Source: an uncultured archaeon (lineage in GTDB: Archaea; Asgardarchaeota; Lokiarchaeia; Sigyniarchaeales; SOKP01). Taken from it: 28,396 bases of DNA. The stretch spans positions 1-28,396 of the forward strand of contig CAYLZE010000067.1 in assembly GCA_964388035.1 (NCBI GenBank), given 5' to 3'. The stretch's first letter is position 1. Every line of letters begins with the position of its first letter. The notes below the pieces were generated by a model that was given only the letters and a program-made list of their open reading frames with translations, did not search any database and was not told the DNA's origin. Of this stretch, positions 1 through 28,396 are shown piece by piece. The translations under genes were made by a program, and so were the position numbers.

Positions 1-254
1 ATGATGAATCCACATCTGTGATGAGAAGTACTCAATATGGATAAAAGTGCCCCAGCCCATTCTTAGCAATAATATAACTCAATTTAAAGAGATTTTAACT
101 ATTTACAATCATTTCATTTTATTAAGATCTTATTAAGAAGAAAGTAAGAATTTGAATATTAAAATTGATCAGGAACATATTTAGTAATGACTTTCTCTTT
201 TAACTTTTAACTTGAAGCATTTTAGAGAAAACATTAATAGGACGGTATTGTAAA

Positions 255-722
255 TTATTCGGTTGATTCAAGAGAATATGTCCCCTTTAAGTCTTCATAT
301 AATTCTTCCTTGTTTTTTCTGAAAAGGGTAAAGATCTCCTCAAGTTCTTCTTTAAAAGTGACAATTTCACCCTTATTTAAAACCAATGTCGTAATTATTT
401 TCTTAGCGCAAAATTCTTTAAACACATTCTCCATATCGTAGATATAAACTCGGGTTTCTCTAAAAAAGTCTAATAAATGGTGTAAATAATAAGCTTTGAT
501 ATATAAATTTTCGTTACAGAATTTTTTCTCCAGATCTTTTTTGTAGAAATATTTTAATTGTCTTAAGAGGGTACTATCTTCTTCTTGATAATAATTCTCC
601 TCGGAAGAATCGTGGATTCCACAGTGCGCACCATAATCAATAAATCTATTCACCACATCTGACACAACCAAATCAATATCTGCTTTTAGAGCCCATTTTT
701 GGTGAATTATCCAATTTGGAAT
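255..722 (-). CDS. Hypothetical helical protein, ~155 aa, probable non-canonical ATT start (ORF track starts at TTG 671)
   Basis: The frame is open upstream of 671 and reads (I)PNWIIHQKWALKADIDLVVSDVVNRFIDY. SD-like AAGGGGA lies 8 nt upstream of ATT at 722. Later HD and YYLHHLLD motifs suggest metal binding. Confidence 0.55.
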   Translation of the reverse strand: MPNWIIHQKWALKADIDLVVSDVVNRFIDYGAHCGIHDSSEENYYQEEDSTLLRQLKYFYKKDLEKKFCNENLYIKAYYLHHLLDFFRETRVYIYDMENVFKEFCAKKIITTLVLNKGEIVTFKEELEEIFTLFRKNKEELYEDLKGTYSLESTE

Positions 723-813
723 GGCATATTTCCCCTTACGATTATATAAAAATATAGTATAGAAGGTTGATTGTTAAAACTTTCATATTCATGAAATGAA
801 ATAAACTTTCATA

Positions 814-850
814 TCATTGGATGATAAAAGTCATTAGATGATAAAAGTCA
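814..850. repeat. 17-bp tandem direct repeat (TCATT[G/A]GATGATAAAAG x2 plus TCA)
   Basis: Copies at 814-830 and 831-847 with one mismatch, in the divergent intergenic region upstream of aIF2-alpha. Confidence 0.8.
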
Positions 851-921
851 AAAGAGGTTCATCATTATTCTAAATTATTCTAAATAAAAGAAACATGTAG
901 AAAGATTTATAGGAGAAAATC

Positions 922-1737
922 ATGGTACGCTCAAGAACAAAATTTCCTTCTGAGGGAGAATTTATAGTAGGTAAAGTGCGCGAGATTCAGGATCAGCATG
1001 TCTACATAGATTTGATTGATTATGAAGGCTTGGATCATGAAGAAACTGCGAAAGGGATGGTCCATATTTCGGAAATAAGTTCTCGTTGGGTGAAAAACAT
1101 TAGAAATTACATGAGAGAAGGGCAGAGGATAGTGTTAAGGGTATTACGAGTGGATCCTGTAAAAGGACACGTGGATTTATCTTATAGGAGAACTAATTCT
1201 GCTCAGAGAGAGAATCGGATGAAAGAGTGGAAATATGCCATAAAATACGAGAATCTATTACAATTCTTGGCGGAAGCAACAAAGATTTCTTTAGATGAGG
1301 CGTACGATCTCATTGGATGGCCCGTTTTAGATATGTTCATTTCTTATCAAGAAGCCATTGAAGAATTAAAGGAAAATGGTGAAGAGATATTTAAAAACTT
1401 AAAGGTGCCGAAAGAACTTGAACAAGAATTTTTAAAAATAGTTGATGAAAACGTAAGTATTTCCACGGTAAGTATAAAAGGAAAGGCAAAAATAATTGTT
1501 CGAACCGGGGATGGTGTAGATAAGATAAAAAAGGCTCTCATAGATGCAATGAAAGTAATTGATAATCCAAAATCCACTCGTAATTTAAGTATCACTTATT
1601 TGGGAGCTCCGTTTTATAAGATCGAGATTATATCAAAAGATTATTTGGATGCCGAAAACATACTTTCTGAGATATTAGAAAAAGTGGAACCCCAGATTAA
1701 AGTAGCTGGAGGGACTTTTGAGTTTATCCGAGATTAA
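922..1737 (+). CDS. eif2a: Translation initiation factor aIF2 alpha subunit
   Basis: S1 domain FPSEGEFIVGKV...GMVHISEISSRWVKNIR...VLRVDPVKGHVDLSYRR; C-terminal YLGAPFYKI; SD GGAG; adjacent to nop10. Confidence 0.97.
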   Translation: MVRSRTKFPSEGEFIVGKVREIQDQHVYIDLIDYEGLDHEETAKGMVHISEISSRWVKNIRNYMREGQRIVLRVLRVDPVKGHVDLSYRRTNSAQRENRMKEWKYAIKYENLLQFLAEATKISLDEAYDLIGWPVLDMFISYQEAIEELKENGEEIFKNLKVPKELEQEFLKIVDENVSISTVSIKGKAKIIVRTGDGVDKIKKALIDAMKVIDNPKSTRNLSITYLGAPFYKIEIISKDYLDAENILSEILEKVEPQIKVAGGTFEFIRD

Positions 1738-1771
1738 CTCTTTACGTAATAAAAGAGGATTTTAAAACGCC

Positions 1772-1981
1772 ATGGTTAAATACCTTCAGAAATGCATCAA
1801 TTGTCAGGAATACAAGTTATATAATCCTGAACTAAAATGCAAAAAGTGTGGGGCGGATTTGATCAATCCTCGACCGGCTAAATTCTCCTTGATCGATAAA
1901 TACGGAAAGCATCGACTCTTATATTTTAAGGAGAAGTATTCTTATTTAACACAACAAAAAAGAACAGATAAGGATGCTTGA
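1772..1981 (+). CDS. nop10: H/ACA RNP protein Nop10
   Basis: CxxC...CxxCG zinc ribbon followed by PRPAKFSLIDKYGKHR; conserved position after aIF2-alpha. Confidence 0.93.
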   Translation: MVKYLQKCINCQEYKLYNPELKCKKCGADLINPRPAKFSLIDKYGKHRLLYFKEKYSYLTQQKRTDKDA

Positions 1982-2003
1982 TTTCTATTTCTTACATCGA
2001 CCC

Positions 2004-2720
2004 TTATTCCATGGAAATGGGGTCAGCAAATTTTTCTACTATTAAGATTTTAGCGTTCTTCATTGGTAAAAACCCGATATCTTCTTTTTCAAATGGTCCA
2101 TAATATAATAAATCAATGCCCATTAAAGCGGGGGTTTTCTTTAAAAATCTTATTAAAACATACTCGTTGTCCGTGTCTTGGTCAGTCTCTAAAGATGGTG
2201 CCATCACGTATGGAGGTTCATCATGCTTGGAATGTGGAGATTGAGGCATTTGTTCTGGGACGATTTCATTTATTTCTTTTATTTGACTTTCACTTTCGGC
2301 AACTTGTTCAATTTCTTGAACTTTATCAGAAAGAGCAATCTTTTTAAAGGTATCATCCAGGAGAGAAAGTGTCAAGACCTTTTCATATCCCTTTATGGAG
2401 CTGACAACATTCTGATAGAGCAACCTTTCAGATTCTAGGAGCTTATTTATCTCAATGGTTTTTAAGGAAAGAGAAGCATTTAGGATTTTTTCTTTTCTCA
2501 ACTTTAATAAATCATTAAAAAGAAACTCGAAATTCTCCTTTATGGTCATGAAAATTTGATGCTTTATATCATCCTCCTCTTTAAACGGATATTTTTGGAG
2601 GTAGAGGTAGCTTTCTTTATAATTATCAAATTCTTCTTTGCTAATTGCTCTGAGAGTCTCATTTTGAAATTCTGTTAACCACGTAATATAAAGCTCGGAA
2701 TATATCTTTTTAATATTCAT
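2004..2720 (-). CDS. gins15: GINS complex subunit Gins15 (Gins51)
   Basis: Helical A-domain (LLKLRKEKIL, LLESERLLY), a low-complexity linker, and a C-terminal B-domain LIRFLKKTPALMGIDLLYYGPFEKEDIGFLPMKNAKIL; directly downstream of priS. Confidence 0.9.
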   Translation of the reverse strand: MNIKKIYSELYITWLTEFQNETLRAISKEEFDNYKESYLYLQKYPFKEEDDIKHQIFMTIKENFEFLFNDLLKLRKEKILNASLSLKTIEINKLLESERLLYQNVVSSIKGYEKVLTLSLLDDTFKKIALSDKVQEIEQVAESESQIKEINEIVPEQMPQSPHSKHDEPPYVMAPSLETDQDTDNEYVLIRFLKKTPALMGIDLLYYGPFEKEDIGFLPMKNAKILIVEKFADPISME

Positions 2721-2819
2721 AAAAAACCCTTAGTATGCATAATCTCATTTAAATTCAAGCGCATAGAGAGATGAAAGATAATTTATTAGCATATAATGTA
2801 ATAGCATCTAAAAAATAAA

Positions 2820-4097
2820 CTAAATGGTTGTAGCTAGTTCTTTACAAAGAAAAAAAATTGCTAGATGATTGGGTAATTCCACGATATCTCCTTTTGAATA
2901 GGGCCCAAACACTTTCCCTTTTATTTTAGAGATGGGTACTTGAGGAGCTAGAATTTTTAACTTTTGCATGGTTTTACTTTCGAATACCACGGGATCAATT
3001 TTTTTATCGGGTTCATTTAGGGGATTAAAACTATCCAGCTGTTCCAAGGTTAATTCTTGGACTTTAAAGCCCGTTTTGCCATGTAAAGAACCGGGATATC
3101 GAATCAATCTATGGATATCTATTGATACAGGTTCGTCGATTTCTACACCAACTTCTCTTACAATCGCGGCAAGTAAAGTTTTCCAGCGTGTAAGTTGGAA
3201 ACCTTCTATCGCCCAAATATTAAGATCATCCTTAGATATAACCGTTAATAAATCTTCTTTAGATTTTATAAAAGCATCCGCGGTACTTGTTGGAAAACCA
3301 GCACCTCTCTTATCCGTCAAAAATTCTCTGATCTCATTGGATGACTTATTTAATAATTCTATCACATAATTGAGAATCTTTTGAGACCATCCTAAATTAG
3401 ATTGGGATAAACCATAAATAACGCCTGTCTTTTCATTAAGTCCTAATAACTCGAAAGAAATATTTTCTCCCGTTAAATAATCCACGATTTCTCTTCTTTT
3501 TTCACTTGATAAAAGCCTCACTTTATCATTTAACAGCTTGACATGATATCCCCTATGTCCCGAGAAAGCTAGCTTAATTTCTGATTCATCATACCCAAAA
3601 TCGGGGAGGAGAAAATTATCCACGACCTTCAAGACTTCTCTTTTTGCTGCTCTAAGGCAGTCATCACAGATCCAATTTAAAGTCTCAAATTTCACTTTTC
3701 CACATTGAGGACATTGAGCAGGCATTCCTTTACCGCTCTTTCCACACTCTTTACAATACCAGATATCATGATTTTCCTTACAAGGAGTAAAGAAGTGATC
3801 CACATCGATATCAATCAAGAAATCGCAACCTTCGTATCCTTTTTTTTCCATGTCTTGGTTTTCAGGATATTTATATAAGGAGCCACTGGTATAAACGTGC
3901 CGTGGTCCTTTTTCTATTAAAAAATTCTTAAGAAGAGCATCGGATTCAAATCCTACGTGTCGAATCATCATCGATTCTTCCCAAGGGATGAACCCAAATT
4001 CTCTTTTTTCCAAAGAATTAATGAGGGGAATTTCTTGCCTTCTTTCTTGATAATAGACCTTGAAAAGCCTTTGCAAGAACAAGTTATTCTTATTCAC
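2820..4097 (-). CDS. priS: DNA primase catalytic (small) subunit PriS with Zn-ribbon insertion and C-terminal GINS-B-like domain
   Basis: REFGF, catalytic DIDVD, FSGHRGYH, IDEPVSIDIHRLIRYPGSLHGKTG. Start placed at GTG 4097, overlapping the priL stop with GGAGG upstream, rather than 4154. Confidence 0.96.
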   Translation of the reverse strand: MNKNNLFLQRLFKVYYQERRQEIPLINSLEKREFGFIPWEESMMIRHVGFESDALLKNFLIEKGPRHVYTSGSLYKYPENQDMEKKGYEGCDFLIDIDVDHFFTPCKENHDIWYCKECGKSGKGMPAQCPQCGKVKFETLNWICDDCLRAAKREVLKVVDNFLLPDFGYDESEIKLAFSGHRGYHVKLLNDKVRLLSSEKRREIVDYLTGENISFELLGLNEKTGVIYGLSQSNLGWSQKILNYVIELLNKSSNEIREFLTDKRGAGFPTSTADAFIKSKEDLLTVISKDDLNIWAIEGFQLTRWKTLLAAIVREVGVEIDEPVSIDIHRLIRYPGSLHGKTGFKVQELTLEQLDSFNPLNEPDKKIDPVVFESKTMQKLKILAPQVPISKIKGKVFGPYSKGDIVELPNHLAIFFLCKELATTI

Positions 4098-5277
4098 CTT
4101 TCTTCTCCTCCTGAATTTTGGATTTTTTGGTCCGATATTTTTTAATCTGTACATAAAAGAGAGGGTGTCGTATCTTTCTCTGCTCTTTATATGTTTTTGA
4201 ATAATAGCCGTCCAAGCAGATTTCGTCCTTATATTGAGTCGCCATGCACAAATTAAACGATTTTAGGGTGGCACAGGAATGGGGGGTATACTTTTTTTTC
4301 TTGGCAAACTGGATTTGATATAGTGCTATTTCCCTATCAAAATCGGGGGATTTAGAAAAAAGATCTAAGAGGAAATCTTCTGGATATTCAAATGCATTTA
4401 AAAAGAAAACCAAGTACAATCTTTCGGTATGGATTAAATTCTGTCCCTCTTCCATCTTTTTTAAGATTTCTCTTATACAGGGAGGAAAGAGATGGAAAAG
4501 ATTCAAATCTTTATCAAATTTAATTTCTGAAATGAAATTTGAATCCTCTTTTCTTAATTCCCATCTATTGGAAATCTCATTAAAGAGTTCTTTAAATCCT
4601 TCCACATTAAAAGCTTTATCTTTAAAATTTTGCAAATTTTCTCCATTCCTTTTAGCTTGTCCTAATATTTTTTGCCGTACATGCTCTTGTAATAATCGTG
4701 CTAATTGTTTTTCTCTGATATATACAAAACCTTCAGAAAGGGCATTGTTTACCAATTTTCTGGTGTTATCTTTTAAATGGATAGCTAAGTCTAAGTAATC
4801 CAGAAAATGTATTCTGAAATGAGTAGTTACCATTTCTACTTGGCTTTTAGTTGCATTTTTTTTAAACACCCATGGCTCAGAATTATACTGAAGGTTGATG
4901 TTTAAATCTTGACAGATACTATATAAATTGTAATCATTTTCATTGAACAAGAGATCGTAATTAATTTTGGAATATAAATTGGCGACCCGATTTGAAATTA
5001 CTTTATCATCAAGGCTATATAGCATGATTTTCAAGATTAAATATAAATAGACGTTAATTTCATCAGTTTTATAATACTCAACAGCTTCATTGTTAGCAAA
5101 AGCATTTTCTATTATGGAAAGAACTCTTCGATATATTTCTTCCCCTAAATTCTTGGAAAAAATCGATGAAATAAATTCTATAGGATTTAAATTCTCGAAT
5201 TCTGGATAATACATCTCTAAAGAAGGTAACCAAGGATAACGATAGATTAAATCTCTTTCTATTTCCAAGGCGTACAT
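4090..5277 (-). CDS. priL: DNA primase large subunit PriL (Fe-S)
   Basis: RYPWL N-terminus, KLVNNALSEGFVY, Fe-S cysteines FPPCI...YTPHSCATLKSFNLC...DEIC, HPLFY; overlaps priS. Confidence 0.94.
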   Translation of the reverse strand: MYALEIERDLIYRYPWLPSLEMYYPEFENLNPIEFISSIFSKNLGEEIYRRVLSIIENAFANNEAVEYYKTDEINVYLYLILKIMLYSLDDKVISNRVANLYSKINYDLLFNENDYNLYSICQDLNINLQYNSEPWVFKKNATKSQVEMVTTHFRIHFLDYLDLAIHLKDNTRKLVNNALSEGFVYIREKQLARLLQEHVRQKILGQAKRNGENLQNFKDKAFNVEGFKELFNEISNRWELRKEDSNFISEIKFDKDLNLFHLFPPCIREILKKMEEGQNLIHTERLYLVFFLNAFEYPEDFLLDLFSKSPDFDREIALYQIQFAKKKKYTPHSCATLKSFNLCMATQYKDEICLDGYYSKTYKEQRKIRHPLFYVQIKKYRTKKSKIQEEKKGE

Positions 5278-5378
5278 TCACCTTCATTTAAAATGACCCA
5301 TGTTAATAAGAGGTTAAAATAGGTATATTAAAAAGTATAGACCATGCAAAATTTCTGATGATAGGATGGGTATTGCAT

Positions 5379-6182
5379 TTAAAACTCATCCATATCCTCA
5401 TCTTCTTCAAATTCGGCTTCTTCTACCCGGGGCGCGAGGAAATAACTCAATTCGCCTCCTTCGAGGAGGTTAAAGATCATTTTCAAGGGATGATCGGTCT
5501 TTAAGGAAATTTCTAATTTCTCCGTAATGGATCCCAAATTTAAGATTGCCTTCAGAAAGGTTAAGGAATAAGCTCCCGTGCAATTCTCGGTAATATCGGT
5601 TTCAATTAAATCATTTAAACTCAGGTTATATTCCATCTCCCCTATTTGTCCCGAAGAACTGAATAACAGACCCTCATCCTTTATAGTCTTGATATTGATG
5701 ATCTCTGAATAAATTTCTGCATCTTTAATCGCTTCTACTAAGAATTCGGAATCAATTACCCATTTGGAGGGATATTCAATTTTAAATAAATTTTCCATCG
5801 GTAATTCTTCCATGTCAATATCCAATATGGCTAAACTAAAAGTTCGCGTCCGGGAAGCATCCTCTCGTTGCATCTTGATCATGATCTTTTGTTCCTTTTC
5901 CTTGAAATTCAATTCAATGGTATCATTGGTTGCGCTCCGCTTTAAAATCTTGTTTAAATCATCTAAATTCAGGCCAACTTTCGATTCACCACTACACTTA
6001 TACTCATCAAAATTTTCTTTCTTGATCGAGAGTTTTAACAAGCAGATCCGACTGGGATCCATGGCGGAAATGGAAAATTCTTCCGGCGTAACCAAGAATT
6101 CCGTCTCATCAATAATGCTTGCTAAGGTATCTATTATTACTTTAAGGATTTTACTATTTTCTAACTTTATCGTAAATGAAAT
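5379..6182 (-). CDS. pcn: DNA polymerase sliding clamp PCNA, 267 aa with probable ATT start
   Basis: AMDPSRICLLKL, VGLNLDDLNKILKR, YSLTFLK, LSYFLAPRVEE. The frame extends 29 codons above the ORF-track TTG to ATT 6182 (ISFTIKLENSKILKVIIDTLASIIDETEF), restoring strand 1 and helix 1; SD GAAGGTG 7 nt upstream. Confidence 0.96.
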   Translation of the reverse strand: MSFTIKLENSKILKVIIDTLASIIDETEFLVTPEEFSISAMDPSRICLLKLSIKKENFDEYKCSGESKVGLNLDDLNKILKRSATNDTIELNFKEKEQKIMIKMQREDASRTRTFSLAILDIDMEELPMENLFKIEYPSKWVIDSEFLVEAIKDAEIYSEIINIKTIKDEGLLFSSSGQIGEMEYNLSLNDLIETDITENCTGAYSLTFLKAILNLGSITEKLEISLKTDHPLKMIFNLLEGGELSYFLAPRVEEAEFEEDEDMDEF

Positions 6183-6387
6183 TTATAAGCACCTTCTTTC
6201 ATACAAAATTTATTATAATAATATTGTGTTATTCGCACTGATTATAAAATTTAATATTAACCTTTTATTAAGCGTTTTTAATTAAATTTATCTTTGTTAT
6301 TTTACTTTTAAACTTAAAGTTTTAATAGTCATTGTAAATTTCTATTCTAAATTAGTTTATTCATTATATTTTCCCGGTGAATTAAAA

Positions 6388-6720
6388 ATGGAGACCCGCC
6401 ATGCCGTGCAAAGAATTATAAAAGATATCTCAAATGATGATCTTAAGATTCAAGTCACGGGATACGTAATAAGCAGATTAGAAGGAGATCTGGTCCTTTT
6501 AAAGGATAATACAGGGGAAATTAAAATAAATATTAGTGAAGTTGATTTTCCATTCAAGAAAGAGGATTTAATCAATATTATTGGGGAACTAAACATGTCA
6601 ATGTCAGGGGAAAAATACATTCAAGCTAAGATCGTTCAAGACGTGAAAAATTTGAATTTTCCTTACTATGAAAAACTATATTATCTTAAAAAAGAACTAG
6701 AACAATCTCATCGCGAATAA
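6388..6720 (+). CDS. Small OB-fold protein, RPA14/RPA3-like replication protein A subunit
   Basis: RHAVQRIIKDISNDDLKIQVTGYV...LKDNTGEI...INIIGEL...IQAKIVQDV plus a C-terminal helix resembles Thermococcales RPA14 as recalled; SD GGTGA; divergent from PCNA. Confidence 0.75.
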   Translation: METRHAVQRIIKDISNDDLKIQVTGYVISRLEGDLVLLKDNTGEIKINISEVDFPFKKEDLINIIGELNMSMSGEKYIQAKIVQDVKNLNFPYYEKLYYLKKELEQSHRE

Positions 6721-6881
6721 GATCCTACTATTTGAATTTTGGAAAGGAAAGGATGAGTAAAAGAAATATCATTATAAATCAAGTTAAGTTCATTAAACTC
6801 ACTTTTTTAAGAAGGAAATACCAAATTATTTTTGATCTAAATAATTTATTGAATTAATAATATTTAATTTAAGTTATTACC

Positions 6882-7220
6882 ATGCCTCAATTTTGTCCAG
6901 AATGCTCCAATCTACTGCGTAGGCAATTAATTGATAATAAACCTTTTTTGGTATGTAGATGTGGCTATAAAATAGAAGACGAAAATGCTGAAACAAGACT
7001 CGAGCGTAAAGTCAAGAAAAAAAAAGAAGCTCTGAAGAAAAATCTTATTATTGTAACTGAAGAAGATAAAATTTCTGTTAACCCAATAATAATTAAAACC
7101 TGTCCAAAATGCGGGAATGAAGAAGCAGAAACGTGGCAAGAACAAACCAGAAGTGCCGATGAACCCAGTACTCACTTCTTCAGATGTTTAAAATGCAGAC
7201 ATACGTGGCGAGAATATTAA
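6882..7220 (+). CDS. tfs: Transcription factor S (TFS/RpoM)
   Basis: N-terminal FCPECSNLL...CRCGY; C-terminal CPKCG...QTRSADEPSTHFFRCLKCRHTWREY with the intact acidic DE hairpin. Confidence 0.97.
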   Translation: MPQFCPECSNLLRRQLIDNKPFLVCRCGYKIEDENAETRLERKVKKKKEALKKNLIIVTEEDKISVNPIIIKTCPKCGNEEAETWQEQTRSADEPSTHFFRCLKCRHTWREY

Positions 7221-7274
7221 AAAAAGAGACTGTCACTAACCCATGCATTTAATAGGAAGAAAGAAAACGAAAAT

Positions 7275-7481
7275 TTACGTTAAAACTTCTAAAATTTTTG
7301 TTAGAATTCGCGCTTTTCCCCCCGTGGATTGTAACAGAGTCTTTTTACAAACGTTACATTCAACATCGGTTGCGGAACATCCAAAAATTATCTGCTGATT
7401 ACCACAATTTAAACATTTAACTCGTAGGAATCGACTTTTGGGTTGTGGAATTAATTCCCTTAACTTTTTCTTATTAGCCAT
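7275..7481 (-). CDS. rps27e: 30S ribosomal protein S27e (eS27)
   Basis: [24 protein letters not shown]...CNVC...TGGKA; ATG 7481 with SD AGGTGA. Confidence 0.97.
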
Positions 7482-7500
7482 TATTTTCACCTATTTAAAT

Positions 7501-7782
7501 TTAAACTTCATGTAATTCTACTTTTTTAACACGATAGGACTTTGCGTAATGCTTCTTGTTGCATTCAGTACACTCTAATACAGGTACCGTTCTTTTATTG
7601 ATCTTGGCATTTTTATGAAAAATCTCTTTCGGAAAAGACCCATATCCTCTTTTCTTTCTTTCTAAGCGCCTCCTACCGTGATTGAGCATTCTCTCCTTTC
7701 CTTTTTTGTACAGCGAAACGTTATGGAGCGTGTGCTTTCTGCAATAGGGACAGTAGCGTCGAATTGTTTTGGGATACTTCAT
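7501..7782 (-). CDS. rpl44e: 50S ribosomal protein L44e (eL42)
   Basis: MKYPKTIRRYCPYCRKHTLH...YKKGKER...KKRGYGSFPK...LECTECNKKH. Confidence 0.97.
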   Translation of the reverse strand: MKYPKTIRRYCPYCRKHTLHNVSLYKKGKERMLNHGRRRLERKKRGYGSFPKEIFHKNAKINKRTVPVLECTECNKKHYAKSYRVKKVELHEV

Positions 7783-8062
7783 TTAAATCAACTGCTATAT
7801 ATTTAATAATAAATAATAAAATGGGATATCTAAAATATTTTTTCTATTGCATTGAAGTTGTTTTTATATCAAGAAATTTTGTTTTCAATATTTATTCATA
7901 CATGGAGTTTTATTTTATTAGAATAATAAATTTTTATGGATAATATCTAATTTTGGATATGTCCTTCTTTTATTTTCCCCGATTAATATTTAGTTTCTAT
8001 TAGATCGATAATTTCAATTTTTCGTGGAAAAACTCAAGAATTTCCCTTGGATATTACTGATT

Positions 8063-8098
8063 CGAGACCTTATGAATGAACGAGACCTTATGAATGAA
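8063..8098. repeat. Perfect 18-bp tandem direct repeat CGAGACCTTATGAATGAA x2
   Basis: Identical copies at 8063-8080 and 8081-8098, about 87 bp upstream of pyrB. Confidence 0.9.
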
Positions 8099-8184
8099 AT
8101 TCATGTTAAAGAGAAATCATGAAGAATAAAAAATAATTTATACGTGATAAGATTTAATTTAATAAAGAAAAGAGGAGACCGTGG

Positions 8185-9105
8185 ATGTTTAAAGAGAAAT
8201 TTCATGACGGTATAATAAGCGCTAAGCAATTTAAACGAGAGGATATTGATTATATCCTTCAGAAGGGGCATGAGATGAGTTCCATTAAGAATTCAAATCT
8301 TTTACAAGGAAAAATTTTGGCAACATTATTTTTTGAACCTTCAACGCGCACCCGACTTAGTTTTGAATCTGCCATGTACCGTTTGGGAGGAAATGTGATT
8401 GGATTTCAATCAGGAGAGGTCTCATCAATCAAAAAAGGAGAATCTTTAGCAGATACTATTCGCACAGTGGAAAATTACTGTGATTGCATCGTAATGCGGC
8501 ATTCTTTAGAAGGAGCAGCAAAAATGGCTTCCAGGTTTGCCGGTATTCCTATTATAAATGCGGGATCTGGAAGTGGGGAACATCCTACCCAAGCATTACT
8601 CGATTTATTAACAATCAAGGAAGAATGTGGCAAAATAGATGGATTGAACATCGGAATCATGGGTGATTTAAAGTATGGGAGGACAGTTCATTCTCTCTCC
8701 GTGCTATTAACGAATTTTGATATAAATATCTATTTTATAAGTCCAAAAGAATTGTCCATGAGAGAGAGTGATAAAGAATTTTTACAAATTCGACAAATTA
8801 AAGCGAAAGAAATTACGGATTATCGAAAAGTACTAGATATTTTGGATGTACTGTACATGACAAGAATTCAGAAAGAAAGATTTGTAGATCCCGAAGAATA
8901 TGAAAAAGTGAAAAATATCTATCGATTTACTGAGGAGGATTTAAAGTTGACCAAGGATGGATTCAAATTATTACATCCCTTACCGAGAGTTTCGGAGATT
9001 TCATACAAGGTTGATGATTATGAAGAAAAAGCAAAATATTTCAAGCAAGTATATTATGGTTTGCAGTTAAGGAAGGCTCTTTTAGCAGAATTATTAATCG
9101 ATTGA
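8185..9105 (+). CDS. pyrB: Aspartate carbamoyltransferase catalytic subunit
   Basis: FFEPSTRTRLSFE, KKGESLADT, INAGSGSGEHPTQ, GDLKYGRTVHSL, YMTRIQKERF, LHPLPR; SD GAGGAG. Confidence 0.98.
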   Translation: MFKEKFHDGIISAKQFKREDIDYILQKGHEMSSIKNSNLLQGKILATLFFEPSTRTRLSFESAMYRLGGNVIGFQSGEVSSIKKGESLADTIRTVENYCDCIVMRHSLEGAAKMASRFAGIPIINAGSGSGEHPTQALLDLLTIKEECGKIDGLNIGIMGDLKYGRTVHSLSVLLTNFDINIYFISPKELSMRESDKEFLQIRQIKAKEITDYRKVLDILDVLYMTRIQKERFVDPEEYEKVKNIYRFTEEDLKLTKDGFKLLHPLPRVSEISYKVDDYEEKAKYFKQVYYGLQLRKALLAELLID

Positions 9106-9126
9106 AAATTGTACACTATTCTTTTT

Positions 9127-11124
9127 TTAAATGATCCCATTATTGAGAGTAAACGTTGTTATTTTGGATCGTATCAAGGTATTGATGATTTCATCTAATG
9201 TTAGATCATCAGAATTTAACAAGCAATGAAATAGTAATCCTCCATCAATAAACCGTGCTAACCGTTCATGCATCTTAATATTATCGTAGAATGATGATGA
9301 AGAAGTTGTTTTAATGAAATTGGAATAGCATTGCGTATTATTCTTCTTTATTTGATTTGAATTTGTCTCATAATTCCTTTTTGAATCATGAAAAGGATGG
9401 GGTTGTGTTAAAACATAATTAATGTTGGTTTCTTCTCTTTTTTCTCTTATTAAGGAGTTCATTTCATTTAGGATTCTCATTCCGAACTTTGTACTATTTT
9501 CATTTCTTACAAATTCAATTCCACAATGCTGTTCAATTGCTCCAGCAAAATTGTGAAAACTAATAGACCTAATCGCCTGTTCGATACTAATTCTATTAAT
9601 ATCTCCAAAGAAACTATTTATAAACAAATCCCAAGTTTTATTCAAATGTAATTTTTTCGTAATAAAAGAAGTTTTAAAGGAAAAAAGTTCAAACACGGCA
9701 TTCAATCGCTCTTTAACTAATTCCAGAAAAATATCATCATTTCCATTAGCTTTTGAAGCGATAGAGCCGAGATTAATTAAAATCTTGTCTAATATTAATT
9801 GATTAAAAGGAATCTCCGTACTTGAACCTTTATTGATTTTTATATAAAAAGAATTGATTAATCCTTGTTTATCATCAGTATAGAATATGATTCCGTTCTC
9901 ATCCGAGGAAGTTAAATATTTCTCATGAATATCGTTAATATTATCAAGATTTGGGGGATTAGACACGTTTAATAATAAATATGGCAACTCATGAGATAAG
10001 AAACAATCTTGGTTTAATCTCAACCCCGCTAACAATTTTTTAGAGAGAGAATAATCAAGAGTTCCATCTCTTGCCTCACTAAAAAGGGAAAAATCTAATG
10101 ATAAATGCGCTCCATATCTAGTTATTTTCTTAATCAAATTCAATATCCTTGAATTAATAAGATCCACGAAAAATTCTACCTCAAAATCTTCCCAATACTG
10201 AAATAAGCACTTATCAAAATCGGTTAATACAATATCACCTGAAATAAAGGAAAAAAACTGTTCAAGATAATCAAATACTTGTAAAGTTAGTCTAGTTAAA
10301 CCCCTTAGCCCAACATTATTATAGAAATCAGTACCATTCTCCTTTTTAGCCTTTTCAATTAGACTTTTCATGTTCAAGGCGCAAGATAAGGGTTTTATGC
10401 TCCAACTATTTAAATTTAACAATAAAATCTCTTTAGATAAATATAAGTCCGCCAGGTGATTGGGTAGCAAGTTCAATAATAGAAATTGTTCTGAAACATC
10501 AGAACCTAATTTCTTCAAAAAGTGCTCGGGAGTCATGGTTTCATCATTGAACAATTTGTTCACTTCATAAGGAGGAGTACCCAATCGCGTCAAATTATGC
10601 CTAATTTTTTCCAGTCCATTTTCTATTAGAATGGCATTAATTAGTTCCCTCATGAGGGGAGCAGTTAAATATTCGATATTGATTTTATTCAATCGCTGGA
10701 TGGTTTCATTCACTATGATTTTGGCTAAACTCCGATCCAAATTTCCCTCTCGAATCAGATATTCTTCAATTTTTTCGACCTTAAACGGTTCTTTCGAGTA
10801 TTTTGAAGTCCTGATCATTTGGGCTTTATTTTCTTCATTTAAAATATCTTCAATGGTAGTAATAGTATTTAGGATTTTCTTTCCCAAAAATGTGAGAGAA
10901 TAACCATCCTCCGTTGATCGAATCAAATTGCTTGTTTTTAAGGCATTCAAATGGAATGAGAAATTTATATTAGAAGAATAGTGTGTTAAAACATCATTTT
11001 TAAGTTCCGTGAATGATAATGGATGAGAAGCACGATGAAGTTTCTTTATGATATCAATTCTAATGCCATGACTTAAAGTTCTCAATTGTTCTTCTAATAA
11101 CAAAGAAATTTTGTCGGTGTTCAT
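9127..11124 (-). CDS. ArsR-type wHTH + ATP-cone + degenerate class III ribonucleotide reductase (NrdD-like) fusion; putative nucleotide-sensing transcriptional regulator
   Basis: wHTH: LSHGIRIDIIKKL...LSFTELK...FSFHLNALK...YSLTFLGK. ATP cone: IRTSKYSKEPFKVEKIEEYLIREG...YLTAPLMRELINAILIE. NrdD-like segments: RLGTPPYEV, LLPNHLADLYLSKEI, INLGSIASKANGNDDIF, GGLLFH. No C-terminal CxxC pair or RxxGY glycyl loop. Confidence 0.82.
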   Translation of the reverse strand: MNTDKISLLLEEQLRTLSHGIRIDIIKKLHRASHPLSFTELKNDVLTHYSSNINFSFHLNALKTSNLIRSTEDGYSLTFLGKKILNTITTIEDILNEENKAQMIRTSKYSKEPFKVEKIEEYLIREGNLDRSLAKIIVNETIQRLNKINIEYLTAPLMRELINAILIENGLEKIRHNLTRLGTPPYEVNKLFNDETMTPEHFLKKLGSDVSEQFLLLNLLPNHLADLYLSKEILLLNLNSWSIKPLSCALNMKSLIEKAKKENGTDFYNNVGLRGLTRLTLQVFDYLEQFFSFISGDIVLTDFDKCLFQYWEDFEVEFFVDLINSRILNLIKKITRYGAHLSLDFSLFSEARDGTLDYSLSKKLLAGLRLNQDCFLSHELPYLLLNVSNPPNLDNINDIHEKYLTSSDENGIIFYTDDKQGLINSFYIKINKGSSTEIPFNQLILDKILINLGSIASKANGNDDIFLELVKERLNAVFELFSFKTSFITKKLHLNKTWDLFINSFFGDINRISIEQAIRSISFHNFAGAIEQHCGIEFVRNENSTKFGMRILNEMNSLIREKREETNINYVLTQPHPFHDSKRNYETNSNQIKKNNTQCYSNFIKTTSSSSFYDNIKMHERLARFIDGGLLFHCLLNSDDLTLDEIINTLIRSKITTFTLNNGII

Positions 11125-11278
11125 TTGTTCCTCTTTAAAATCCCAAATTTTATCAGAACTTCTTTAAAAAATTAAAAGATACTTACTTATTTAAAAATTT
11201 GGGAATTAGCTTATCAAAATCAAACTTTTGATAATATAAGGGTGATATAAAAAATTGAGAATCGATAAAATTGCAGAC

Positions 11279-11896
11279 TTAACGAGCTGATACTGCTATT
11301 CGTTCAATTTCATCCTTTCTCTTTATCGCTTTTGACTCTTGACTATTTTGGGCTGCTAACATTATTTCTCGGGCGATATTTTCCTCATAATTTCTAATGC
11401 TTGTATGAGAACCCGTAGCAATGGCGAGTACTAAATACTTTATGGCTAAATCTACCCTTCTTTGAGGAGAAACGTCAACTGCTGATGCATAGGAAATACC
11501 TCCCATGGCGATGCGAGTAGTTTCTTCTCGAGGAGCTGAGTTCACGATGGCATCTACCAAAACCTGAATGGGATTTTGCCCCGTATTAAGATAAATTAAA
11601 TTAAACGCATCCTTAACGCTCTTAATTATCTTCTTTTTCTTTCCCGAGTTGTAAGAGGATTTATGCCCCTTGACCTTGCTTTCAATGAACCCTGGGGAAA
11701 GCAACCGATTTATGAAACGTTCTATGACGGAAGCTTTTTGAGATTTCCAAAATTTCTTATGGCTGTGGTTCCCTCCGCTATGGGGGATAATGATCCGTTT
11801 TAGATTGATGTATTTCTCCAAGCTAAAATCTTTTATTTCAATATCATCATACGACCATTTATTGAACAACTTAATATTTTCTTTAGATTTACTCAT
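11279..11896 (-). CDS. rps7: 30S ribosomal protein S7 (uS7)
   Basis: IKLFNKWSY, NPIQVLVDAIVNSAPREETTRIAMGGISYASAVDVSPQRRVD, KDEIERIAVSAR. Confidence 0.98.
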   Translation of the reverse strand: MSKSKENIKLFNKWSYDDIEIKDFSLEKYINLKRIIIPHSGGNHSHKKFWKSQKASVIERFINRLLSPGFIESKVKGHKSSYNSGKKKKIIKSVKDAFNLIYLNTGQNPIQVLVDAIVNSAPREETTRIAMGGISYASAVDVSPQRRVDLAIKYLVLAIATGSHTSIRNYEENIAREIMLAAQNSQESKAIKRKDEIERIAVSAR

Positions 11897-12046
11897 CGAT
11901 TCATCAAATACTGTCCATGCAATCTTATTAGATAGAATAATCCCTCATTTTAATTTTTTTCGAAAAATTTCTAAAATTCCAAAATTTTAAGATTTAGAAT
12001 TCATTACTTAAAATTATATTTTTAATATAAAAAATGGTGTAATGAA

Positions 12047-12475
12047 TTGGCTAAAGGCCTATACAGCGCAAGAAAGTTACAAAGCAATCGGAAAAAGTAT
12101 AAGTGGTCCAAGTCGAAGTATAAACGTAAAAAATTAAAATTAAAACAAAAAGTTGACCCCTTGGAAGGATCTCCGCAAGCGAGTGGAATTGTACTTCAAA
12201 AAGTGGGACGTGAAAGCAAGCAACCTAACTCTGCTATCAGGAAATGCGTCCGAGTTCAGTTAAAAAAGAATGGAAAGGGTATTACGGCTTTTTTACCTGG
12301 AGACGGTGCCTTAAATTTTATTGATGAGCACGACCAGGTAATCGTTGAGGGAATTGGAGGGGCTAAGGGGAGAAGTATAGGAGACTTGCCCGGCGTGCGA
12401 TGGAAAGTAGTTAAAGTTAACGGTGTAAGCTTGGATGCTTTAATTAAAGGTAAAAAAGAGAAACCCATCCGTTAA
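12047..12475 (+). CDS. rps12: 30S ribosomal protein S12 (uS12/S23e type)
   Basis: [36 protein letters not shown]...[18 protein letters not shown]; TTG start with GGTG upstream. Confidence 0.98.
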
Positions 12476-12987
12476 AAATTGGATTAATACAAACCATTCT
12501 ATCTCTTTACTTCTATTTTGTATCATTTAAGAGAAAAAGCTCTTAAGAAGGTAATAAAACTCTTTAAAAAATCCTTTATATTTCTTGTTTATCAAAATGT
12601 TATTAATTAGGGAGAATTTTAAATTTTTTTCTCAATGAAAGATCAAGATTCATTGATTTAACACTGATAATACTCACGGGTATCCAAAATCGATTTAAAT
12701 CAGTAAAAATCTTTTAAGGGGATGGCACTTTTCGTTGTAAATAATCTGGAAAAGTAAATAACCATTATTCAAGACAAAAATGCTACTTTATTTATAGAAT
12801 TTTATTTTTAGTACTATATAAAATCTATTATAATTAAACATAATATCTTTTTATTACTGAGAACTTTAAATAAAAATTTATCCTTATATGAGATTCCTTT
12901 AATAAATAGGCAAAGTACTTGTAATGTATATTGTTGATAATTCATTGACCAAAATTGTAAAAGGAGATGACCATAGACAAGGAGAAA

Positions 12988-13479
12988 TCAATTCTTAGTA
13001 TTTATGATTACATTATCTATATCGAAATGGCGTAACACTAAAAACTTTATTTTCCTAATCATCGACCCATCCTTACCTATTGCCTTTCCACGATCTTGCG
13101 GTCTTACGGAAATAATAACAGTCTTTTTTCCATTTCGCGAGGTTTTTATTTCAATATTTTGTACCTTAATGGAATTTTTCGCCGTGTTTAGAATATATTG
13201 AATGAATTTATCGAGATGTTCTGAAAAAGGAATTACGTCAATCTTCTTTTGAAGTTTTGTCATTAAATCCTTCACATGTTCCCCGCCTTTCCCAATAGCT
13301 TTACCTATATCCTCTTTCTTCACCAAGAAGATGATGATTTCTGAATCCTCGTTCGGAAGCTGAAAGATGATACAATCTTTGATAATTGCACCGCTAATAC
13401 TATTAAATAAGGAAATGAGATCTATTGATTCTCTGTCAACCTTTATGTTTTTTTTTATCATTGTTATAGAATCTATCAT
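12988..13479 (-). CDS. nusA: Archaeal NusA (two KH domains)
   Basis: GKAIGKGGEHVK and DRGKAIGKDGSMI KH GxxG motifs; follows rpl30e. The true start may be ATG 13461. Confidence 0.95.
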   Translation of the reverse strand: MIDSITMIKKNIKVDRESIDLISLFNSISGAIIKDCIIFQLPNEDSEIIIFLVKKEDIGKAIGKGGEHVKDLMTKLQKKIDVIPFSEHLDKFIQYILNTAKNSIKVQNIEIKTSRNGKKTVIISVRPQDRGKAIGKDGSMIRKIKFLVLRHFDIDNVIINTKN

Positions 13480-13501
13480 GCATTAAATTATCGAAAATAA
13501 A

Positions 13502-13855
13502 TTACTTTTTTGCCATCAAACTTAAGATGTCACTGTCTCCAGGGTCCACAACACCTAATACAGAGACCCAGAAGTTTTTAGCTAAAGCAAGACCGAGATC
13601 CAAGCTCGAGCCCTTATATTTATAGACAAAAAGTTTATCCTTCAAAAGAGAAGTGTAATAATTTAATTGCATTTCAAAGTCTTGAGGGATATTATTTGCA
13701 ATCACGAGCATTTTAAAAGGATTATTCCTTAACGCCCTGAGCACTTGATTTTTTCCATAAATAATTTTTCCCGTTTTATAGGCAACTTTAATATTTGTTT
13801 CAAAATCAAACTCTTTAGTTTTCTTCCTTCTCGACAGATCGATTTTATTCGACAT
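13502..13855 (-). CDS. rpl30e: 50S ribosomal protein L30e (eL30)
   Basis: AYKTGKIIYGKNQV...IANN...YKGSSLDLGLAL...VSVLGVVDPGDSDIL; lies between rpoA2 and nusA. Confidence 0.95.
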   Translation of the reverse strand: MSNKIDLSRRKKTKEFDFETNIKVAYKTGKIIYGKNQVLRALRNNPFKMLVIANNIPQDFEMQLNYYTSLLKDKLFVYKYKGSSLDLGLALAKNFWVSVLGVVDPGDSDILSLMAKK

Positions 13856-13973
13856 ATGTTCAAGTATAATATTTGATTATAATTATTATATATTTAGAAA
13901 TAAAAAAAACCTTTATATTCTCAATTCATTGTAATCCGTGATTAAGATTTTAGATGGATATTTGAATAATTTC

Positions 13974-15182
<1,209 letters not shown>

Positions 15183-15188
15183 CTACCT

Positions 15189-18137
15189 CTATTTTTGTGA
15201 TTCTTTCCAATCTAAATATCCTTTGGTTATTTTCCCTCGCCATTCAGCATTTTTTCCCGTTTCTTTTTCATATTTATTCTTTAACTCCTCTTCGTTCGAT
15301 TCTCCCTTATCTTCAGAGACGGCCTTCTCCTCTTTCGGTGTTTGTTCCACTTTCTTTTGTTTTATTTCTTTTTCTTTCGTTCCCTTCTTTTCAGGTTCAG
15401 TTTCCGCTTGGTGTATTTCTTCCTTGATATTTTCAATATCCAAGCTTTTTGCCTTCAGTAAAAGGACGTCTAAATTGACAGCATCCCCGTGATCCGTATT
15501 CTGCGGATTAATTCCATCATCACCAAACTCAAATTGGATGATATTTTTATCTGCATTTCTTACAGTGCCATCATTTTCAACTACCATGTCTTGCAAAGCA
15601 TTTACTAAACGTCTTTGCATGTATCCACTCGTGGAGGTTCGCACTGCTGTATCTACCAACCCTTCTCTCCCTCCCATGGAATGGAAAAAGAATTCAGCAG
15701 GTTTTAATCCATTGCGATAAGAAGATGCGACAAATCCTCTCGCTTTAGGTGTTAAATCATTAATCTTGAAATGGGGTAAGGTTCTATAACTGTATCCCCG
15801 ATTAATACGCTCTCCCCGGATAGCCTGTTGCCCGACCACGGCCGACATTTGCCCTAAATTAAGGATGTTCCCCCGAGCACCAGATTTCGTCATGATCACG
15901 GAATGAGCTTCATCTCCGATAAAATCTGCCGCCAAATCCATGGTCTTGTTTCGGGCTTCTGCTAATACTTGTCTGATCCGAAGCTCGAGGGTTTCTCTCA
16001 TTGAACGTCCAGGAGCCCTTCTTAGAATGGTAGTATCGTTATTATAAAACGCTTGGATTAAATTATCGCATTCTTTTTCAGCGCGCGCTAACTCATCTTC
16101 AATGCTTTTATAAGCGTCTCCTTTAACATATACCTCATCGAGACCCATGGTCATCCCATTCTTACGAATAACATATAACAACATTTTAGTAGCACTATCT
16201 AAAAATTCCCGCCCCCGAGCATTGCCATGGTCCTTGATAATTCTTTGTAAAATGCTATTGGATTGCATGGCTCCAAAAGAGTTCTCATCTATCGTTCCAG
16301 AAATTAATTGCCCATTCTTAATCATCACATATGCATCGTAGTCACAATCTTTTTCCTTACATTCCTCTCCTTCTTTCCTATAACATTTCTTACAAAATTT
16401 GGAGCGAACTCGAATGTTTAGATCATCGGGAAATAAAGTACTAAAAATTTGCTTGCCTGAATATAGGGGCTCGGGATCTGTTTGTACAGGTTCTAAGTCC
16501 TCAAAAGAAAAATGAGTATGCATCTTAAAAATATCCGCAGCATAGAGTAATTTAAGCGTTTCTTTTTTAGTAAAAACCGAATCCTTACTGGTAAATTGAA
16601 ACACGCTCGAAATAAAATCTTGTATTCCTCCTAAGATGGGGCCTCCAAATCTTGGTGATAAGATGTGCTCTTGCACCTTTAATAGAAATTCTGCTTCCGT
16701 TCGCGCCTCTTCGCTTTGAGGGACGTGTAAATTCATCTCATCGCCGTCAAAATCGGCATTGTAAGGAGGGCAGACGGTGAGGTTTAGTCTAAAGGTTTTT
16801 CCGTCCATGATTCTAACTTCATGAGCCATGATGGACATCCGATGGAGGGAAGGTTGGCGATTAAAGAGTACCAGGTCACCATTATTTAAATGACGCTCTA
16901 CAATAAATCCGGGAGCCAACATGTCTGCAATGATTTTTCGATTTTTAACATAACGCAAATCAATCCTTCTTCGATCATTTCTTATGATGTAATTAGCTCC
17001 GGGGTGCCTATTCGGTCCATTTAACACGATTTGCTTCATTTGTTCGATATTCCAATCATTAATGTTCGTTGGAATCGTTAAAATTTTGGCAATTTCCATG
17101 GGTACTCCTACATCATTAATGCTTATGTAAGGATTAGGGGTAATTACACTCCTCGCAGAAAAGTCAACGCGCTTTCCGCTCAAATTACTCCTAAAACGGC
17201 CTTCTTTTCCCTTCAATCTTTGAGTTAAAGTCCTCAATGCGCGCCCAGATCGATGGCGGGCAGGAGGAATTCCTGAAACTTGATTATCAAAATAAGTTGT
17301 AACATGATATTGTAATAATTCCCATAAATCTTCCACGATTAAATGAGGAGCTCCTGCATCGATATTTTCCCTTAATCGTTGGTTAATACGGATAACATCA
17401 ACTAATTTATGGGTCAAATCATCCTCCGAGCGAATTCCACTATCAAGCGTGATAGAAGGTCTCGCACATACCGGAGGGATGGGTAACACCGTGAAAATCA
17501 CCCATTCTAAGCGGGCATTTTCCGGTTGAATTCCTAAGATGCGCATGTCGCCATCAGGAATCTTTTTTAATCGTTCTAATATCTCAATCGGAGTTATTCT
17601 TCGGGAACCTTTTCCCTCTTCTTCTTCATAAAAAGTGGTAGGTTTTTCAATGATAATTTTCTTTTTCCGTGCTCCACAATAGGGGCAGGTCTTATTTTTA
17701 CGGGCTATTTTAAAAACATGCTTGGTGGTATCTTCATCCCCCTCAAAATAAAGCTTACGATGCTTTATTTGTTCCTTTCGAAACCGTTCTTTATCTTCTT
17801 CTGAAAGCAATAATCGAGAACATTCAGGACAGATCGAACGCAAGACCTTTAAAACCTTTTTTGCATACCCGACGTGTATTACTGGGCGAGCTAATTCAAT
17901 ATGACCAAAGTGTCCTAAACAATTGCTTACTAAATTCCCACAAGTTTGACAACGCTGTCCGGGCTCGATCGTCCCAAGTCTTTGATCCATTAATCCGGAA
18001 GGGATCGGAAGCCCATCCTCATCGTAAGTGTCCGCAGTAATGATTCGGGCAGCAGACATACGCCGAATCTCGTCCGGCGAAAGTAGCCCAAATTTTATCT
18101 TCTCTATTAATTTAGTTTTTGAAACAAGATAACTCAT
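15189..18137 (-). CDS. rpoA1: DNA-directed RNA polymerase subunit A' (Rpo1N) with ~85-aa C-terminal extension
   Basis: CQTCG...CLGHFGHIEL, GKRVDFSARSVI, NRQPSLHR, catalytic YNADFDGDEMN, GGREGLVDTAVRTSTSGYMQRRL. Confidence 0.99.
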   Translation of the reverse strand: MSYLVSKTKLIEKIKFGLLSPDEIRRMSAARIITADTYDEDGLPIPSGLMDQRLGTIEPGQRCQTCGNLVSNCLGHFGHIELARPVIHVGYAKKVLKVLRSICPECSRLLLSEEDKERFRKEQIKHRKLYFEGDEDTTKHVFKIARKNKTCPYCGARKKKIIIEKPTTFYEEEEGKGSRRITPIEILERLKKIPDGDMRILGIQPENARLEWVIFTVLPIPPVCARPSITLDSGIRSEDDLTHKLVDVIRINQRLRENIDAGAPHLIVEDLWELLQYHVTTYFDNQVSGIPPARHRSGRALRTLTQRLKGKEGRFRSNLSGKRVDFSARSVITPNPYISINDVGVPMEIAKILTIPTNINDWNIEQMKQIVLNGPNRHPGANYIIRNDRRRIDLRYVKNRKIIADMLAPGFIVERHLNNGDLVLFNRQPSLHRMSIMAHEVRIMDGKTFRLNLTVCPPYNADFDGDEMNLHVPQSEEARTEAEFLLKVQEHILSPRFGGPILGGIQDFISSVFQFTSKDSVFTKKETLKLLYAADIFKMHTHFSFEDLEPVQTDPEPLYSGKQIFSTLFPDDLNIRVRSKFCKKCYRKEGEECKEKDCDYDAYVMIKNGQLISGTIDENSFGAMQSNSILQRIIKDHGNARGREFLDSATKMLLYVIRKNGMTMGLDEVYVKGDAYKSIEDELARAEKECDNLIQAFYNNDTTILRRAPGRSMRETLELRIRQVLAEARNKTMDLAADFIGDEAHSVIMTKSGARGNILNLGQMSAVVGQQAIRGERINRGYSYRTLPHFKINDLTPKARGFVASSYRNGLKPAEFFFHSMGGREGLVDTAVRTSTSGYMQRRLVNALQDMVVENDGTVRNADKNIIQFEFGDDGINPQNTDHGDAVNLDVLLLKAKSLDIENIKEEIHQAETEPEKKGTKEKEIKQKKVEQTPKEEKAVSEDKGESNEEELKNKYEKETGKNAEWRGKITKGYLDWKESQK

Positions 18138-18545
18138 GAAATAAGAACCTCACAATATTTTAAAATTCGCATTTTTTCTCACTAATTAAAATTATAATCC
18201 TATTATTAGAAAATTCTCTACTCATAGAAGATTGCACTCTTCTTTACTATTAGATTCAAAACTAACTATAAAATGAGATACTAAAATACAGTTCACTGTA
18301 TAGGTCAAAATGTAATAAAAGTTAAAAATTTTTCGCTTTAATAACCCACTAAAAAAGAAGAAGAAATTATCCCATCACATTTCAAAAAAAGGTTCTTTTA
18401 AATTATACTTTTTAAAATAAATGATGACTCATTTTAATCTTATTCTTTTATTAAAAAGTTCGATATACTTTCATGAAATTAGAGAAAAAGACTATATAAC
18501 CAAATAAAAAGGGTAAGACCAAATAGGAAAAAATTTAGTTTTTTG

Positions 18546-19094
18546 TTACTTGACGGTAAGCTCCTTTTCTTCGTGTATCGGAAGGAATTCTATTAAAGAA
18601 TCGCCCAAATCCCTGAATAATGCCACGAGAAATATTTTTAAAGAGTCTAAATTGAGCCCTTTAAGTTCAGCACAAAAGGATCTATTATCTTCAAAGATGA
18701 ATAACGTGTCATAATATTCCGTCAGCTGGAGAATCTGATTAATTTTGAACGAGTGATAATACTCTGCGAATTTTTGGGGTTCCAAATTTTCTCGAGGAAA
18801 GGGAAAAAAATAGTCTTGAAGAATCTTGTATCCTCTCTCTTTTAATGCCATTAGGATCTTCATGCGCTGGTGTGGGTGCCTGCCCGTGATTAAAAACTGT
18901 GGGGTAGAACGGGTAATTTGACAAGGATGTTGCCTTAGAAAACACTCAAAAAAATAGGATGCCCGGACCAAGATGCCTGTTGAAATGGAGTCAAAATCTT
19001 TATCAAAATTGAGGTATAGCGTGTCATCGAAATCGAATATGATAGCCTCAGAACCCTTATTGTTCATTTCTTTATTAATGGATTGTCCAAACAT
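18546..19094 (-). CDS. Capless HAD-superfamily phosphatase (PNKP / Swiss-Army-knife HAD-like)
   Basis: Motif I IIFDFDDTLY, motif II LITGR, motif III FK, motif IV IFEDN; SD GGAGG upstream of ATG 19094. Confidence 0.75.
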   Translation of the reverse strand: MFGQSINKEMNNKGSEAIIFDFDDTLYLNFDKDFDSISTGILVRASYFFECFLRQHPCQITRSTPQFLITGRHPHQRMKILMALKERGYKILQDYFFPFPRENLEPQKFAEYYHSFKINQILQLTEYYDTLFIFEDNRSFCAELKGLNLDSLKIFLVALFRDLGDSLIEFLPIHEEKELTVK

Positions 19095-19232
19095 TCGAAA
19101 TTTCCTCCTTTTTTTTCTAATTTGGTTGAAAAAGTAACAGAATTTTTTCTATTTAAAGAAAAATAGATACATAATTTTGTGAATTTTCTTTGGAAATAAA
19201 ATACATTGTGAAACCTTCTAATAATTGGTCTG

Positions 19233-19769
19233 TCATTTCTTTCGTCCTTCCCTTCCTTTTTGGTCTTGCTTAATAAATTCCTGAAATAAGAGATTATCAT
19301 CGGAAATGAATTCCCGGAATTCCTCATAAATTTCTCTTAACTCCTGTTGGGAGTTCCGTCTACTTTCTGTCTTGGCTGCCTTGATATCGTTAGGCGTGAA
19401 TTGTACCGTGTTTCCTTGGTAAATAATGGCTTTTAAAAGTTCTTCATCAGAAGGGAAGGTTCTTTTTGGAAGGACCGGAGATGGTCTTTTAATGGGCAAA
19501 GCATGGGATTGAACGATGGGCTCCTTTTCCTTGAAATCTTCATTGATCTCGCGGGGAATTTCAAAATCTACTTTCTGATATCCCCGTACCTTGAAATTAT
19601 TGTCCACGAACGCTTGAAAGTGATGGTTGCAGATGAGGTTTTTTGGAATGGAAATGGTGTTAATACTGCTCGACTCGTTAATGGCGCTTTTTGGGATACT
19701 GCACATCTTTTCTTTTTTACAGTCAGGACATATAATGCGAACATTATTTGCAACATCCGTTAATGTCAT
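19233..19769 (-). CDS. Hypothetical protein with N-terminal CxxC...CxH Zn-binding domain (family recalled as expanded in Lokiarchaeia)
   Basis: IICPDCKKEK...TISIPKNLICNHHFQAFVDNNFKVRGYQKVDF, a Pro-rich linker and a C-terminal helix EIYEEFREFISDDN; SD GAGG. Confidence 0.7.
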   Translation of the reverse strand: MTLTDVANNVRIICPDCKKEKMCSIPKSAINESSSINTISIPKNLICNHHFQAFVDNNFKVRGYQKVDFEIPREINEDFKEKEPIVQSHALPIKRPSPVLPKRTFPSDEELLKAIIYQGNTVQFTPNDIKAAKTESRRNSQQELREIYEEFREFISDDNLLFQEFIKQDQKGREGRKK

Positions 19770-20210
19770 TTTAATTTCCTCTTTTTTGGTTGATTAAATA
19801 AAATCAAGATCTTTTTGTAACTGAAATGGAATTCACGCCTTAAAAAGTCGGAAGGGTTGATGATTTTTTGATTTAAAAGGGCTAACCGAGATTCAATTAA
19901 TTTTTTTTAATAAAAAATAAAACACGTTCAGGAGAAGATTTCCCTTTATGATCATCTGATGGGTGATGGTTCTCTCCAAATGAAATTGATATTTTTTTGC
20001 TAAAGAAATGAACTTGGTATAGTTCCTTTTAAATGTCTTTGCAATGATTCATGGAAATGTAATAAAAATCTCCTTCCATTTAAATTTTGAATTTGATTTT
20101 TTAGAACTTTCGCTAAAAATCCGTTAAATTTGAAATGTTCGCGGTTCCATTTTCTGGAATACTTGATTATATACTCCTTACGAGATCCGTATAAAGACGG
20201 CCCCAATAGA

Positions 20211-20317
20211 AGCGGAAGAGATCCCAACGGGCTTGCCGCAAGCGCGCTGTACATTGCTGCGAATGAATCCGGCTCCATATTCTCTCAATAACCTTTCTAA
20301 CTGTCTTAAATAAGCAG
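20211..20317 (+). pseudogene. Remnant of a transcription factor B (TFB) C-terminal cyclin repeat
   Basis: GC-rich island encoding SGRDPNGLAASALYIAANESGSIFSQ* (TFB consensus SGKxPxGLAAAALYIA...TQ), followed in a shifted frame by ITFLTVLNK (cf. VTEVTVRNR). Confidence 0.55.
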
Positions 20318-20531
20318 TCAATTGATCCTCTTTTTTGTAAATTCCCTCCTCATTTTTTATTCATTTACTTTTCTTCGGGAAGAAAAGGACTGAAGAGATC
20401 AAACTTAATTTTTTCGATGAATTTTGTTTTTGAAAACAGATAAGCAAAATTCAATTTTATTAATATTTTTTTATATTTAGGTACTTATTTTTCTTATTTA
20501 TTTATCAAAGAATGAATTTAAGTAATTAATA

Positions 20532-21128
20532 ATGAACACGTTTCGAGCCATCCTTGAAAAGAAGATAGTTATCTTTCTTCTTCAATTTTTTATTTTTAGT
20601 AGCATTCTTTGGGTGACTCATTATCAGTACGCCATAGAATTTGACTCCGGGATTTTGGAAATCAGAAAACGGGTGATTCAATTTCTCGCAAACTATATTT
20701 TTTATGAATCGGTAAGTGCTAATATTTTTATCTATTCGTGTTGGATACTAATATCTTTGGTTCCCATCTTGGTCTATTTTGATTATAAAAGAGCTTATTC
20801 TGTGAATTTGATTACTTTTTTTATTCCTAATTTCTTTTTTTATGTATTTTTATCGAGATACTCTCCCACTTATTTTAACCTGAAGTTTTCGGAGCTAATA
20901 ACTCAGACTTTGATCTTAGGAATTACTATCGTAGCTTTTACCATTTCCAGCTGTTTAATTCTATCGAAAATTAAAAAAGAAGTAATGAGGAAAAGAAAGG
21001 AATTAAAGCCGATTAGCATGCAAGTAGAAACGATATGTCCATATTGCGGAACCCATTTTCAATCCACACCAAAATATTGTTATAATTGTTCAAAAGAAAT
21101 AGTTCATGAGGCAAATCAAGATGAATGA
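20532..21128 (+). CDS. Membrane protein (about 4 TM segments) with C-terminal zinc ribbon
   Basis: Four hydrophobic stretches, then a basic stretch and CPYCG...YCYNC. Confidence 0.75.
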   Translation: MNTFRAILEKKIVIFLLQFFIFSSILWVTHYQYAIEFDSGILEIRKRVIQFLANYIFYESVSANIFIYSCWILISLVPILVYFDYKRAYSVNLITFFIPNFFFYVFLSRYSPTYFNLKFSELITQTLILGITIVAFTISSCLILSKIKKEVMRKRKELKPISMQVETICPYCGTHFQSTPKYCYNCSKEIVHEANQDE

Positions 21129-22590
21129 ATATTCGAAAGATCATTCTTTAGATTTATTATTTAATCCAAAAACAGTCGTCATCCATGAAGCGAAGGATAA
21201 AATATCCTATTTCATAGAAGGATTTATTAGACAAGGATTTAACTTAAATAATTTGTTTTTAATCAATCCTTCTGAAGAGAGCTTGTTGGGATTAAAATGT
21301 TATAAATCAATAGCAGAACTTCCCATTGATACGATTGATTATTTAATTTTTGCAATTCGAAGAGAAATAGCCTTAGAGGAATTAAAAAAGATTTTATCTT
21401 TGAAAACCATTAATTTCATTCATCTTTTTACGGCAGGTTTGGGAGAGTCGGATGAGGTGGGAAGCCAGATTGAGAAAGAGATTAAGAACGTGCTTGATTC
21501 TTATCCCGTTCGCGCCATTGGGCCAAATTGCATGGGGATATATTCTCCGAGTGGGAAAAATGCATATTATTCTTCCTTTCCAATCGAACCCGGGAATATT
21601 GGATTAATTTTCCAATCAGGCGACTTGCACTCCCGGATGATCAAATTTGGCTCTCAAAAGTACAATTTAAGGTTTTCAAAAGGTGTTTCGGTAGGAAATT
21701 GCGTGGATCTTCAGATTGCAGATTTTTTAGAATATTATGAGCAGGATCCTAATACAGAAATTATCTGTGTCTATCTTGAGGGATTCTCTCCTCTCTATCC
21801 CGATGAACCAAAGCATTTCTTAGAAGTAATTAAAAAGCTCAAGAAACCGGTATTGTTCATGCGGGGCGGAAGAACGGAAAGAGCCCAGCAAGCCGTGATA
21901 TCTCATACTGGTTCACTGGCAACAAATCAAAAAATATGGCAAGCCATCTATAAGCAAACACATTTAATCGAAGTACCTCCTTCTCTTGAAGATTTATTGG
22001 ATTTAGCATACATGTTTAAAAATTACCTTGCACGCTTTCAAAATCAAACAATTGCAATTTCTTTTCCTACAACTAAACACGCACTGGTGGTACTCTGGTC
22101 GGGGGGATTTGGAATCCTTGCCACGGATGTTTTGACAGAATTAGGCATCGCTATGCCTCAATTCAAGGGCGAGACGTTAAAAGCATTAAAGAAAATTTAT
22201 CCTTTAAAGATTGGAAGCTTATCTAATCCTCTTGATATGCCATGGATTACCTCTAGAAAAGAATTTTCCGAAATCTGCATTGAAGCGAGTAAACACGATA
22301 TTGATTTTATTGTTGTTGAGACAGATGCCTGGAGTGATATAGAAGGAGAAAGATTTAAAATCTATTATAATGGGTTAAAAGCAATAAAAGGATATGTTGA
22401 AAGTACAAATAAAGTATTTTCCATCATACTACATCAATACCCAAGCAATTCTCGGGAAAAGTTTCATGAAATGCTCATTAAGGATAATTTTCTTGTTTTT
22501 CCCACCGTCGAACGCGCAGCTAAAGCATTTTTAAAATTACATGAATATGGAAAAAAGCTAAGAGAAAAACAATTAAAGCAATTTCATTAA
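21121..22590 (+). CDS. Acyl-CoA synthetase (NDP-forming) alpha-subunit-like protein
   Basis: LFNPKT, FTAGLGE, RAIGPNCMGIY, IFQSG, VSVGNCVDL, YLEG, RGGRTE...SHTGSLA (phospho-His), SGGFGILATD, SNPLDM. ATG 21121 preferred (GAGG upstream, overlap with the upstream stop). Confidence 0.88.
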   Translation: MNEYSKDHSLDLLFNPKTVVIHEAKDKISYFIEGFIRQGFNLNNLFLINPSEESLLGLKCYKSIAELPIDTIDYLIFAIRREIALEELKKILSLKTINFIHLFTAGLGESDEVGSQIEKEIKNVLDSYPVRAIGPNCMGIYSPSGKNAYYSSFPIEPGNIGLIFQSGDLHSRMIKFGSQKYNLRFSKGVSVGNCVDLQIADFLEYYEQDPNTEIICVYLEGFSPLYPDEPKHFLEVIKKLKKPVLFMRGGRTERAQQAVISHTGSLATNQKIWQAIYKQTHLIEVPPSLEDLLDLAYMFKNYLARFQNQTIAISFPTTKHALVVLWSGGFGILATDVLTELGIAMPQFKGETLKALKKIYPLKIGSLSNPLDMPWITSRKEFSEICIEASKHDIDFIVVETDAWSDIEGERFKIYYNGLKAIKGYVESTNKVFSIILHQYPSNSREKFHEMLIKDNFLVFPTVERAAKAFLKLHEYGKKLREKQLKQFH

Positions 22591-22701
22591 AAAAGATCCT
22601 AAATAGTGTTGGTAAGGAATATCACGGTTGAAGACCAGAAAAAGAAAAAAAAGTTGAAATAGTTCGATGTGAGCGAATTCAAGAATCATATCGCGGGTTA
22701 A

Positions 22702-23030
22702 AAACGTTTTTCAAAACTAAAAGAACATTTTTATCATTCAATCCAGTTAATAATTGAAGTGATTACGGATATTGTTAGCATAATATGTTGGAAGATCTAT
22801 CTCTAATCGTTGAAGATAATTATACTAATTTCGAAAAACTTCTTAAAAGAAACATTATTTCTCCGGACATGTTCCAGGGATTAAAAAAATTAAACGGTTT
22901 GAAAAATAGAATTGTTCATGATTACAATGGTATAATTGATGAAACAGCTTGGAATTCAATAAATGAAAATAAAGAATATATAAACGAATTTGAAAAAGTA
23001 GTAAAAAAATGGTTGGAACAGCTAAAATAA
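22702..23030 (+). pseudogene. Frameshifted HepT/DUF86 HEPN ribonuclease toxin
   Basis: The N-terminal part YHSIQLIIEVITDIVS is out of frame with (M)LEDLSLIVEDNYTN...LNGLKNRIVHDYNGI (frameshift ~22780-22785, probably another near 22729). The RX4H arginine is replaced by Lys. Confidence 0.75.
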
Positions 23031-23407
23031 GGAACATGGAACAAATAAGAAAGCAAATTGAAAGGGATTTTAACTTTATTTTATCCAATCCTAAAATTTT
23101 AGGAGTAATATTATATGGATCTACGATTTATGAAAAAAACCATCAAAAAAGCGATATAGATATTTGCATTGTCACTACGTATAAGAAGCTCATAAAAGCT
23201 TATAACTACATCATGGAACACCTCAATAATAATATTTTAGTATACGATATTAGATTTTTTAAGGAATTGCCTCTCTTAATTCAAGGGGAGATAATAGAAA
23301 ATGGAATAGAGATCATTTCAAAGGATATATTTGAATTATACGAATATTTGTTTCCTTTTAGAAAAAGATATGAAGATTGGAAATTTAAGATGGAGTATTG
23401 TGGCTAA
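23009..23407 (+). CDS. Minimal nucleotidyltransferase (MntA-like antitoxin)
   Basis: VILYGS-X10-DIDICIV, YDIRFFKELPLLIQGEIIENG; overlaps the HEPN gene by 22 nt. Confidence 0.88.
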   Translation: MVGTAKIRNMEQIRKQIERDFNFILSNPKILGVILYGSTIYEKNHQKSDIDICIVTTYKKLIKAYNYIMEHLNNNILVYDIRFFKELPLLIQGEIIENGIEIISKDIFELYEYLFPFRKRYEDWKFKMEYCG

Positions 23408-23481
23408 AGCTCTTGTACTTTTCTTCATTTTATAAATCATGAAGAGAAGAATCGACAATTTTTTTCTTTTCTAAAAATATA

Positions 23482-23546
23482 TTTCAAAATGAAAAAAATT
23501 AAATAGAGTTCATAATTTCTTATCCTATTAATATTTCATTTTGAAA
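23482..23546. promoter_or_regulatory. Pair of palindromic TTTCA-N3-TGAAA sites flanking a TATA-like box upstream of the PadR gene
   Basis: TTTCAAAATGAAA (23482-23494) and its exact reverse complement TTTCATTTTGAAA (23534-23546), 52 bp apart, with TTAAATA at 23499-23505 between them. Confidence 0.5.
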
Positions 23547-23576
23547 AAAAGTCTTTTCCATCTTAAAATCACTATC

Positions 23577-24098
23577 GTGTGGCCTAAAAGGTTCGGAATT
23601 TTCCGAGAATTCATGGAAGATATTAAAACCTTATTTCTTTTCAACACCATCAAGAGCAAACCTGAAGGTCTTACTTATTATGATTTGCAGCAATACGGAG
23701 ACATCCCCCATTCCAATATCTATCGAATGATGAAAGATTTGGAAGAAAAAGGAGATTTATATCATACTGATGGATTCAGCAGTGAGACGGGGAGACCAAA
23801 ACATTTGTACTTTTTAACAAAACAAGGAGAGGTAAGGTTAAAAGAAATAAGGCTTAGTCTTGAGGACATTTTCGAATTTCTCAAATCACGATTTCCCACT
23901 TCAAACCAAAATTTCGATCATAAACTCTTTCTTCAAGAAGCCACCTTTAAAGTATGGGCAGGTCCCGTACAGTATATTCTCAAGCAAGAGAGTTCTAAAG
24001 AAGTAAAACTACAAGCTTTATCAAAAATGGAAAAAAAGGTAGAAGAGCATTTAGAAGAGATTAGAAACGCTATAAAAAAGTTGGAAAAGAATTATTGA
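23577..24098 (+). CDS. PadR-family winged-helix transcriptional regulator
   Basis: GLTYYDL...IPHSNIYRMMKDLEEKG...GRPKHLYFLTKQG plus C-terminal helices; directly upstream of the ABC exporter. Start uncertain (TTG 23541, GTG 23577 or ATG 23613). Confidence 0.85.
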   Translation: MWPKRFGIFREFMEDIKTLFLFNTIKSKPEGLTYYDLQQYGDIPHSNIYRMMKDLEEKGDLYHTDGFSSETGRPKHLYFLTKQGEVRLKEIRLSLEDIFEFLKSRFPTSNQNFDHKLFLQEATFKVWAGPVQYILKQESSKEVKLQALSKMEKKVEEHLEEIRNAIKKLEKNY

Positions 24099-24132
24099 AA
24101 AATAAAATGACAAATATAAGAGTTGAATCTAA

Positions 24133-25926
24133 TTGAATTCATTTCAAATGATCATAAAATACATATTAAAATCTAAAAAGAATGCGGTGTATACCATTAT
24201 CTACAATTTAATAGCCACCGTTTTTACGATATTTATACCAGTAATTACGGGAATGATGGTGGCAGGGTTGGCTCCCAGTGATACAAGCAATTTTAGCCCT
24301 GAAACCCTGTGGATTCTTTTTTTTATTGCCTTGGGTTGTGGATTCATGGTCTATTTATCATCACGAGCAGGCAGACTGAAGGGAGCTGTCGTTTCTGCCG
24401 GCGCTTTATACAATCTACGCAAGGATATCCATAATGCAATTTACAGGCAATCATTTTCCTATTTCGATAGCACGGAAACGGGTCAATTGATTGCACGCGC
24501 AACATCGGATGTAGAAGAAACTCAAATGATCTTCGGAATGGGAATAAATATGGGAATCTCAAGCTTGCTCCTATTAGGAGGGGTATTAATCGCAGCATTT
24601 TTATTAAACCTTCCTTTAGCATTAATCATCATAACTTTAGTTATTTTATCTTTGATTGGATCTACAATAATCGCAAAGAAAATGAAACCATTGTACCTTG
24701 AAACGCGGCAGAGTTTTGGAGAATTGACCAATACTATTCGTGAAAATATCGTCGGGGCCCAAGTGGTTCGAATGTTTAATAATCAAGATAAAGAAAGGGG
24801 AAAATTTCAGAAAAGCAATAATAGATACTTTAACGCAGCAATTCGTACAGCTCGGTTAAATTCGATATACATGCCGCTTAATTTCGTGCTAATCGGCCTG
24901 ATGATCGTTATAAATTTGTTTTTAGGAGGATTTTTTATTCTCCAAGGAACCATGACCCTGCAAACGTTAATAACGTTTCAGGGATGGATTGGAACACTGA
25001 TGTTTCCCATGGTAATGATTGGGCAATTATTTATGATGTATATTCAAGCGGACGCTGCCCTCACGCGCGTGAGACATGTTTTGGATAGCACGCCCGATGT
25101 GGTGGATTCGGAAAATGCCATTCATTTACCACTCGAACAAATAAAAGGTAACGTGGAATTTGAAAACGTATCTTTCGGATACACTCCAGAACACCGGGTT
25201 CTCCAGAATGTTTCTTTTAAAGTACCAAAAGGCAAAAAATTAGCTATTATCGGCACGACAGGTTCAGGAAAGTCCACCATCATCAATCTTCTTCCCAGAT
25301 TCTACGAAGTCAATGAAGGATCAATAACGATCGATGGGATTGATATTCGTAATATCTTATTGAAAGATTTAAGAAAGAGCATAGGAATAGTATCTCAAGA
25401 GACTTTTCTATTTAATAAAACGATTGCTGAAAACATAGCTTATGGAATGGAGAATGCAACCAGAGATGAAATCATTAAGGCATCAAAGATTGCTCATCTT
25501 CATGATTTCATTAGCTCTCTTCCAGAAGGATATGATACTAATGTTGGAGAAAGAGGAACACACTTATCGGGCGGACAAAAGCAGCGTTTATCTATTGCCA
25601 GAGCGTTAATTATTAAACCTAAAGTCCTGATTTTTGATGATTCTACCTCATCCGTTGATGTAGAGACGGAATTTAAAATACAACAAGCCTTGGACCAAGT
25701 AATGCAGGGAACCACCACTTTGATAATAACTCAGAGAATCTCCACGTTTAGACATGCGGATCAAATATTAGTGCTCGATAAAGGGCGAGTTGTTGGAATA
25801 GGTAATCATGCCAATTTATTTGAGAATAACGTCTTGTATCGTCAAATATATGAAACTTTATTTCAAAAACAAAAGGAATTAATTACCCAATCTCAAGAAG
25901 AAGTAAAGGAGGTATACGTTAAATGA
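24133..25926 (+). CDS. ABC exporter (type IV) TMD-NBD half transporter, degenerate-site subunit (TM287-like)
   Basis: 6-TM domain, Walker A GTTGSGKS, signature LSGGQ, Walker B LIFDD (E to D), switch ITQR (H to Q). Confidence 0.95.
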   Translation: MNSFQMIIKYILKSKKNAVYTIIYNLIATVFTIFIPVITGMMVAGLAPSDTSNFSPETLWILFFIALGCGFMVYLSSRAGRLKGAVVSAGALYNLRKDIHNAIYRQSFSYFDSTETGQLIARATSDVEETQMIFGMGINMGISSLLLLGGVLIAAFLLNLPLALIIITLVILSLIGSTIIAKKMKPLYLETRQSFGELTNTIRENIVGAQVVRMFNNQDKERGKFQKSNNRYFNAAIRTARLNSIYMPLNFVLIGLMIVINLFLGGFFILQGTMTLQTLITFQGWIGTLMFPMVMIGQLFMMYIQADAALTRVRHVLDSTPDVVDSENAIHLPLEQIKGNVEFENVSFGYTPEHRVLQNVSFKVPKGKKLAIIGTTGSGKSTIINLLPRFYEVNEGSITIDGIDIRNILLKDLRKSIGIVSQETFLFNKTIAENIAYGMENATRDEIIKASKIAHLHDFISSLPEGYDTNVGERGTHLSGGQKQRLSIARALIIKPKVLIFDDSTSSVDVETEFKIQQALDQVMQGTTTLIITQRISTFRHADQILVLDKGRVVGIGNHANLFENNVLYRQIYETLFQKQKELITQSQEEVKEVYVK

Positions 25927-28396
25927 GCACAGAACAAAAAACGGCATATCAAGAATCAAGTACCCAAATCAGGAAGCCCGCCACCGTTTCAAGACATTTC
26001 CATTTTGATGCAGGAGATCATGTCTTAAAACATTCGCGTAGGATTTTATGGAAGTTTTTATTCAAATATTTACTTCCACATCGCAATAGTTTTATCTTAT
26101 TTCTCATTTTACTCTTATTCGGCACCGTGGTAATGTCCTACAGTCCTTTACTGAGTGCCACTATCATAGATCAAGGTATAATTGGGGGGGATGAGCCATA
26201 TTTATTCATGGCGAGCATGATCTACCTGGTCTTGATGGTGATAATGGCAGTTTTTACATTTATAGCCCAGTATGGAATGAGTAAAATTTCCCAGAATGTA
26301 GTTTTTTCCATTCGAAATGATTTATTTTTCAAATTACAGGATATGTCATTAACTTATTTTGATAGGCGACCCTCGGGAGACATCATATCAATCCTAACTA
26401 ATGATATTGACCAGCTCAATCAATTGGTCGGAGGTCAATTTGTCCAAATTATTAATAGCGTCCTTTCCATTGGTCTTAGCGTTATTTTCATGTACATCCT
26501 CAATCCTCTCTTGGCAACCATTAGTCTCGTGGTATTTCCACTTTTCTACATCATGACTTCTGTCTTCAAGCGAGTGATTCTGAAAGCTTTTACTGCAACC
26601 AGAAAAAGTATAAGTAAAGTAACTTCATCCATACAAGAAAATATCGCAGGTGCGAAAGTAGTGAAAGCATACGCTCAGGAAAAGAAAGCGTCCACCGAAT
26701 TTGATCAGGCAAATATCGAAAATTATAACGTTTCTTTGAGAGTGAGGAGAATCATGGCATCTTTCCTCCCTTTTATAGGTTTTGTTTCAACAGGGCTTAC
26801 GGTTATTATTTTATTAATAGGCGGGTTAACCGCCATTAATCATGTCACTATTCTTGGAGTGGCTGTTACAGTAGGGGTCTTGAGTGCATATATTGCCATG
26901 TTAGCCCAATTTTTCCGCCCTTTCATGAGCATTGCCATGATTCAGCAGGTAATTGAATCAGCCATGGCGGCTAGCGATCGCATTTATTCGTTGTTAGAAG
27001 AAAGTGTAGAAATCCCAGATCCTGAGGAACCTGTAGAATTGGGAGAGGATATAAAAGGGGAAGTCGAATTTGCTGAGGTTTGTTTCGGATATCGTTTTGA
27101 TGGAAATAATGGAAAATCTGAAGTAGCAAAAGTAGAAGGCTCCAATTCTTCCGAAAAAGCAGGAGACACGATCTCACAAAATCCCATGATTAAACAAGCA
27201 TTTAAAATGATTAAGTCTTTACCAGAACCTTATTCTTCATTTCTTCTCAAAAATATCATGTACATGCCCCAAAATATTAGACAAGCGTTATTCATAAAGT
27301 TAATGCGCGAAAAGCCCGAAGACGCTCCTTCGATTATTGATAAGATTTTAGCAGAAGACGAACATGCCGTCCCGAAAACACCCCTTGCGGAAAAACATCC
27401 TGAATATAAAACCAGTTTCAAGGTTAAAGGAATGAAAAAGCAACCAATTTCTATGGGGCAAATGCTTCCACCCGAAACCATCCTCATGATGGTAAAAGGA
27501 TTGGAAAAGGCATTAAATTCCAAAGCGAGTCTTCAACAAGCAGGAGGAGGAATGGGAGGAGAAGGAGGCGGATTGATGGGAGGCGGCGGGATGTCAAGGT
27601 TTTCTCCGCAAATGATGCTTCGAACCTTGGCAACGATGCCAATACCTGATGAAATCTATAATCAAATCCCAGCAATAGTAAAAGATGCCATTCTTGAACA
27701 GAAAAAAATGATCGAATATGAACAATCCACGGGATATGTTTTAAAGGATATCAATTTCCAAGTGCCTCCAGGAACAACTTTAGCATTAGTGGGAGAGACG
27801 GGAGCCGGAAAAACTACAGCAATAAAGCTGCTTTCAAGATTCTATGATATCAATCAAGGTTGCATTAAGATAGACGGAATAGATATTAGGGAGGTTAATA
27901 AACACGAACTAAGGGGTATAATTGGTTTAGTTCCCCAAGATGCGTTCATTTTTACGGGAACAATCAAGGAAAATCTTCTATACGCGTTCAAGGAGCATAC
28001 TCCCGAGATTGAAGAAAAAATGGTGCAAATCTCAGAATTCTTGGGACTTCATAATTTTATCGATACGCTTCCTAATAAATATGATACCGTCTTAAAAGAA
28101 AATGGCTCTAATGTTTCTATCGGGCAACGCCAATTAATCGCATTTGCGCGGGCATTGATAAGAGATCCTAAAATTTTAATATTGGATGAGGCAACCTCTT
28201 CCGTGGACCCATACACGGAATTATTGATTCAAGATGCTCTGAACAAAGCCCGAAAAGGGCGCACCACGATTATAATTGCACATAGATTATCCACGATAAA
28301 GAATGCGGACCATATCATCGTATTAGGCAAGCAAAATCTCGGAGTTTTGGAAGAGGGAAATCATGACCAATTAATCGCCTTAAACGGAAAATACAA
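25923..28396 (+). CDS. ABC exporter half transporter, consensus-site subunit (TM288-like), with ~215-aa NBD insertion; 3'-truncated by the window edge
   Basis: ATGA overlap with the partner gene. TMD, A-loop FGY (27084-27092), Walker A GETGAGKT, signature VSIGQRQ, Walker B LILDEAT, switch IAHR. Absent from the ORF track, consistent with a frame that has no stop in the window. Confidence 0.93.
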   Translation, partial: MSTEQKTAYQESSTQIRKPATVSRHFHFDAGDHVLKHSRRILWKFLFKYLLPHRNSFILFLILLLFGTVVMSYSPLLSATIIDQGIIGGDEPYLFMASMIYLVLMVIMAVFTFIAQYGMSKISQNVVFSIRNDLFFKLQDMSLTYFDRRPSGDIISILTNDIDQLNQLVGGQFVQIINSVLSIGLSVIFMYILNPLLATISLVVFPLFYIMTSVFKRVILKAFTATRKSISKVTSSIQENIAGAKVVKAYAQEKKASTEFDQANIENYNVSLRVRRIMASFLPFIGFVSTGLTVIILLIGGLTAINHVTILGVAVTVGVLSAYIAMLAQFFRPFMSIAMIQQVIESAMAASDRIYSLLEESVEIPDPEEPVELGEDIKGEVEFAEVCFGYRFDGNNGKSEVAKVEGSNSSEKAGDTISQNPMIKQAFKMIKSLPEPYSSFLLKNIMYMPQNIRQALFIKLMREKPEDAPSIIDKILAEDEHAVPKTPLAEKHPEYKTSFKVKGMKKQPISMGQMLPPETILMMVKGLEKALNSKASLQQAGGGMGGEGGGLMGGGGMSRFSPQMMLRTLATMPIPDEIYNQIPAIVKDAILEQKKMIEYEQSTGYVLKDINFQVPPGTTLALVGETGAGKTTAIKLLSRFYDINQGCIKIDGIDIREVNKHELRGIIGLVPQDAFIFTGTIKENLLYAFKEHTPEIEEKMVQISEFLGLHNFIDTLPNKYDTVLKENGSNVSIGQRQLIAFARALIRDPKILILDEATSSVDPYTELLIQDALNKARKGRTTIIIAHRLSTIKNADHIIVLGKQNLGVLEEGNHDQLIALNGKY

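Follow-up and report, generated by a model that had tools for sequence, protein, structure and literature searches.

To our knowledge, the control of dNTP supply in archaea, and in Asgard archaea in particular, is essentially uncharted. BirA, PutA and NadR each combine an enzyme scaffold with a DNA-binding domain, so that metabolite state sets transcription while catalysis is kept. The bacterial repressor NrdR, which is rare in archaea (PMC9110341), joins a Zn ribbon to an ATP-cone (PMC9110341, PMC12176259) and has paired NrdR boxes as its sites. Class III (anaerobic) ribonucleotide reductases (RNRs) of the NrdD type (T. maritima 4coj, P. copri 8p23, S. thermophilus 9dca and T4 1h78) are built in the order ATP-cone, connector and 10-stranded barrel, an order that the protein described here, P0001, shares both with these enzymes and with the real NrdD of its own genome, P0121.

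P0001 is encoded by an uncultured Asgard archaeon (GCA_964388035.1, contig CAYLZE010000067.1), and the window referred to below is the whole stretch of 28,396 nt that was analysed. In contrast to NrdD, the protein has an extra N-terminal winged helix-turn-helix (wHTH), its NxN-type flap and TPAES-like phosphate motif are eroded, and it is without the finger-loop thiyl Cys, the Zn ribbon and the glycyl-radical domain. Like NrdR, it joins a putative DNA-binding domain to an ATP-cone and, likewise, has a candidate operator common to RNR genes and its own gene; its DNA-binding domain, however, is a wHTH and not a Zn ribbon, its cone comes from the NrdD lineage with a 480-aa dead barrel attached, and its candidate site is a single non-palindromic 9-mer rather than a pair of boxes. 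P0001 is accordingly an analogue of NrdR at most and not a member. It differs from BirA, PutA and NadR in that its enzyme part is dead and only the regulatory module is well conserved. We regard it as probable that P0001 is a transcription regulator built from a class III RNR, which would act as a switch for DNA-precursor supply. No NrdR was found in the source genome (96.7% complete), with no TIGR00244 match anywhere; if the proposal is true, the P0001 family fills the archaeal gap in dNTP control left by the rarity of NrdR and its apparent absence here, and represents a whole enzyme recycled into a sensor.

Architecture and catalytic residues of P0001

The features on which the analysis rests lie at the following positions of the window:

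9127..11124, minus strand: whole gene P0001, encoding a 665-aa wHTH, ATP-cone and catalytically dead NrdD-like protein (open reading frame list and translation)
10861..11091, minus strand: wHTH, residues 12-88 (DUF7347, Pfam PF24038, 47 bits, cut-off 27.6)
10579..10818, minus strand: ATP-cone, residues 103-182, the best-conserved part of the protein (BLASTP to the cone of the real NrdD, E 4e-14)
10387..10578, minus strand: connector and first helices and strand of the NrdD core, residues 183-246 (LTRLGTPP ... SEQFLLLNLLP ... LADLYLS), aligning to the real NrdD
9130..10386, minus strand: degenerate class III RNR barrel, residues 247-665, which stops before the Zn ribbon and glycyl-radical domain
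9802..9879, minus strand: finger-loop-equivalent stretch, about residues 416-441, with zero cysteines, anchored on the conserved I-N-L (N451)
11109..11117, minus strand: candidate operator CCGACAAAA, codons 3-5 of P0001, conserved at +7/+8
11185..11205, minus strand: predicted BRE/TATA of the gene's own promoter, aaatttttaaataa, from which the transcription start is predicted
8185..9105, plus strand: pyrB, aspartate carbamoyltransferase catalytic chain, convergent with P0001 across a 21-bp gap (OTCace_N/OTCace in syntenic loci)

An earlier reading made from the sequence only had placed a wHTH at residues ~10-90, an ATP-cone at ~103-180 and a class III RNR body behind it, and all three assignments are borne out. 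The N-terminal 90 residues match ArsR/SmtB profiles (PDB profile search with ArsR 6j05 on top, E 0.007, and CadC 1u2w; CzrA weaker, E 0.15) and share the S-x-H-L-x-x-L recognition helix, which in P0001 is the ArsR-like N54-x-S56-F57-H58-L59. They nevertheless stand apart from these repressors in scoring under the family-level cut-off (NF033788, 22 bits against 55), in being filed by Pfam as DUF7347 and in being fused to a 570-aa putative sensor body. Among the N-terminal pieces of 13 relatives, DUF7347 (PF24038) was matched in every case, HTH_20 in eight and HTH_5 in five. The P0001 cone itself reaches only E 0.023 against Pfam ATP-cone (PF03477, residues 103-173; 15.7 / 19.2 bits against a gathering threshold of 25.8), and the homologous cone of the real NrdD is also borderline (22.6 and 26.8 bits, same cut-off), but the model matched at E <= 0.01 in 12 of the 13 relatives (best 4e-8), and residues 114-307 align with the ATP-cone and N-terminal body of P0121 (BLASTP, E 4e-14). 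The cone hairpin of P0001 reads I-R-T, with the single basic residue R105; RNR cones carry Lys-Arg (K-R) in the hairpin (PMC12662201).

Beyond the cone, the HxHD-type strand motif is eroded within the connector and core start (residues 183-246), and a Pfam NRDD match (61 bits, cut-off 26.2) extends over residues 449-662, corresponding to 283-506 of the 562 model positions. In the AlphaFold2 model (pLDDT 75, pTM 0.69) the barrel keeps the 10-stranded alpha/beta fold of RNRs and glycyl-radical enzymes: the first 36 Foldseek matches are all NrdD (E 7e-16 to 3e-9, TM ~0.5), the named top ones (E 7e-16 to 1e-9) being the class III RNRs of S. thermophilus, T. maritima, P. copri and T4, in agreement with the fold that the earlier reading had assumed.

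The catalytic residues tell a different story from the fold. Since MAFFT placed the finger loop of the real NrdD in a gap, finger loops were compared by means of the I-N-L anchor: no Cys at all, and hence none for the thiyl radical, occurs in the 55 residues that precede it in P0001, and the stretch upstream reads SQCCRKF in the real NrdD and GLINSFYIKINKGSS in P0001. The glycyl-radical motif RxxG[YF], present as RITGYY in P0121, is absent from P0001, the C-terminus of which is ...TFTLNNGII, and the C-terminal Zn site CxxC..CxxC is absent from P0001 and from every f1-type relative; among the distant relatives, roughly one in two still has it. Against the equivalog model TIGR02487, P0001 scores 50.1 bits (cut-off 326.35). 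An invariant H533-C534-G535 does occur in f1-type relatives, within H-C-G-[IL]-E at residues 533-537, together with an invariant Q-P-H at residues 574-576; the former stretch aligns with SLTGSE in the real NrdD, and C534 is therefore not the catalytic Cys. With thiyl-radical Cys, Zn ribbon and glycyl-radical domain gone, P0001 cannot reduce nucleotides and, judged by its residues, is a pseudoenzyme in which the NrdD fold is kept and the catalytic parts are lost. The sequence-only reading had argued the same from a chain that ends where CxxC/CxxC and RxxGY would start and from a finger-loop region without Cys, and had named orthologues with an intact glycyl loop and catalytic Cys as evidence that would count against it. 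All three catalytic elements together are found in none of the 133 relatives compared (wHTH-bearing and at least 560 aa long, from 148 cluster representatives and genome-derived long forms); distant relatives retain remnants, be it the Zn ribbon, the R..G motif or a finger-loop Cys, and never all three. A truncated copy of a working enzyme was also considered and ruled out, the 660-aa form being conserved in 124 of the 134 genomes of the source genome's Asgard family.

Working RNR genes lie elsewhere in the genome. As the earlier reading had anticipated, a separate, intact nrdD is present (P0121, on C23) and no NrdG activase lies near P0001, the NrdG gene being on another contig (C8); the genome further encodes a class II RNR with a cone (C90), a second class II RNR (C52) and another dead NrdD paralogue that has no wHTH (P0122).

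Conservation of P0001 is concentrated in its N-terminal modules: mean column identity amounts to 85% in the cone (39 invariant columns), 83% in the post-cone helices and 72% in the wHTH, and to 46% in the N-half of the barrel, which is 9-16% identical to distant relatives. The full-length homologues collected number more than 120 (40-52% identity), and relatives fall into at least 247 clusters, so the architecture is not peculiar to one genome and extends across a large family.

A candidate operator at the gene itself and at nrdD

At codons 3-5 of P0001 stands the 9-mer CCGACAAAA, which recurs at +7/+8 of the P0001-type gene in 77 of 80 species loci. The codons there read xCC/GAC/AAA in 72/72 genes, contrary to the genes' own usage (at other positions in them, 17.7% of Asp codons are GAC and 11.9% of matching third positions are C), and the residue at codon 3 varies between S, A, T and P. 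Fifteen loci share a conserved ttcctaaaTTTTTATATAa element ~79 nt ahead of the 9-mer, and an Rfam search returned no RNA family around the unexplained conserved sites. The 9-mer is not palindromic and mostly occurs as a single copy, which is unusual for a dimeric wHTH protein; the presence of a shared site at a regulator's own gene is typical of autoregulation, though short of proof.

The source genome holds 30 exact copies of CCGACAAAA, about the number expected by chance, of which only two are sense-oriented within -120..+20 of the start of a long open reading frame, namely those of P0001 and nrdD. Other copies, found near YdjM-like, PadR-like and Rad51-like genes and two unannotated genes, are 200-560 nt off or antisense and are treated as chance occurrences.

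Upstream of nrdD the 9-mer lies at -77 in sense orientation in the source genome and is exactly conserved in 20 of 26 loci fetched (20 of 22 when only loci whose upstream region could be used are counted), one additional locus having a one-mismatch copy; the flanks of these sites have diverged. A conserved BRE/TATA precedes the site at nrdD by ~72 nt, a distance similar to that at the P0001-type gene; an initial placement of the 9-mer just upstream of the nrdD TATA box was dropped in favour of this better-conserved element. Exact copies also occur at class II nrdJ (3/28 loci, ~0.03 expected) and at a small Mrr-like gene (17/30 loci, either orientation). In the sister family (f3) one genus (g18) carries the 9-mer upstream of the long-form gene in 3/3 genomes, and one nrdD of that family has it upstream as well. 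Within the source genome, the interval -250..+40 is free of the 9-mer at nrdJ, nrdG, pyrB, pyrI and the second dead paralogue; a relaxed scan (up to two mismatches, CGAC core kept) found none near these genes or near a stand-alone cone gene. The motif search upstream of nrd and pyr genes that the sequence-only reading had suggested succeeded at nrdD and a few nrdJ loci, and came back empty in the source genome at pyrB, pyrI, nrdG and nrdJ. A regulatory role linked to RNR gains real support from a 9-mer that is conserved at the nucleotide level both at the 5' end of the P0001-type gene and upstream of nrdD, and the analysis offers a concrete candidate operator with named target genes.

Proposed regulatory model and competing explanations

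In the mechanism that we propose, the ArsR-type winged helix would recognise CCGACAAAA at codons 3-5 of its own gene and in the nrdD leader/promoter region and, in some lineages, also at nrdJ and the small Mrr-like gene, which encodes a nuclease fold. The ATP/dATP or dNTP state would be read by the highly conserved ATP-cone, perhaps together with the helices that open the former RNR core, and would, as in NrdR, alter the oligomer state or the binding of DNA; the regulator's own level and the supply of RNR would then track the nucleotide pool. Both main sites lie in sense orientation ~40-50 nt downstream of the predicted transcription start, an arrangement that would make repression by roadblock the most likely mode.

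The earlier reading had described this function as convergent on that of NrdR, a description that is probably too narrow. The P0001-type gene and its own 9-mer site persist in two near-complete genomes of one genus (g6) in which no other NRDD-family match was found, and the gene also persists in most f3 genomes, with nrdD found in only 4/14; control of nrdD can accordingly not be all that the protein does. Furthermore, the gene is linked to pyrB. The tail-to-tail arrangement noted at the outset, with pyrB ending at 9105, recurs in all 77 f1-type loci with enough flank, and linkage in varying orientation is seen in six of seven distant families, some with operon-like pyrB-gene pairs 61-67 nt apart. 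This linkage, together with survival in genomes without a detected nrdD, suggests that regulon or signal extends to pyrimidine and DNA-precursor metabolism more widely. More tentatively, and with rather less confidence than we place in the regulator itself, we consider it possible that, in Asgard and other archaea, master control of DNA-precursor supply rests with a family of dead class III reductases: the cone and perhaps a relic specificity site would read the pool, the wHTH would govern how strongly RNR genes, DNA-metabolism genes and the regulator's gene are transcribed, and the ancient pyrB linkage would coordinate this with pyrimidine synthesis, in an independent NrdR-like invention that recycles the regulated enzyme.

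The same pyrB linkage, conserved across families and in several orientations, could also be explained if P0001 were a non-catalytic partner or allosteric subunit of PyrB/ATCase or of the real NrdD, acting through the old RNR dimer surface, with the 9-mer bound by another regulator. NrdD enzymes are dimers, pairing with an active paralogue is common among pseudoenzymes, a second dead paralogue without a wHTH is present in the genome (P0122), and pyrI is not adjacent to pyrB. A wHTH present in all relatives, with its well-conserved columns and an invariant recognition helix, is hard to explain without nucleic-acid binding, however, and the gene persists where no NrdD was found; PyrI, moreover, is present in the genome (C27), for which reason a replacement of PyrI by P0001 was dropped. 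A complex prediction for P0001 with PyrB (alignments A1 and A4) scored 0.16, with a mark of 0.32, and counts neither way. We judge the partner explanation unlikely.

Less probable again is an action of the 9-mer in RNA, whereby P0001 or another factor would control the translation or stability of the P0001 and nrdD mRNAs by binding to their leader or first codons. The sense orientation and position of the two main sites past the predicted start, hence within the transcript, would suit such a mechanism, as would a site directly after the start codon in genes that mostly begin with a weak GTG or TTG. Yet 12 loci of the Mrr-like gene have the site in antisense at -148..-165, upstream of that gene's TATA-like box, and genus g18 likewise carries it in antisense ahead of the P0001-type gene. 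Such independence of orientation fits DNA recognition, and ArsR-type wHTH domains are DNA binders.

We give slightly less credence to P0001 as a general chromatin, replication or housekeeping factor, whose place in the rpoA-rpsG ... pyrB-PCNA-primase cluster would reflect core information processing unrelated to nucleotide pools. The gene does lie near-universally downstream of rpsG, close to the TFS, PCNA, primase and GINS genes, and is itself near-universal in its family (124/134). Against this, a conserved promoter of its own sets it apart from rpsG, the specific 9-mer is tied to RNR genes, the most conserved part of the protein is the cone, a nucleotide-sensing type of module, and in many Asgard families the genomes searched gave no match at E <= 1e-20. 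Finally, it is very improbable that P0001 has remained an enzyme by way of another, non-radical reaction in its barrel: the barrel fold and the f1-type H-C-G-[IL]-E and Q-P-H motifs are retained, but the barrel is the least conserved part of the protein, the H-C-G motif is lost in distant relatives, and no active-site-like invariant cluster spans the whole family.

Naming and experimental access

Our literature search found no description of this protein family, a Tn7 preprint naming nrdD solely as an attachment site. Databases name P0001-type proteins 'anaerobic ribonucleoside-triphosphate reductase'. The present assignment corrects this systematic annotation of P0001-type proteins as working anaerobic reductases, a misnaming that distorts metabolic reconstructions of Asgard genomes. 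In the sister family, relatives are also encoded by closed genomes of a single contig, which may open the way to experiments, provided that cultured strains have them.

A winged helix and an ATP-cone on a non-catalytic NrdD body

The domain order proposed in the sequence-only reading, a winged helix followed by an ATP-cone and the body of a class III ribonucleotide reductase (RNR), agrees with profile and structure comparisons. Residues 12-88 match the Pfam winged helix DUF7347 (47 bits) and residues 449-662 match NRDD (61 bits; model positions 283-506 of 562), both over cut-off, with a weak ATP-cone match at residues 103-173 (Pfam, E 0.023). An AlphaFold2 model built from 30 relatives (pLDDT 75, pTM 0.69) has exclusively class III RNRs as its top PDB matches, the NrdD proteins of S. 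thermophilus, T. maritima, P. copri and T4 (E 7e-16 to 1e-9). In the winged helix the recognition helix is of the ArsR type, and this domain matches ArsR and CadC best in the PDB. The window's genome (5.47 Mb, 96.7% complete), in which we found no NrdR, encodes a separate, intact NrdD with all catalytic motifs, and its NrdG is, as first noted, not near the gene.

Window 9127-11124, - strand: dead NrdD-like gene, open frame, 665 aa
Contig C23: real NrdD, 711 aa; finger loop SQCCRKF, Zn site CPSC..CPQC, motif RITGYY
Contig C8: NrdG activase
Contig C90: class II RNR with ATP-cone
Contig C52, 22850-24787, + strand: second class II RNR, 656 aa, without ATP-cone, 65% identical to the C90 enzyme

Alignment with the real NrdD shows that the two proteins have the cone and the beginning of the core in common (residues 114-307, E 4e-14); the dead protein has a cysteine-free finger-loop stretch and a C-terminus that falls ahead of the Zn ribbon and glycyl-radical domain, bearing out the proposed loss of all three elements. 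Within the GTDB family to which the window belongs, 124 of 134 genomes have the 660-aa form (E below 1e-180), under the public-record name Promethearchaeota; the gene encodes a dead enzyme and is no broken copy. Relatives from other Asgard families are longer (710-780 aa): some (P0128, P0129) keep the Zn ribbon and R-x-[IV]-G-x-Y, with Glu or Asp replacing the finger-loop Cys, one (P0127) keeps the Cys and Zn ribbon and lacks the glycine motif, and others have lost the entire tail. Searched against 1.84 billion representatives, the winged helix-cone profile returned 247 clusters at E below 1e-30. Orthologues retaining the glycyl loop and catalytic Cys would have spoken against the original proposal; none of the 133 winged-helix-bearing relatives of at least 560 aa checked, drawn from 148 cluster representatives and genome-derived long forms, combines Zn site, glycine motif and finger-loop Cys, which argues that the winged-helix fusion came first and was followed by stepwise decay of the catalytic parts.

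Conservation is unevenly distributed along the protein, and against distant relatives cone identity is 50-58%, that of the barrel N-half just 9-16%.

Mean column identity within the family, by region
ATP-cone: 85%
Helices following the cone: 83%
Winged helix: 72%
Barrel N-half: 46%

The Pfam ATP-cone is matched by 12 of 13 N-terminal pieces of relatives (best E 4e-8). RNR cones have Lys-Arg at the hairpin position, touching phosphates (PMC12662201), and the corresponding hairpin here is I-R105-T; the genome's real NrdD has F-R-T, and the single-Arg hairpin is therefore a lineage trait. The cone is a putative nucleotide-binding module.

The same genome holds a second dead NrdD paralogue, P0122 (610 aa; C29, 33487-35319, + strand; L002:1168-3000), outside the window, which is 43% identical to the real NrdD, has an ATP-cone-like N-terminus, no winged helix, a deleted finger loop and no Zn or glycyl tail, and which 600-640-aa forms in many genomes of the family resemble. 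A stand-alone 95-aa open frame (C8, 103884-104078, - strand) matches the ATP-cone model over cut-off (28.3 bits) and has no copy of the 9-mer described below in its upstream region. Large in-frame inserts or inteins are likely in several genes (L005:2757-5537; G154:C45, G157:C21; G161:C119, G159:C238, G173:C30): a relative's rpoA'' has Intein_splicing and LAGLIDADG domains, and in several genomes the open frames reach ~1660-1690 aa for nrdD and 1050-1670 aa for nrdJ.

A 9-mer at the gene's own start and at nrdD

First noticed in 15 related loci, CCGACAAAA lies at codons 3-5 of the gene in 77 of 80 species-level GTDB loci. The codons at the site are xCC, GAC and AAA in 72/72 genes, the residue of the first varies (S, A, T, P), and outside the site the same genes use GAC for just 17.7% of Asp codons and C in just 11.9% of matching third positions; the constraint therefore acts on DNA rather than protein. 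Among these 72 genes (from loci L139-L218), start codons are GTG in 41, TTG in 25 and ATG in only 5, which may reflect deliberately weak translation initiation; the window's copy starts with ATG (11122-11124).

The window's genome contains 30 exact copies, about the chance number, only two of which lie in sense within -120 to +20 of a long-ORF start: those of the gene under study and the real nrdD (at -77). Of 26 nrdD loci fetched from the family, 22 had a usable upstream region, and the exact 9-mer occurs in 20 of these and with one mismatch in 1 further, at -58 to -117 within diverged flanks, as the most widely shared 9-mer of the nrdD upstream regions. A conserved BRE/TATA-like element lies ~72 nt 5' of the nrdD site and ~79 nt 5' of the gene's own, and both sites are predicted to lie, in sense, ~40-50 nt into the transcript.

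Further sites vary by lineage. Class II nrdJ carries the exact 9-mer in 3/28 loci against ~0.03 expected, with none near nrdJ in the window's genome. In one genus of the sister family f3, AAAAA[CA]CGACAAA[AT] lies antisense upstream of the long-form gene (3/3 genomes), and one f3 nrdD has ACCGACAAAA at -49. The 9-mer also accompanies a 122-aa Mrr-like protein of nuclease (PD-(D/E)xK-type) fold, conserved in 37/41 genomes of the family, in 17 of 30 loci. Five of these have it in sense at codons 4-6; the other twelve, among them that of the window's genome, have it antisense at -148 to -165.

Contig C28, 6910-7266, - strand: Mrr-like gene; CCGACAAAA site at 7417 (+); orthologues in loci L110-L138

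Genomic neighbourhood

The gene, positioned downstream of rpsG, has its own predicted promoter. The tail-to-tail pairing with pyrB (gap 21 bp) is confirmed, and convergent pyrB directly follows the stop in all 77 loci of the window family's form with enough flank. It also adjoins the gene in 6/7 distant families in different arrangements, including pyrB-gene pairs with a 61-67 nt gap; the real nrdD is likewise adjacent in one such locus. In the window's genome, pyrI lies elsewhere and no 9-mer copy is found near pyrB.

In one relative (L004:10157-13067), IS605/TnpB-type genes (OrfB_IS605, Cas12f1-like_TNB) flank pyrB on both sides within the otherwise fixed gene-pyrB region. Within the window, rps12 (12047-12475, + strand) lies opposite to rps7, nusA and rpoA of an otherwise co-oriented cluster, an inversion present in locus L005 and absent in L004. 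One locus of typical Asgard gene order (L184, DATKTW010000033.1) is titled 'Candidatus Nanopelagicaceae bacterium' in the public record, apparently through a mistake in binning or labelling.

A candidate nucleotide-responsive regulator

We consider it rather probable that the protein is a transcription regulator, in which the winged helix would bind CCGACAAAA and the ATP-cone would report nucleotide state. Its targets, presumably repressed, would be its own gene, nrdD and, by lineage, also nrdJ and a few DNA-metabolism genes. It would thus be an analogue of bacterial NrdR, made from the regulated enzyme itself. The convergence on NrdR proposed from the sequence is probably too narrow. Two near-complete genomes of genus g6 have no NRDD-family match besides the gene itself, and keep the gene, its site and convergent pyrB, and in f3 the long form occurs in 10/14 genomes and nrdD was found in only 4/14; nrdD control alone therefore cannot be the protein's role.

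The foremost alternative, though improbable, is that the protein partners NrdD or PyrB without catalysis of its own; the pyrB pairing speaks for this, and the g6 genomes speak against the NrdD half. A general chromatin factor is less probable still, given the placement of sites at these particular genes, and a residual enzyme is very unlikely. Databases name these proteins anaerobic reductases; the NCBIfam NrdD equivalog model, whose cut-off is 326 bits, gives the protein 50, and under NCBI's own rule it is therefore not the enzyme. An RNA-level mechanism, also improbable, could draw on the predicted position of both sites within transcripts, but the 9-mer is used in both orientations, which argues for DNA rather than RNA as the thing recognised.

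We found no description of this family in the literature. The nearest known kinds to the regulator we favour are ATP-cone-based regulators and enzyme-derived transcription factors.
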